A DNA stretch of 64,000 nucleotides from Polyangia bacterium (GCA_030427835.1 JAUICN010000003.1:246526-310525); one strand, 5' to 3'. Shown: positions 1 through 64,000, counted from the stretch's first letter. Translations and numbers: made by a program. The notes: generated by a model from the sequence alone, not told the origin.

Positions 1-59
1 CGTTTGCGAACCGGGTCCAACCCTTCCAAAACCTCTATCGATGATGCGTCGTAAGCCAT
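1..59 (-). CDS. parE: Type IIA topoisomerase subunit B (ParE/GyrB family), N-terminal fragment running off the left edge
   Basis: Not in the ORF track. ATG at 59-57 reads MAYDASSIEVLEGLDPVRKR, the conserved GyrB/ParE N-terminus. PVRKR rather than AVRKR is more ParE-like. Starts 3 nt after the subunit A stop. Confidence 0.8.
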   Translation of the reverse strand, partial: MAYDASSIEVLEGLDPVRK

Positions 60-62
60 GCG

Positions 63-2495
63 CTACTTCCTCTTGCCCGATCCCGTGCGTTCAGGAAGAT
101 CCACCACGGCAGGCGCCACGGGCACCTCACCCTGAACATGCCCCCTTTTGACGAGAGCAAACCCCTTACCTCCCCGGCCCACAACCTCATATTTGCGCAG
201 GGTGACCGTGAGCTCGCGCCCGGAATCACAGCGAACACGCAGCGCATCGCTGGGATTCACCAGGATACCCGTTGCTACCACCCCATCGTCCGGCGCCAAA
301 CGGATGAGCCGAACTCCCTTTGCCGCTCCACCCACCACAGGAACGTCGCTCACCGAACAAAGCAGCGCACGGCCCTTCGCGGTCACACAAACAATCACCG
401 CATCCTCGTCCACACCCCCATGCACGCCCACCACACCATCTTCGGGCTCCTCAGAAACACGCATGAACCGACGCCCCGAACGGGTCGATGGCGCGCGAAA
501 ACCACGCAGTGAAAAGCGCAACACCTGCCCCTGCCGACTGATAGCCACACCAAAGGGGGCTTCAGGCTGTTCAGCGGACGGGTCCACCTCGGGAACATCA
601 AACACCCGAGGATCTGTGCCCATCGCTTCCACAATGCGCTCACCATCCCCGAACTTCACCAAGGTCTGCGCGGGCTGGCCGTGGCCGGACGTCGCTGGAA
701 CATCCGCGATTCGCGTCGTGTAGGCCACGCCACGGCTCGAAAACATCATCAACGACGAACGAACGGAACCGGGGATCAGGCGCCACACACGGTCACCTGA
801 TCGCACACGAACCGATTCCACGTCCTTCACCCGTTGCTGACGTTTGAGCCAACCCTGATCGGTGCACACCACCACAGCATCCTCATCCGCAATAAAGTCC
901 TCCTGGGAAAACTCCACGTCTTTCGCGTCCCGAACCAACGCTGTTCGTCGGGGGACCCCGTAGGTTGCGCGCACTTCAGAAAGCTCACTCTTGATCAAGC
1001 CCCAGCGGGCATCCTTACTCTTGAGCAACTGTTGAAGCTTGCGTGCGGCAGACCGCCTCTCCTTCAATTCCTTTTGAATGACCAGAATTTCAAGTTTCGC
1101 CAGTCGATAGAGCTTGAGCTCCAGAATGGCGTCCACCTGATCGGCTTCCAGCTGAAACCGTTTGATCAGCTTCGCCGCGGCGTCGGCCTTCCCCTCCGAC
1201 CGACGGATGATACGAATCGTCTCATCCAGAGCGTCAAAAATAATCTCAAACCCCTCAAGAATATGGATACGACGTGTCAGCTGCTCCAAATCGTGGGTAA
1301 GGCGCCGTGTGACCACCTCCATACGAAACGCCAGAAACTCCTGGAGAACAGTCTTCAAACCCACACGACGGGGAGCACACACCTCCGCGCCCTGCACCGG
1401 CACAAGGCAGGTCATATTCACAGCCACATTTTGGGAAAATGGGGTGTGTTTGTACAAGTAGGCCGCGATCAGCTCAGGGTCCGTGCCCTTCTTGAACTCA
1501 CAAACGATACGGCACTCCTCATCACTCTCGTCGCGAACATCTACCAGTGCTCCGAACTTTTTCGACAGAATCACGTCTGCGATGCGCTCCACCAACAGTT
1601 GACGCTCCACTCCGTAGGGGGCGGAAGTGATCACAAAACGAACCGGGACCCGGCGCTCGGATTCCACTTTCCATTGGCCGCGCAAACGCAAGGACCCATG
1701 CCCATCGGTGTAGGCCTGCTCCAGTTCATCCTTGGTGCACACCAACTCTCCACCCGTGGGAAAATCCGGCCCTTTCACCCATCGCATAAGTTTGCGTATG
1801 GGTAGTTCGGGATCGTCGATGAGTGCCATCGCAGCGTCGACCACCTCACCAAGCGAATGCGGAGGAATCGACGTGGCCATGCCCACCGCGATCCCCTGAC
1901 AACCGTTCACCAGCAGGTTCGGGAACTGGGCCGGGAACACCACCGGCTCTGTCCGGGTGCCATCGTAGTTCGGCCGAAAACCCACGGTATCCGACCCCAG
2001 CTCCGTCATCAAAGCCTCAGCAAGGTGCCCCAGGCGTGCCTCGGTGTAACGCATGGCGGCTGCGCCATCACCGTCCGGCGATCCGAAATTGCCGCGGCCA
2101 TCCACCAGGCAAAGCCCCATGGAAAAGGGTTGGGCCATACGAACCAACGCATCGTAGATCGCAGTGTCACCGTGGGGGTGAAACTTACCCATCACGTCTC
2201 CCACAATGGCCGCAGACTTGCGATGCCGCGTGCCATGTTTCAAACGCAGCTCGTTCCACATGGTGTACAGAATGCGCCGGTGAACCGGCTTCAAACCGTC
2301 ACGCACGTCGGGCAATGCACGGGAGGTGATGACGCTCAACGCATAGTTAAGATAACGACGGCGGGTCTCATCCGCGAGAGAGACATCCTCCACAGACTCA
2401 AACGCCAGTGCATCCTGCACATCGGCCATGCTCTTGTTTCGGGTTTTTGAGCTACGTGTGTTGGATCCGCTGGGCTTCTTAGGGGCGCGTGCCAT
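63..2495 (-). CDS. parC: Type IIA topoisomerase subunit A (ParC-like/GyrA family)
   Basis: [24 protein letters not shown], catalytic AAAMRYTE, C-terminal pinwheel repeats. No canonical GyrA-box at the start of the CTD. Family is certain; parC versus gyrA is inferred. Confidence 0.85.
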
Positions 2496-2542
2496 ACATT
2501 TTGTCGTTCTGGTAAGGAGAGATAGTTAACATGAAGCGGCTT

Positions 2543-4252
2543 CTAACTCACAGAGGAGTCAACATCACTGCCTGAATCGCCTTCTGAAGAACCAGAAGGC
2601 ACAACGGTTTTCTCCCGAACCTGCACAGTCTCCCCTTCCTGGGCCGCCATCGCTGCTGTCACCGCCAGATCTCCAGTCACGTTAATCGAAGAACGGGCCA
2701 TATCAAGAAACCGATCCACTCCCAGGATCAACGCCAAACCATCGGTGGGAATCCCAGCGGTGGTCAACACAAGCGCGATCATCACAATGCTGGCGCCGGG
2801 AACCCCAGCCGTTCCAATGGATGCAAGCGTTGCCGTGGCGACAATCCCCAGCTGATCCATCACCGAAAGGTCGATCTGAAACACCTGAGCAATAAAGACC
2901 GCAGCTACCCCCTGGTAAAGCGCCGTACCATCCATGTTCACCGTCGCCCCCAATGGAAGGACAAAACTGGCCACGGGGTTGCTCACCCCAAGATTCTCCT
3001 CCGCACATTTCATGCTCACCGGAAGAGTCGCCGAGGAGGAAGACGTGGAAAACGCGATCAACTGGGCTGGGCGAATCGCCCCCATGAAACGAAGGACTGG
3101 AACCTTGGTGAAGAGTTTCACAATCATCCCGTAAACGAGCCCACCGTGAATCAACAGCCCAATCACCACGGCAAGGGAATACACCAGCAGGGCCGACAGC
3201 ACGCTGACTCCACTTTGACCCACCACATCTGCCACAAGTGCCGCCACCCCAAACGGAGCAATTGCCATCACCATGTGAATGATCATGATCATGGCGTTTT
3301 GCAGGCGATCGAAAAAAGCCACGATAGGTGAGCCTTTGCCCTTTTCAAGCAGGGTGATGGCGATACCAAGCATCAACGCAAAGAAAATCACCTGGAGCAT
3401 ATTCCCCGACGCAAGCGCATCGATAGGGTTCTCAGGAATAATAGAAAGGATATTGTCCATCGGCGACGGGGCGTCCGCCGCCATACCGGCCTTGGACCCT
3501 GCGGCGCCCGCATACTGCCCCTGCAAAAACACCCGATCGGCCTCAGCCACGTAGTTTCCTGGGCTCACAATATTGGCCACAATCAATCCGATGGAGACCG
3601 CAATCGCTGTCGTCACCATGTAGAGGCCAAGCGTCCGCCCACCCAAGCGCCCCAACCGACGCACGTCACCCAGGCTCGCCACGCCCACAAGCAATGAAGA
3701 AAACACCAAGGGCACAATCGTCATCTTCAACATGCTCATGAAAATGGTGCCAACGGGGCGCACAAACGTGACCACGTGTTCCCCGATACCACTCACTGGA
3801 CGCGGAAACTGGGCAAACCCACCTTCCGATAGGGGCTCAGTGCGAACGCGCAGCCAAACAGAAACCGACTGCCCCACATCGGGATTCCCCATCGCCTTCT
3901 TGATGATCTTGTCTGGATCCCTCAGCGACAATTTTTGATCGTAGGGAAACAGCACCTCTACCCAACTGGGAACTTTGATCTTTTTCCCAAGGGCATCTTC
4001 CTTCATTTCGTACCGGGATTGCACAATCGACAACTGGCGGACTCGATGTCGAGTAACGCCAAGCAGCCGATCAAACGGCACCACGGAATCCTCGCGGTCC
4101 GCGTCCATTCGAACGTGCAAACTCTCAAGCGCCTCCACACGGTAGATGTCCGCCGGCAGGAACGACGAGTTGGGTCCAAGAAAAATCCCAACGACTGCCC
4201 CTACCACCATTCCGATCAGGATTTTCGTATACACCTGCATAGTTGGCCGCAC
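2543..4252 (-). CDS. Dicarboxylate/amino acid:cation symporter (DAACS, GltP/GltPh family) with a large insertion after TM1
   Basis: AFSTSSSSATLP, LGATVNMDGT and DRFLDMARSSINVTGD motifs. The start may be ATG 4240. Confidence 0.93.
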   Translation of the reverse strand: MRPTMQVYTKILIGMVVGAVVGIFLGPNSSFLPADIYRVEALESLHVRMDADREDSVVPFDRLLGVTRHRVRQLSIVQSRYEMKEDALGKKIKVPSWVEVLFPYDQKLSLRDPDKIIKKAMGNPDVGQSVSVWLRVRTEPLSEGGFAQFPRPVSGIGEHVVTFVRPVGTIFMSMLKMTIVPLVFSSLLVGVASLGDVRRLGRLGGRTLGLYMVTTAIAVSIGLIVANIVSPGNYVAEADRVFLQGQYAGAAGSKAGMAADAPSPMDNILSIIPENPIDALASGNMLQVIFFALMLGIAITLLEKGKGSPIVAFFDRLQNAMIMIIHMVMAIAPFGVAALVADVVGQSGVSVLSALLVYSLAVVIGLLIHGGLVYGMIVKLFTKVPVLRFMGAIRPAQLIAFSTSSSSATLPVSMKCAEENLGVSNPVASFVLPLGATVNMDGTALYQGVAAVFIAQVFQIDLSVMDQLGIVATATLASIGTAGVPGASIVMIALVLTTAGIPTDGLALILGVDRFLDMARSSINVTGDLAVTAAMAAQEGETVQVREKTVVPSGSSEGDSGSDVDSSVS

Positions 4253-4319
4253 CTCCCCGTGAAGCCACCGTCTGTAGCAGCCGGAGCCTCCCCCGTCGAC
4301 TCACGGGAGATACATCGGC

Positions 4320-6539
4320 CTAGGGGTGCACGTCGTCTTCAGACAGTTGATCGATGAGGCCCAACCCAATCGACAGTGCTTTCTGTACTCTTGCCAGGGC
4401 TTCCTGACGATCCCCATCCCTCTCCCGGGCGGCACGAAGTCGGCTTGAGACATCTTCCAATTCCGTCCGAGTCGCGGTGTACCCTTCCTGGGTGTTCGAC
4501 AGTTTGCCTCGCAGTTCTTCGCATTCACGTCGACTGGTCTCGAGCTCTTCTGCCAGGCGATCACGCATTTGCGTCGTTTCATCCAACGCCCGGGACAACT
4601 GTTCTCCCCTGCCGTCCGATTCCGCCAGCTGCCGTCCAAGCGAGGCAACCTCATCTGCATGCTTACGCTCCATTTGGGAGTGGCGAGTTTCAAAACCTTC
4701 CGACAGTTCTGTCCGTAGATCCTGCTGTTGCTGAACATGTTCGTCCCGGGTTCGCTGCAACGTATTCTCAAACTCCGCTCGCAGCTGCTCTTCCCGACCC
4801 TGGGCCGCCCCTTCAAGGTCAACCCGAAGCTGGGCCAATGCCGCTTCCCGTTCATCCTCCAGTTCAGCCACACGCCGGGCCAAGTTCCGTTCGTAGGTCC
4901 GTTGCGCCTCCGCCAAATCAGCGTCGTGACGCATGTCTGCAGAACGCAATGCCTCCTGAAGTGCCGCTTCTTGCTCGTTCCTGGCCTGCTCCAACTCCCC
5001 GGCATGTTGCTGACGAATGGATTCCTGAGCCTCCCGGTGAGTGTCCTCCAAGGCGGACATTTGCCCCTGCAAGTCGGAACGCAGGGCACCCAGTTCCGTG
5101 CGGTGCCTCACCCTTGCGGACTCCATTTCCTCTTCCCGTCTCCGTTCCAGAGACGCCAAGGAAGCGTCGTGTTCTGCCCGAATGGACTCCATCTCCGCGG
5201 CCCTTGCGGCGATTTGGGCATCCAGTTCCTGATCCAGGGCCCTCACCCGATCCGCTTCCTTGGACAGGCGAGATTTCAGGTCATCTTCCCGTTTACGGGC
5301 CGCCTCCACGTCGGACTCCAGCTGGGCCACCGTATCCCGCTCACCGTGGACATCCCGTTCCAGCACCACGATCCGGTCCTCCAGATCCGCCTTCTCACGC
5401 TCCAGAGCCAGTTGCCCCTCCCGAGCGTCCAGCAACTGCCTTTCGCGGGCCCCCATGTCGTCTTTTAGGGACAAGATTTCCTTGTCTTTTCCATTCAAAG
5501 ATTCACGAAGCTCGAGAAAGTCTCGACTTGAAATCCCGCCGCCCTTGCCGAGCTTCGTCCGAAGTTCCGCCACCTCGCGCACAAGACGATCCCGTTCTGC
5601 CGCCTTACGACCCAACTCACGAACCTCCCGGCGCAGCTGGGTGACCTCCTCCCCCGAACTCCCAGTCGCAACGATGGCGGGCGGAACAGAATCCACCCGA
5701 GATTCAGGCGCGGGCGCTGATGCCGGCACCGACGCAGGTACCGATGCAGCAACAGGTGCGATTCCATCTTCCTGGACCTGAAATACCAGGGAGGATTCGT
5801 CGTCTATCTCCTCCACCTCATCGTCCAAGCGAACCGCACCCTCCTGCACGACCTCAGGTTCCACTGCGTCCGCCACAACTCCATCGTCCATGTCCACGTC
5901 CTCCACCTCATCCACGTCCATCACCGAACCTTCTTCAATCACGGAAATCTCGTCCAAGTCCTCGGCATGTTCTGCCGCCTCCGCGACCTTGGGCTCCACG
6001 GAAATCGCCTGCGTAGCCTCTTCTTCGTTGCTCACAAGTGCTTCGAAAGCACTGTCCGCGAACGCATCCATTTCCGCGTCCACGTTCTCGGTGTTACCTG
6101 AACTGACAACCGAACCCTCCGCAGGCGTTCCGTTCTCCCCAGGGGTGGAAGCACCCTGTGCCTGAATACCCAGTAGCTCAGCCACCGTGCCGTACAGAGC
6201 TGAAGCAGCCACTGGCTTTTTCACGTACACATCGGCTCGAGTCCGCAACTTGCGATGTTGGGCAAAGACCTCGTCTGCGCTGGGGTCCCCAGAGAGAATC
6301 ACCATGGGCAATGTCTTGAGGGCCGAACTCCGTTTGATTCGCTTACCTACGGAAAACCCATTGATGTCCCCCAGTTCCACTGACAGCAGAATCACGGCCG
6401 GGGGCGACGCCTTCCCGGCTTCAAGGCCCTCCTCGGGGTTGGCATATGCCTCCATTTTGAGGCCTTTTTCCTCAAAAACACCACGGACCTCCTCTGCAAA
6501 CAAGGATTCGGCCTCAAACATGAGAACGCGCAAGGACAT
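4320..6539 (-). CDS. frzS: FrzS-like pseudo-receiver, acidic linker and long coiled coil
   Basis: Receiver-like N-terminus with the phosphoacceptor Asp replaced (VILLSVEL). FAQHRKLRTRADVYVKKPV closely resembles the FrzS alpha4-beta5 segment as I recall it. The C-terminal half is heptad-rich. Confidence 0.75.
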   Translation of the reverse strand: MSLRVLMFEAESLFAEEVRGVFEEKGLKMEAYANPEEGLEAGKASPPAVILLSVELGDINGFSVGKRIKRSSALKTLPMVILSGDPSADEVFAQHRKLRTRADVYVKKPVAASALYGTVAELLGIQAQGASTPGENGTPAEGSVVSSGNTENVDAEMDAFADSAFEALVSNEEEATQAISVEPKVAEAAEHAEDLDEISVIEEGSVMDVDEVEDVDMDDGVVADAVEPEVVQEGAVRLDDEVEEIDDESSLVFQVQEDGIAPVAASVPASVPASAPAPESRVDSVPPAIVATGSSGEEVTQLRREVRELGRKAAERDRLVREVAELRTKLGKGGGISSRDFLELRESLNGKDKEILSLKDDMGARERQLLDAREGQLALEREKADLEDRIVVLERDVHGERDTVAQLESDVEAARKREDDLKSRLSKEADRVRALDQELDAQIAARAAEMESIRAEHDASLASLERRREEEMESARVRHRTELGALRSDLQGQMSALEDTHREAQESIRQQHAGELEQARNEQEAALQEALRSADMRHDADLAEAQRTYERNLARRVAELEDEREAALAQLRVDLEGAAQGREEQLRAEFENTLQRTRDEHVQQQQDLRTELSEGFETRHSQMERKHADEVASLGRQLAESDGRGEQLSRALDETTQMRDRLAEELETSRRECEELRGKLSNTQEGYTATRTELEDVSSRLRAARERDGDRQEALARVQKALSIGLGLIDQLSEDDVHP

Positions 6540-6610
6540 GGATCCGTTTTAAACCCTTTCAATGCGCCACACAATCGTGCTCTCTTCTAAATCCCCCAGG
6601 GAACCATCCC

Positions 6611-7645
6611 CTAGGGAACCGTCCAGTCGGAACTGGCAGCTAGCCTCAACAGGCCTTCCCTATCCATATCTCCGGTAAAGGCGTAGGACACCGCCCCGTT
6701 TTGGTACACAGGCACCGTGTAACCACCCGCCTCCCCAAAACGAATCTCTCGGCCACCCACCTCCACACGCCCTCGAGGCGCGCCCTGCACCCGATCGTTG
6801 GCAAAAACCAACACGGTCACACGACGCCCCGCCACATCGTAATAGAGAGTTGCTCCCTGCCGATCACCCACCTCGGTCAGCCTGGCGCCCAGGAAACGGG
6901 CATTGGTACCCCGAAAATGGGCAAGGCGGACAGGGAACTCCACTTTCCCCCGAAAAAAACCAGCAACTTTCTCCGGATGTTCTCCGGGCACATCCACAGG
7001 CACATCCATCGAATGGGCATGCACCACCCGGCGCAGCAGGCTGGGCCAACCCTTGGAAGCCGTGGATACAAACGCACCCGGCTCCACACCACTTCCACTG
7101 CCAATCCTACCCTGGGGTGCCCTATCCGGAGTGACTGTTCCCTGGGATAGGGATCCCACAAATCGCGAGCCTGCCGGTGCGGACGTCACAGAGACCCCGA
7201 CACTCGGCAACGACCCCACACCTGGAGATTCGGAGGGGGCCCCCTCCCCCATGACTGGCTTCAAGGATCCGCCCCCCTGCCACAGCACCAACCCCACAGC
7301 CGCCGCCGCTGCGAAAAAAGACCCCGCCACAAGGGATCGCGATGCCAACGCCCTGGGTTCACTCCCCTGCTCACCAGAACCCGTCGTCACAGCACCCATG
7401 GCAACCACATCCCGTACAGAATCAGAGCGACCTGAAAGCCCGATCAAACGATCTCGTAACTCCTTCGAAGCAGGTTCCACTGCCATGGCCGCACGCACCT
7501 GATGCTTCATCGCCAATGCCTCTTGAACCGAAACGCGGCACGCTGCGCAAGCATCCAAATGCAGATCAAACAGCACTTTGCCCTGGGCATCAAACTCCCC
7601 ATCCACATAGGCATCCAAGTGCCCTCGAACCTGGCTGCACTTCAT
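6611..7645 (-). CDS. Zinc-binding (zf-HC2/ZAS) transmembrane anti-sigma factor
   Basis: MKC...HLDAYVDGE...HLDACAAC (HxxxCxxC), one TM segment, extracytoplasmic domain. ATG 7645 overlaps the sigma factor stop (ATGA). Confidence 0.88.
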   Translation of the reverse strand: MKCSQVRGHLDAYVDGEFDAQGKVLFDLHLDACAACRVSVQEALAMKHQVRAAMAVEPASKELRDRLIGLSGRSDSVRDVVAMGAVTTGSGEQGSEPRALASRSLVAGSFFAAAAAVGLVLWQGGGSLKPVMGEGAPSESPGVGSLPSVGVSVTSAPAGSRFVGSLSQGTVTPDRAPQGRIGSGSGVEPGAFVSTASKGWPSLLRRVVHAHSMDVPVDVPGEHPEKVAGFFRGKVEFPVRLAHFRGTNARFLGARLTEVGDRQGATLYYDVAGRRVTVLVFANDRVQGAPRGRVEVGGREIRFGEAGGYTVPVYQNGAVSYAFTGDMDREGLLRLAASSDWTVP

Positions 7646-8379
7646 GATTGCCCCCCCCCAGGAACAACCTGTTTCCCCCGCTTCCATCGATCCATCCGAA
7701 CCAACGGCGCCGCAGTGGAACCCGAAGCGGTTTCCGTCGACCCAGGCTCCGTTGGACGAGCGACTTCCAGGGCCCTGGCGTCCTTGCCCAGCACCTCACG
7801 AAGCGCCCCCCGTGCCCGGTGCAAACGGGACATCACCGTACCTACGGGGCAGCCAAGCACCTCGGCGGTCTCCCTGTAACTCATTTCCTGGACGTCCACC
7901 AACAACAGAACCACCCGATGTTCCTCCGGCAACCGCTCCATCTCCTGCCCAACCCTCCGCATCAGCCGATCCTGATCCACCCGTTTTTCCTGATCCGGCA
8001 GGTACCCCGAGTCCACACCCATGGGCGCCAAACGGCTCGCCCCCACAAACTCCGATTGCAGTGCCTCCCGCTCGCGCTTGGCTTTCCGAAACCGATTGAT
8101 ATACAGGTTCATCTGCATACGGAACAGCCAGGCCCGTAGGTGGGTGCCCGGCTCAAAGCGATCCGCATATCGGCAGGCGCGCACAAACGTATCCTGGACA
8201 AGATCCTCCGCCTCCGCCCGTCGCCCGGTCAGACGAAACGCAAATGCGTAGAGCCCATCCAAGTGCTCCAGCACCTCCGCGGCAAAATCATCCACGCAAA
8301 GCGGTCGTCCAGCCCCAGCTGAGAGGGGAATCAACGCCCCGTCCTCACTGCCATCGGTCTCGCTACGGCTCGTTGCCAT
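7642..8379 (-). CDS. ECF RNA polymerase sigma-70 factor
   Basis: AEDLVQDTF and LRAWLFR (region 2); MSYRETAEVLGCPVGTVMSRLHRAR (region 4). Coupled to the anti-sigma gene. Confidence 0.93.
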   Translation of the reverse strand: MATSRSETDGSEDGALIPLSAGAGRPLCVDDFAAEVLEHLDGLYAFAFRLTGRRAEAEDLVQDTFVRACRYADRFEPGTHLRAWLFRMQMNLYINRFRKAKREREALQSEFVGASRLAPMGVDSGYLPDQEKRVDQDRLMRRVGQEMERLPEEHRVVLLLVDVQEMSYRETAEVLGCPVGTVMSRLHRARGALREVLGKDARALEVARPTEPGSTETASGSTAAPLVRMDRWKRGKQVVPGGGQS

Positions 8380-8520
8380 ACCCACACAACACCCGAGCCG
8401 ACGCCCCTATTCCAGCCATTTTGAGTTTCGATCCGCCTCTGTGCCGCGGCACCTGGCCTACCGGGCTCGAAACCCGCAAGAAAGCCTGTTTTTCAAGCAT
8501 TTCAGGCAACAGGGGTTGCC

Positions 8521-9225
8521 CTACTCTCCCTCAGAGGGAGAACCCGACTCCGTCCCAGGGCTCCCGGAAGGGCGCCTGGGCCGCTCCGAAAGGGTTCTCA
8601 ACTTGTCCTCAAGTTCATCAATTCGAACCTGAAGGCGCTTGGCTTCCATTTGAAGGTAGTGGATTGGCCCCACGGCGGCGCCCAGCAAGGCCCGCATACG
8701 GTCGTCCGCCATATGGGAAAGCTCATCCAACGCATCCTTGGATTGCATAAAAACACTGCGGCGTTCCTTGCCGCCCGGCCGTGGCCCCGGAGGGCGACTG
8801 CTCAGGCCCAGCTCATCCCTAGGGTTTTGAACAATCTTACCAACCTTACCCTCTCGCAAGGAGGTGATTAGTCGCTCACCACCCCGTTGAATCAACCGCT
8901 TTAGGGTTCTGGCATTGCGCTGCCTACCCACCCCGCTCTTCTGCTCTTCGTAGATGATCTGAGCCAGCGTGATGGAGGTCAGTTCCTCCTTGGTCTGGTT
9001 GTCGATAATCCGAACATCTTCACCCTGCCGAATAAACTCGGCCACCTGCTGGAGGGTAACGTAGCGGCTCTCAGACGTATCATAGAGCTTTCGGTTCGCG
9101 TACCTCTTGATGAGACGCACCTCACCTGCGGGCACGTCGTCGTGCAAGCTCTCCTCCAGATCCCTGTCCAGGGCCCGGTCCAAGTCGTCGTCTTCCGAGG
9201 TTCCCAAAGGCTCTTCACTAGACAT
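8521..9225 (-). CDS. PhaR-type (PHB accumulation regulator) DNA-binding domain protein with C-terminal coiled coil
   Basis: IKRYANRKLYDTSESRYVTL...TLAQIIYE motif; GGGAG upstream of ATG 9225. Confidence 0.85.
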   Translation of the reverse strand: MSSEEPLGTSEDDDLDRALDRDLEESLHDDVPAGEVRLIKRYANRKLYDTSESRYVTLQQVAEFIRQGEDVRIIDNQTKEELTSITLAQIIYEEQKSGVGRQRNARTLKRLIQRGGERLITSLREGKVGKIVQNPRDELGLSSRPPGPRPGGKERRSVFMQSKDALDELSHMADDRMRALLGAAVGPIHYLQMEAKRLQVRIDELEDKLRTLSERPRRPSGSPGTESGSPSEGE

Positions 9226-9354
9226 AGGCAACTCCCAACCACTCCACTGAACCTAAACCCATACGACCCGCAACGGCGAATCTCCCCGCTTGTCTCTCTG
9301 GCAGGGTAACCTTCAGGTAAACCCCCATCCCACAGGGAGATCGATCGGCGCATA

Positions 9355-9642
9355 TCACGAGGATTTTTCGCTCACAATCTCGGCGTCAGTCACCCCGTCG
9401 GATACCGCGGGTGGAGTCACCACGCTCGACGAGGCGATTTCTGGCTCTTTTGTGGCAGCGGGCACCTGGGGCGCAGCGGGCGCCTGGGGCGTCACGTCGA
9501 TCTCCTCGTCCGTGGCAAGTCCCCGCTTTAGGCCACGAATGGCCTTACCAATGCCCTCCCCCAATTGGGGAAGCCTGCTGGCGCCAAATATCAGCAACAG
9601 CACCATAAATACAATCAACCATTCGCCAATTCCTGTGGGCAC
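9355..9642 (-). CDS. tatA: Twin-arginine translocase TatA/E subunit
   Basis: GIGEWLIVFMVLLLIFGASRLPQLGEGIGKAIRGLK; GTG 9642 preceded by AAGGAG. Confidence 0.92.
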   Translation of the reverse strand: MPTGIGEWLIVFMVLLLIFGASRLPQLGEGIGKAIRGLKRGLATDEEIDVTPQAPAAPQVPAATKEPEIASSSVVTPPAVSDGVTDAEIVSEKSS

Positions 9643-9749
9643 ACTCGACTCCTTTGACGCAGCAGTTCCAAAAACCCGGCACTGAATACGCACCCTGAGG
9701 TTACCGCCGGCATTTCCACACCGCAAGGGAGCAGGTTAAGGTACGCCCC

Positions 9750-10643
9750 ATGTCTTCCAGGGAACCCAGCGCACCCCACATTCAAGGCCATTCACCCCGG
9801 GAATGTTCCAACCCAACCTCCCCGGTAACCCCAAAAGCGCTGGCGCAACTTCCCGTACACACAATCCAGGGAATCGCCTTCGATGTGGACGGTACCATTT
9901 CAGACGCCCAAGGAAAGATCCCCCACACCTCCCTGATCGCCCTGGAACGTCTACGGGACCATGGAATCCCAGCGCTTGCGGCCACCGGGCGCCCCCTTGC
10001 CTGGGCCCAGGCCTATGCCCACCAGTGGCCCATTCTAGGAGCGGTGGGCGAAAATGGAGCCGCCTGGTGTATCGGCAGGGGTTCCCCCCAGGGCCACGTC
10101 GTGCAAGTGGAGTTCCACCTCCCACAATCAGAACTGCACCGCTGGTATTCCCAGCGGGAAGAGATTCGAACCCAGGTGGCAGAGAAACTCCCCCAGGTGC
10201 CCCAGGCCGGGGATGCCCTTGGCAGGGCCTGTGACCTGGCCTTCGATATCGGAGAATCCTACCAAGCCACGCCCGAGGATCGGACGGCACTACAGGCCAT
10301 CGCCACAGGGCACGGGGTGCATTTCGCCTGCTCCAGCATCCATGCCCACTTCTCTCCCACCCGCAGCCCGTCCGTTCCCCTATGGGACAAGGCCACGGGC
10401 ATTTCCCGTGCATTGGAATCCGCGCTCGGGGTTTCCAATGAGCACATCCGCAACCACTGGGTATTCGTGGGGGACAGCGGCAACGACGCGGAAGCGTTCG
10501 CCTGGTTCACCCACTCGGTCGGCGTGGCCAACGTGCTGAACAAGCCCCCCAACCCACTGCCGCAATACGTCACCCCTTCCGCCTACCACACCGGATTTAC
10601 GGAACTCGTCGATCAAATCTGCAACGCGCGAACAGAACGCTGA
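9750..10643 (+). CDS. HAD-superfamily (Cof/IIB-like) hydrolase
   Basis: FDVDGT (motif I), ATGR (II), DK (III), GDSGND (IV). Confidence 0.88.
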   Translation: MSSREPSAPHIQGHSPRECSNPTSPVTPKALAQLPVHTIQGIAFDVDGTISDAQGKIPHTSLIALERLRDHGIPALAATGRPLAWAQAYAHQWPILGAVGENGAAWCIGRGSPQGHVVQVEFHLPQSELHRWYSQREEIRTQVAEKLPQVPQAGDALGRACDLAFDIGESYQATPEDRTALQAIATGHGVHFACSSIHAHFSPTRSPSVPLWDKATGISRALESALGVSNEHIRNHWVFVGDSGNDAEAFAWFTHSVGVANVLNKPPNPLPQYVTPSAYHTGFTELVDQICNARTER

Positions 10644-10705
10644 CACCGGCCGTGGTACACCAAAGAAATAGGCCGTACCGAAGGTCCATCCCAGAAGTCC
10701 AACCC

Positions 10706-11758
10706 ATGCACGATACCCCCCCAACCCTTGCGCCCCATCAGCTCGTCTTTGTCATCTCCCCCCCCCGGGCAGGATCCACCCTGCTGCAACGCATGCTCGG
10801 CGCCCACGAACAGGTGTTTACCCACCCTGAACCCCACATCGTCACCCCCCTTGCCTATCTCGGCTACCACGACCGTGTGGACAAGGCCCCCTACGACCAC
10901 ATCAACTCCGGCGAAGCCATGCGTGACTTTGTGGGCAACCTTCCAAGGGGAGAAGAGGACTACCTAGACGCCCTGCGCGCCTACGCCAACACCCTCTACG
11001 GCCGTATGCTCGCCACCTCCAAGGCCACGCGTTTTGTGGACAAAACACCGGCCTATGCCCTGGTGCTGCCCTTCCTGCGCACGCTCTATCCCACCGCACG
11101 CTACATCGTTCTCACCCGGCACCCACTTGCCGTCTTCAGCTCCTACGCCAACAGTTTTTTTGATGGCCGCTGGCAGGAAGCCCACGCCTACAACCCCATC
11201 CTCGAACGCTACATTCCTGCCATGGCCCGGTTTCTCCGGGATCCCCCCGCCCATTGCCTGCAGGTAAACTACGAATCCCTAGTAACCGAGCCGGAGGCTC
11301 AACTCCAATCCCTGTTTGAGTTCCTCGACCTTCCACCGGACAGGGGCGCCGTGGACTACGGCAAGCGGGACCGGGAGAACCCCCCGATCCAGGGGCAGGG
11401 AGATCCCATCAATGTGCACCGGCACGACCGCCCCGTGGCAAGTTCCACCGAAAAGTGGGTCGGAGAACTTCTGGAAGACACCGAAAAAAGAGAACTGGCT
11501 CACGCCATGTTGGCCCCCCTTGACGACGAAGACCTAACCACGTGGGGAACCCCACGGGATCAGCTGTGGGCCCCCATGGAGGGCCTGCCCCAGAACCAAA
11601 CGCTCACCGAAGACAAGAAGCCAAAGCGGGTGCTCAACCGCTACACCATGCAACGCATCGCCATGCTCGCCCTGAAAAAAGACATTCACAAGCGCCCCCA
11701 CGGGGAGTGGCTACGACGCGTCCGCTACTACTGCGACGTGCTACTCCGCGAGCAATAG
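10706..11758 (+). CDS. PAPS-dependent sulfotransferase
   Basis: SPPRAGSTLL (5'-PSB loop), VDKTP, LTRHPLAVFSS (3'-PB), YESLV. Start placed at ATG 10706. Confidence 0.88.
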   Translation: MHDTPPTLAPHQLVFVISPPRAGSTLLQRMLGAHEQVFTHPEPHIVTPLAYLGYHDRVDKAPYDHINSGEAMRDFVGNLPRGEEDYLDALRAYANTLYGRMLATSKATRFVDKTPAYALVLPFLRTLYPTARYIVLTRHPLAVFSSYANSFFDGRWQEAHAYNPILERYIPAMARFLRDPPAHCLQVNYESLVTEPEAQLQSLFEFLDLPPDRGAVDYGKRDRENPPIQGQGDPINVHRHDRPVASSTEKWVGELLEDTEKRELAHAMLAPLDDEDLTTWGTPRDQLWAPMEGLPQNQTLTEDKKPKRVLNRYTMQRIAMLALKKDIHKRPHGEWLRRVRYYCDVLLREQ

Positions 11759-11788
11759 ACCTCCCAGGGAGGCAGGCACAAAACAGAC

Positions 11789-14455
11789 CTACGATGCTAG
11801 ATTTCGCAGCACGTAGGAGAGAATCCCCCCGTGACGGTAGTAATCCACCTCACGGGGCGTATCCAACCGGGCGATGGCCGTGAACGTCTTGCCCGAAGAC
11901 GCGGTGACCGTCAGTTGCATCCCTGGAGCCAAGTCCTTGCCCACAGCGATATCAAAGGTCTCTTCTCCTGTTAGGCCCAGGGACTTCCAGGAATCCCCCG
12001 AGGCAAACTGAAGCGGCAACACACCCATACCAATCAGGTTCGACCGGTGAATGCGTTCAAAACTCTGGGCAATGACAGCGCGAACCCCCAGCAGCAGCGT
12101 ACCCTTTGCCGCCCAGTCACGGGATGAGCCCGTCCCGTATTCCTTGCCCGCAAGAACCACAAGCGAGGTCCCTTCCTGCTGGTACTTCTGGGACGCATCA
12201 AAAATGGACATGGTTTCACCCGTGGGAATATGGCGAGTCACCCCACCCTCCACACCAGGCACCAGCTGGTTGCGCAAACGAATATTGGCAAAGGTGCCGC
12301 GCATCATCACCTCGTGATTGCCGCGGCGGCTTCCGTAACTGTTGAAGTCCCGTGGGGAAACCCCGCGCTCCCGAAGGTAACGTGCCGCAGGGCTGTCTGA
12401 AGCAATGGCCCCCGCAGGGGAAATATGATCGGTGGTGACCGAATCCTCGAGCAGGGCCAACACCCGCGCCCCCTGAAGCGATTGCACAGCAGGGGGATCG
12501 CCCGCCTTCACTCCGTCAAAGAAGGAGGGCTTTCGAATGTAGGTGCTCGCATCGCTCCAGGCGAACGTATTGCCCGAGGGCACCTCCACCCGGGCCCACT
12601 CCTCGGTGCCCTCCAGCACATGGGCGTAGCGTTCGCGAAAATGGGCCGTCTTCACCGCCTTGGCCACCGTATCGGAAATCTCCTGCGTGCTTGGCCACAC
12701 GTCCCGAAGGAACACGTCCTTGCCGTCCCTATCCTGACCCAGGGGATCCGTCTGCAAATCCAGATCCACAGAACCCGCTAGCGCGTAGGCCACCACCAAC
12801 GGCGGCGAAGCCAGGTAGTTCGCGCGGGTATGGGGGCTCACACGCCCCTCAAAGTTTCGATTGCCACTGAGGACAGACGCCACCGCCAGATTCTGTGACT
12901 GAATGCCCTCCACAATAGGGGCATCCAAGGGGCCAGAGTTTCCTATGCAAGTGGTGCAGCCGTAGCCCACCAGGTGAAAGCCCAGGGCCTCAAGGTCACC
13001 CAGCACATCGGCTTCCTTGAGGTATTCGGTCACCACTTGGGATCCTGGCGCAAGACTCGTCTTCACCCAGGGCTTGACCATCAGTCCACGGGCCTGGGCT
13101 TTCTTGGCCAACAGTCCAGCCCCCAACATCACCGCAGGGTTCGAGGTGTTGGTACAACTCGTAATGGCCGCGATCACCACCGCCCCGTGCTGCAGTTCAA
13201 ACTGGTGCCCCCGGTTTTCCACCGAAGCGCGAGCACCCGGACCACCCACGTTCAGCCCCTCAAAGGTGTTTCGCCAGGAGGACTGCATATCCGACAGGGC
13301 CACACGATCCTGGGGTCGCTTGGGCCCCGCAAGGCTGGGGACCACCTGACTCAAATCCAACTCCAGGACCGCCGAAAACTCGGGTTCAGGTTGGTCCGCC
13401 GTGTGAAACAATCCCTGGGCGGTGGTCACCGCGCGCACCACGTCCACCTCATCGTCAGACCGGCCAGAAAACTTCAGGTAACGGAGGGTCTGCTCATCCA
13501 CCGGAAAGAAACCCATGGTGGCACCATACTCGGGTGCCATGTTGGCAATGGTGGCTCGATCCGGCAGCGACAGGGACGCAAGCCCATCTCCGAAAAATTC
13601 CACAAACTTACCCACCACACCGTGGCCACGAAGCATCTCCGTCACCGTCAACACCAAATCGGTGGCCGTCGCCCCCTCTGGCATAGCCCCTCGGAGCCGA
13701 AACCCCACAACCTGGGGAACCAGCATGGTGATGGGCTGACCGAGCATGGCGGCCTCTGCCTCAATGCCACCCACACCCCAACCCAACACACCCAACCCAT
13801 TGATCATGGTGGTATGAGAATCCGTTCCCACCAGGGAATCCGGGTAGGCCATGACCCCGTCAGAATCCTTCCGTTGGAACACCACATGGGCCAAGTACTC
13901 CAGGTTCACCTGGTGAACGATGCCCGTGCCCGGAGGAACCACACGCATGTTGTCAAAGGCCTGCTGCCCCCACTTGAGAAACTGGTAGCGCTCCTGGTTT
14001 CGCTGGAACTCAAGCTCCACGTTTTCCTGAAAAGAACGCAGCGTTCCGTAGGAATCCACCTGCACGGAGTGATCGATCACCAGATCCACAGGCTGTAAGG
14101 GATTGATACGCGATGCGTCCCCGCCCATGGACTGGAAGGATTCACGCATGGCCGCCAAATCCACCACCGCGGGCACCCCCGTGAAGTCCTGCAACAGGAC
14201 CCGGGCTGGGCGAAACGCGATCTCGGTGGAAGGCGCATCCTTTGGATTCCACCGGGCCACCGCCTCGATATCGCCCCGGGTCACGGTATCCCCATCCTCA
14301 TTGCGCAGAAGGTTCTCAAGCAACACGCGAATCGAATAGGGCAACCGTTGCACACCACCTGGAAGCCTAAGCGTATCCTTCAACCCCCCGAGGCGATGAA
14401 AGGCCACCTTTTGGCCACCCACTGTCAATGCATCACGTGTTCCGAAACTATCCAT
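11789..14455 (-). CDS. acnA: Aconitate hydratase A
   Basis: [60 protein letters not shown]. Confidence 0.98.
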
Positions 14456-14645
14456 CAGGCTCTCCCCTTCATCCCTACGCCCCACAGCCAGGCTGTACAG
14501 ACGGTCTGCGTATTCGAGGCTCGGATTCTACCGCAGTCGCCCGCACTTTTGCACCCCAAGTATCGGATCCCATCCGCAACCCCGGGCCTGTGGCCTTCTT
14601 GGACCTGGACAATTCTAGGCCAGGGGGCTAAGTCGACCCTGCAAC

Positions 14646-14720
14646 GGCGCCGTGGCCAAGTGGTAAGGCAGAGGTTTGCAAAATCTCCATTCACCGGTTC
14701 GAATCCGGTCGGCGCCTCCA
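14646..14720 (+). tRNA. tRNA-Cys(GCA), CCA encoded
   Basis: GGCGCCG/CGGCGCC acceptor stem, D loop with TGG, anticodon loop TTGCAAA, T arm with GGTTCGAATCC, 3' end TCCA. Confidence 0.97.
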
Positions 14721-14737
14721 TCTTTCGAGGGATCCCA

Positions 14738-16096
14738 TTGAACCCCACCGACGAAGTCGATCTATTTCTCGATGGGCTAGTGGGCCCCACCCACACCTTT
14801 GGGGGGTTGGCACCAGGCAATCTGGCCTCCGCCTCCAACGCCCACCGGCCCTCCAACCCCCGCGCGGCCGCAAAGCAGGCCCTGCAAAAATCCCATTTGG
14901 TATCCCAAATCGGGGCCGCCACCGGTGGTGCGTGCCAATGGATCATGCCCCCCCACGAACGGCCCCACCTGCCCACGCTTCGTCGCTTGGGGTATGGGGG
15001 TTCAGACGCGCAGGTTCTTGCCAAGGTTGCCCAAGAGAACCCCACCCTGCTCCATCAAGTCAGCTCCTCTTCGGCCATGTGGGCTGCAAATGCAGCGACC
15101 GTCACCCCCGAAATGGACGCACAGGATGGTCACCTCCATCTGACCCCCGCCAATCTCTGCACGCACATCCATCGCGCCGTGGAGACGCCCACCACAGCAT
15201 CGGTTCTCCAACGGATGTTTGCACCGTTTCCCCACGTCACACACCACCCTGCCCTTCCATCCCACCCGGATTTCGGAGATGAGGGCGCCGCCAACCAGGT
15301 AAGGTTCAATCACGGCAAGCACAGTGTGCGACTGCTCGTCCACGGTACCGCCACAGAAAACACCCAGGGCCCCCAAAAAGCCCCAGCCAGACAATCCAAG
15401 ACCGCACTCCAGAGCCTCATGCGCCAGCATAATCCACGTACCCCGTGGATCACCGCACAACAACATCCTAGAGCCATCGACGGGGGCGTCTTTCACAACG
15501 ATGTCATCTCCATGGGGCACCACAACACCTTCATCACCCATGAACAGGCCTTCACCAACACAGAAGAGGTCATTCAGAACCTGACCCAACATATGCCCAG
15601 CCTTAAAGCCCATAGAATCTCTAAAGAGGACCTCTCCCTGTCAGATGCGGTGCACACCTACCTCTTCAACAGCCAGCTCATCCATCTTGGAGATCACCAA
15701 CTCGCGGCCATTGCGCCGCAACAATGTGCAGAGCACCCACAGGCCGTGGCCGTTTGGGAAAGGTTGCTGGCCGATCAAGCGATTGCCGAGGTTCACTACC
15801 TGGATCTGCGCGAGAGTATGTGCAACGGCGGTGGCCCCGCATGCCTACGGCTACTGGTTCCCGTTCTACGCAGCAGCCTCCAACACACCCACACGCCCTG
15901 GGCCCTGAACGATGGGCTCTACGACACCCTTACCCGATGGATAGACACGCACTACCGGGACCGCCTCGAGCCACAGGACCTCAGGGATCCCCAACTGCTA
16001 CAGGACAGCCAGCAAGCACTGGATCGGTTGACCCAAATCCTTCAACTGGGATCCATCTACACCTTCCAAGGATCCACATCAGATCCATCACCCTAG
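14738..16096 (+). CDS. astB: N-succinylarginine dihydrolase
   Basis: DGLVGPTH, SSSAMWAANAATV, DEGAAN, FHNDVI, ESMCNGGGPACLRL. Start placed at TTG 14738, downstream of the tRNA. Confidence 0.93.
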   Translation: MNPTDEVDLFLDGLVGPTHTFGGLAPGNLASASNAHRPSNPRAAAKQALQKSHLVSQIGAATGGACQWIMPPHERPHLPTLRRLGYGGSDAQVLAKVAQENPTLLHQVSSSSAMWAANAATVTPEMDAQDGHLHLTPANLCTHIHRAVETPTTASVLQRMFAPFPHVTHHPALPSHPDFGDEGAANQVRFNHGKHSVRLLVHGTATENTQGPQKAPARQSKTALQSLMRQHNPRTPWITAQQHPRAIDGGVFHNDVISMGHHNTFITHEQAFTNTEEVIQNLTQHMPSLKAHRISKEDLSLSDAVHTYLFNSQLIHLGDHQLAAIAPQQCAEHPQAVAVWERLLADQAIAEVHYLDLRESMCNGGGPACLRLLVPVLRSSLQHTHTPWALNDGLYDTLTRWIDTHYRDRLEPQDLRDPQLLQDSQQALDRLTQILQLGSIYTFQGSTSDPSP

Positions 16097-16111
16097 GCCG
16101 CAGGCCAGGCC

Positions 16112-17386
16112 CTACAACGAATCCAAGGAACAAAACATGGATGCCAGATCCCGCGCTTCCAACATGTTGTCCTCGATGCTGCAGTAGGTCCATCCGCCGT
16201 AACGGCCCATGGAATAAACGCCGCAGGCCTTCAACCATTCCCGTTTTTTCTCCACCTCGTCCCGGGAAGATTGGGTGATGTGCACGTAGGCGGGATCCAA
16301 CACCACATGGTGTTCGGAGAGCAACCTGTGCCCGTGCACCAAACCCACCTGGCCAAGATCACGAAGCACGCGACTGCGGTATTCCGCAATCACCTCAGGG
16401 GACAACTCGACGGCCCGGTCGAACCCCACCTCCACATAGAGGCTCATGCGATCGTCCCCAAAAATATTGTCGTAGAAGCCCACACGGTAAAAGGACACAT
16501 CCTTCTGTGGAAAGTAGGACCAGTGAATGTCGGAGGGGCCTTTTTGATCAAACCCCAGGTTAAACACCAACACCTTGTTCCAGGAGTACACCTCCGGTGA
16601 ATAGGGGATGGACGCCAACTCCATCAGGCGTGGAAAGGGCATGGAACTCACCAGGTAGTCATACCGGTATTTCCCCTGGGTAGTTTCCGCCACCCGATCC
16701 TTCAGAGAGAGGGAAAGAAGTTCCTCGTTCAATCGAATGCGCGAAGAATCCACCTGTTGCGCCAACGCATGGACATACTGAATGGCCCCACCCCGGGGAT
16801 AGGTAAACGTACTGTTGTAGCTGCGGTTGTCGGAGGCACGAAAGTTAGCGATGATCTCGTTCTCATCGGCATAGGGAAAGAACCTCCCCATGGCATCCAC
16901 GTCAAGCGCAGACAGATCGGTAGCGTAGAGTTTTTCGTTGTAAGGAATCAAAAACTTTTCAGCAATACTTACGCCAAACTTGCTGTACAGCATGGACTTG
17001 AAATCCAAGGAGGAAGACTCCGTGCGCTGACGCAGATCCACCAAGCAATCGATAAAGTCCTCCTTGGGGAGCTGGTGAATGTTCTTCTGAAACGGAAAAT
17101 CGATCCAGGTTCCATCCCAATAGATCTTGGCAGACTTCTCCACCCGAAGAACCTCATCCGACATGCGGGAGACCAGTTCCCGCTCCAACTCAGGGTGCTT
17201 AAAGTGGAAAAAGTGCCCGGAATAGTCCCAAACGAAACCATCCTGATGCACGGTTCGGCAGTACCCGCCAATCTCGGACTCCCGCTCCAATACAAGGTAA
17301 TCTTCGCTTTTCAGTTTCCCCGCAAAGGACAATCCCGAAACTCCAGCACCCACCACCAAGAAACGTACACGTTGTTCCGTCACCAT
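16112..17386 (-). CDS. FAD-dependent oxidoreductase (protoporphyrinogen oxidase-like/UDP-galactopyranose mutase-like superfamily)
   Basis: VVGAGVSGL Rossmann motif, [16 protein letters not shown]-terminal GRYGGWTY. Confidence 0.8.
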
Positions 17387-17484
17387 CACCCTCCACGTTT
17401 TGCGTCCGCGCTATCTTACCCCAACGACATCCTACGCCAGAACTTCCCAGTTCACTCTGAAGCGGCCTAGCTGAGATTTCACAC

Positions 17485-18501
17485 CTAGCTCCTCGAGGTT
17501 TTTGGAGAACCCGGCAAACACACTTCCACGGCCCCCCGTGCCACATGGATCTGGCCCTCCCGAAGCTCACCCATGGCCACCATGCGGCGGTTGTCGTCAA
17601 ACAGCCCCACGAACCCTGGGGCCCCGGACGCCCATTCTCTCCCGTCCCTCAACGTACCCATCGGGATCGAACGGCCATGAAGCACATCCACCACCTCGGA
17701 ACCCGTGAGCACCCGGCATGCACCGTCGCCCCACACTTCCCAAAGGGACGTCAGCTGCCCCCTGACCCGTTGCCGTTCGCCCTCATCTCCCTGGAAAGCC
17801 CGTTGCAAGGCGTCACCGTCAACCCCGCCATCGGCATGGAAACCACCTGAAGAAACCCTTCGCAACTCCGCCACGTGACCCACCGTCCCCAAATCCCTGG
17901 CCAAATCCCGAGCAAAAGAACGCACGTAGTACCCGGGAGACGTGTGCAACAAGAGGGTGATGTGACCTTTCGGGAATACTCCCGCCGTCCCGTCGCAAGG
18001 CCCCGTCGGCTCAATAGTCACCCGTTCCAGACACACCATCCGCCCGCAAAGGCGTACCTCTTCGCCGCGCCTCACCCGCTTGTGGGCCGCCACCCCATCC
18101 ACTTTGATGGCACTGACCGCAGGAGGCACCTGGCGCCGCCAGCCCAAAAGCCCAGTCAACACCTTCCGAAGTGCGTTGGGACACGGTGTAAACACCGGAC
18201 CCTCCTTCACCACCTGGCCCTCTCCGTCCAACGTATCGGTCTCTGTACCAAGCGAAACCACCACCCGATACACCTTGGATTGACCCGTCAACACACGGAG
18301 AATGCGGGTGCCACCACCCACTCCCACTGCCAGGAGACCCGAGGCCCGAGGATCCAACGTGCCTCCATGGCCCACGGTCCGAGTACCAAAAACCCTCCTG
18401 CACCACCGAACCACATCATGGGAACTGCACCCCACAGGTTTGTCCACAAGTACCACACCATGCACCCCTTTCACGGCATGCCATAGGGGCTCAGAATCCA
18501 T
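17485..18501 (-). CDS. truB: tRNA pseudouridine(55) synthase
   Basis: VDKPVG, GHGGTLDP (catalytic Asp), TDTLD, PPAVSAIK; operon context. Confidence 0.93.
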   Translation of the reverse strand: MDSEPLWHAVKGVHGVVLVDKPVGCSSHDVVRWCRRVFGTRTVGHGGTLDPRASGLLAVGVGGGTRILRVLTGQSKVYRVVVSLGTETDTLDGEGQVVKEGPVFTPCPNALRKVLTGLLGWRRQVPPAVSAIKVDGVAAHKRVRRGEEVRLCGRMVCLERVTIEPTGPCDGTAGVFPKGHITLLLHTSPGYYVRSFARDLARDLGTVGHVAELRRVSSGGFHADGGVDGDALQRAFQGDEGERQRVRGQLTSLWEVWGDGACRVLTGSEVVDVLHGRSIPMGTLRDGREWASGAPGFVGLFDDNRRMVAMGELREGQIHVARGAVEVCLPGSPKTSRS

Positions 18502-19491
18502 CTAGGCCCTAGAACCCACGCCGGGAGTCAGATCCACCATGGACGACAACGCAGACACGGCCCTGGGCAACCACTGTTCGAGATTCCCGGCAACCACAGT
18601 GGCAGCCGCGTTCGAATGCCCTCCTCCGCCCATTCGTTGTGCCACCACAGCCACGTTCAGGGGGCCCTTGGAACGAAAACGCAACTTGCATTCGTCAGCG
18701 CCTCCATCGATCACAAGCACCGCAGCAACCACCGTGGATCCACGCATCATGATGTCCACAAAACCATCCGTCTCCCCGTAGATATCAGACGATCTGTCGC
18801 AAATGGTCATGGAAGCCACACGCTGATCGCAGTGAAATGTCAACGTATCCAAGGCCCGTTGAAACAACTTCAGTTTCCGAGGGGTCCAGGCATCAAACAT
18901 CCGCCGGGCAATGGATTCAGGATCTGCACCCGATTCCACCAAAAACGCCGCATCGTGGAACACCCCGGCATCCACGCGGTTCCCGCGAAAACCCAACGTG
19001 TCGGTGACCATGGCCGCATACACCTGGGTTGCCACACGGGGTGAAACCTTCACACGAAACCGTCGAAAAAGGTCCAGTACCATGGAGCCCGTTGAGCAAG
19101 CGGTCTCATCCCTAAGCTCCAAATCCCCGAACACTTGGTAGCTAGAATGGTGGTCAATGACCACGCAGCGAAGCGAACTGCGTATGCGAACCAGCCGTTC
19201 CGGAAGAAGACCCGGGGACGGCGTGTCGGTAATCAGCACAGTCTGCCCCGCCACCACATCCGCGGTGGTCGGCACTCCCCCGTATAGAAACTCCAAGTGT
19301 TCGGGCACACGCTCTGGAAGAAACAAACGCGCATCCTTGCCCAGGGCCACAAGCAACTCCGTCAGTGCGGCCGCTGAACCCAGAGCGTCCGCATCCGGCG
19401 CGCGATGACATGTGACGACGAAAGAGTTCTCGCTACGCAGCAGTTGATCCAACGTGGCCCACGGGTGCTCCTTGTCAGGATCATCTCCCAT
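18502..19491 (-). CDS. DHH/DHHA1 phosphoesterase (NrnA-like)
   Basis: PDADALGS, IDHH, TDT, GGGGHSNAA; lies between rbfA and truB. The start could instead be ATG 19590 or 19593. Confidence 0.88.
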   Translation of the reverse strand: MGDDPDKEHPWATLDQLLRSENSFVVTCHRAPDADALGSAAALTELLVALGKDARLFLPERVPEHLEFLYGGVPTTADVVAGQTVLITDTPSPGLLPERLVRIRSSLRCVVIDHHSSYQVFGDLELRDETACSTGSMVLDLFRRFRVKVSPRVATQVYAAMVTDTLGFRGNRVDAGVFHDAAFLVESGADPESIARRMFDAWTPRKLKLFQRALDTLTFHCDQRVASMTICDRSSDIYGETDGFVDIMMRGSTVVAAVLVIDGGADECKLRFRSKGPLNVAVVAQRMGGGGHSNAAATVVAGNLEQWLPRAVSALSSMVDLTPGVGSRA

Positions 19492-19573
19492 CTCACCCGT
19501 GCCACCCACGGGAAGGGGAACCGACGCAAGGGAAGAAACTGAAGCACAGGGAGGACTTGGGGCGGAGGAGGAT

Positions 19574-19990
19574 TCAGGAGTTCTGGCCATCATCCTGCCC
19601 TGGGGCCTCCCTGTTGGATTCATCATGATCCGACGACCGAGCAAGATCGTTGAGAATCGCATCCACCCGAGACGCCCCTTCCGTCTGTGTATCCCAATGC
19701 ATGCGCACCTGTGGAACGTATTTGCTCTCCATTTTCAGCGCCAACTCACGCCGCAAAAAACCCTGGGATTGGGCCAAGCCTTCCATCACGCTCTTCCGTT
19801 GCAACTCCGATGCGCCATGTACCAACACGTACAAATCCACATGCCGAAGGTCCTCACTCACTTGCACGTGCGTCACCATCAAACCCAGGAGCCGTTCGTC
19901 GCGAAGACGCCCGCGTGCAAGCAGTTCCGTCACATCGGCGCGAATCCGACTCGCAAAGCGTGTCGCACGCTTGTACGGAGCAGTTGCCAT
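19574..19990 (-). CDS. rbfA: 30S ribosome-binding factor A
   Basis: LRDERL, VTHVQVSEDLRH, GFLR, YVPQV; downstream of infB. Confidence 0.9.
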   Translation of the reverse strand: MATAPYKRATRFASRIRADVTELLARGRLRDERLLGLMVTHVQVSEDLRHVDLYVLVHGASELQRKSVMEGLAQSQGFLRRELALKMESKYVPQVRMHWDTQTEGASRVDAILNDLARSSDHDESNREAPGQDDGQNS

Positions 19991-20006
19991 GGTGTGACCG
20001 CCACCC

Positions 20007-22655
20007 CTAGAGAGTAGCCGCCACCTCCTTCTCCCGGTAACACTCAAGCACGTCGCTTGGCTTTAGGTCACTAAACCCTTCCAAGCTGATTCCACATTCA
20101 AACCCGGTCGTCACCTCTTTCACGTCATCCTTAAAACGACGCAGGGAGCCGAGACTACCCTCCCACACCTGCACAGAATCTCGCAGGAGTCGAACCTTCG
20201 AGTTACGTACAATCTTTCCATCAAGCACGTAGCAACCTGCAATCATTCCCAGCTTAGGAATGTGGAACGTCTCGCGGACCTCGGCGCGGCCCAAATCCTC
20301 CGCCACGATGGTGGGCGCAAGCAAACCTGCCATGGCCTTCTTCACGTCATCCAATGCCTCGTAGATGATGCGGTACGTACGCACCTCCACGCCTTCCTTC
20401 TTTGCCATGGCCTTGGCCTGGCCCGCAGGGCGTACGTTGAACCCGATGACAATGGCGTTGGAAGCCGTCGCCAGCATCACGTCGTTTTCCGTAATCCCAC
20501 CCACGCCGGTGTGGATCACGTTGACCTTCACCTTTTCCGTAGAAAGTTCCGAAAGGGATTTTACAAGGGCCTCGATCGTTCCCTGCACGTCCGCCTTCAC
20601 CACCAGCTTCAGTTCAGCCACCTCAGCGGACTGCATCATTTGGTAGATCTGATCCAATCCACGGGGGGCGCCCACAGGGCGGACCGCCGAAGGACCGGTT
20701 TGGGATTCCGCAACGGATTGTGCCCGCCTTGCGTCGGTCACCACGTACAAGGAATCTCCCGCACCAGGCATGGAAGAAAGACCAAGGACCTCCACCGGGG
20801 TGGATGGAGGCGCGGCGCGAAGCTGCTTGCCCCGATCATCCGTCATGGCCCGAACGCGTCCCCAGGCGGACCCGACCACCACGTGGTCGCCGGCGTTCAG
20901 TGTACCCACCTTCACCAAAACATTGGCCACCGGCCCACGCCCACGATCCAGGTACGCCTCAAGCACCACGCCCTCACCAGGAATTCCTGGGTTCGCACGA
21001 AGATCCAACAGCTCGGATTGCAGGGCGACCGCCTCCAGGAGTTTTTCCACCCCAGTTCCTGTAACGGCACTGCAGTCCACGAAAATCACGTCACCGCCCC
21101 ATTCCTCAGGCTGCAACCCTTCTGCCGCCATGGCGTTTCGAATGGCTTCGGGCTTGGAGTCCGGACGGTCGATTTTGTTGACCGCAACCACAATCGGCAC
21201 CCCGGCAGCCTTCGCATGGTTGATGGCCTCACGGGTCTGGGGCATCACCCCATCGTCGGCCGCCACCACAAGAATCACCACATCGGTGGCGGACGCGCCA
21301 CGGGCGCGCATGGAAGTGAACGCTTCGTGGCCAGGCGTATCCAGAAATACAATGGGGCCGTGGGGAGTATCCACCCGATAGGCTCCGATGTGCTGGGTAA
21401 TACCTCCGGCCTCACCACCGGCCACATCCGCACGGCGAATACGATCCAGAAGTGAAGTCTTTCCATGATCCACGTGACCCATCACCGTCACCACCGGGGC
21501 GCGAGTGATGCGATCCTCTTCCACGTCGGCGAAGGTACCGCGGGCGGCCTCCACGATCTCCTCGGTGGATCGGGCAACGTTCTCCACTTCGTAGCCAAAC
21601 TCACTGGCGATGATCTTGGCGGTATCGGTATCCAGAGTGCTGTTGATGTGAATGTGCCCCACGCCCATTTCCATGAGCTTCATGAGCAAATCAGTGGATT
21701 TCAGGCTCATGCGCTGGGCAAGCACCTGAACCTGAATCTGATCCTCGATCCGAATCACGCGCTTCTGTGCGCTGGGCACCGTAATCTCGGTGGATTTACC
21801 TTTCTTGCCTGGCACCATGCGACGCTTGGAGGGGCGTCCCGTCGAACGTCCAGCCTGACGCCCAATGGGCCCCAGGGCGGCGCGACCCAGTTCCCGACGA
21901 CGGGGAGCTTCCACCCGCCGTTGCTGGGCATGTTCGGTGACAATCCGTTGCTTGGTGGCTTCAGAAAGGGGCTGCGCACTGGGAGCCATGGTATCGCCAC
22001 GGGTCACCACACCGGGTGGCAACGCCGCACGCCTCCGAGGGGGCTCCGGAACGGGCTCGGGCTCGGGTGCCGGGCCGCGGGAGGTCGGCGAACCTTGATT
22101 ACGGCGCGTGGGTCCTCGATCACCCATGGAGGGAGGCACCACGTCTGCCATGGACTTGGGCTCGTCTGCGACCGGCTCCTTTTCAGACACCTTGGACTCC
22201 ACAGCCGAAGCTCCCGGAACCGATTCCACAGCCCCTTCGGAAGCAGAAGCCTCTTTCACCGAAGACACGGGATCCGCGGCAACCCCTTCGCTCAATGAAG
22301 GAGATGAGGGGGGTGAGGCTACGGGAGCCCCTGCAACGCCCGCTTCGGCAGCAACCGCCGCATCGGCTGCTGCAGCCACCGGCTCCGTTACCTCAGGGGC
22401 CGATTCCACCACCTCTGGCTCCGGGGCAGGCTTCTTAGCGCGCCTACGCACCACGGTGGGACGAATACGTTCTTCCACCACGTGCTTTGTTTCACGCTTT
22501 TGCTTTAAGGCCGCTTTCACACGGTCCACCTCTGCATCCTCAAGCACACTCATATGATTGCGAACCGCAATCCCCATGGCGGAGATGCGTTGCACCAACT
22601 CACGGTTTGAAATGTCCAGCTCTCGGGCTACTTCGTACACACGAACCTTGCTCAT
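20007..22655 (-). CDS. infB: Translation initiation factor IF-2
   Basis: GHVDHGKT, GGITQHIGA, DTPGHEAF, NKID. Confidence 0.99.
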   Translation of the reverse strand: MSKVRVYEVARELDISNRELVQRISAMGIAVRNHMSVLEDAEVDRVKAALKQKRETKHVVEERIRPTVVRRRAKKPAPEPEVVESAPEVTEPVAAAADAAVAAEAGVAGAPVASPPSSPSLSEGVAADPVSSVKEASASEGAVESVPGASAVESKVSEKEPVADEPKSMADVVPPSMGDRGPTRRNQGSPTSRGPAPEPEPVPEPPRRRAALPPGVVTRGDTMAPSAQPLSEATKQRIVTEHAQQRRVEAPRRRELGRAALGPIGRQAGRSTGRPSKRRMVPGKKGKSTEITVPSAQKRVIRIEDQIQVQVLAQRMSLKSTDLLMKLMEMGVGHIHINSTLDTDTAKIIASEFGYEVENVARSTEEIVEAARGTFADVEEDRITRAPVVTVMGHVDHGKTSLLDRIRRADVAGGEAGGITQHIGAYRVDTPHGPIVFLDTPGHEAFTSMRARGASATDVVILVVAADDGVMPQTREAINHAKAAGVPIVVAVNKIDRPDSKPEAIRNAMAAEGLQPEEWGGDVIFVDCSAVTGTGVEKLLEAVALQSELLDLRANPGIPGEGVVLEAYLDRGRGPVANVLVKVGTLNAGDHVVVGSAWGRVRAMTDDRGKQLRAAPPSTPVEVLGLSSMPGAGDSLYVVTDARRAQSVAESQTGPSAVRPVGAPRGLDQIYQMMQSAEVAELKLVVKADVQGTIEALVKSLSELSTEKVKVNVIHTGVGGITENDVMLATASNAIVIGFNVRPAGQAKAMAKKEGVEVRTYRIIYEALDDVKKAMAGLLAPTIVAEDLGRAEVRETFHIPKLGMIAGCYVLDGKIVRNSKVRLLRDSVQVWEGSLGSLRRFKDDVKEVTTGFECGISLEGFSDLKPSDVLECYREKEVAATL

Positions 22656-22702
22656 GCGGCCTCCCCAATCTGTTGTAACGTCATCATCATCATCCGAATT
22701 CC

Positions 22703-24544
22703 CTAGGCCGTTTCTCCAGCGCTGGGGCTTTCCGCAGGGGAACCAACGGTCGATTCTGGAGCCCCATCCACGCCGCCGCCGGATACATCGGAAGCACTCC
22801 CATCCTTGGCAGTCCCGTTTTCTGCAGCAGCGCCCTCGGCACTGGCTTTCACAGCAGCCTCTGCCTGGGCAACCAACGTTTCCTCAAGCGCCCGCTGACG
22901 GGCATCCTCCCGGGCCTGGGCCTCCTCGGCTTCCAGGCGAACACGAAGTACGTCCTGCGCATCTCCGATAGCGGGCCACTCCTCTTCCAGGAACTTGCGC
23001 GCACCTTCCTGAATATCTTCCACCTGTTGGGCACTCAATCGGCTGCGAAGTGCAAGCCTGTCCGGGTCTCCCTCGTCACAGACACTCTCCACGGTTCGGT
23101 ACCCCGCCGCTTCCAATAGCTCCGCAATACGACGGTTCACGCCCTGCACCAGGGTCAGGATCTCGTGATCTCCAAGCAGCTCCTCAGAAGTGACCGCGGC
23201 CCGAAGGCGATCCTGCCGGATGGCTTCCGTGGCCTCAATCGCGTGGGAACGAACGGCATCCACTTCCGCTTCACTCACACCCGTCACTTCTACCAACTCA
23301 GAGGTGGGCGCGTTGGCGACCTCCTCCAGGCTTCGGAAGCCTGCCTTGTACAATCGCTTGGCAAACTCCTCATCGCTTCCTTCAATCCGACCAAACGCGG
23401 CAAGCGCTTCCTCTTCCATGAGCTTGAACCTGGATTCACTGACGATATCCAAACGCCAACCTGTCAGCTGAGACGCAAGCCGTACGTTCTGGCCCCGGCG
23501 CCCAATGGCCAGGGAAAGTTTGGCGTCAGGAACCACAAGTTCCATGGCTGTGTTCGCTTCGTCGATCACCACCCGAACCACCTCAGCGGGCGCAATCGCG
23601 TTGCAAACGAATCGAGCGGGATCCCGGTCCCAGGGAACAATATCTATTTTTTCCCCGCGAAGTTCCTGCACCACCGCCTGAACCCTGGACCCTTTCATGC
23701 CCACGCAGGCACCCACCGGATCCACGTCCGTATCCCGGCTTGAAACACCAATCTTGGATCGCGCACCAGGTTCACGGGCGGCCGAAACGATACGAACAAT
23801 GCCCTCATAGATTTCAGGCACTTCCATCTCGAACAACTTCACCAGAAGATCCACGTGGGTTCGACTCAGCATGAGTTGAGGACCACGGGCCTCCCGATCA
23901 ATGTCTTTCAAAAGGGCCACAATCCGATCGCCAGGTCGGTAGTTCTCCCGGGGAGTTTGCTCCTTGGGGCCAAGCACCGCTTCCACGTTACGCCCCAAAT
24001 CCACAATGATGTTGTTTCCCCGCTCAAACCGTCGCACCACCCCAGTGATGACTTCGCCCTTACGATCCTTGTACTCGTCGTGGATCCGGTCCCGTTCTGC
24101 GTCACGTACCCGCTGAATGATCACCTGCTTGGCCGTTTGCGCCGCAATGCGACCAAAACCCCGGCGATGCTGCCGCATCTGCAAAAGGTCACCGAACTCC
24201 CGATCCTGTTCCCGTGCACGGTCGGCATCATCCGGCATGTAAAACACCTGAAAGCCCAACTCTTCACCCACCTCGGATTCAAGGCCGACCCGACTGGCGT
24301 CGTCAGTGGAGATCTCCCGCTCCGAATCCTCCACCTCGGCAGACACAGTCATGTACTGAAAGAGGTCCACGGCGCCGGTTTCCTCGTTGTAGCGAGCCTC
24401 AAGTTCCCGGTTGAGACCAAAGGTACGCTTTGCGGCCGTCAGAATCGCCTGCTCCATGGCTTCCACTAGGATCTTAGGATCAATCCCTTTTTCCTGACTC
24501 ACTTGCTCGATTACATTTTGAAGCGAAAAACCACTCTGTTGCAT
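22703..24544 (-). CDS. nusA: Transcription termination/antitermination factor NusA with extended C-terminus
   Basis: [42 protein letters not shown]. Confidence 0.98.
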
Positions 24545-24595
24545 TGTCTTCTTCTTCCTCCGTCGGCCCCTGACAGTTCAGGATCCGACCATCGC

Positions 24596-25282
24596 TCAGG
24601 TTCCTGTACGACGGTTCTTGTTTGCCCCGGTGTTCTTTTTTTTCAACCCAGCGTGTCCGGGACGCTGAACCTCTTTGAAACGGTACACAAGGTGAGCCTT
24701 CTGCACCTGCTCTAGGGGAATCGCCACCTCTTGGCCATCCACCTCCATACAAATCTGCCCAGCCTCGAAGCCCCGAAGGATCCCGGTGAACTGACGGCGG
24801 TCACTCAAACCTTGAAAGGAAAGCACCAATCCCGTGGCGATATGGGCTTCCCGACCCGCAAACCGCACGTAGTCTTCTGCCCGAACCAGGGGGCGTTCAA
24901 GCCCCGGGGACGTCACTTCCAGGGAATACTTTTCCGGCAGGCCGGGCACCTCCTGCACATCCAACAGGGTCGAAATATCACGGCTCACCCGGCTGCAATG
25001 CTGCAACGTAACCGATCCCACCTGGCCCACATTCGCTGAAGCAAGCGCGCTTTTGGGTTCACTGGAAGGTTCCGAAGTCTCCGTTTCAACCGCAAGGTCC
25101 CGTACGTCCACGCCCTGCGCCGAAGGTGCCTTCGAAGGGTCGGGAAGATCGATCATGACCTGCAACACGTGCCGCCCGGCCGAGGAGGTTTGACGTACGA
25201 GCACCAGGTCCACCCCGTGGGCTGCACACACGGGAAGAATCAGGTTCTCCAGGGGTCGAAGATTTTCGGCAGGGGCTAACAT
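24596..25282 (-). CDS. rimP: Ribosome maturation factor RimP
   Basis: CSRVSR, YSLEVTSPGLERPL; first gene of the nusA operon. Start at 25282 or 25309. Confidence 0.93.
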   Translation of the reverse strand: MLAPAENLRPLENLILPVCAAHGVDLVLVRQTSSAGRHVLQVMIDLPDPSKAPSAQGVDVRDLAVETETSEPSSEPKSALASANVGQVGSVTLQHCSRVSRDISTLLDVQEVPGLPEKYSLEVTSPGLERPLVRAEDYVRFAGREAHIATGLVLSFQGLSDRRQFTGILRGFEAGQICMEVDGQEVAIPLEQVQKAHLVYRFKEVQRPGHAGLKKKNTGANKNRRTGT

Positions 25283-25375
25283 GGCAAAAAGGGCAGTACT
25301 GACGGGCACAAATTGGGTGTATCTTGGTCCAGAATCCGGTAAGCGATGGAACGCCTCCGCATCCCATGCCAGCCC

Positions 25376-25450
25376 AGAAAAACAACATTCCGGAAAACAA
25401 GCTTTCGGAACATCACGTCCCGAAGAACAACGTTCCCAGGGAATACCTCT
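25376..25450. repeat. Degenerate 15-bp periodic repeat (about 5 units) in the intergenic region upstream of rimP
   Basis: cagaaaaacaacatt ccggaaaacaagctt tcggaacatcacgtc ccgaagaacaacgtt cccagggaatacctc. Confidence 0.55.
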
Positions 25451-25666
25451 CCCTGCACCAAAGGCTCCGCATAGGACGGAACCAGGAACGTCACCCCCAG
25501 AAACACAAAACGGCGAACACTGGGTCCGCCGTCATCGAAATTTCCGAAGCTGGCAGCGAACGGGTACCACACCGGCTACCTGCCTGCAACGTGGCCCATC
25601 ACTCCGTGCCCCGACGCCCGGGCAGTTACCGGTACCCGTGGGCAGTTGCGAGTACGGGGCACCCCC

Positions 25667-27124
25667 ATGGACACTAGGGCAAACCCCGGCAAATCCAGAC
25701 GTCGAACCCCAAACCCATGGGTGCCGTGGCTGTGGGCCGTGGTGGCTTCCGCTACCGTTCACGGCGGGGGCGCGGCGACCCTTTGGTTGACCGCCCCGCC
25801 GGATCTGGACCTGCAATTTGAGCGCCCCCAATTCATCGAACTGGGCTTTGTGGAGGCCGCGCCAGAACCGCCCCCCCCAACCGAGGAACCCAGCTCAGCA
25901 TCCCCAACCCCCGTGCCCACAACTCCCAAAGGGAACCCACCACAACGCCCGAACCGACGGACGGCGCCAAAAAGGTCCGCTCCGGCACCCCCACCCGTAC
26001 CCCCAGAAACAGCTCCAGCCCCTGAGGAAACCCAGCCTGAACCCCCAAACGAAAACGAGTCCAGCGCACAAATCCAGCCCCTGGTGAAGCTGCCAGGCAA
26101 GGCGTTTGTGGCCATCCGTCTCGATCTTGGGCCGCTGCACGACATGCCAGGAATACGGAACAACCTGCTCGCATTCGTCAAAACCCTGCCCCACACCGAG
26201 ACGTTGCTTTCTGCCCCGGGCATGGAGCCCCTCATCTCTAGGGTACTGTTGCTTTCACCCACGCTCCGGTACGAACACACCTACGCCTGGATTGAAACCA
26301 ATGCCCCGGACACCAGCGGAACCATGTTGGCCCTGTGGAAATCACGGCTTGCTGAACATGTGGAAATCACGCCGATCACCCCACAACAATTCCTCATCGG
26401 AACCCCGGGCCCCACAGCAAACAGAATCAAACGGTGGTTGAGCACCCAGCCCCTGGATACCCCCACCGCCCCCCAGGGGGCAACCGACAAGGAAACACCA
26501 GTCAACGCCGCCCCGCGTGAACAAAGCAACCCACACGAACAAAGCAACCCAGACGAACAAAACCCCACGGACGAATACCCCATCGCTCAAGGCCCCACCC
26601 CTCAGGAGGCCGCCGACAAGGACACCGTGGTGCGAATTCAGTGGCTGGGCCTGGAACACTTCTTCCGCGGCAGCGGTACAGCACGGGCCCTAGAGGGAGA
26701 AGTGCGATGGAACGGGGGACAATTTCTGCTGCACACCCGTGGTGTCTACCCAACCGCAGAAGCGGCCCAAACCGCGCGTGCCTACTGGGAAGGAGCCAAA
26801 CGTAAGTACGGGAGCGACATTCGATTGCAGCTTACGGGCATGTCGGGCCCCATCCTGAACACGGAAGTGGAGGTAGTGGACACCACACTCAAGGCCACCA
26901 CCACACTCACTTCCGCCCAATTGCGCTTGGTTCTCAGCATGCTGAGTCCCTTTGTTGGGCAGCTGATTCATCCACCCGAGCCAGCTACCCCAACCGCAAA
27001 CATTTCACCAACGGGTAGCCCTCCAGCTGGCAATTCAGCAATTGGCACGACAGATGCTGAATTGAAAACGCCCCCACCCGAAGGCAGAGGCGATTCAAAC
27101 CACATCGTGGATACCGAACAGTGA
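25667..27124 (+). CDS. Membrane-anchored protein with TonB/TolA-like N-terminus, Pro-rich linker and unknown C-terminal domain
   Basis: TM WLWAVVASATVH (SxxxH), Pro/Glu-rich linker, then a globular-looking region. Confidence 0.7.
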   Translation: MDTRANPGKSRRRTPNPWVPWLWAVVASATVHGGGAATLWLTAPPDLDLQFERPQFIELGFVEAAPEPPPPTEEPSSASPTPVPTTPKGNPPQRPNRRTAPKRSAPAPPPVPPETAPAPEETQPEPPNENESSAQIQPLVKLPGKAFVAIRLDLGPLHDMPGIRNNLLAFVKTLPHTETLLSAPGMEPLISRVLLLSPTLRYEHTYAWIETNAPDTSGTMLALWKSRLAEHVEITPITPQQFLIGTPGPTANRIKRWLSTQPLDTPTAPQGATDKETPVNAAPREQSNPHEQSNPDEQNPTDEYPIAQGPTPQEAADKDTVVRIQWLGLEHFFRGSGTARALEGEVRWNGGQFLLHTRGVYPTAEAAQTARAYWEGAKRKYGSDIRLQLTGMSGPILNTEVEVVDTTLKATTTLTSAQLRLVLSMLSPFVGQLIHPPEPATPTANISPTGSPPAGNSAIGTTDAELKTPPPEGRGDSNHIVDTEQ

Positions 27125-27125
27125 A

Positions 27126-27446
27126 CTACTGAACGAGATCCTTCAGCTTCTTCAGGGGTGTGGCACGCACCTTTTTGTGTGCGGGCTTGCCCTTGATGGT
27201 GGTCTTTTCACCGGTGAAGGGGTTGATTCCGTCACGGTCCTTGGTGGCCTTCACGCTCTTGCACTTAAGCTTGAGCAGGTCCGGCAACACAAACTCCCCG
27301 GGACCACGTCGGCCCAGCTCGCGCTTGATCAGATCACGGACCGAATCAAATACGAGCCCCACGTCCTTCTTGGTGAGTCCTGTCCTCTCCGAGAGTTCGC
27401 TGTAAATTTGTGCCTTTGTCATACGCTTGGCGGTCGCAGTTGCCAT
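27126..27446 (-). CDS. HU-family DNA-binding protein
   Basis: MTKAQIYSEL, GINPFTGE; AAGGAGG RBS upstream of ATG 27446. Confidence 0.92.
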   Translation of the reverse strand: MATATAKRMTKAQIYSELSERTGLTKKDVGLVFDSVRDLIKRELGRRGPGEFVLPDLLKLKCKSVKATKDRDGINPFTGEKTTIKGKPAHKKVRATPLKKLKDLVQ

Positions 27447-27619
27447 GATCGATTGCCTCCTTAAAATACTCTTGTTTTGGCTTACTTCTGGCCTGGTTTT
27501 TAAGCCACACCGTCTGTTTCGCGGCATTCTATGCATCTCCAAAACGAGCGTGACAAGGGAAATTCAATGAAAAACGTGGATTTCTAGCGGCAAACACCCC
27601 CAAAACGACCACCCGCACA

Positions 27620-28081
27620 CTATTTAGCGATCCCAGGGCCCATTCTAGGGATCCCCGCGGATGCCAAAATCAGGTCCGTTCGCGATCGCATCCGCCGATC
27701 CTCATCCTCGGTTTGGTGGTCCAACCCCAGCAGATGTAGCAACCCGTGGGCCATCAAATGGGCGACTTCGGTCACGATCGGAACCCCATGCGCCGCCGCC
27801 TGACGTCGGGCGGTGGGCAGGGACACCACCACGTCTCCAAGCGCGTGCACCTCCCCACCCCCCAGGGGCTCCCCCTGGGGAAACGCCAGCACGTCGGTGG
27901 GTCGGTCCTTGCCACGGTAATCCCGGTTCAACTCCTGAATCCATGGGTCCCCACACAGCACCACGGACCACTCGGCGTGCCCGAGCCCCAGGGCCACCAA
28001 CATGGCCTCCCCACGTCGGCGCACCACCGCGGGATCCACCGACCGGGTCCCAAGTCCCCGTGTTTGCAGTATCACCGACAC
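27620..28081 (-). CDS. ybeY: rRNA maturation endoribonuclease YbeY
   Basis: LNRDYRGKDRPTDVLAFP, LGDVV, HGLLHLLGLDH. Confidence 0.96.
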   Translation of the reverse strand: MSVILQTRGLGTRSVDPAVVRRRGEAMLVALGLGHAEWSVVLCGDPWIQELNRDYRGKDRPTDVLAFPQGEPLGGGEVHALGDVVVSLPTARRQAAAHGVPIVTEVAHLMAHGLLHLLGLDHQTEDEDRRMRSRTDLILASAGIPRMGPGIAK

Positions 28082-28157
28082 AAGAACTCTCCCTTACCCA
28101 CCGAAGACCCGTTCGTCCACCTTGACCCTCCAAACGAATCAGGTACCGACTCACCCC

Positions 28158-29423
28158 ATGTCTACCCCTCCCGTGATCCTTTTGGTGGATCCCCTACTCG
28201 AAGCCAGCTACCAGCGCGCCCTTTCCCGCCTGGATTTGGAACCCATGTCTGTCGGGGAGTTCTCCAAACGAGAGACTCCCATGGACCCGGCACCCATTGT
28301 GGTATGGAACTCCCAGCAGCCAGAACACGTCGATATCGCCCAACACCTGCGCGAGCAGGGACTGCGAATCGTTGGCCGTTCCACCGATGACATCGCAAGG
28401 CTCCAGGACATCAAGCAGCAACGCACCCTTGTCCGCCAGGAGGGCCTGGGCGCGCTCGATCCAGACACTCCGTTGGCGGTAAACGGATCCAACGATCCCC
28501 AGCCCCAGCGGCAACTTCACATCACGTGCCTTGTCCACGCAGCCGAAAATCCCACCAAGAAAACAAAGGAAGGAACGCCAGAAGAGCCGCAAGGATCCGG
28601 CGAGGACTCGGTCACCGTGACCACCTGGCGCGAGTGCGAGTCCATGGGCCCACTCAACTGCCCGTGGGTCGTGGAATCCCCCACCCCGTGGCTGGCCTAC
28701 CACGACCAGGACGAACACGTGCGACAGGAACTCCACGCAGATGTGGAGCGCATGGCCCAGGCGAGCCAGATCCATGGCTTGATCACAGCGAACCTCATCC
28801 TCGGTCACAACGACACCATGGCATTCAGCCACTGGTCCATTCCAAGTGCCCCCGTTTTGCTTGCCAACGAAATGTCCGCAGGCACCCACCCACTGGAGGT
28901 GGTGCTGGCCAAGGAGGGGCTCATCCCGGAAACCCAAGTCCCCCCCCACCTCCGACCGGGGCACGTCACCGTGAGCTGCGTGACCGCCGAGGTCTCTTCC
29001 GACCCACCCTCGTCCATTCAAATGCCACCCGCATCCGGCGCCCGCGTCCGACTGCAACATCTGCACCCCACGACCGAAACCGAATTCAATCAAAAGGGCG
29101 CAGAGGTACAGCAAAAGACAGACAAGAAGGCACCCAGCGAGAAAAAAGCAGGTAAAAAATCAACCGACAAAAAGGCAGACGCCCAAAAGGCAGACGACAG
29201 AAAAGAAGCCCCGAAAACACCCGCGGGCCAAACCGGCCCCTACGCGTTGATCAGTACCCAGGGGCGCACACGCCTAAGGACCAACCTGCTGTTGGACCGC
29301 GCATTGGCCGGAGCCCAGAGCGAACCGGCCCTGCAAAACATCCAGGCCCTGCGCCGCTGGATCAATCACCACGCCTACCGGGCCGGGCAAATGTCCATGA
29401 ACCATGTGGGCGACGCCTCCTGA
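28158..29423 (+). CDS. Degenerate biotin carboxylase-like (ATP-grasp-derived) protein
   Basis: Collinear remnants of biotin carboxylase motifs (see findings) with the catalytic motifs missing; ORF intact. Confidence 0.65.
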   Translation: MSTPPVILLVDPLLEASYQRALSRLDLEPMSVGEFSKRETPMDPAPIVVWNSQQPEHVDIAQHLREQGLRIVGRSTDDIARLQDIKQQRTLVRQEGLGALDPDTPLAVNGSNDPQPQRQLHITCLVHAAENPTKKTKEGTPEEPQGSGEDSVTVTTWRECESMGPLNCPWVVESPTPWLAYHDQDEHVRQELHADVERMAQASQIHGLITANLILGHNDTMAFSHWSIPSAPVLLANEMSAGTHPLEVVLAKEGLIPETQVPPHLRPGHVTVSCVTAEVSSDPPSSIQMPPASGARVRLQHLHPTTETEFNQKGAEVQQKTDKKAPSEKKAGKKSTDKKADAQKADDRKEAPKTPAGQTGPYALISTQGRTRLRTNLLLDRALAGAQSEPALQNIQALRRWINHHAYRAGQMSMNHVGDAS

Positions 29424-29497
29424 GCAAAAGCCAGACGAAAAAGCCAGACGAAAAACCCGGACACACTCCCGCTCTATTCAACGAAAAGGTCCGTATC

Positions 29498-30793
<1,296 letters not shown>

Positions 30794-30927
30794 TTAGCAG
30801 GCCGACCCACACACGCCACCTTTGCCGGTCGCCGCAACACCGATTGACGGCATCCGCACCCCTGGCATCAGGCCCCCCTTTTCTTCCCATCTGGAGTTGC
30901 TACCGTGGGTGCTCCTACGGGCCTTTT

Positions 30928-31860
30928 ATGTTTTCCACCCTTTTTACCGCAGCACTCCATATTCAACTCACCATCCCCTGGTTCCGTGCAGAACCCTGGG
31001 AAATTCCCATCCCAGGAATCGGCACACTCCCCATTCAGCCCTTCGGCGTGCTGGTAGCCACCGGTGTGTTGCTGGGCGCCCGGGTCGCCGAGGTCTGGGG
31101 CAAACACAACGGCATCGCGCCCGAGGTGGTGTCTGACCTCATTGGGCACGTGATGATCGTGGCATTTCTCTGCGCCTATTTTCTCAATGCGGTCTTCTAC
31201 CACCCGGAAAGGGTCGCAAAAATCATCGAGGATCCGGGCATGTTGCTCACCCGTGAGGGCTACCTGGGCCTGTCCTCCTACGGCGGATTCCTGGGCGCCA
31301 CCCTGGGTCTGTTGATTTGGAAATGGCGCCGCAAGCACTCCATGATGGTGGTGGGCGACGGGCTGGTGTTCGCCTTTCCCTTTGGTTGGCTTTTTGGTCG
31401 CACAGGATGTTTTGTCACCCACGACCACCCCGGAACCCCCACTTCCTTCTTTCTCGGGGTGGAAGAATACCGGGTGGGCATGCCCCCCTTTGTAACCCGC
31501 CACGACCTGGGCCTCTACGAAGTGATCTGGTGCGCGGCGACCATCGCAATTCTCCTATTGCTCGCAAAAAAACGTCGCAAGGCAGGCTTCTACATCGGCC
31601 TTGTGCCCATGATGTACGCGCCCATCCGGTTCTTTCTGGATTTCCTACGGGCCGTACCGGCAGACGGCGGCGACGTTCGTTACGGCGGGCTCACACCAGG
31701 CCAGTGGGGCTCCATTGCCCTCTTCCTCACGGGGCTCGCAGTGTTCATTGTCCACCGTCGGCTCGATTTTCCCGTGGACAAGGAAATCGCCCTGGAGACC
31801 CCTTCCCACCCCAGCCCCAAAAAGCCAGGATCGAAAAAGCCCGGTAAAAAGCGGTCCTGA
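30928..31860 (+). CDS. lgt: Prolipoprotein diacylglyceryl transferase family protein
   Basis: GLSSYGG, FGRTGCF, RHDLGLYE, RFFLDFLR, TPGQW; multiple TM segments. Confidence 0.88.
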   Translation: MFSTLFTAALHIQLTIPWFRAEPWEIPIPGIGTLPIQPFGVLVATGVLLGARVAEVWGKHNGIAPEVVSDLIGHVMIVAFLCAYFLNAVFYHPERVAKIIEDPGMLLTREGYLGLSSYGGFLGATLGLLIWKWRRKHSMMVVGDGLVFAFPFGWLFGRTGCFVTHDHPGTPTSFFLGVEEYRVGMPPFVTRHDLGLYEVIWCAATIAILLLLAKKRRKAGFYIGLVPMMYAPIRFFLDFLRAVPADGGDVRYGGLTPGQWGSIALFLTGLAVFIVHRRLDFPVDKEIALETPSHPSPKKPGSKKPGKKRS

Positions 31861-31908
31861 GCCAAAGGGCAGTTCCAGGAACGGCGCAAACGCCCTATCC
31901 TCACCCAT

Positions 31909-32874
31909 GTGTTTCGCCACGGGTTTCGAAGGTTGTATTGCAGCGTCTCCCGTCACGTCTCCCGGGAGCTTGGCGTGGCCCTGGCGCTTGCTGCCGCCGC
32001 CCATGCCGTGGCCATCGGGCAGATCAACCCCCGAAAGGGCGACATCTCTACCCCGTTTAGACACGACCTCGCCCTGATACCCGAACCCCAAGACACCCGC
32101 TGGATGTCCCTCGAAGGGCCCAAGGAACGGGCCTACGCGAGCCAGAACACCCCCAGCCTGGCACCCCAGGACCACCCGAAGGACCCACCCGAACATCAGG
32201 GTGTTCTCAGGGGAGCACCCCGGGGCAATATCCACGCGCTCCGTTCATCCCTGCGCGCGCGGCTCCACCAACCCGGACCTCGCAACGTCTCCCGCTGGCC
32301 CCAAAAAGGCGTGTCAGGGGCCCACACCGTTCACACCGTCACCCCTCCCAGGGCGGCCCCCAACCCATCTCCCAGCCCACCCACTGTGCAACCCCCCAGT
32401 GGAAACGACCCCATCCACCTTCCTCCCGAAAACCCAACACAACCCCCACCCCCCCAACGAACGGCCCAGGCACTCCCCTCTTCCCTGCACATGGCACCCG
32501 CGCCCGCAGAAAGCTCGAGTGCCCATCCCCCTGGAACCCCCGAGGGCCTGAGTGACGTCAACCGCACCCACCCCAAATACCTACGTTGGTTCACCCAGGT
32601 TCAACGCTCCGTGGAACAACAGCTAACGTTTCCAAGGGCCCGTCGGTTGGCGCTGGACCAGGGCGCCGGGCTCCACACATTCGTTTTGGACCGCCGGGGA
32701 CGGCTGCAAGGCGCCCCGGTACTCCTGCGAACGAGCGGGTTTGCGGACTTCGATACCACTGCACGCCAGGCCATCGAACAGGCCGCCCCCTTTCCGCCCA
32801 TACCCAAGGGCATCGGAGCCCAACAGACCGTGCGTCTGGAGATGATCGTGGAACACGCCAACCCCATGATGTAA
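31909..32874 (+). CDS. TonB/TolA C-terminal domain protein
   Basis: N-terminal hydrophobic segment with His, Pro-rich linker, C-terminal RTSGFADFDTTARQAIEQAAPFPPIP. Confidence 0.78.
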   Translation: MFRHGFRRLYCSVSRHVSRELGVALALAAAAHAVAIGQINPRKGDISTPFRHDLALIPEPQDTRWMSLEGPKERAYASQNTPSLAPQDHPKDPPEHQGVLRGAPRGNIHALRSSLRARLHQPGPRNVSRWPQKGVSGAHTVHTVTPPRAAPNPSPSPPTVQPPSGNDPIHLPPENPTQPPPPQRTAQALPSSLHMAPAPAESSSAHPPGTPEGLSDVNRTHPKYLRWFTQVQRSVEQQLTFPRARRLALDQGAGLHTFVLDRRGRLQGAPVLLRTSGFADFDTTARQAIEQAAPFPPIPKGIGAQQTVRLEMIVEHANPMM

Positions 32875-32978
32875 TTCTGCTAATTATCTGCGCGGTAGAA
32901 TTCAAATTTCACACGAAGCCCACGAAAACCCAGGAAAAGCCCAAATCTCCTCGATCCACGCTGCGGGAACCATCAGGA

Positions 32979-35567
32979 CTACAGACGCGGCACGTCAGTC
33001 TCAAGGGCCCAAGGGCCCATGGACGTCCCCATGAGGTGCACGGCCCCGAGAGTGTGGACATCCACCTGCAGCCACTGGCGCAACCCGTTCACCAGGGTCC
33101 CTTCGGCCGATCCCCTCACTTCTCCACCCGTGCCGCCCAGCAATCGTCTTCCCACAACGCTCAAGCCCAACGCCGATCCAGACAGGGCCCCACCCAAAAG
33201 GGAATTCGACACCTGGGGAACCACCGTCACGGGCGAATCCATGGGAAGGTCGGCCAACTCACGCGCCCGATTCACCGCCGAAAGAAACCCACCCAGGCGG
33301 TCCACCAAACCGACCGATTGTGCCCTGTCACCTGACCACACGCGCCCACCACCCAGTTCGGCCACGTCCTGACGAGCCATGCCACGACCCTGCTCGATCC
33401 GCTGTAAAAACAAACCGTACAGAACGCGCATTTTGTCAGCCAACATGGCCCGTTCTTCCGGGGTAAACGCACGCCACCCCGATCGAACATCCGACCGTGG
33501 TGTGGTGCGCACGGTCTCCACCCCGAGGCCCATCTTTTCGGCAAGCCCACTCATCTCCAACTTGCCAAAGAAAATGCCAATGGAGCCCGTCACGGTGGAC
33601 GGCAGCGCCCAAATCTCCTGGGCCGCAGCCGCCACGTAGTAGCCACCACTTGCGGCCACCGCACCCATGGATGCCACCACGGGTTTCACCTTGCGCACCC
33701 GCATGACCGCCCTCCAAATTTGATCCGACGCCAACGCAGACCCCCCTGGGGAATCCACTCGGAGCACCACCGCCGACACCCAGGGATCCTTCTGTGCACG
33801 CTCCAGAGCTCGAACCACCGAATGGCTACCCGAGGTGTGAATCCCAAGCGCAGGACTGTCACGGCCCTCCCCGTCCTCAATCTGACCGTCCACCATCACC
33901 ACTTCTACCCTCGGGCGTGGCCCCCAATCCCAGGTGGAAACCCCCGGCACCCACGTCGTCACCTGGGCACGTTCCCCATGCACCTCCTGCACCTTCTCCG
34001 AGTACATTCGGCCATCCACGTAGTCGTCCACCAACCCCGCATCCATCGCTTCCACTGCAGTGAGAGGGCCCGTGGTCGCAAGTCCGTGCAGCACGCCCGC
34101 GGACAACGAACGATCCTCGGCCACATCCTGTATGAGTCGCCCATGCACGTCCCCAAGCAACACCTCCCGCTGCAAGCGAGAAGGGGCCGACGCCTGCCTG
34201 CGAGCCAGGGCCTCCGGCGCGGATTTAAAGTCCCCAATACGAACAAAATCAGCCCGTACACCCAATCGACCCAGGGTATCCCCAAACATCAATGACTGGC
34301 TGGCCGTGCCGTTCCAAAGCACACCCCCAGCCGGGTCCACCCACACCCCGCGGGCCCCCGCACAGGCGTAATACTCGGACTCGCCTGGCACTTCCAGTAC
34401 GCAGTACACGGCCTTTCCATCCCGTTCCATGGCCTGCACCCATTGGCGAATTTCCTGGGCGTGTGCCTTGCCAAACCCTGCCCCATCCGGGCGCAACACC
34501 ACGCCCGCCACCCCTGGGTGCCGTCGCATGGACTCCAGGTACATCAGGCGTTCCACCTGGCCACGCCCGCCACTCCCGGAAAGCGCAACCTCAAGCAACA
34601 CAGACGGGCTCTGATCGTCGCCAGCAACATAGTCGCCAGCAACACCGGTGGCGACATCTTCGGAAGTACGGCTCCCTTCCCGTTCCGGATCCAACTGCCC
34701 AGGCGTCACCCGCCATCGAGAGGACACGTCCACTGAGACAAACTCGGCCATGTGATCCAAGAACTCGCCACCCTCCGGGTGCGACACCCCGTAGGCGCCT
34801 CCCTGCACAGAGGCGTAGGGCATATCCCACCGCAACCCCAGGTAAGCCGCCCAACGGGTCACGCCCGAAAGATCGGTCCAGTCGCCTCCGGCCACCAGCA
34901 TGCCCCAGTCCGTGAGTGCAACCGCCACCCGCCCCCGGGCCACGAGCGCACCGGCACCCTCCACGCCCCCCACGGTTTCCAACATGCATCGCGCACAACC
35001 CCGGGGCCTCCAGGCCACACCACCCACAAAACGGGATTCAAACCCCTGCACGCCAAACCGCACGAGCGAAGAAACATCCTGGGCCGCCAAAAGAAACGCC
35101 CATTGATTGGACGGGCGAAGGGAGAGGGAAAAGTCCGCCGAGGTCCCTCGCAAACGCCCCGGGTCCACAATGCGATGCCGCCGCAGGGACAACCCCAGCC
35201 CCACCTGATCCGAAGGTGCCACACCAAAGGCCGTTTGAATCATGGCACGGCGCCCACCCACCACGTCCACATGGTCAAAGGACGCCCCAAACGCAAACCC
35301 AGATTCCGAAGCAAGCTGCAACCGCACCGCATCACCGGACACCACGGAAGGCAATTGACCGTCCACCCCGGAAACGTCGCCCACATGTTGGTACTGAAGA
35401 TGGGCACCGGAATCAAACCCCATGGCAGCGGGGTTGCTCTCCACCGCAGCGGCACCCAGTGGCACCACGGTCGACGCCTGGGGCCCATACACGCCACCGG
35501 TCTGTGGGCGTACCTGGGCCAAGGCCGGATCGCCCCCCAATAGGCACACAAACAGGCACACACGCAT
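32979..35567 (-). CDS. sppA: Signal peptide peptidase SppA (S49) with extra N-terminal beta-rich domain
   Basis: FKSAPE (Lys), LRVDSPGGS, AASGGYY (Ser), TGSIG, GRVWSG. Signal-like start at ATG 35567. Confidence 0.9.
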   Translation of the reverse strand: MRVCLFVCLLGGDPALAQVRPQTGGVYGPQASTVVPLGAAAVESNPAAMGFDSGAHLQYQHVGDVSGVDGQLPSVVSGDAVRLQLASESGFAFGASFDHVDVVGGRRAMIQTAFGVAPSDQVGLGLSLRRHRIVDPGRLRGTSADFSLSLRPSNQWAFLLAAQDVSSLVRFGVQGFESRFVGGVAWRPRGCARCMLETVGGVEGAGALVARGRVAVALTDWGMLVAGGDWTDLSGVTRWAAYLGLRWDMPYASVQGGAYGVSHPEGGEFLDHMAEFVSVDVSSRWRVTPGQLDPEREGSRTSEDVATGVAGDYVAGDDQSPSVLLEVALSGSGGRGQVERLMYLESMRRHPGVAGVVLRPDGAGFGKAHAQEIRQWVQAMERDGKAVYCVLEVPGESEYYACAGARGVWVDPAGGVLWNGTASQSLMFGDTLGRLGVRADFVRIGDFKSAPEALARRQASAPSRLQREVLLGDVHGRLIQDVAEDRSLSAGVLHGLATTGPLTAVEAMDAGLVDDYVDGRMYSEKVQEVHGERAQVTTWVPGVSTWDWGPRPRVEVVMVDGQIEDGEGRDSPALGIHTSGSHSVVRALERAQKDPWVSAVVLRVDSPGGSALASDQIWRAVMRVRKVKPVVASMGAVAASGGYYVAAAAQEIWALPSTVTGSIGIFFGKLEMSGLAEKMGLGVETVRTTPRSDVRSGWRAFTPEERAMLADKMRVLYGLFLQRIEQGRGMARQDVAELGGGRVWSGDRAQSVGLVDRLGGFLSAVNRARELADLPMDSPVTVVPQVSNSLLGGALSGSALGLSVVGRRLLGGTGGEVRGSAEGTLVNGLRQWLQVDVHTLGAVHLMGTSMGPWALETDVPRL

Positions 35568-35663
35568 GAGCACAGAGCCGACGGCGCCAACCGGCGTATT
35601 TAGATTCAAACCTTGCACCCAAACGGTGTAGCAGGGCGCCCCTAACAAACCACAGCGAATTCC

Positions 35664-37403
35664 CTACCGTCGAAAGATGTCAGGGATCTTCAGGTCACCA
35701 CTGCCCGGCAACCGCTCCCTGGAGGGTGCCGGTGCCCTACCATCACTCCCCGTGTCACGGGATCGGCCAGAAGCGGACGCAGAAGGCGTTCCCGCAGAAC
35801 GGGAGGGGCGCGACAAGTTCATTTCAATGGCCATGGCCTGATTGGGAATCAACTCACGCATGGCATGGGCCCGGCCCCGTTTGGCCGAAACTCGAATCAA
35901 CTTCCCAAGCTCCGAATCAAATGCACAGGGTGTGGGCTCGCACACCACACCCCGGCCCTCCACCGAAACCGAGGCACCCCGGGGCTGGGTATCCACCTGG
36001 AGCGACACCTTCGGCGTGAGCTCAGAACCATCATCGGTGGGCCCTTCGTCCGATTCCTCTGCCACAGCCCCCTTGGACGCAGTGGCCTCTCCAGATTCTT
36101 CAGTTTCTTCATCGGGACTCTGGGCCCCCACACCTGCAGGTCCTGACTCGCTTCTTGATTCACGACTCGAACCATCGCCCTCCACGGATGCCACCCGAGT
36201 TCCACCCGCCATCAGTTGCCAACCGACAATGCCGGCCCCCAACAACAGCACCGCAAGCGCACCCATCCAAACCGTGCGCTTACCCTTCCCACCGGCTGAA
36301 TCCCGGGTCGGGAACTCCCCTGAATCCACCGTCTCCGCTTCCATCAGCCGGGGACCACGTTTCAAGGCCTTCACCGGCTCCCCGTACCCAATGACCGTAC
36401 TGTCACCCATGTGGAAGGAACCCGTGAGGTCCATGGCCATGGAAATGGCTTGGGCCATATCTTCCATACTCTCGAAACGTTCGTCCGGATCCTTCGAAAG
36501 CCCCCGTTGGATCACATCTTCCAACTCCGCCGGGCAATCCACGTCCGCGTTCAACTCCACCAGCGACGGAGGCACATTGAACATATGCTGGGTGAGAATC
36601 CCCATGAACGTATCACCCACGAACGGAACACGACCGCAAAGCATCTCAAACAGGATCACCGCACAGGCGTACACGTCCACCCGGTGGTCCAACTCCTTAC
36701 CGGCAGCCTGTTCCGGAGACATGTATTCGGGCGTTCCAAAAATCATGCCCGTCTTGGTCAGCTTGCGCCCGTCCCCGGTGCCGTCCTCATCGCTCATCTT
36801 GGCGATCCCAAAATCCACGATCTTCACAAAGTCATCCTGATCGCCACGGCTTACCAGAAAGACATTCTCAGGCTTCATATCCCGGTGCACGATCCCCTTG
36901 GCGTGGGCCGCGCCCAGTGCCCTGCAACACTGGAGCAACAACGACACCGCACGGCGGCTATCCAGGGTCTTCTCCCGGGACAGCAAACCGGCCAAATCCT
37001 CCCCCTCCAAAAACTCCATCACAAAGTAGCTCTGGCCGGTGGGGGTTTCCCCAAAGTCAGAAATGTCCACAATGTGTTCGTGACCAATACGGGAGGCACT
37101 CTTGGCCTCCTGCCGAAACCGTGCGACCACCTCCGGCCGGTTGGAAAAATCGTCACGCAACACCTTCAGCGCCACGCGTTTTTCAATCACCACATGGAGA
37201 GCTTCGTACACAATGCCCATGCCACCTTCACCGATCTTGCCGATGATACGGTAGCGATCCCCCAGCGTTAGACCCACCAACGGGTCGCCTGGCGCGGGCG
37301 CATCCGTAGACATCTGGGACAGACTGCTAAGTCGGGACCCATCAAGCGGGCAAAAGGTTTCCGAGCCGGAATAATCGGCCTTACACGTGGGGCAGGCCTT
37401 CAT
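35664..37403 (-). CDS. Hanks-type Ser/Thr protein kinase with N-terminal Cys knuckle, TM and PEGA-like domain
   Basis: GEGGMG, VALK, HRDMKPEN, DFG, GTPEYMSPE; N-terminal CPTC...FCPLDG. Confidence 0.95.
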   Translation of the reverse strand: MKACPTCKADYSGSETFCPLDGSRLSSLSQMSTDAPAPGDPLVGLTLGDRYRIIGKIGEGGMGIVYEALHVVIEKRVALKVLRDDFSNRPEVVARFRQEAKSASRIGHEHIVDISDFGETPTGQSYFVMEFLEGEDLAGLLSREKTLDSRRAVSLLLQCCRALGAAHAKGIVHRDMKPENVFLVSRGDQDDFVKIVDFGIAKMSDEDGTGDGRKLTKTGMIFGTPEYMSPEQAAGKELDHRVDVYACAVILFEMLCGRVPFVGDTFMGILTQHMFNVPPSLVELNADVDCPAELEDVIQRGLSKDPDERFESMEDMAQAISMAMDLTGSFHMGDSTVIGYGEPVKALKRGPRLMEAETVDSGEFPTRDSAGGKGKRTVWMGALAVLLLGAGIVGWQLMAGGTRVASVEGDGSSRESRSESGPAGVGAQSPDEETEESGEATASKGAVAEESDEGPTDDGSELTPKVSLQVDTQPRGASVSVEGRGVVCEPTPCAFDSELGKLIRVSAKRGRAHAMRELIPNQAMAIEMNLSRPSRSAGTPSASASGRSRDTGSDGRAPAPSRERLPGSGDLKIPDIFRR

Positions 37404-37549
37404 GGAGCAACAATCATTAGGGTCTCCTACACTATCACCCCGGCGATTCATGGGTCAACGAATCCAACACCCCCACAAACCCGCGTAAAACTGGGATTCT
37501 TAGCCACCATTCTTTGACATCAGCGCCCAAGGGCCAATACCTCTACCCC

Positions 37550-39328
37550 ATGGGCCATATCCGACAGCTGGAGGATCACCTCGTCGATCAAATCGCCGCG
37601 GGTGAAGTCATCGAACGCCCTGCGAGCGTCATCAAGGAACTGCTCGAAAATGCTGTGGATGCCGGAGCCACGGAAATCCACATCGACATCCACGGGGCGG
37701 GGCTCGAACGCATCCGCGTCACCGACAACGGCCAGGGCATGGACCCGGACGACGCAAACCTCTGCCTACAACGGCACGCCACAAGCAAACTTCGTCACAT
37801 CGAGGATCTGGACCGCATGGAAACCCTGGGCTTCCGGGGAGAGGCCCTGCCCTCCATCGCCTCCATCAGTCAACTCACCCTGCAGACTCGCCCCCACGAC
37901 CGCCCTGAAGGCGTGCAAATGCACCAGGGGGGGCACTCCCAGCCCTTTGGCATGGCGCCGGGCACCACCATTGAGGTGAGTGACCTCTTTCACAACGTGC
38001 CCGCCCGCCGAAAGTTCCTGAAATCCCGATCCACCGAAGTGGGCCATATCAACGACGAATGCCTGCGCCTCGCCCTGGCCCATCCCCGCATTCGGGTGTC
38101 CTGGCGGCATGACGACAAGCGGCCCACCACCTTGCCGCCAGCAGGGTCCGTACGCGAACGTACCCAGATGGCCCTCAATAGCCCGCCACTCCTGCACGTA
38201 GATCACACCGAACGGGGCATCCGGGTTCTTGCGGCCCTTTCCCAACCGGATGACAGCCGCGGCGCCGCCAACCAACTGTACCTGTACGTGAACGGAAGGG
38301 CCGTTCGGGATCGCGCCCTGGCCCAGGCCGTGTGCCTTGGCTACCAACCCCTGCTCCCCCAGGGCCGCTACCCACGGGGCGTGGTGCACCTGGAACTCAA
38401 CCCAGACGAACTCGACGTCAACGTACACCCACGAAAAACCCTGGTGCGATTCGCCCGCCCGCGGGAGGTTTCCAACGCCATTCGCGCCGGCGTCCATCAA
38501 GCCCTACGAGCGACAGGGCAAAACAATCTGCCCCCAAACGAACAGGACCCTTCGTTCAAAAAACGATCGGACCGCCCGTCCATACGCTACCCCCTTCCCC
38601 CGGGATCCCTGTTCTCACCAGACGCCAATACCCTTGCCGCACCCCGGCTGCCCACGGCCCTAGGGGTTGGGGGCCCACCCGAAGCACGGCACAGCCAGGC
38701 ACGGGAAGAAACTCCCCCCTCCTACGGGGCCACACATTCCCCGTCGCCCGTTCAGCTCCTGGGCCAATCCACCCACGGCCACCTCATGTACCAAACCCCC
38801 ACCCACGTGCGTGTGGTGGACCTGCCCGCCTGCCGTGCTGTTCTGCTGCATCGGGAGTTGACCCTATCCCACGAAGGCCGTCCCATGGCCCCCAAAGAAC
38901 TCGTATTTCCGGTTCGCCTGGAACTCAACAACAGGCGACCCTGGCTTGAGTACACCCTGCACCCCTCCGTGGCATCCCTGGGAATCGCCCTGAGTGATCT
39001 TGGTGGGGGAGCGTCCGTCCTACGTACCATTCCGGAGCCTCTCCCACGATCCCTCGCTCCCCTGCTCGGTGAAGTCCTCGCTGCGGCCACCACACACAAC
39101 GTCAAAGACGGCCCGTCCTTGCGCACCGCCCTGCTGCAGGAACTGGAGCATGCCCTTCCCCAGGCCTACCGCCACGACCTACCCCGCCCGCACACCACCA
39201 CGACAGCAGCCCTAGGAGAAACACCCTCCCTGGCGCAACACATCGAACAGATAGAAACCGCACTCACGAACGGACTGGACTTGCAGCAAGCCCTGTTGCT
39301 GAACTGGTCCTCGGAACTGGCCCATTGA
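37550..39328 (+). CDS. mutL: DNA mismatch repair protein MutL with divergent C-terminal domain
   Basis: QIAAGEVIERPASVIKELLEN, DNGQG, HATSK, LGFRGEAL, DVNVHP; upstream of miaA. Confidence 0.95.
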   Translation: MGHIRQLEDHLVDQIAAGEVIERPASVIKELLENAVDAGATEIHIDIHGAGLERIRVTDNGQGMDPDDANLCLQRHATSKLRHIEDLDRMETLGFRGEALPSIASISQLTLQTRPHDRPEGVQMHQGGHSQPFGMAPGTTIEVSDLFHNVPARRKFLKSRSTEVGHINDECLRLALAHPRIRVSWRHDDKRPTTLPPAGSVRERTQMALNSPPLLHVDHTERGIRVLAALSQPDDSRGAANQLYLYVNGRAVRDRALAQAVCLGYQPLLPQGRYPRGVVHLELNPDELDVNVHPRKTLVRFARPREVSNAIRAGVHQALRATGQNNLPPNEQDPSFKKRSDRPSIRYPLPPGSLFSPDANTLAAPRLPTALGVGGPPEARHSQAREETPPSYGATHSPSPVQLLGQSTHGHLMYQTPTHVRVVDLPACRAVLLHRELTLSHEGRPMAPKELVFPVRLELNNRRPWLEYTLHPSVASLGIALSDLGGGASVLRTIPEPLPRSLAPLLGEVLAAATTHNVKDGPSLRTALLQELEHALPQAYRHDLPRPHTTTTAALGETPSLAQHIEQIETALTNGLDLQQALLLNWSSELAH

Positions 39329-40381
39329 GTGCCCCGCCTACCGCTCATCGTCATCACCGGGCCCACCGGTTCCGGCAAATCCCAACTGGCCTACGACCTC
39401 GCCCGCGCGACCAGGGCGCGATCCCCACAGAACGGCAACGCTCCCGTTGAAATCATCGGTGCGGACAGCATCCAAATCTACAAACACCTGGACGTGGGCT
39501 CGGCCAAACCCTCCCTAGAAGAACGTCAGGAGTTCCCCCACCACTGGGTCGACGTGCTCGAACCCACCGAAAGCTGGAGTGCGCCTCAATATGCGGCCGG
39601 TGTGGATCAAACCCTCCAGGAAATGCAACGCGGCGCTAGGGAAAGTCACCCCACGGTTCCCATTGTGGTTGGAGGGTCCGGCCTCTGGTTGCGAGCCCTG
39701 CTTCGCGGTCTTCTTCCACTGCCAGAAATCGACCCCACCCTACGGCAGGAGTTGGAAGCTCGCGTCCAAGCCCAGGGGAGTGAAACCCTACACCGGGAGC
39801 TGCAACAAAGGGACCCAGACTCCGCCAGGGCCATTCACGCCAACGACAGTTTGCGCATCGTGCGGGCCCTGGAAATTCTCCATGCAACCGGCACGCCCGC
39901 AAGCGTGCTCCGTGCGCAACATGCCCTCGGCCAACCACGGTACGCAGCCCAGATCGTGGTGGTATCGCCTCCCTGGAACACCCTGCGCAACTCCATTGCA
40001 CAACGGGTCGACCGAATGCTGGCCCAGGGATGGGTGCAGGAAATCCAGCACCTCGTGGAACGCTTTGGGCATGAGATACCGCCCCTCAAGAGCGTCGGGT
40101 ACAGGCAGTTGCTTCCCCACGTTCTGGCGCAGGAACCCCTGGACACCTGCCGCACCGCCGCCATCAAAGCCACCCAGACCTACGCCAAACAACAACGGAA
40201 TTGGTGGCGCGAAGACAACACCGTCACCCATCGCTACGATCCCAGCCGTGGATGGCCTGCCCACCCTGCGCCCGAAGAAAACCCTGCTCCCGCTGAAAAC
40301 CCCGCAACCCCACTCATCGACTCCCTACTGAAGCAACACACGACCCTATCGGCGATTCCCCTCCCTCAATCGATCCCGTAG
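39329..40381 (+). CDS. miaA: tRNA dimethylallyltransferase
   Basis: GPTGSGKS, DSIQIYK, GSAKP, VGGSGLW, RIVRALE, YAKQQ. Confidence 0.96.
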   Translation: MPRLPLIVITGPTGSGKSQLAYDLARATRARSPQNGNAPVEIIGADSIQIYKHLDVGSAKPSLEERQEFPHHWVDVLEPTESWSAPQYAAGVDQTLQEMQRGARESHPTVPIVVGGSGLWLRALLRGLLPLPEIDPTLRQELEARVQAQGSETLHRELQQRDPDSARAIHANDSLRIVRALEILHATGTPASVLRAQHALGQPRYAAQIVVVSPPWNTLRNSIAQRVDRMLAQGWVQEIQHLVERFGHEIPPLKSVGYRQLLPHVLAQEPLDTCRTAAIKATQTYAKQQRNWWREDNTVTHRYDPSRGWPAHPAPEENPAPAENPATPLIDSLLKQHTTLSAIPLPQSIP

Positions 40382-41953
40382 GGTCGTCCTTGCCATCCCA
40401 AGCGACCGTGCCGCCGCCGACATGTTGCCATCGTGCCTTTCCAGCACCGCCCTCAGATAGACGGGATCGTCCCTGCCCTCCACTCCCACATGCTTTCCAG
40501 AAAGCATGGCCATGGCGTCCCGGGTCTCCGCCTCCCCCAGGCAGGGCCCCGCAGATCGCGCCGCCGCCAACCACACCACGTTGCGCAGCTCCCGAACGTT
40601 GCCAGGCCACGTATGTCCCTTAAGTAACGTCAGCACGTTCTCTTCCGCCCTCTTGCGACCCACCTCTTCCTGGGCATCCTGAAGAAAACGGCTCACCAGG
40701 GGCTCGATCTCCTCGGGGCGTTCGCGCAGCGGCGGCAGGGTCAACACAAGCCGAGCCAACCGGTAGTAGAGATCTTGCCGAAACTTTCCTTCCGCCACCA
40801 AACGGCGCAGATCTCGATGGGTCGCGCAGACAAGTTTCACCCGAACCGTACGGTCCACTTCCGATCCCACCCTACGGACCTGCCAGGTCTCAAGCACACG
40901 CAAGAGGCGGCTTTGCAAGTCCATGGGCAGCTCGCCAATCTCATCAAGAAAAAGCGTACCCCCGTCCGCCTGCTCAAACACCCCACGCCGGGCCTGGGCG
41001 GCACCCGTAAACGCGCCCTTTTCATGACCAAACAGTTCGCTCTCGATCAACGTCGCAGGCATGCCACCCGCGTTCACCGCCACGAACGGAGCCTGAACTC
41101 CGCGACCCGATCCCTGCTGCAACCCGGGTTGCTGAGCTTTCTGACCCCGACGATGAATTTCCCTGGCCACCACCTCCTTGCCCGTACCGCTCTCCCCCAA
41201 AAGCAACAGGGGCCAACTCAGACGAGCATATCGATCCATCCACCCGGACACCGTCACCATGGCCGGGGAAACAAATACGGGACCCAACACCGTTTCCCCC
41301 GCCCCATGACCGTCGCCCGACCCTCCCGATCGGTCCACCCGTTGCACCCGCAGGGTGGTGCGCCCCACGGCAATACGTGTGCCGTCCGACACCCGAGCCC
41401 GTTGAACCTGCAGCCCATCCACCCAGGTGCCGTTGCGACTGTTCAAATCACGTACAAAAAGACCCGCCGACGTGGGCTCAAAACGACAGTGTTCCCCACT
41501 GACAGACCGATCCGCCAGTACCAGTTCATTGTGTGTAGCACTCCCCACACGGGCCGGCGCCTGCTCCAACCGTAGGCGCCGGGCATCGGGCCCATCCCCC
41601 ACCCACACCACGTAGCGTTCCGAATTTCCCTGGATACCACCCGGATCCAGCCCCTCCGTGTGGGGCTCCTCCCGGGTCCGGCTCTCCCGCACAAAATGCA
41701 TTCCATTGCCAAGGGGCACCGAAACTCCGTAGGGCACCGGCACCTCCCTCAACCGCCCCGGTTGGGATACCGGAAATCCCACAAGAGACCCCCGACAAGG
41801 TCGAAGAAACCAGGCCCGGTCCACCCCAAGGGAAGCAGGAAGCACCAAATCGCACCCCGCCACACGGCCAAGCTCAAGCCCGGTCGCCCCCACAGGGTAC
41901 TCGCCCAACACCTCCGCCCTTCGGCGGATCACCAACACGTCGTAGTTTGTCAT
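40346..41953 (-). CDS. Sigma-54-dependent enhancer-binding protein with FHA domain(s)
   Basis: FHA (VSGEH, DLNSRNGT), GESGTGKE, GAFTGA, FLDEIGE, WPGNVREL, C-terminal Fis-type HTH. Confidence 0.95.
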   Translation of the reverse strand: MTNYDVLVIRRRAEVLGEYPVGATGLELGRVAGCDLVLPASLGVDRAWFLRPCRGSLVGFPVSQPGRLREVPVPYGVSVPLGNGMHFVRESRTREEPHTEGLDPGGIQGNSERYVVWVGDGPDARRLRLEQAPARVGSATHNELVLADRSVSGEHCRFEPTSAGLFVRDLNSRNGTWVDGLQVQRARVSDGTRIAVGRTTLRVQRVDRSGGSGDGHGAGETVLGPVFVSPAMVTVSGWMDRYARLSWPLLLLGESGTGKEVVAREIHRRGQKAQQPGLQQGSGRGVQAPFVAVNAGGMPATLIESELFGHEKGAFTGAAQARRGVFEQADGGTLFLDEIGELPMDLQSRLLRVLETWQVRRVGSEVDRTVRVKLVCATHRDLRRLVAEGKFRQDLYYRLARLVLTLPPLRERPEEIEPLVSRFLQDAQEEVGRKRAEENVLTLLKGHTWPGNVRELRNVVWLAAARSAGPCLGEAETRDAMAMLSGKHVGVEGRDDPVYLRAVLERHDGNMSAAARSLGMARTTLRDRLREGNRR

Positions 41954-42034
41954 CGTCCGGTTATCGGACAGACACCCTCCCAGTTGCGTCCCATTTGCAG
42001 TTGCGTGGTTAGGGTTACTGACTAGGGTGCGACC

Positions 42035-42076
42035 GGACCCAGCGGAGGACCCAGCGGAGAACCCAGCGGAGAACCC
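42035..42076. repeat. 12-bp tandem repeat (3.5 copies) just upstream of the gcvT ATG
   Basis: ggacccagcgga ggacccagcgga gaacccagcgga gaaccc. Confidence 0.85.
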
Positions 42077-42083
42077 CTATTCC

Positions 42084-43244
42084 ATGACCCGATCCACCCC
42101 CCTCATCGAAGAACACCGCCGTCTGGGCGCAAAACTGGTTCCCTTCGCGGGTTGGTCCATGCCCCTACAATACTCGGGTATCGTGGATGAACACCATGCC
42201 GTCCGTCAGCACGCCGGGCTCTTTGACGCCAGCCATATGGGCGAACTGGAAATCCATGGCCCCGGCGCTGAAACCTGCGTGGACGAACTGGTCACCAGCC
42301 GCATCTCCCCCGTGGTCCAGGACACCGAAAACGAAAAGATTCGACCCGGCCTTCCTGTAGGAAAAGGGCGGTACACCGTCGCCTGCAACACCCAGGGCGG
42401 CATCCTCGATGATCTACTGGTCTACCGACTCGCCCAGGAGCGCTTCCTCGTGGTGTGCAACGCTTCCAACCACGAAAAAATCCAGGCCCACCTCACCCAA
42501 CACGTGGCCCAGTACAGCAACGCCACCCTCACCGACCGCAGCGACGAACTGAGCCTCATCGCCCTACAGGGCCCGGCCGCCAGTTCCATTCTCTCCCGGA
42601 TCACCCCGGCCGCACCCACCACCCCCTTTCACATCCAACAGGCCCCCGACCTGGGTGAAGAAACCCTCGTGGCCCGCACCGGCTACACCGGAGAGGACGG
42701 GTTTGAGATCTTTTGCCGCAACACCGATGCCGTCCCCCTGTGGCAGAAGATCATGCAGGCGGGCAAGGAGTTGGGCATTCAACCCGCAGGGCTCGGAGCC
42801 CGAGATACCCTGCGGCTCGAGGCACGTCTGTCCCTCTACGGAAACGAACTCACCGAGCAAACCAACCCCCTGGAAGCCGGCCTCGGTTGGGTCGTCCACC
42901 TGCACAAGCCCGCCTTTGTGGGGCTGGACGCCCTGCGAAAAATCAAGGCAAGCATGACCCAGCCCTCCCAATCCACACGAACGTTGGTGGGCTTTGAAAT
43001 GACCGACCGCAACATTGCCCGCCATGGTCACGTCGTGGTGAACGCCCAGGGCCTAGAAGTGGGCGAAATCACCAGCGGCGCCCCTTCGCCCACCCTGGGC
43101 CGTGCCATCGGCCTTGCCTACGTGCCCTCCGAGTGGAAAGAAGTCGGCACCGCCTTTCAAATCAAGATCCGGCACAAGGTGGGAACCGCACGCGTGTGCG
43201 CCACCCCATTCTACAAACGCCCCGCCACCCTAGGGACCCCCTAG
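42084..43244 (+). CDS. gcvT: Glycine cleavage aminomethyltransferase T
   Basis: FAGWSMP, GLFDASHMG, RTGYTGEDGFE, GLGARDTLRLEA. Confidence 0.97.
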   Translation: MTRSTPLIEEHRRLGAKLVPFAGWSMPLQYSGIVDEHHAVRQHAGLFDASHMGELEIHGPGAETCVDELVTSRISPVVQDTENEKIRPGLPVGKGRYTVACNTQGGILDDLLVYRLAQERFLVVCNASNHEKIQAHLTQHVAQYSNATLTDRSDELSLIALQGPAASSILSRITPAAPTTPFHIQQAPDLGEETLVARTGYTGEDGFEIFCRNTDAVPLWQKIMQAGKELGIQPAGLGARDTLRLEARLSLYGNELTEQTNPLEAGLGWVVHLHKPAFVGLDALRKIKASMTQPSQSTRTLVGFEMTDRNIARHGHVVVNAQGLEVGEITSGAPSPTLGRAIGLAYVPSEWKEVGTAFQIKIRHKVGTARVCATPFYKRPATLGTP

Positions 43245-43280
43245 GCTCCCCATCGAGAACCCCAACCACGAGAAAGCAGC

Positions 43281-43673
43281 ATGGCCAACTACCCCAATGA
43301 AAACCTCTACACCCGTGACCACGAATGGGCCCGGGAGGAAAACGGCCTCGTACGGGTGGGCATCACCGCCTATGCGGTGGAACAACTGGGCGATGTGACC
43401 CTGGTGGACCTCCCAGCCGCAGGCACCGACGTGAAGGCCCACGACCGCTTTGGTGACGTGGAATCCGTCAAAACCGTAAGCGAGCTCTTCGCCCCCATCT
43501 CCGGCGAAATCGTGGAAGTCAACGACGCGTTGGAATCCAGCCCCGAACTCATCAACGAAGCTCCCTACGACACCGGTTGGCTCATCGTGGTGCGCCCGTC
43601 CGACCCTTCCGAGCTCAAACAGCTCATGGCCCCCGCTGCCTACGAAGAACACGTGGGCTCCCTGGACGGTTAG
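43281..43673 (+). CDS. gcvH: Glycine cleavage H protein
   Basis: HEW, VGITAYA, LGDV, lipoyl motif VESVK, PELIN. Confidence 0.97.
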   Translation: MANYPNENLYTRDHEWAREENGLVRVGITAYAVEQLGDVTLVDLPAAGTDVKAHDRFGDVESVKTVSELFAPISGEIVEVNDALESSPELINEAPYDTGWLIVVRPSDPSELKQLMAPAAYEEHVGSLDG

Positions 43674-43703
43674 TTTCCCCCATCAGTCAGGTCTGTACCC
43701 GCC

Positions 43704-45077
43704 ATGCGCTACCTCCCCCATACCGACGAAGAAATCGCAGCCATGTGTGCCGTCATCGGCACCCCCAACGTGGACGCCCTATTCGACAGCATTCCCGACC
43801 CGGTCCGACGCACCACGCCGCTCGACGTGGAGCCCGCCCTCGACGAGGTCAGCCTCATGGGGCACCTCAAGGATCTTGCCCACCGCAACGGTGCGGACAG
43901 CAACGGCGTCAACAGCAACCGGAGCTTCCTCGGCTACGGGTTCTACGACCACCACATCCCGCCCGCCGTGGATCAGTTGCTATTAAGAAGCGAGTTCTAC
44001 ACCGCCTACACGCCCTACCAGCCCGAGGTGGCCCAGGGAACGTTGCAGGCCATTTTTGAGTTCCAGACGGTGGTTTCCGAACTTCTCGGCCTCCCCGTCG
44101 CCAACGCCTCCATGTACGACGGCGCCAGCGGCCTGGCGGAAGCCCTGCTCATGGCCCGACGCATACAAAAACTGAAACGCCCCCGAATCCTGTTGAGCGA
44201 AGGCCTTCACCCCCACTACCGGGACGTGGCAAAAACCTACCTTTCCCGCCAGTCCAACTGCCAGATCGAATGGATCCCCCTGAACAGTGAGGGCACAACA
44301 GATCTGGGCGCGCTGCAAAAGGCACTCGGTCCCGACGTATCCTCGGTGGCCCTTGGTTATCCCAATTACCTGGGCAGCGTAGAACCCCTCGAGGCGGTCT
44401 GTCAGGCCTGCAACGCCCACGATGTCATGGTCATTTCCGCCACCTCGGAACCCTATGCCCTGGCCCTACTGAAATCCCCAGGCGCCTGCGGCGTGGACAT
44501 TGCCGTGGGCGAGGGGCAGGCCCTGGCCATCTCCCCTAGCTTTGGTGGCCCGGGTGTGGGCCTCTTTGCCGCAAAAACCGAATACCTGCGCCAACTGCCC
44601 GGCCGCCTCGTGGGTGCCACCCAGGACACCCGGGGGAACACAGGTTACGTACTGACCCTGTCCACCCGGGAACAACACATTCGCCGCGAACGGGCCACCT
44701 CCAATATCTGCACCAACCACGGACTTATCGCCCTTTCCATGGTCATTCGCACCACCATGCTTGGCAAAACAGGCTTCCAGAAAACCGCCCAGCTCTGCCT
44801 CAACAAGGCCCAGTATCTCAAAACCAACATCGCAGAACTGGAGGGTTTCCAGGTACCGTTCGGCGCGCCCACGTTCAACGAGTTTGCGGTCACCTGCGAC
44901 CGTCCCCTGGACACACTCACTCGAGCCACCCGGGAACAGGGATTCCAGGCAGGGTTTCCCACAAAAAGCCCCGACGGGAAAGACCTGTTGCTGCTCGCGG
45001 TGACCGAAAAACACACCCGCCAGGACCTGGACGACCTCACCCGGGCCCTCGCAGCCGCCCGCGACACAACGACCTAG
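43704..45077 (+). CDS. gcvPA: Glycine dehydrogenase subunit 1
   Basis: YTAYTPYQPE, NASMYDG, TREQHIRRERATSNICTN. Confidence 0.96.
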   Translation: MRYLPHTDEEIAAMCAVIGTPNVDALFDSIPDPVRRTTPLDVEPALDEVSLMGHLKDLAHRNGADSNGVNSNRSFLGYGFYDHHIPPAVDQLLLRSEFYTAYTPYQPEVAQGTLQAIFEFQTVVSELLGLPVANASMYDGASGLAEALLMARRIQKLKRPRILLSEGLHPHYRDVAKTYLSRQSNCQIEWIPLNSEGTTDLGALQKALGPDVSSVALGYPNYLGSVEPLEAVCQACNAHDVMVISATSEPYALALLKSPGACGVDIAVGEGQALAISPSFGGPGVGLFAAKTEYLRQLPGRLVGATQDTRGNTGYVLTLSTREQHIRRERATSNICTNHGLIALSMVIRTTMLGKTGFQKTAQLCLNKAQYLKTNIAELEGFQVPFGAPTFNEFAVTCDRPLDTLTRATREQGFQAGFPTKSPDGKDLLLLAVTEKHTRQDLDDLTRALAAARDTTT

Positions 45078-45182
45078 GGTCCGAAAGACGGGCGCCGAAG
45101 CGAACTCCGCAAGGAGGCGTTCGAGGCAGGCACATGGCCGCTCACATTGAATTGCCCACAGGCTCAGCTATCCATCCCAACC

Positions 45183-46742
45183 ATGGGCAACCAGTCCGAA
45201 CACCGCACCACCGTTGAGCTTGAAGACCGCAACCGAAGAGCCTTGCTCGGAGGTGGCGAAGCACGGGTCGCCCGCCAACACGAGGCGGGTAAAAAAACAG
45301 CCCGAGAACGCATTGAGCTACTGGTGGACCCAGGATCCTTTGTGGAGATGGACCGCCTGGTGACCCACCGCTGCACAGACTTCGGCATGGGAGAGCAAAA
45401 AATCCCGGGCGACGGCGTGGTCACGGGCTACGGAAAAGTGGAGGGGCGCCAAATCTTTCTCTTTGCCCAGGACTTCACGGTCTTCGGTGGATCCCTAAGC
45501 GCCTCCTACGCCAAGAAAATTTGCAAAATCATGGATCTGGCCATCAAGGTCGGAGCCCCCGTCGTCGGCCTCAATGACTCCGGAGGGGCTCGCATCCAGG
45601 AGGGTGTGGAATCCCTTGCGGGATACGCCGATATCTTCCTGCGCAACACCATGGCCTCCGGCGTGGTACCCCAAATCAGCGCCATCATGGGCCCCTGCGC
45701 CGGGGGAGCCGTCTACAGCCCGGCCATCACCGACCTCATTTTCATGGTGGAGCAATCCTCCTACATGTTCATCACCGGCCCTGAGGTCATCCGCACGGTC
45801 ACCCATGAGGAAGTCACCAAGGAAGACCTGGGCGGAGCCCGATCCCACAATACCCGCAGCGGCGTCGCCCATTTCTCAGTGGAATCCGACGAACAGTGCC
45901 TGCAACAGATCCGGACACTGCTGAAGTACCTGCCCTCCAACAACCAGGAGGATCCCCCCACGGCCCCCTGCAGCCAACCCGTGGACGCCGAAGATCCAGA
46001 ACTGGACGACCTCGTTCCCCACGACCCCATGAAACCCTACGACATCCGCGCCCTCATCGGCCGGGTGATCGACCAGGATTCTTTTTTTGAAGTCCACCAA
46101 CACTACGCCCCCAACATTGTCGTGGGCTTTGCCCATATGGGGGGCCGTTCGGTCGGAATTGTGGCCAACCAACCCATGGTGCTGGCAGGCTGCCTCGACC
46201 TCAACGCCTCGGTGAAAGCCGCACGCTTCGTACGTTTCTGCGATTGCTTCAACATCCCCATCGTCACCTTCGTGGACGTGCCAGGCTTCTTGCCCGGCAC
46301 CGATCAGGAATACCGCGGCATCATTCGCCATGGTGCCAAACTGTTGTACGCCTACTGCGAAGCCACCGTGCCTAAAATCACCATCATCGCGCGCAAGGCC
46401 TATGGCGGTGCCTACGATGTCATGAGCTCCAAGCACATTCGTGGCGACGTGAGCCTTGCCTACCCCACCGCTGAAATTGCGGTCATGGGCCCCGAGGGCG
46501 CCGTGAATATCGTGTACCGAAAAGAGATCGAAGCAGCAGAGGATCAGGAGGCCGCACGCAAACAATTCATCGACGAATACCGCCGCACCTTCGCAAACCC
46601 GTTTAAGGCCGCCGAACTCGGCTTTGTGGATGAAGTCATCCAGCCACGCATGACACGCAAACGCATCTGCCGTGCCCTCGACATGCTGAAAAACAAGCGG
46701 GACACCAACCCTCCCCGCAAGCACGGAAACCTGCCCCTGTAG
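45183..46742 (+). CDS. pccB: Acyl-CoA (propionyl-CoA-type) carboxylase carboxyltransferase subunit
   Basis: [47 protein letters not shown]. Confidence 0.93.
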
Positions 46743-46770
46743 CAGGTAGCCCACCCCACTCAAACACCCC

Positions 46771-48501
46771 GTGTCCGACGCCACACACACCTCCCCCGCC
46801 ACAGAATCCTCGGACAGCGATCCATTGGTGGGCCGGGTGCTGGCGGACCGATACCGCGTTCTACGTGTCCTCGGCGAAGGTGGAATGGGCCGCGTGTATT
46901 TAGCGGAGCAAAAAATGGGCACGGCCTCCCGGCAGGTGGCCATCAAGACCCTCCATCCGGATCTCACCAAGGATCCGGAACTCACCGCGCGATTCTACCG
47001 CGAGAGCGAAACGGTCATCGCGCTCAAGCACCCCAACACCATTCACTTCTACGACTTCGGCGAACTGGAGGACCACACCCTCTACATCGTCATGGAATAC
47101 ATTGATGGCACGCCGCTCGCCGACGTGCTCGAGCAGGGCCCCATGGCCCTGGAGCGCATCGATCGGCTGCTGATCCAGATCACCGGTTCCCTCCAGGAAG
47201 CCCACCAACTCGGCATCATCCACAGGGATCTCAAGCCCGACAACATCCTCCTGTCGGAACGGGCCGGCCACCAGGACTTTGCCAAGGTCCTGGACTTTGG
47301 CATTGCAAAGAAAAGTGGCCCCGACGACATGCAGACCTCCAAGCTTACCCAGAAGGGAACCGTGCTTGGAACCCCCCCCTACATGAGCCCGGAGCAGTTC
47401 AGCGGCCTCGAGCTCGACCCAGGATCGGACATCTACTCCCTCGGCGTCATGGTCTACGAGATGCTCACCGGGCGGCTGCCCTTTGAGGCCAACACACCCT
47501 GGGAATGGGCCACACGCCACCTCACGGCAGATCCCGATCCACTACCGGAATCCGTTCCTGCCACAAAGGCCCAGTCGGTCATGCGCGCCCTGGCAAAGGA
47601 GCGCACGGATCGACCAGAGTCCGTGGTGGACTTCATGCGTGAGTTCACGGGCCACGAGGACCCCCAACAGGCCTGGACCTGGACCACCACCCCAAACACA
47701 GAAACCAACGACACAAATACGGGAACGCCTGGGGCAAGCAACCCCTCCTGGACCGGGATCCAGGACGCCGCTTCCCCAGCCTCACACACCACATCGGTAC
47801 GCCTGCCGGGCCTCCGTTCCGGATCGGGAAAACGCACCCGCGCCCTCGCCCTATTCGTCACCCTGGGTGCGCTTCTAGGAGCCACCGCCTGGTACCTCAG
47901 CAAGGATGGGGGCCAGACCCACCAAGAGCATTCCACACCTTTGCACACCACAGGGGCCCTCCCCGTTTCCGATCCCGCCACACCCAAAGCCAACGCCGAA
48001 AAAACAGCGCCTTCCACACCCGTCCCCCCATCCACCGCCCCAGTCATGCCCGAAATCGAAAACGAGGGCGAGGGCCAAGCTGTATCGGGGGCCGATGCGC
48101 CCACCCCCGTTCGAACCACACGTACGCGGCGCACCCCACGGCCCACACCCAAGCGTCCTTCCCAGGCCACCGACAACACCAGGACACAGGATCCGCCCCC
48201 ACAAACCACCACCGCCGACCCCATGGAAAGGTGGGTCACTGCCGCCAACCGGGCACTGCAGCTCAACAACTTTGAAGCCGCAGCCCAGGCGCTCGCAAGC
48301 GCTGGACCCACGGGAAGATCCCATCCAGGAATCACGACCGCGCGCAACCAACTTGCCAAAAAAGGAGCACAACGGGTCGGGGGGCTCATGTTGCGCGGCG
48401 ACTGCCCAGGAGCACAGGCCCTGTACCGTACCCTTGCCCTTGCAAACGCAGCCGCATTGGCACGCAGCCATTTCACGGGCGACTGGTGCCCACGGCCCTA
48501 A
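46771..48501 (+). CDS. Hanks-type Ser/Thr protein kinase with TM and helical C-terminal domain
   Basis: GEGGMG, VAIK, HRDLKPDN, DFG, GTPPYMSPE. Confidence 0.95.
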   Translation: MSDATHTSPATESSDSDPLVGRVLADRYRVLRVLGEGGMGRVYLAEQKMGTASRQVAIKTLHPDLTKDPELTARFYRESETVIALKHPNTIHFYDFGELEDHTLYIVMEYIDGTPLADVLEQGPMALERIDRLLIQITGSLQEAHQLGIIHRDLKPDNILLSERAGHQDFAKVLDFGIAKKSGPDDMQTSKLTQKGTVLGTPPYMSPEQFSGLELDPGSDIYSLGVMVYEMLTGRLPFEANTPWEWATRHLTADPDPLPESVPATKAQSVMRALAKERTDRPESVVDFMREFTGHEDPQQAWTWTTTPNTETNDTNTGTPGASNPSWTGIQDAASPASHTTSVRLPGLRSGSGKRTRALALFVTLGALLGATAWYLSKDGGQTHQEHSTPLHTTGALPVSDPATPKANAEKTAPSTPVPPSTAPVMPEIENEGEGQAVSGADAPTPVRTTRTRRTPRPTPKRPSQATDNTRTQDPPPQTTTADPMERWVTAANRALQLNNFEAAAQALASAGPTGRSHPGITTARNQLAKKGAQRVGGLMLRGDCPGAQALYRTLALANAAALARSHFTGDWCPRP

Positions 48502-48519
48502 GCCGCTACGCGATCTAGG

Positions 48520-49173
48520 CTACAGGTCCATACCTTCCAGGGGATCTCCCCGCCCGTCCCAATCCCTGCTTCCCCTAGGCTCTCCCCGGTCGGATCCAGA
48601 TTCATGGGGACTAGATTCGGAATCGTCGATTCCATGGGCCTCCGTATCCGGATCCAACCCAGGACGATCCTGATCCACCGCGTCCACGGCGTCTGCCGCA
48701 CCACTCTGTTGTACGGATCGCCGGGCCACCGCTCCCTTCAACCGGTAGGCGACCCACTCTCCCGAGCCCCGTTCGTTGTCACCGAGCCCCCACTCGCCCC
48801 GAATCCGATCCCGCTCCCCATCACCGTGGAGCAGCTGAAAATAACCGCGTCCACGGGTTTCGTTGGGCTTACCGCGCACGAGCTCCCGTCGCTCCGTCCA
48901 CCCGTACACCATCAAGTCACCGTCGACGGATCCTTGCACACGTCCTGAGCGTTCATCCTTGGAGTAGTAGCCCACCACCGAGCTACCATGCTGCTCGAGA
49001 ACCAGTTCTCCGTACTGATCAGAAAACCAGGTTCCGGAATAGGTGATCCCCGCCGGCAGTGGCCTTGGGTCCACCTTCACCTTCTGGGGAGTCGACCCAC
49101 ACGCGCAGGCCCCGGCCAGCATCACTCCTAGAATTCCCCTGGGCAGCACGCCCTGGAAAAGATCTAGGAACAC
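48520..49173 (-). CDS. Putative lipoprotein with small beta-strand domain and acidic tail
   Basis: Hydrophobic stretch ending LAGACAC (lipobox-like), then YSGTWFSDQYGELVLEQ...GEW strands. Start uncertain. Confidence 0.65.
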   Translation of the reverse strand: MFLDLFQGVLPRGILGVMLAGACACGSTPQKVKVDPRPLPAGITYSGTWFSDQYGELVLEQHGSSVVGYYSKDERSGRVQGSVDGDLMVYGWTERRELVRGKPNETRGRGYFQLLHGDGERDRIRGEWGLGDNERGSGEWVAYRLKGAVARRSVQQSGAADAVDAVDQDRPGLDPDTEAHGIDDSESSPHESGSDRGEPRGSRDWDGRGDPLEGMDL

Positions 49174-49386
49174 CCCCCTGGGAGTGGAAGACACCTCTCG
49201 AGCCCGTCGAATCTGACCATGCATACCCAGGCGTTTACCACATCGGCGGTCCAGTTTTTCAATCTCCCTGATTTTCATGCCCGAATGGGGACAAATCTGG
49301 TGTACATTGTTCCTCGGATCAATACCCACACCCGGGACCCATGTTTCTGTGGATCCCCATCCCCCCTTGTTATCTTTGGAGAACCG

Positions 49387-49869
49387 ATGCCGGATCCCCA
49401 GCTAGTCATGCACGAAAAAGAGTTCCACCAAATTCAGGCGGTGGTGGATCGTCTCGTGCGAGACGCCAATGCCCAGGTCGTGTTCATCGTGGACAAGAAC
49501 GGCCAACTGATCGCCGCCGCCGGTCAAAGCGACCAACTGGACACCACATCTCTCGCATCCCTCACCGCAGGCAATATCGCGGCTACCGGTGGCATTGCAA
49601 AACTGCTCCGAGAAAACGAATTCAGTACCCAGTTTCACGAGGGGGAACGCGCCAACATCCACATCCAGCTCGTGGGCAAGCGTGTCATTCTGGTCGTCAT
49701 TTTTGACAACAAAACCAGTCTTGGTCTGGTTCGCCTCCGGGTAAAAAAATCCACCGAAGAACTGGACCGCGTATTTGAGGTACTCATCGCAAAATCCCAG
49801 GAACCAGGGCAACAAACACCCCTGGCGGAAATCACTGACGATGACATCGACAATTTGTTCAACGACTAA
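49387..49869 (+). CDS. mglB: MglB roadblock-domain GTPase-activating protein
   Basis: VDKNGQLIA, DTTSLASLTAGNIAATGG, SLGLVRLRVKK, EITDDDIDNLF. Confidence 0.97.
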   Translation: MPDPQLVMHEKEFHQIQAVVDRLVRDANAQVVFIVDKNGQLIAAAGQSDQLDTTSLASLTAGNIAATGGIAKLLRENEFSTQFHEGERANIHIQLVGKRVILVVIFDNKTSLGLVRLRVKKSTEELDRVFEVLIAKSQEPGQQTPLAEITDDDIDNLFND

Positions 49870-49903
49870 CCCAACACAGCGTGACACCCATTAGGCCCAT
49901 CCC

Positions 49904-50503
49904 ATGAGTTTCATCAACTACCTCTCCCGGGAAATCAACTGCAAGATCGTCTACTACGGTCCGGGCCTGTGCGGCAAAACCACCAACCTGCAGTACATCT
50001 ATTCCAAGACCAATCCCGACGCGAAGGGCAAGATGATCAGCCTCGCCACGGAAACGGAACGCACCCTGTTTTTCGATTTCCTTCCCCTTGCATTGGGCGA
50101 GATTCGTGGGTTCAAAACCCGTTTTCACCTCTACACCGTTCCAGGGCAGGTCTTCTACGACGCGAGTCGAAAGCTCATCCTCAAGGGTGTGGATGGCGTC
50201 GTGTTCGTCGCCGATTCCCAGGTCGCCCGCATGGAAGCCAACATGGAGTCCCTCGATAACCTGCGTACCAACCTGGCCGAACAGGGGTACTCCTTGGACA
50301 AGGTTCCCTTTGTCATGCAGTACAACAAACGGGACATGCCCAACATCGCGTCCATGGAAGAACTCCGATCCGTACTGAACCCCAACGGCGCGCCCGAGTT
50401 TGAGGCCATGGCCACCACCGGCACCGGCGTGTTCGACACCCTGAAGTCAGTCGCCAAGCTCGTACTCACCGAACTGAAGCGCAGCTCCGGTCAAACGGGC
50501 TAA
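49904..50503 (+). CDS. mglA: MglA small Ras-like GTPase
   Basis: [34 protein letters not shown]. Confidence 0.98.
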
Positions 50504-50508
50504 ACACC

Positions 50509-51426
50509 CTAACGATCTCGAGTAAAACAGCGCTCGTCCACGCCAAGCTTCTGTCGAAGGGCCCCCGTGGCACCCACAAAAGATCGCGTCTTCGGGTCAT
50601 GGTACCCGCTCACCGACGCCAGATACCTATCTTGGGCCTGGTAAAACCGATTCTGGCGCAACATCCACAGTTCACGCACGTACTTGCCGACCATGGAGGC
50701 CAGGGACACCAGCACATGACGGTTGTCCGCCCCCACTTCGAAATGAACCTGACCCACCTCCGGAACCCGGTAGTGGCGTACTCCCTTTTTTGCGCGCAAC
50801 AACACCATGTCCTGGGCAGACCACCGCTGCACAAACTTCGGGTAGTCCCGAATTCCCCCCACCATTCCGCAATCCGCCATCACATCATCCCCCGCTCGCC
50901 CCCGCAGTCGAAGCAACACGTGCTCAAAAAGAGAAAGGTGCACCGTAGATTTCTTCTGGGTCCCTAACGCGTCGTTCAGGGAACGGGCGCAGTGCAAGGA
51001 CATCTCCACGCCTCGCACGTGCACTTCACGTTGGGCAAGCCAATCCAGGGCCGCCCTGCCCTTGGACACATCCCCCCCGAACACCGGAAGCGCCAACCGA
51101 TGTTGCCAGCACTGGGCCCTCGATCCCGAGGGACAACGTTGTTGAAAACGGGAAACGTCCATCAACGCCTCCATCACCTGCTCCCCAACGGTGGGCACCT
51201 GACCTTCGCAACGTTCAAACACCGCGAGGGCCATGGATTCCATGGAAGCCAGCCTCCCAAACCCGCCAGCCACTTTGCTGTCCACAATCCCCCGATGGGC
51301 GCTACCCCTACGGACCCGCGCCAACCGGCCCGGGGGCGCATCGGCAAGTACCCCCGTCACCACCAGCGGCCCCAGCAGGGGCCCCAATCCGTTCTCATCT
51401 ACCCCAGCAAACCACACCACCCCCAC
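50509..51426 (-). CDS. Atypical RNase HII-fold protein
   Basis: AGVDENGLGPLLGPLVV, DSK, GAD...VSLASMVGK, SGY. Confidence 0.75.
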   Translation of the reverse strand: MGVVWFAGVDENGLGPLLGPLVVTGVLADAPPGRLARVRRGSAHRGIVDSKVAGGFGRLASMESMALAVFERCEGQVPTVGEQVMEALMDVSRFQQRCPSGSRAQCWQHRLALPVFGGDVSKGRAALDWLAQREVHVRGVEMSLHCARSLNDALGTQKKSTVHLSLFEHVLLRLRGRAGDDVMADCGMVGGIRDYPKFVQRWSAQDMVLLRAKKGVRHYRVPEVGQVHFEVGADNRHVLVSLASMVGKYVRELWMLRQNRFYQAQDRYLASVSGYHDPKTRSFVGATGALRQKLGVDERCFTRDR

Positions 51427-51513
51427 GCCCTACCGGACCCCCCGAGCTTTGTCACGCAGGGTTTTACCCGCGGGGTTTGTCACGCGGCACGACGTCCCCC
51501 ATGGTATCGGTCC

Positions 51514-52968
51514 GTGATCGCAAGGAACACACATCCCCCGGGAGAGCCCGCGAACTCCCCACCTGCCCAGCGTGGGCCACAGGCTCCCCATCGAAGGCGC
51601 CGGCGTAGCCGCACGCCAAAGATCACCCTCGGGTTACTCACAAGCCTCGGTTTGGCCTATGCCCTGCAGTTGGCGCTGGGTACCGAACAGAACCCATTTT
51701 TGCTGGTCAACCTGGGCGCGAACGTGCCCGTGCTCGTCCAACAGGGGCAACTGGATCGGCTGGTCACCGCCGCCTGGTTGCATGGCGGTCTTTTGCACCT
51801 AGCCATGAACGGCTTTGCGCTCTGGTCCCTGGGAGGCGTTCTAGAACCCCTGTTGGGCCGCAGTCGTTTTGCAAGCGTCTACTTTCTTTCCTGCATTGGC
51901 GGCGCCCTTGGATCCACCTGGGCCGCCCAGGCCCTGCTTTCCGTTGGCTCCTCCACCGGCATCGCGGGACTGCTCGGTGCCCTGGCCGTCATCCAACTCC
52001 GTTTTCGGGATCGAATTCCAGCCCAGTTCCAGGCGCGTCGCCGGTTTTGGATCACCCTTGTGCTTATCAATGGCGCCGTCATTCTGCTTGTGCCGAACAT
52101 CGACCACGCAGGCCACCTGGGAGGCCTTCTTACGGGAGCCCTGTGCACCCTGCTCATCACCTTGACCCACAGCCCCCTTTCCCCCGCGGCACCCCTACGT
52201 TGGGCGGGGCCTGCAGTCGGTAGCCTCTGCCTTCTGGCAGCCACGGCAGGCCTGGGTGTTTCTGCCAAGAGGTACCTTACCCATCCTTCGGAGGGACGCC
52301 TTGCCATGGTCCACGTCCTGCAAAGCCAATCCCCCCCCGACCCCCTGGCCAACAACTACTACGCCTGGGAAATCGCCATCGACCCTTCGGCCACCCCCCT
52401 GGAGTTGCAAGCCGCACATCAGTTGGCCAAACAGGCGGTGGTACAAGCCCCCTCACAAATCGAGATCCAGGACACCCTGGCCACCCTGCTCCACCGACAA
52501 AAGGCGCACCATCAAGCCGTCATCGTGCAACAGGGCGTGGTACAGGCCGATCCATCCCGGGTGTTTCTCTCCCAACTGGCGCGGTTTCTCACGGCCCGTC
52601 AGATGGAACTCGGCACCTACAAAAGCTCCACCTCGTTGCCTGAGGTGACCCTTGCGGTGCGGACCAAACCGGACGGCACCACGTTGCTCACGGGGCGCCT
52701 CAGCGAACACGTTCCACCCAACGGCATCACCGTGTACGCGCTCGTTCACAGGAGCCGGGAGCTGGTGCAGGAAGAACTCCTGGGCATGGTTCAACTTCAT
52801 ATCGGCAAGGAACCTCGACTGCAGTTCGAGGAGCCCACGACCAAGGGTTGGATCAAGGGAAACAAACTCACGGTGGCCTGGGTAGAAACCTCCCGCGAGC
52901 AAGACGTGGCCCAACGCTGGTCCTGGAGCGCCACGCGCATGGACCCTGAAGTGAACACCTACCCGTAA
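51514..52968 (+). CDS. Rhomboid intramembrane serine protease with C-terminal TPR-like and unknown domains
   Basis: WLHGGLLHLAMN, VGSSTG (GxS), DHAGHLGG. Start estimated at GTG 51514. Confidence 0.88.
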   Translation: MIARNTHPPGEPANSPPAQRGPQAPHRRRRRSRTPKITLGLLTSLGLAYALQLALGTEQNPFLLVNLGANVPVLVQQGQLDRLVTAAWLHGGLLHLAMNGFALWSLGGVLEPLLGRSRFASVYFLSCIGGALGSTWAAQALLSVGSSTGIAGLLGALAVIQLRFRDRIPAQFQARRRFWITLVLINGAVILLVPNIDHAGHLGGLLTGALCTLLITLTHSPLSPAAPLRWAGPAVGSLCLLAATAGLGVSAKRYLTHPSEGRLAMVHVLQSQSPPDPLANNYYAWEIAIDPSATPLELQAAHQLAKQAVVQAPSQIEIQDTLATLLHRQKAHHQAVIVQQGVVQADPSRVFLSQLARFLTARQMELGTYKSSTSLPEVTLAVRTKPDGTTLLTGRLSEHVPPNGITVYALVHRSRELVQEELLGMVQLHIGKEPRLQFEEPTTKGWIKGNKLTVAWVETSREQDVAQRWSWSATRMDPEVNTYP

Positions 52969-52977
52969 CACGGGCGG

Positions 52978-53787
52978 CTAGGGTGCCGACACGCGCGCGT
53001 ACGCATCCCAAAAGTCCCTAAAGGCCTGGGGCAGCGCGGACTCCACGCGAATCCGTCGGCCAACTCCGAGATCCAGGTCGACCTGGGTGCAATGGAGCAT
53101 CAACCGAGCGGCGCGTACCACGGCACCATCCACCCCCACCTTGCGGCGCATCCCCCCGTACAACCGATCCCCCACCAAGGGCACGCCCGCATGGGCCGCA
53201 TGCACCCGCAGCTGGTGGGTTCGCCCCGTCTGGGGGAAAAAGTGCAACCATTGAAGCACCTGTGGGCATCCCTCGGCCGGGCGCCCCTCCGCCTCCACAG
53301 GGGGCTCACTCGACATGCCCTCACTCAAGACACCGTCACTCAACACACGCTGTACAGAAAAGCGGGTGCACGACGGCTTACCAGAACCTGAATCCACCAC
53401 CCGCCGGGTTGGATCCCGCGGGTGAATCGCAAGGGCTCCCGCCCATTGGCCCCCGGGCGGCAACGCCGGCCCCATTCCGAACCCCACATAGGTTCGTCCG
53501 TAGCGCCCCTCCTTACGGGCCTGGAGCACCTGGTGGTTGGCATCCACGTGTTGAGCAAACACCACCACCCCAGAAACGTCCCGGTCCAGGCGAGAGGTGG
53601 GATGGCACAGCGCCCACTCGGGCTCCATCGCCCGAACCCGAGCCACCAAGCAATCCTCATCCCCCCGGGCTGTCGTGAGCAGCCCCACAGGCTTTTCCAC
53701 CACTAAAAAATCCCCGTCACGAAAAAGCACAGGGACTTCACCAACCCCAGGGTGTGGCATCTTCAGGGGTGTTTTTGGGGCGGGCAT
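52978..53787 (-). CDS. RluA-family RNA pseudouridine synthase
   Basis: VVEKPVGL, SRLDRDVSG, TGRTHQLRVH, GDRLYG, LMLH. Start estimated. Confidence 0.9.
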   Translation of the reverse strand: MPAPKTPLKMPHPGVGEVPVLFRDGDFLVVEKPVGLLTTARGDEDCLVARVRAMEPEWALCHPTSRLDRDVSGVVVFAQHVDANHQVLQARKEGRYGRTYVGFGMGPALPPGGQWAGALAIHPRDPTRRVVDSGSGKPSCTRFSVQRVLSDGVLSEGMSSEPPVEAEGRPAEGCPQVLQWLHFFPQTGRTHQLRVHAAHAGVPLVGDRLYGGMRRKVGVDGAVVRAARLMLHCTQVDLDLGVGRRIRVESALPQAFRDFWDAYARVSAP

Positions 53788-53860
53788 TTCCCCAGCATGC
53801 CCCAAAGCGTGGAGACAAGCATGGACGTATGCATCCCCGGGCGCTATGACCGGCCGTCCC

Positions 53861-55399
53861 ATGGACGACGATCATTTCCATGACGAATGCGGTGTATTTG
53901 GTGCCTACAACGCTGAAGAGGCCGCAAACCTCGCCTACCTAGGCCTCCATTCCTTGCAGCACCGCGGCCAGGAAGCGGCCGGCATCGTCACAGGAAACGG
54001 GCAATCCCTTTTCGCCCATCGCGGTCTTGGCCTCGTGCAGGACGTATTCAGCGAACAACGCCTACAACGCCTGCAGGGCAACCTGGCCATTGGCCACGTC
54101 CGGTACGCAACGGCAGGGGAATCCCACATCAAAAATACCCAACCCCTGGCAGTGGACTACGCCCACGGATCCATCGCCGTGGCCCACAACGGAAACCTCA
54201 CCAATGCCCAAGAGCTCCGGTACGAACTGGAGCAAGAGGGCAGTATTTTCTCCACCACCAGCGACACCGAGGTCCTGGTACACCTGATCGCGCGATCCAA
54301 AGCCGCCACCACGGTCGACCGGGTATGCGAAGCCCTCAGCCGTGTTCGCGGCGCCTATTCCATTCTATTTGCCACCCCAGACCAGGTCATCGCCGCCCGG
54401 GATCCCCACGGGTTTCGCCCGCTATGCCTCGGAGAACTATCCCAGGGGGAATCTGCGTCGCCGGAGCACATATCGTCGGGGCGAGCCCTGGCCGTACACG
54501 CACAACCAAGCATGGCTACCCTATTCGCATCTGAACCCCCTGCCTTTGAGTTGGTGGGCGGCACCTTCGTACGGGACCTGGATCCCGGTGAAATCGTGGT
54601 GGTGGATACCCAGGGCACACAATCCCTGACCCCTTTCCCAAAACAGCCATCCCATATGTGCGTCTTCGAATACGTCTACTTTGCCCGACCCGATGCACGG
54701 CTCAACGGCATTCCGGTCTACGACGTGCGCAAGTCCCTGGGCCACCAACTGGCCGAAGAAAAGCCCTCCGACGTGGATCTCGTGATCCCCGTTCCCGACA
54801 GTGGGGTGGCGGCCGCCATGGGGTATGCCGAAGCCATCGATCGGCCCTTCGAGCTGGGCCTCATCCGAAGCCACTACGTGGGTCGCACCTTCATCGAACC
54901 CCAGCAATCCATTCGCCACTTTGGGGTTCGCCTCAAACTCCATCCCGTACGGCATCTGCTCAAGGGAAAACGTGTGGCCGTCATTGACGACTCCATCGTG
55001 CGGGGCACCACCAGCCGGAAAATCGTAAAAATGATCCGGGAGTCCGGCGCAGCAGAAGTACACCTGCGCATCAGCTCACCACCCACACGCTGGCCCTGCT
55101 TCTACGGCATCGACACACCGTCCAGAAAAGAACTCATCGCCAGCACCCACACCACCGACGAAATCGCCAGGCACCTCACCGCAGACAGTGTGGGTTACCT
55201 GAGTATTGAAGGGCTGCACAGGGCGGTCAGCAAAAATGACCCCAAACAAAGCCACCTCCGGGTTGCCCAGGCTTCCCCCAACCCCGACGAGCCCATTTCA
55301 GGGAAAGGCTACTGCGACGCCTGCTTCAGCGGAAACTACCCTGTGCCCTTTGAACAAAACACACCCCACCGGCGCCAACTCGGCCTGGTTGGCGTCTAG
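53861..55399 (+). CDS. purF: Amidophosphoribosyltransferase
   Basis: Propeptide then CGVFG, LQHRGQE, GHVRY, HNGN, DDSIVRGTT, Fe-S Cys motifs (CVFE, PCFYG, CDAC). Confidence 0.98.
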   Translation: MDDDHFHDECGVFGAYNAEEAANLAYLGLHSLQHRGQEAAGIVTGNGQSLFAHRGLGLVQDVFSEQRLQRLQGNLAIGHVRYATAGESHIKNTQPLAVDYAHGSIAVAHNGNLTNAQELRYELEQEGSIFSTTSDTEVLVHLIARSKAATTVDRVCEALSRVRGAYSILFATPDQVIAARDPHGFRPLCLGELSQGESASPEHISSGRALAVHAQPSMATLFASEPPAFELVGGTFVRDLDPGEIVVVDTQGTQSLTPFPKQPSHMCVFEYVYFARPDARLNGIPVYDVRKSLGHQLAEEKPSDVDLVIPVPDSGVAAAMGYAEAIDRPFELGLIRSHYVGRTFIEPQQSIRHFGVRLKLHPVRHLLKGKRVAVIDDSIVRGTTSRKIVKMIRESGAAEVHLRISSPPTRWPCFYGIDTPSRKELIASTHTTDEIARHLTADSVGYLSIEGLHRAVSKNDPKQSHLRVAQASPNPDEPISGKGYCDACFSGNYPVPFEQNTPHRRQLGLVGV

Positions 55400-55408
55400 A
55401 GTCGGCGT

Positions 55409-56206
55409 CTAGGGTTGGCCATTTAGGGCAGGCAAGATAGCGCTCCTAGCGCACTGGGCCAAGACCGGAGCAAACCGAGTCACAAAACTGGGATCCGTAG
55501 CCAGGTCATTGCGAACTTCGATTTCCACGGCCTGTCCCCCCCGAAGGCATCCCGCGTGCCGTTCAGCCGCGTAGATCAATCCCTCTTTCCCAGAATAGGG
55601 TTCATTGAGTCTCACATCAAGATCGGTCATCGCCTGAAGCGCTTGCCCCAGGCGCTTGCCCCAATCCTCGCTACGTCGAAACAGCACACCCACTTCCACA
55701 TCCCTTGGGACTCCTTGCCAGGTCGGAGTAAACGTGTGAATCGACAGCACACCCTCAAGCACGGCCAGAGCAGAAAAGCACCGTTCCACAGCTTGGTGAT
55801 AACCAAGCCACAACTGCTCCTTTCGTCGAACGAGATCCTCCACGTCACCCACGCTTTCAGAGGGTCCCAAGGAAACCGTACGGCCCCCTACCCGTCGCAC
55901 CACAAGGTCCGGGTGGTTTTCTTCCCGGTTGGGATCCACCAGCAAACGCGTGAATCGCGACATAACAAGCGGCGCGGCCAGGTGACCCGCCACAGCCATG
56001 GCAAGCTCCCGCGCGCCAAGATCGTAGGCCCAATGGGTGTCTTGCAGGCATCGATCCTCGCCGGGCCATTCCCAGCCGACGGGGCACCGGTTCGACGCGT
56101 GGTCGCAGGTCACACCCAGTACCGACCGAGACTCGCCGTCACGTGGGGATGCACAGGCCCCCCACACCTCAAACACTTCCCCCAGTTCAAGCCTGTGTGG
56201 GCTCAA
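55409..56206 (-). CDS. N-formylglutamate amidohydrolase family protein
   Basis: [45 protein letters not shown] start overlaps the upstream TGA. Confidence 0.88.
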
Positions 56207-57948
56207 AATTGACCCGGGTCCTGAAACTGCCCAAAGACATCCCGCAACACATCACAGATTTCCTGCTCCGAGCAGTACGCCTTTGCCGCCTCGATCATGG
56301 GTGGCATCAAATTGTCCGTTCCCTCGGCGGCTGCCCGTACCGCAGCCAAGCACTGGGCCACCTTTTGGGAATCCCGTTGCTGCTTGACCCGGGCAAGTGC
56401 CTCGCACTGATCCTTTTGCACCCGATCATCCACACGAAGGGTGGGAATGGGAACCTCTTCCTCCTGTTGGTAGCGGTTGACGCCCACCACCACACGTTCC
56501 CCGGAATCGATTTCCTGCTGCAAACGGTAGGCGCTTGTGGAGATTTCCCGTTGGGGATACCCCGCCTCCACCGCATCCACCATACCCCCCATGGCATCGA
56601 TACGTTCAATGTACTCCAGGGCTTCCCGTTCCAACCGGTCGGTTAGCCATTCCAGATAGTAACTCCCCGCCATGGGATCAGCAGAGTGGGTCACCCCGGA
56701 CTCCTCGGCCACAATCTGCTGCGTGCGCAACGCCAGGGTCACGGTCTCCTCCGTGGGAAGCGCGTAGGTCTCATCCAGGGAGTTGGTATGAAGCGAGTTG
56801 GTGCCCCCAAGGGCCGCCGCCATGGCCTGCAACGCCACGCGGGAGACGTTGTTGTACGGTTGCTGCGCCGTGAGAGACACGCCCGCCGTTTGGGCATGGG
56901 TTCGTAGCATCATGGAGCGGGGATCCTTTGCCCCAAACCGATCCCGCATCAGGCGTGCCCACAACCGACGCGCCGCTCGGAACTTTGCGATCTCCTCAAA
57001 GAAGTCGTTGTGCACGTCAAAGAAGAACGACAACCGCGGTGCAAACGCATCCACGTCCAGCCCTCGCTCCACCCCCCACTGCACATAGGCCAAGCCATCG
57101 GCCAAGGTAAACCCAAGTTCCTGGGCAGCCGTGGAACCCGCTTCCCGAATGTGGTAGCCGCTGATGCTCACCGTATTCCACCGGGGCACCTCCCGGGTAC
57201 AAAATGCGATCATATCGGTGACAATGCGCATGGCCGGGCGCGGTGGAACCACCCAGGCGTGTTGGGCAATGAACTCCTTCAGGCAATCGTTCTGAACCGT
57301 GCCCCCAAGCTTCAAACGGGCGATGCCCCGCACGTCCGCCAGGGCCACATAGAATGCCAACAGCACAATCGCGGGGCCATTGATCGTCATGGAGGTGGTG
57401 ACCCGGTCCAGGGGAATGCCATCAAAAAGCACTTCCATGTCCCGAAGCGTATCCACCGCCACACCGCACATGCCCACCTCTCCCAGGGAACGGGGCGAGT
57501 CACTGTCGTAGCCCATGAGGGTAGGAAAATCGAAGGCCGTACTTAGGCCGGTTTGGCCCTGATCCAAAAGAAAACGAAACCGCTGGTTGGTCTGCGCTGG
57601 AGTTCCGAACCCCGCAAACATGCGCATCGTCCAAAGGCGCCCCCGGTACATGGTGGGCTGCACGCCCCGGGTAAACGGAAACTCCCCCGGCAACCCCAAA
57701 TCCTCCATATAATTCCTGGGGGAAAGGTCCGCCGGCGTGACCAAGCCTGGCACCTCGATACCACTCCACGTGGTAAACCGAGGCCGCCTCGGTGGCACCC
57801 GTTGGTGGGCCAAGTCAACCTTCTCACGTTGCCACTGCCGTACCGCCTGCCGAATCGCATCCGCCTCGCCCCCTCCCCACGCTTCTCCTTCGGTAGGTTG
57901 CTCAGAAGAAAGGTCTTGGGAAGAATCGTTTGCAGGAGGTCCGCTCAT
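56203..57948 (-). CDS. B12-dependent acyl-CoA mutase large (substrate-binding) subunit, isobutyryl-CoA mutase-type residues
   Basis: [47 protein letters not shown]. No DxHxxG B12-binding domain. Confidence 0.92.
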
Positions 57949-57995
57949 GTCGTTGCAGCATACCACCGACCACAGAAACAATCTCGCACAGCCAC

Positions 57996-58025
57996 GGCAA
58001 CACGGCTCCTGGCAACACGGCTCCT
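57996..58025. repeat. Perfect 15-bp tandem duplication
   Basis: ggcaacacggctcct x2, followed by a partial agcaccac. Confidence 0.85.
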
Positions 58026-58064
58026 AGCACCACCCATCCCAGCAAGGTCCAAACCACGTGGCAC

Positions 58065-58565
58065 CTAGGGGGTCGGAGGCGACTCCTTGTCCAGGGCCTG
58101 GATCAACCCTTGCACCTCAATCATCATCTCCACCTGGGGCCCGGTTTCCAAAAACGCCGACAGGTGCTTTCGTGCCGCCTCCCGGTCCCCCCGTTGATAA
58201 TGGGCAACCCCCAAAAGATAATGGCCATCGGCATCGTCCCGCTCACGCAACAACACCTGCTTGCCCATTCGAATCGCGCGATCCAACTGCTGCATTTCAC
58301 GCAATGCGTGCCCCGCTCCCACCATCGCGCCCAAATAGGCTGGCGCCAACTCCAACGCTCGCAAATAGGCCTTTAGCGCCTGGGGCCACTGCTTAAGTTC
58401 GTAGTAGGCCGCCCCCATAAACTGGTAGGCGTAGGGATTTTCCGGCTCCTGATCCAGTACCCCAGTCAACCGTTCCACCGCACCCTGGGCATTCCCCTCG
58501 GCAATCAGTTCCACCGCCTCTTCCACCGATTCCCAGTGTTGGTCATTGATTTGTTCTTCGTGCAC
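58065..58565 (-). CDS. Tetratricopeptide repeat protein
   Basis: About three TPR-pattern helical pairs; GAGGAG upstream of GTG. Confidence 0.88.
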   Translation of the reverse strand: MHEEQINDQHWESVEEAVELIAEGNAQGAVERLTGVLDQEPENPYAYQFMGAAYYELKQWPQALKAYLRALELAPAYLGAMVGAGHALREMQQLDRAIRMGKQVLLRERDDADGHYLLGVAHYQRGDREAARKHLSAFLETGPQVEMMIEVQGLIQALDKESPPTP

Positions 58566-58661
58566 AACCGCTCCTCACCCCACCCATACTCCCAGGGCGA
58601 CGCCTTGACAAAATAGGGTGAGATCCATACCCCTGCCCTTGAACCTACGGGCTCCCCACCT

Positions 58662-60557
58662 ATGACACCCTTTCGGCACCCGATTCCCCACAACCCCGAA
58701 CCCCGGAACCGTTTCTTGGCCCCAAGGCCTGTTTCCTCCGAAAGCACTGTGGCGGAGAGCACTGTGGCAGAGCGTACGGCTGCAGTGAGGACGGCCGCAG
58801 TGGGAGTCACCACCCTCATCGCCACACTCCTGGCCGTCGCAGCCACCCTCGTCCCCACGGCCCACACCCATGCCCAGACGGTCGTACGGGGCACACGCCT
58901 CAACCAGTATTGGGGTTCTGAAACCCTCCAGGACGGTTTCGCCGCCAGCCGACCTCTCACCCACGGTCATTTACGGCTCGGCGCACAACTCCACATGGAC
59001 TACGCCCACGACCCCCTGGTGGCGGAGCGGGAAGTGGACGGGCGGACCGAACCCTTTGGATCCATCGTGGAACACATGGCCACAGCCCAGCTGTGGCTCA
59101 ACCTTGCCCTGGCCAACCGCTTCACCCTCTTTGTGGGTCTACCCACCCACCTCTGGATGACTGGCGAAGAAGTGGTCGGAGTACCCGTTCCTGACGGAAG
59201 CCGCGTGGGCGACCCGTCCATCGGCGCTCGGGCTCACCTCTACGGCGACGAAAACGCCCCGTTCATGGTGGGTCTACAACTCGCCATGAGCCTACCCACC
59301 GCCAACTGGGTCGACGAAAACCAGGCTTACTCCGGCGAACAGGGAATTACGCTCTACCCCGAACTGCTTCTGGAGCGCAGCTTTGGGAACCTACGGATCA
59401 ACGCCAACATGGGTGCCCGACTACGAAGTGAAACCTCGGAAGTCCTACAAGTGACCGTGGGTCATGAACTCACCGGCGTATTGGGCGTAGCCTATCCACT
59501 ACTCCAGGATCAAATCACGGTGCACGGGGAAATTTTCGGTGCATTTGGCCTACAAGACGCCAGCAGCGCCGCGCAACCCATGGAAGCCCTCGGGGGTGTA
59601 AAATACCTGTGGAAGCCAGAAATCGTGGTGGGTGCGGCGGTCACCACAGGAATTCAAAGCGGCTACGGAGCCCCCGATGTTCGGGGCATCCTCACCCTTG
59701 CCTACCAGGGCCCCGAGATGGGAGATCCCCTGCATTACAGGGATACCGACGGCGACGGGATCGTGGATGCCAAGGATCAGTGCCCGCTCGTTCCGGAAGA
59801 CCTCGACAACTTCGAGGATCGGGATGGATGTCCTGAGGACGACAACGATCAGGATGGCTTGCTGGATTCGGAGGACGGCTGTCCAAACGACCCCGAAGAT
59901 CTCGACGATTTCGAGGATTCCAATGGCTGCCCCGACCCGGACAACGATCAGGACAATGTACTCGACACCCTCGATCAATGCCCTCTCGTTGCCGAAGACA
60001 GGGATGGGATTGCCGACGAAGACGGGTGCCCCGAGGAAGACGCAGATGAAGATACCGTCCTGGATCCTGAGGATCGCTGCCCTCTCACACCCGGTATCAT
60101 CAGCGAAGAACACCCGGATTGTGCGGGCTGCCCCTCAAGTGCCTGTGTGAGTGCGGGTCAAAGCGAAATCCGGATCTTTGAGCGCATCGAGTTTGAAACC
60201 AACGAGGATCGCTTGCTCTCCGCGAGCTTCCATGTGCTCAGCGACGTACTGCACATCGTTCAGAACAACAGCCATATCCGAGTGATTCGCGTGGAAGGCC
60301 ACACCGATAGCCGTGCCGACCACGACTACAACATGGATCTTTCAAAGCGGAGAGCTCTGGCCGTCAAACGGTGGCTTGTGAAACAGGGTGTGAATCCCAG
60401 TCGCCTCCAGGCCTTTGGTTGTGGGGAGATGCACCCCCTGGCGGACAATCTCACCTCCTCCGGGCGCCAGGCCAACCGCCGAGTGGTCTTCCCCATCGTG
60501 GATCCGGCCCCCACCCAAGCCCACATCTCCACCGGTTGCGTCCAGGCCAGCGAATAA
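58662..60557 (+). CDS. TraB-like protein: signal peptide, beta-barrel-like domain, thrombospondin type 3 repeats, OmpA C-terminal domain
   Basis: DxDxDG...DxCP repeats, VEGHTD, YNMDLSKRRA, NRRV; amphipathic strands in the N-terminal half. The true start may be further downstream. Confidence 0.88.
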   Translation: MTPFRHPIPHNPEPRNRFLAPRPVSSESTVAESTVAERTAAVRTAAVGVTTLIATLLAVAATLVPTAHTHAQTVVRGTRLNQYWGSETLQDGFAASRPLTHGHLRLGAQLHMDYAHDPLVAEREVDGRTEPFGSIVEHMATAQLWLNLALANRFTLFVGLPTHLWMTGEEVVGVPVPDGSRVGDPSIGARAHLYGDENAPFMVGLQLAMSLPTANWVDENQAYSGEQGITLYPELLLERSFGNLRINANMGARLRSETSEVLQVTVGHELTGVLGVAYPLLQDQITVHGEIFGAFGLQDASSAAQPMEALGGVKYLWKPEIVVGAAVTTGIQSGYGAPDVRGILTLAYQGPEMGDPLHYRDTDGDGIVDAKDQCPLVPEDLDNFEDRDGCPEDDNDQDGLLDSEDGCPNDPEDLDDFEDSNGCPDPDNDQDNVLDTLDQCPLVAEDRDGIADEDGCPEEDADEDTVLDPEDRCPLTPGIISEEHPDCAGCPSSACVSAGQSEIRIFERIEFETNEDRLLSASFHVLSDVLHIVQNNSHIRVIRVEGHTDSRADHDYNMDLSKRRALAVKRWLVKQGVNPSRLQAFGCGEMHPLADNLTSSGRQANRRVVFPIVDPAPTQAHISTGCVQASE

Positions 60558-60568
60558 CATACCCGCCA

Positions 60569-60602
60569 AACCAGCAATCCGGTCGGCTGGTTGCACTTTT
60601 TG
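60569..60602 (+). terminator. Possible hairpin between the OmpA gene and the first Cys-rich gene
   Basis: aaccagc/gctggtt inverted repeat followed by gcacttttt. Confidence 0.3.
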
Positions 60603-60625
60603 CGCCCTGCCTGCACACTTGCACC

Positions 60626-61372
60626 ATGCAGTTCGGTCAACGGTGGCGCATCCTAGCAACGGTTTCAGCGGTCGGGGGGTTCCTTACCCTACCCCTTTCA
60701 GCGTCGGCCCAGTGCATACGGACCGAGTGTGAAATCGACGGGGGGTGCATCAGCGACGGTGCAGTCAACCCAAACAACACATGCCAAGTATGCGACGTGG
60801 ACGCCAACAAAACCGCCTGGACAACCCTTGCGGATTTCACTGCCTGCGATGACGGTGATTACTGCAGCATCGGAGAGAGTTGCCGATCCGGGCGATGTGG
60901 GGGGCTGTCCCAACGACGCACTTGTAGCAGCCTGGACGTCCCATCCTGCGCCCTGGCGCTCTGCAGTTCCACAATGCAATCCTGTGTGATCCAGTTTCCC
61001 GCAACCACGGTAGCAACCCATTGTTTGATTGATAGTGTTTGCATCCCCGATGGAGCCAATGACGACATGGGCAACATCCCCTCCCCCACGCCGTGCGGCC
61101 GATACTGCGACGTGGACAAGGACAACCGAGGGTGGACTTACTTTCCGGGTGAGTGCGATGGGGGGGTCACGGATGGAGGTGCCGGTGATGGCGGTACCAC
61201 GGGTTCCGGCAACAACGTGGTCACACCCAATACCCAGGACCCTGCAGAAATTGGCGCGGGCGGCAACGGCCTTTTCTGTGCTGCAGGGCCCCAATCCCAC
61301 AGCTCCCCCGCAGGGCTCGCACTCTGGTTGCTCGGCATCACCGCCTGGATTCGCCGTCGACGACGCGGCTAG
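60626..61372 (+). CDS. Secreted Cys-rich protein with MYXO-CTERM-like sorting tail (paralog 1)
   Basis: Signal ending ASA|Q, 19 Cys in the mature part, tail GGNGLFC...LALWLLGITAWIRRRRRG. Confidence 0.85.
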   Translation: MQFGQRWRILATVSAVGGFLTLPLSASAQCIRTECEIDGGCISDGAVNPNNTCQVCDVDANKTAWTTLADFTACDDGDYCSIGESCRSGRCGGLSQRRTCSSLDVPSCALALCSSTMQSCVIQFPATTVATHCLIDSVCIPDGANDDMGNIPSPTPCGRYCDVDKDNRGWTYFPGECDGGVTDGGAGDGGTTGSGNNVVTPNTQDPAEIGAGGNGLFCAAGPQSHSSPAGLALWLLGITAWIRRRRRG

Positions 61373-61447
61373 GGATACACACGCCCATAAAAATAGCGAA
61401 AAACAGGCTCACAGGCCGGTTGAATCCTGTTTTCGAACTCCCAGACT

Positions 61448-62203
61448 ATGGCGATGCGAGTTCATCCATCTCCTATGGCCGTCACACTCCTCTGTGCCGT
61501 CGCGGTTATGCCGAGCAAGGCTTCCGCCCAATGCGAAGGAACCGACGACTGCGAAATTGATGGCCAGTGCTACGCCGACCAAACCCCCAATCCCGCAAAC
61601 TCCTGCGAACTCTGCGATTCACTTACCAGCAATACCTCCTGGACCACTCAACCGGATGGCCATGCCTGTGATGACGGCGCATTCTGCACGATCAACGATG
61701 CATGTTTTCAGGGAACGTGCAGCGTTTCGCAAAGCAATGGTTGCAGTGGCGATGGCATCATGCCGAGTTGTGCCTATCCGGTCTGCAATGAGGCAACCGA
61801 TAGCTGCGATCTCGTCCTGACCGTCACCAATCCCGCAACCCATTGCCTCATCGAACACAAATGCATCCCCAGTGGCGCAAACGATGAGGCAGGGACGGTA
61901 CCCATGCCCTCACCCTGCACCCGATACTGCGATGTGAACGCAGACCTGTACAACTGGACCTTCTTTGCAGGGACCTGTGACGCAGGGGTATCCGATGGCG
62001 GCGCCAACGACAGCGGCACAGACGGATCCGACAACAACATCCTCTACCCGAACACGCAAAACCCCACCCGCATAGACGCTGGCGGTAGCGGCCTCTTCTG
62101 CTCCATGGGCCCACAATCCCATACCTCACCCGTGAAGCTAGCTTTTTATCTGTTCGCACTTGCGACAATCACGGCCCGCCGCCGCAGACGCAAAGGCGCC
62201 TAG
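61448..62203 (+). CDS. Secreted Cys-rich protein with MYXO-CTERM-like sorting tail (paralog 2)
   Basis: Signal ending ASA|Q, same 19-Cys pattern, tail GGSGLFC...LAFYLFALATITARRRRRK. Confidence 0.87.
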   Translation: MAMRVHPSPMAVTLLCAVAVMPSKASAQCEGTDDCEIDGQCYADQTPNPANSCELCDSLTSNTSWTTQPDGHACDDGAFCTINDACFQGTCSVSQSNGCSGDGIMPSCAYPVCNEATDSCDLVLTVTNPATHCLIEHKCIPSGANDEAGTVPMPSPCTRYCDVNADLYNWTFFAGTCDAGVSDGGANDSGTDGSDNNILYPNTQNPTRIDAGGSGLFCSMGPQSHTSPVKLAFYLFALATITARRRRRKGA

Positions 62204-62238
62204 GCTACGGGCTGCGGGCTGCGGGCTGCGGGCTGCGG
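62203..62238. repeat. 7-bp tandem repeat (5 copies) between convergent genes
   Basis: ggctacg followed by ggctgcg x4. Confidence 0.9.
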
Positions 62239-62245
62239 ATCCGAA

Positions 62246-63388
62246 CTACTGGGCGAGTTCAGACTTGGCGATCACGATTCGCATGATTTCGCTTGTGCCC
62301 TCGTAGATCTCGGTAATCCGAGCATCCCGGTAGTGGCGTTCCATGTCGTACTCCTTGGAATAGCCATAGCCACCAAACACCTGCATGGCCTGGTGGGTGA
62401 CGCGTGTGGCCATTTCTGATGCAAATAGTTTTGCTACCGCGGACTCCTGGGTATGACGAACACCACGGTTCTTCATGGAGCACGCCTGCCACAACAACAG
62501 GCGCGCGGCCTCAATCTCGGTAGCCATGTCTGCCAGCTTGAACTGAATCGCCTGCTTTTGACTCAAGGGAACACCAAAAGCTTTTCGCTCCTGGGAATAG
62601 GCCAACGCCTTTTCGTAGGCGGCCCGTGCAATGCCCAATGCCTGACAACCGATCCCGATCCGACCACCATCAAGTGCGGTCATGGCCACCCGAAATCCGC
62701 CACCCAGATCCCCCAACCGATAACGATCATGCACGCGACAATTCTCAAAAAACACCGTGCAAGAGTGGGCCCCGTGAATACCCATTTTTTCGTCTGGCTC
62801 CTGGCATGAAAACCCTGGCGTGCCCGTGGGCACCAAAAACGTGGTCACGCCCTTGGAACCCTTACTGCGGTCGGTCACCGCCATCACCACAATAAAATCC
62901 GCATGGGGCCCGTTAGTAATCCAGTTTTTGGATCCGGTGATGTTCCAGTGATCCCCATCCTGGGTAGCCACGGTGTCCATGGACGAAGCATCGGAGCCGC
63001 TACTGGGCTCGGTCAGGCCAAAACACCCCAGTGCCTTCCCCGAAGCCAGTTGGGTCAAAATCTCCTTACGCTGAAACTCATTTCCAAACTTGTGGATAGG
63101 ATCGCACACCAGGGAGTTGTTCACACTCATGATGACCCCCACGGACGCACAGGCGGCACTCACCTCTTCCATGGCGAGCGCATAGCCAAGCGCATCGCTA
63201 CCGGCGCCACCCCACTGCTCCGGAATCGACATGCCCATGAAGCCGAGGGCACCCATTTGCGCCACAAGATCCCCGGGCCACTGCCCCTCGCGGTCATGTA
63301 TGCGCGCGGCGGGAGCCACTTGCTTTTCTGCAAAATCCTTGGCCGTCTGTTGAATCAGCCGTTGTTCCTCGGTCAGTTCAAAATCCAT
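62246..63388 (-). CDS. Short/branched-chain acyl-CoA dehydrogenase
   Basis: FGLTEPSSGSD, GSKNWITN, LDGGRIGI, QVFGGYGY, IYEGTSEI. Confidence 0.96.
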   Translation of the reverse strand: MDFELTEEQRLIQQTAKDFAEKQVAPAARIHDREGQWPGDLVAQMGALGFMGMSIPEQWGGAGSDALGYALAMEEVSAACASVGVIMSVNNSLVCDPIHKFGNEFQRKEILTQLASGKALGCFGLTEPSSGSDASSMDTVATQDGDHWNITGSKNWITNGPHADFIVVMAVTDRSKGSKGVTTFLVPTGTPGFSCQEPDEKMGIHGAHSCTVFFENCRVHDRYRLGDLGGGFRVAMTALDGGRIGIGCQALGIARAAYEKALAYSQERKAFGVPLSQKQAIQFKLADMATEIEAARLLLWQACSMKNRGVRHTQESAVAKLFASEMATRVTHQAMQVFGGYGYSKEYDMERHYRDARITEIYEGTSEIMRIVIAKSELAQ

Positions 63389-63433
63389 GGTGCCTAGCCT
63401 AGCAGGCCCTGCCAGTTCCGGACATTCAAAGGC

Positions 63434-64000
63434 CTAGGGGGCCCTTAGAATACGAAATTCCACCCGTCGATTTAGGGATCTTCCCGCCGCTGAATCGTTG
63501 GGCGCCACTGGGGAAGCCGAACCAAAACCTTCATATTCTAGGCGTTTGGAATCCACGCCTCGATCCACCAAGTAGGCCACCACCGCCCGGGCCCGCCGGT
63601 AGGACAGATCCAGATTGTACCCCGGCTCCCCCTCGTTGTCGGTGTACCCCTCCACACGAAAATATCGATTCCCGGCCAACCCCGCAATAACATCCGCCAC
63701 CTGATCCAAAACCGGGCGACTGATCGACCGAATGGTGTCCTGATCAAACTCAAAGTAGATCCGTTCCGAAATCAGAATCCGGCTGTCCGTGACGGTCACA
63801 GTCACCCGATTGGGGCCCGGTTCGGGGCACCCGTCGTCGTCCTGATAGCCGTCCCGATCTTCCGGCTCCATGGGACAATCATCCAGAACGTCCACCACCT
63901 GGTCCTCATCGTTGTCGGGCTCTGGGCACCCGTCGCCGTCACGAAAACCATCCACATCCTCACCCACCCGCGGGCAAGGGTCGTCGATATCCGCGACACC
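63434..64000 (-). CDS. TSP3-repeat and OmpA-domain protein, C-terminal part (5' end beyond the window)
   Basis: DGCPEPDNDED..DDCP repeats, VEGYTD, YNLDLSYRRA, NRRVEF; frame open to the window edge. Confidence 0.9.
   Translation of the reverse strand, partial: GVADIDDPCPRVGEDVDGFRDGDGCPEPDNDEDQVVDVLDDCPMEPEDRDGYQDDDGCPEPGPNRVTVTVTDSRILISERIYFEFDQDTIRSISRPVLDQVADVIAGLAGNRYFRVEGYTDNEGEPGYNLDLSYRRARAVVAYLVDRGVDSKRLEYEGFGSASPVAPNDSAAGRSLNRRVEFRILRAP

Follow-up and report, generated by a model that had tools for sequence, protein, structure and literature searches.

Although TraA/TraB is the best understood kin-recognition device in bacteria, what TraB does is still debated on the basis of models. 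In the window analysed here, a stretch of 64,000 nucleotides from an uncultured myxobacterium (Polyangia bacterium), a gene for an outer-membrane barrel protein (P1) is followed by two genes for small Cys-rich proteins that end in a sorting tag (P2 and P3). This raises the question whether the three genes belong together and, if so, whether they represent a new kind of system, as the first-pass annotation suggested when it proposed an undescribed adhesion or recognition module. We find that the trio is a pared-down relative of TraA/TraB, the cell-recognition pair, and not a new kind of system. With moderate confidence we read it as a three-gene surface-module cassette of the TraA/TraB (or MXAN_5598) type.

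Gene layout and intergenic spacers

P1 (58662-60557), P2 (60626-61372) and P3 (61448-62203) are all encoded on the plus strand, the ATG of P2 sitting within a longer GTG ORF. The gaps amount to 68 nt between P1 and P2 and 75 nt between P2 and P3, in agreement with the initial description of three co-oriented genes about 70 bp apart. A hairpin at 60569-60602 had been named as a possible transcription stop. By the tools used it is not a terminator: a terminator scan of 58300-62500 returned no terminator-like sites, and the region 60555-60630, which includes the P1-P2 spacer (60558-60625), did not fold better than its shuffles (z +0.37). The P2-P3 spacer (61373-61447) holds a weak hairpin (z -0.90; 35 of 200 shuffles folded equally well). 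The absence of a terminator signal between the genes was counted in favour of the cassette. A promoter scan, which covers the sigma-70 type only, gave no sites. We infer that P1, P2 and P3 are co-transcribed. Among public sequencing runs none of RNA was listed as containing the stretch; two DNA runs do contain it and may be its source.

P1 is a TraB-like outer-membrane protein

Read from its ATG, P1 comprises 631 aa; an alternative GTG start at 58785, found by reading, would give a classical signal peptide (MRTAAVGV...AHTHA/Q). Residues 72-352 (58875-59717) were modelled by AlphaFold2 from an 82-row alignment as a beta-barrel (pLDDT 94, pTM 0.90), and the domain includes a conserved non-strand segment of ~33 residues at its N-terminus. 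Thrombospondin type 3 (TSP3) calcium-binding repeats follow at about residues 355-495 (59724-60146), where Pfam TSP_3 matched in two stretches (31.9 bits against a cut-off of 25), the MtsC TSP3 model covered residues 349-476 and the repeated pattern D.D.DG..D..D.CP is found by reading. Residues 511-606 (60192-60479) correspond to a full-length OmpA-like peptidoglycan-binding domain (PF00691, profile positions 2-98 of 98, E 5.9e-19, 68.7 bits against a gathering cut-off of 27.2). The Pfam matches and the barrel model thus confirm the beta-rich domain, TSP3 repeats and OmpA domain first noted for this protein. The source genome holds about a dozen OmpA-type matches.

Barrel, TSP3 and OmpA are also the architecture given for TraB in the portion of PMC12045341 that was available, in agreement with the first-pass annotation. 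When searched alone, the P1 barrel matched a single NCBIfam model, that of TraB (positions 39-277, E 9.5e-7). P1 therefore resembles TraB in its signal, its N-terminal beta-barrel that matches the TraB model only, and its TSP3 and OmpA parts. An assignment of P1 as TraB itself is ruled out: the protein scored 183.8 bits with NF033763 (exchanger_TraB), against a curated cut-off of 700. No TraB above this cut-off was found in the source genome, in 151 genomes of the order or in 121 of the phylum. The best TraB-like gene among the 151 genomes (in G129) reached 550 bits; a tagged, Cys-rich ORF lies upstream and overlaps it by 4 nt.

The nearest solved folds to the P1 barrel are FapF, an amyloid-secretion channel (5o68; Foldseek E 5.6e-11, TM 0.64-0.69), and the COG4313 channel (4rl8; TM 0.71-0.74, rmsd 4.0). 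Both are channels and not docking platforms, which counts against the cassette. Unlike P1, the FapF and COG4313 (Phenol_MetA_deg) barrels carry neither a TSP3-OmpA extension nor a tagged partner. P1 might be a channel or exporter whose substrate is a small hydrophobic molecule or a polypeptide in unfolded form, possibly P2 and P3 themselves, which would then be cargo or accessory proteins instead of docked partners. A weak Pfam match to Phenol_MetA_deg (PF13557, 18.8 bits, below the cut-off of 22), which reflects similarity of fold only, and the conserved N-terminal segment, which could be a plug, are consistent with such a role. However, TM values of 0.64-0.74 at 11-15% identity indicate a common barrel class, not a common function. 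P2 and P3 are furthermore predicted to contain nine disulfides, and their tag is one that in M. xanthus goes through type II secretion, as stated in the accessible part of PMC11980579, and TraA and TraB each reach the outer membrane without the other (PMC12045341, same portion). We regard a channel or exporter as unlikely.

P2 and P3 are small paralogs of stalk and tag

P2 (60626-61372, 248 aa) consists of stalk module and MYXO-CTERM tag only: a signal (residues 1-28), a Cys-rich body (29-177), a G/D linker (178-214) and the sorting tag (215-248). Its paralog P3 (61448-62203, 251 aa) has the same parts, with the signal at 1-27, the body at 28-178, the linker at 179-214 and the tag, including Cys218, at 215-251. 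The two proteins are 50% identical (BLASTP E 1e-78), and every one of the 18 mature Cys is conserved, as is the tag Cys. By reading, both open with a ...ASA/QC signal peptide and end with GG(S/N)GLFC, a ~20-residue helix and RRRR(R), the tripartite MYXO-CTERM layout. The early picture of two proteins of ~250 aa with signal, Cys-rich body, Gly/Asp linker and GGxGLFC-TM-polyArg tail was therefore accurate. In the HMM check proposed for the tag, with a TIGR03901 cut-off of 20 bits, P2 was borderline in the protein scan (19.1) and passed in the genome scan (22.7), whereas P3 stayed below in both (13.0 and 17.4). The authors of the model themselves call the domain short and divergent and in need of review, in a passage of bioRxiv 10.1101/2023.06.07.544157.

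In the AlphaFold2 model of P3 (pLDDT 77) the first ~150 residues (P3 28 to ~178) are folded and the linker is disordered. The P3 body consists of modules A-B-A' (61529-61981). Identity between P2 and P3 is highest in A', linker and tag (60-73%) and lowest in module B (33%). The same codon is used at 50 of the 120 identical residues. Together with the retention of all Cys this indicates that the duplication is old and that both copies are under constraint.

The other partners seen span 514-2378 aa when counted from their first start codon, with some truncated at a contig end; neither P2 nor P3 reaches half the length of the smallest. Their small size and the mere 1.5 modules that they hold could mean that a formerly large adhesin gene is decaying and that P2 and P3 are its non-functional remains. 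Yet signal, 18 Cys, linker and tag are intact in both copies despite synonymous change at most identical residues, and other stalk-only tagged proteins of ~400 aa exist (e.g. P0054 and P0106). Decay of this kind is highly improbable.

No Pfam family was detected in P2 or P3 at E <= 0.1, hence no PA14-like domain, and the NCBIfam scan at E <= 0.1 gave no match to TIGR04201 repeats; the mature proteins begin directly with the Cys module. TraA, unlike P2 and P3, has ~650 mature residues with a PA14-like head and TIGR04201 repeats, against ~190 mature residues with neither, and a TraA-like identity of the two proteins is not supported. The term "headless" that had been applied to them is justified relative to their best homolog, a 1235-aa protein from genome G031, which does have a head.

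A common stalk repeat

The body of P2 and P3 corresponds to 1.5 copies of a ~90-residue stalk module with a weak Dicty_CTDC-like CxDGxxCTxDxC motif. In this respect they are like large myxobacterial surface proteins, from whose tandem Cys-rich stalk repeat their body is built. Unlike in P2 and P3, the module occurs 3 to 44 times in other stalk-repeat proteins, together with heads or other domains. Besides its head, the G031 homolog has the P2/P3 module in 4-5 copies and the P2/P3 tail; it also contains TSP3-like repeats, and its gene adjoins a barrel gene. Since a barrel gene was present beside only 1 of 11 module-bearing loci examined, the Cys module as such is not tied to barrels. The repeat is absent from Pfam and present in 1,139 representative proteins; the scaffold that had been proposed to carry specificity is this common repeat.

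No PDB entry matched the P3 body in Foldseek at E <= 0.001; highest in the list were ADAM10/17 disintegrin and Cys-rich regions and an Entamoeba lectin (TM 0.17-0.25). The best Z in the VIA wide fold search, which effectively covered the first ~71 model residues (P3 28 to ~98), was 2.3. In the ESM Atlas the best clusters (0.84 and 0.80, below 0.9) were small hypothetical Myxococcota proteins and serve as a lead only. A word-index protein search with P3 returned nothing beyond a fragment of P3 itself, and a search for the P3 locus yielded two spurious short matches among genome contigs and none among metagenome contigs. An ortholog of the trio, close or otherwise, was found in none of the collections searched, a point against the cassette.

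The barrel family is repeatedly linked to MYXO-CTERM proteins

Linkage can be assessed for the barrel family as a whole, which was detected in 145 of the 151 genomes of the order. We sampled 80 barrel-family loci in 47 genomes from 15 families of the order, leaving out the family of the source genome (f1). By a home-made tail HMM seeded from the same 80-locus set, with final counts made on stop-to-stop frames, a MYXO-CTERM protein was found at ~38 of the 80 loci: 27 with an adjacent tailed ORF and 11 with an in-frame fusion that has an internal tag and a second signal peptide. Among the matches of this detector only L044 and L095 were also seen with TIGR03901, and one (L106) has no Cys in its last 42 residues. 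Adjacent partners lay just upstream (15), just downstream (12) or were divergent (1), with both at one locus. The 38 linked or fused loci are spread over 9 of the 15 families; at the other 42 a partner was undetected. With 5-82 tags per genome of 3.7-11.1 Mb, and at most ~1% of genes tagged, ~2 such loci would be expected. Partner status was clustered on the barrel tree, where it changes 14 times compared with 23.9 for shuffled data (none of 500 shuffles went that low), and the order of the partner genes flips within clades. Partners in relatives bear similar GGALC, GGAFC or GGSFC tails, and their domains are mixed and adhesin-like (Big_13/Big_6/NIDO/EGF, DUF4215, NHL, TSP_C).

The source genome (3.3 Mb) encodes ~10-11 MYXO-CTERM-like ORFs. 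It has one further member of the barrel family (C23:48478-50421), and 16 nt downstream of this member lies a gene for a 775-aa MYXO-CTERM protein. A search with P1 led to 15 distant loci on metagenome contigs (28-47% identity), and a MYXO tail was found at none of the 11 of these that were scanned. This result and the 42 family loci with no detected partner count against the cassette.

These counts bear on the view that the genes are unrelated neighbours, P1 being one of many TSP3-OmpA envelope proteins and P2 and P3 independent MYXO-CTERM proteins. The dozen or so OmpA-type matches of the source genome and the 42 of 80 family members for which no partner was detected fit that view. On the other hand, with ~11 tagged genes in 3.3 Mb, a tagged gene directly downstream of both barrels of this genome is very unlikely by chance, linkage or fusion was seen at 38 of 80 loci against ~2 expected, and natural in-frame fusions exist. 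Mere adjacency is thus very unlikely. The synteny check in relatives, proposed at the outset, supports a TraAB-like pairing over chance adjacency, as the barrel family is linked again and again to MYXO-CTERM genes.

The same sample shows that the "reversed" gene order, at first taken as a departure from traA-traB, is none: in 12 of the 27 loci with an adjacent partner it lies downstream of the barrel gene, and a barrel-first order is ordinary in the P1 barrel family. What is unusual in P1-P2-P3 are the two tandem partners, each of stalk repeat and tag only and unusually small.

A probable surface module of the TraA/TraB type

As in M. xanthus TraA/TraB (MXAN_6895/6898), a Cys-rich partner with a MYXO-CTERM-type tail and predicted Sec export is encoded beside the barrel. 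The TraB gene lies downstream of traA with a 4-nt overlap, whereas here the barrel gene comes first, a 68-nt gap follows and P1 has two partners. The same two components occur in the MXAN_5598-type precursor (adhesin, internal MYXO-CTERM, barrel and OmpA), a fusion noted in the Discussion of PMC11980579, and 11 of the 80 relatives of the P1 barrel are fused in this way. In contrast to that fusion, the genes are separate, the barrel gene leads and the surface part is tiny; the frame upstream of P1 has no MYXO-CTERM tag, hence P1 is not a fused precursor of this type.

The sorting machinery is present in the source genome, which encodes a myxosortase core (NF040914, C30:48906-49208, 119.2 bits against a cut-off of 100) and a GspD secretin (TIGR02517, 488.7 bits against 351). 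A pathway can be proposed from these components. P1 would be exported by Sec and inserted into the outer membrane as a ~12-stranded barrel, its periplasmic TSP3 repeats and OmpA domain tying it to peptidoglycan. P2 and P3 would also be exported by Sec and fold in the periplasm with nine disulfides. Their C-terminal helix would keep them in the inner membrane, where Cys218 would be lipidated and the tag cut by the genome's myxosortase. Type II secretion would then carry them to the cell surface, where they would remain lipid-anchored. Their membrane-proximal part (A' and linker) probably docks on the external side of P1, in the way suggested by AlphaFold for TraA and TraB. Docking would link the cell wall to a short stalk made rigid by disulfides, and the diverged distal module B may be what engages a ligand or other cells, giving an adhesive function. 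For the known pair, the available portion of PMC12045341 gives a TraA:TraB ratio of 1:1, with the membrane-proximal Cys-rich end of TraA modelled on the TraB barrel. Complex prediction for the P1 barrel with P3 residues 28-218 scored 0.00 in both uncontrolled runs and speaks neither for nor against such docking.

The parallel in architecture also allows a bolder proposal, namely true TraAB-like kin recognition and outer-membrane exchange, with P2 and P3 as two homotypic receptors whose specificity would lie in the Cys-rich scaffold. Divergence between P2 and P3 peaks in module B, and this is the sole hint that the disulfide scaffold may carry specificity. But P2 and P3 lack the variable head, the part that sets specificity in TraA according to the passages available from PMC6372800 and PMC12045341, and P1, at 184 bits, stays well under the 700 set for TraB. 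The mixed adhesin-like partners of the barrel family furthermore point to a general anchor role and not to exchange. We consider exchange of this kind improbable. A related idea, also doubtful at best, is a minimal recognition system in which the cell-wall-anchored barrel presents two ~190-residue lipid-anchored stalks and module B is the homotypic or ligand-binding surface. If true, TraA-type kin or partner recognition could work without a head domain, in a myxobacterium of 3.3 Mb.

P1 belongs to a TraB-like barrel-TSP3-OmpA family with members in almost every genome sampled from a myxobacterial order. The stalk module of its partners, with neither a Pfam model nor a solved fold found, merits a family description. 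As about half of the sampled barrel-family members are tied to a MYXO-CTERM protein, encoded upstream, downstream or in fusion, our data suggest a general rule by which surface proteins with a lipid tag often come with a barrel partner of their own, anchored to the cell wall. P1-P2-P3 is the smallest version seen and is therefore handy for asking which part of the partner touches the barrel.

Organization of the gene trio

All three ORFs lie on the plus strand: P1 (58662–60557, 631 aa), a barrel, TSP3 and OmpA protein, followed by the paralogous Cys-rich proteins with a MYXO-CTERM-type tail P2 (60626–61372, 248 aa counted from the ATG) and P3 (61448–62203, 251 aa). The gaps of 68 nt (P1–P2) and 75 nt (P2–P3) confirm the spacing of about 70 bp given in the first-pass annotation. 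The hairpin suspected there at 60569–60602 was not borne out, its fold being no better than that of shuffled sequences (z +0.37). Scanning 58300–62500 returned neither terminator-like nor sigma-70-like sites. Housekeeping genes on the minus strand, named by reading only, flank the trio: on the upstream side one resembling methylmalonyl-CoA mutase together with a TPR gene, on the downstream side one resembling acyl-CoA dehydrogenase.

P3 and the dehydrogenase gene converge, and between their stops we noticed a tandem repeat of GGGCTGC with about 4–5 copies (62206–62240); its hairpin (-22.7 kcal/mol, z -1.9) may act as a two-way terminator. The dehydrogenase gene alone separates the trio from a second, convergent TSP3-OmpA gene (568 aa, minus strand, 63434–64000 and on to G000:C22:311665, G000 being the genome under study and C denoting a contig). 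The N-terminal part of its product was unmatched by phmmer with the P1 barrel as query and aligns to positions 67–374 of the TraB model with 56 bits.

P1 is TraB-like but below the TraB cut-off

TraB is described as consisting of a barrel, TSP3 and OmpA (PMC12045341; PMC6626042). In P1, Pfam detects OmpA (residues 511–606, E 5.9e-19) and TSP_3 (31.9 bits), and a Phenol_MetA_deg barrel match stays below threshold. The NCBIfam TraB model is the best-ranked match of P1, yet its score of only 183.8 bits falls short of the 700-bit cut-off; the barrel alone (residues 72–352) matches only this NCBIfam model (positions 39–277, E 9.5e-7). AlphaFold2, using an alignment of 82 family members, predicts a confident barrel (pLDDT 94, pTM 0.90), whose closest solved folds are the FapF and COG4313 channels (TM 0.64–0.74), both 12-stranded barrels. 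By reading, an alternative GTG start at 58785 would yield a textbook signal peptide. The best conserved stretch of the barrel family is an N-terminal non-strand segment (residues 72–104, 58875–58973) with the consensus LDQFRPAE..DGFA.SRP...GHL; it is modeled with high confidence and could form a plug or periplasmic latch.

P2 and P3 are short stalk proteins with a MYXO-CTERM-type tail

P2 and P3 are 50% identical, and all 18 mature Cys residues as well as the Cys of the tag are matched between them. No Pfam family was found in either protein. Their tails show all three MYXO-CTERM parts, with scores for the sorting domain model TIGR03901 falling on both sides of the cut-off of 20 (19.1 and 22.7 bits for P2, 13.0 and 17.4 for P3). 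The body comprises 1.5 copies (A-B-A’) of a Cys module of about 90 residues that no Pfam model covers, followed by a Gly/Asp-rich linker and the tag. Identity is highest in A’ (60%), linker (61%) and sorting motif (73%) and lowest in module B (33%, or 23% once Cys is excluded). For mature P3, AlphaFold2 (pLDDT 77) predicts beta-hairpins in the first ~150 residues and a disordered linker; fold comparison of the model with solved structures gave no match. The linkers (61157–61267 and 61982–62089), predicted disordered, are more similar to each other than most of the folded body. They share the motif NN..(Y/T)PNTQ(N/D)P, resembling the DYLDP-type TSP3-like repeat ends that precede the tags of large partners.

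In relatives the Cys module occurs as tandem copies within proteins of 600–1250 aa. An exhaustive HMMER search of representative proteins with the module matched 1,139 at E ≤ 0.001, of which 343 also pass 1e-10. As many as 44 stretches match within one protein, and the largest of the proteins has 4,285 aa; a full-length relative of P3 was not among them. P2 and P3 had been called headless. This architecture is rare but not unique, because tagged stalk-only proteins of about 400 aa occur in other genomes (e.g. P0054, P0106), and P2 and P3 are the shortest such proteins found.

Barrel genes of relatives are often linked to MYXO-CTERM partners

Of 151 genomes from the same order, 145 contain the P1 barrel family (1–9 copies each), a tally counting the unpublished genome G122, which enters no other result. 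For neighborhood analysis we took the 80 best-scoring barrel-family places, skipping G000 and G122, and scored tagged ORFs on stop-to-stop frames with a tail HMM trained on tails of the sampled loci plus P2 and P3. At 15 loci a same-strand tagged ORF ends 45–175 nt ahead of the barrel domain, at 12 it begins at the end of the barrel gene (including L087, which lacks an intervening stop), and at one it is divergent; since locus L060 has partners on both sides, 27 loci carry an adjacent tagged ORF. Another 11 carry in-frame fusions, with an internal tag leading directly into a second signal peptide and then the barrel. In total, a MYXO-CTERM partner, adjacent or fused, occurs at 38/80 loci, in 27/47 genomes and 9/15 families, the loci coming from related genomes and not being independent samples. 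L059 overlaps L062, and L060 overlaps L069; each of these regions holds two barrel genes.

Chance adjacency was weighed against the background of tags. The tail HMM was positive for 32 of 3,260 frames ≥120 aa in the loci; two matches were false (the C-terminus of the barrel protein itself) and two non-adjacent. TIGR03901 independently detected the partners at L044 and L095, and the L106 tail has no Cys among its last 42 residues. Five sampled genomes (3.7–11.1 Mb) hold 5, 7, 25, 58 and at least 82 TIGR03901 tags, at most ~1% of genes. In a quick IQ-TREE tree of 82 barrels partner status was clustered (14 changes vs 23.9 after shuffling, 0/500 shuffles as low), upstream and downstream arrangements intermix inside clades, and P1 stands alone on a long branch (0.86). 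Counting against generality of the pairing, no partner was detected at 42/80 loci, part of the 80 ending at contig edges, and distant metagenome loci gave 0/11 tail matches.

The partners carry varied, adhesin-like domains (Big_13/Big_6 with NIDO and EGF_CA, DUF4215 repeats, NHL, IgGFc_binding, TSP_C) or no known domain. The P2/P3 module was found in one partner only, a 1235-aa protein of genome G031 with 4–5 copies, whose tail aligns with P3 residues 179–249. At L087:4309–10863 (G036:C2) no stop codon closes the barrel-TSP3-OmpA frame, which continues through a lipoprotein signal, a head domain and long repeats rich in Cys to a MYXO-CTERM (2185 aa, 187 Cys); this is a fusion in reverse order of MXAN_5598, a lost stop or a sequencing error.

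Further pairs in the same genome

G000 (3.32 Mb, completeness 98%), in which the window spans C22:246526–310525, contains only about 10–11 MYXO-CTERM-like ORFs (regex; TIGR03901) and a single further member of the barrel family (C23:48478–50421). The latter is followed after 16 nt by a co-oriented MYXO-CTERM gene, whose 775-aa product combines a lipoprotein-type signal and a large N-terminal part with Cys repeats. Both genes close a tightly spaced, co-oriented run of six outside the window (G000:C23:46135–55157; L022:6136–15158), which opens with genes read as ABC ATPase-like, ABC-2 permease-like and a 641-aa membrane protein; NCBIfam gave no match for the 360-aa and 641-aa products.

Two further OmpA-type/MYXO-CTERM neighborhoods lie at G000:C18:145899–150153 and G000:C6:22594–28651. 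In one, the gene for an 862-aa OmpA protein is convergent with that for a 486-aa tagged protein partially matching the MXAN_2677/2678 metalloprotease family; in the other, a tagged protein of 651 aa and a TraB-like protein of 490 aa are encoded together with a Ser/Thr kinase. At G000:C15:105627–109199 (L118:628–4200) a 1190-aa open frame has an internal MYXO-CTERM (26.1 bits), then in frame a second lipoprotein-type signal peptide and ~480 residues without Pfam match; here two tagged or lipoproteins are made as one frame, without barrel.

Sorting machinery and comparison with TraAB

In the published MYXO-CTERM route, proteins are exported by Sec, lipidated on the Cys, cleaved by MrtX and brought to the surface by type II secretion (PMC11980579). 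The myxosortase core domain and GspD secretin of G000 both score above model cut-offs and fit this route. TraA, with a PA14-like head and TIGR04201 repeats, is encoded before TraB with a 4-base overlap (PMC3325183), and across 90 orthologs the genes overlap in an operon without exception (PMC6372800). In genome G129 a Cys-rich tagged ORF precedes a TraB-like gene (550 bits), overlapping it by 4 nt. TraA and TraB are found 1:1 in foci, although neither needs the other to reach the outer membrane, and AlphaFold places the membrane-proximal Cys-rich end of TraA on the TraB barrel (PMC12045341; PMC6626042). At the level of titles and abstracts, literature on MYXO-CTERM with TraB or OmpA yielded no paper describing a general pairing.

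We read P1-P2-P3 as a version of a known design, in which a lipid-tagged surface protein is combined with its own wall-anchored barrel. In this version the two components are split, the barrel comes first, and the surface protein is duplicated and much shortened. P2 and P3 are most likely displayed on the surface, where they would dock on P1 through their conserved proximal part.
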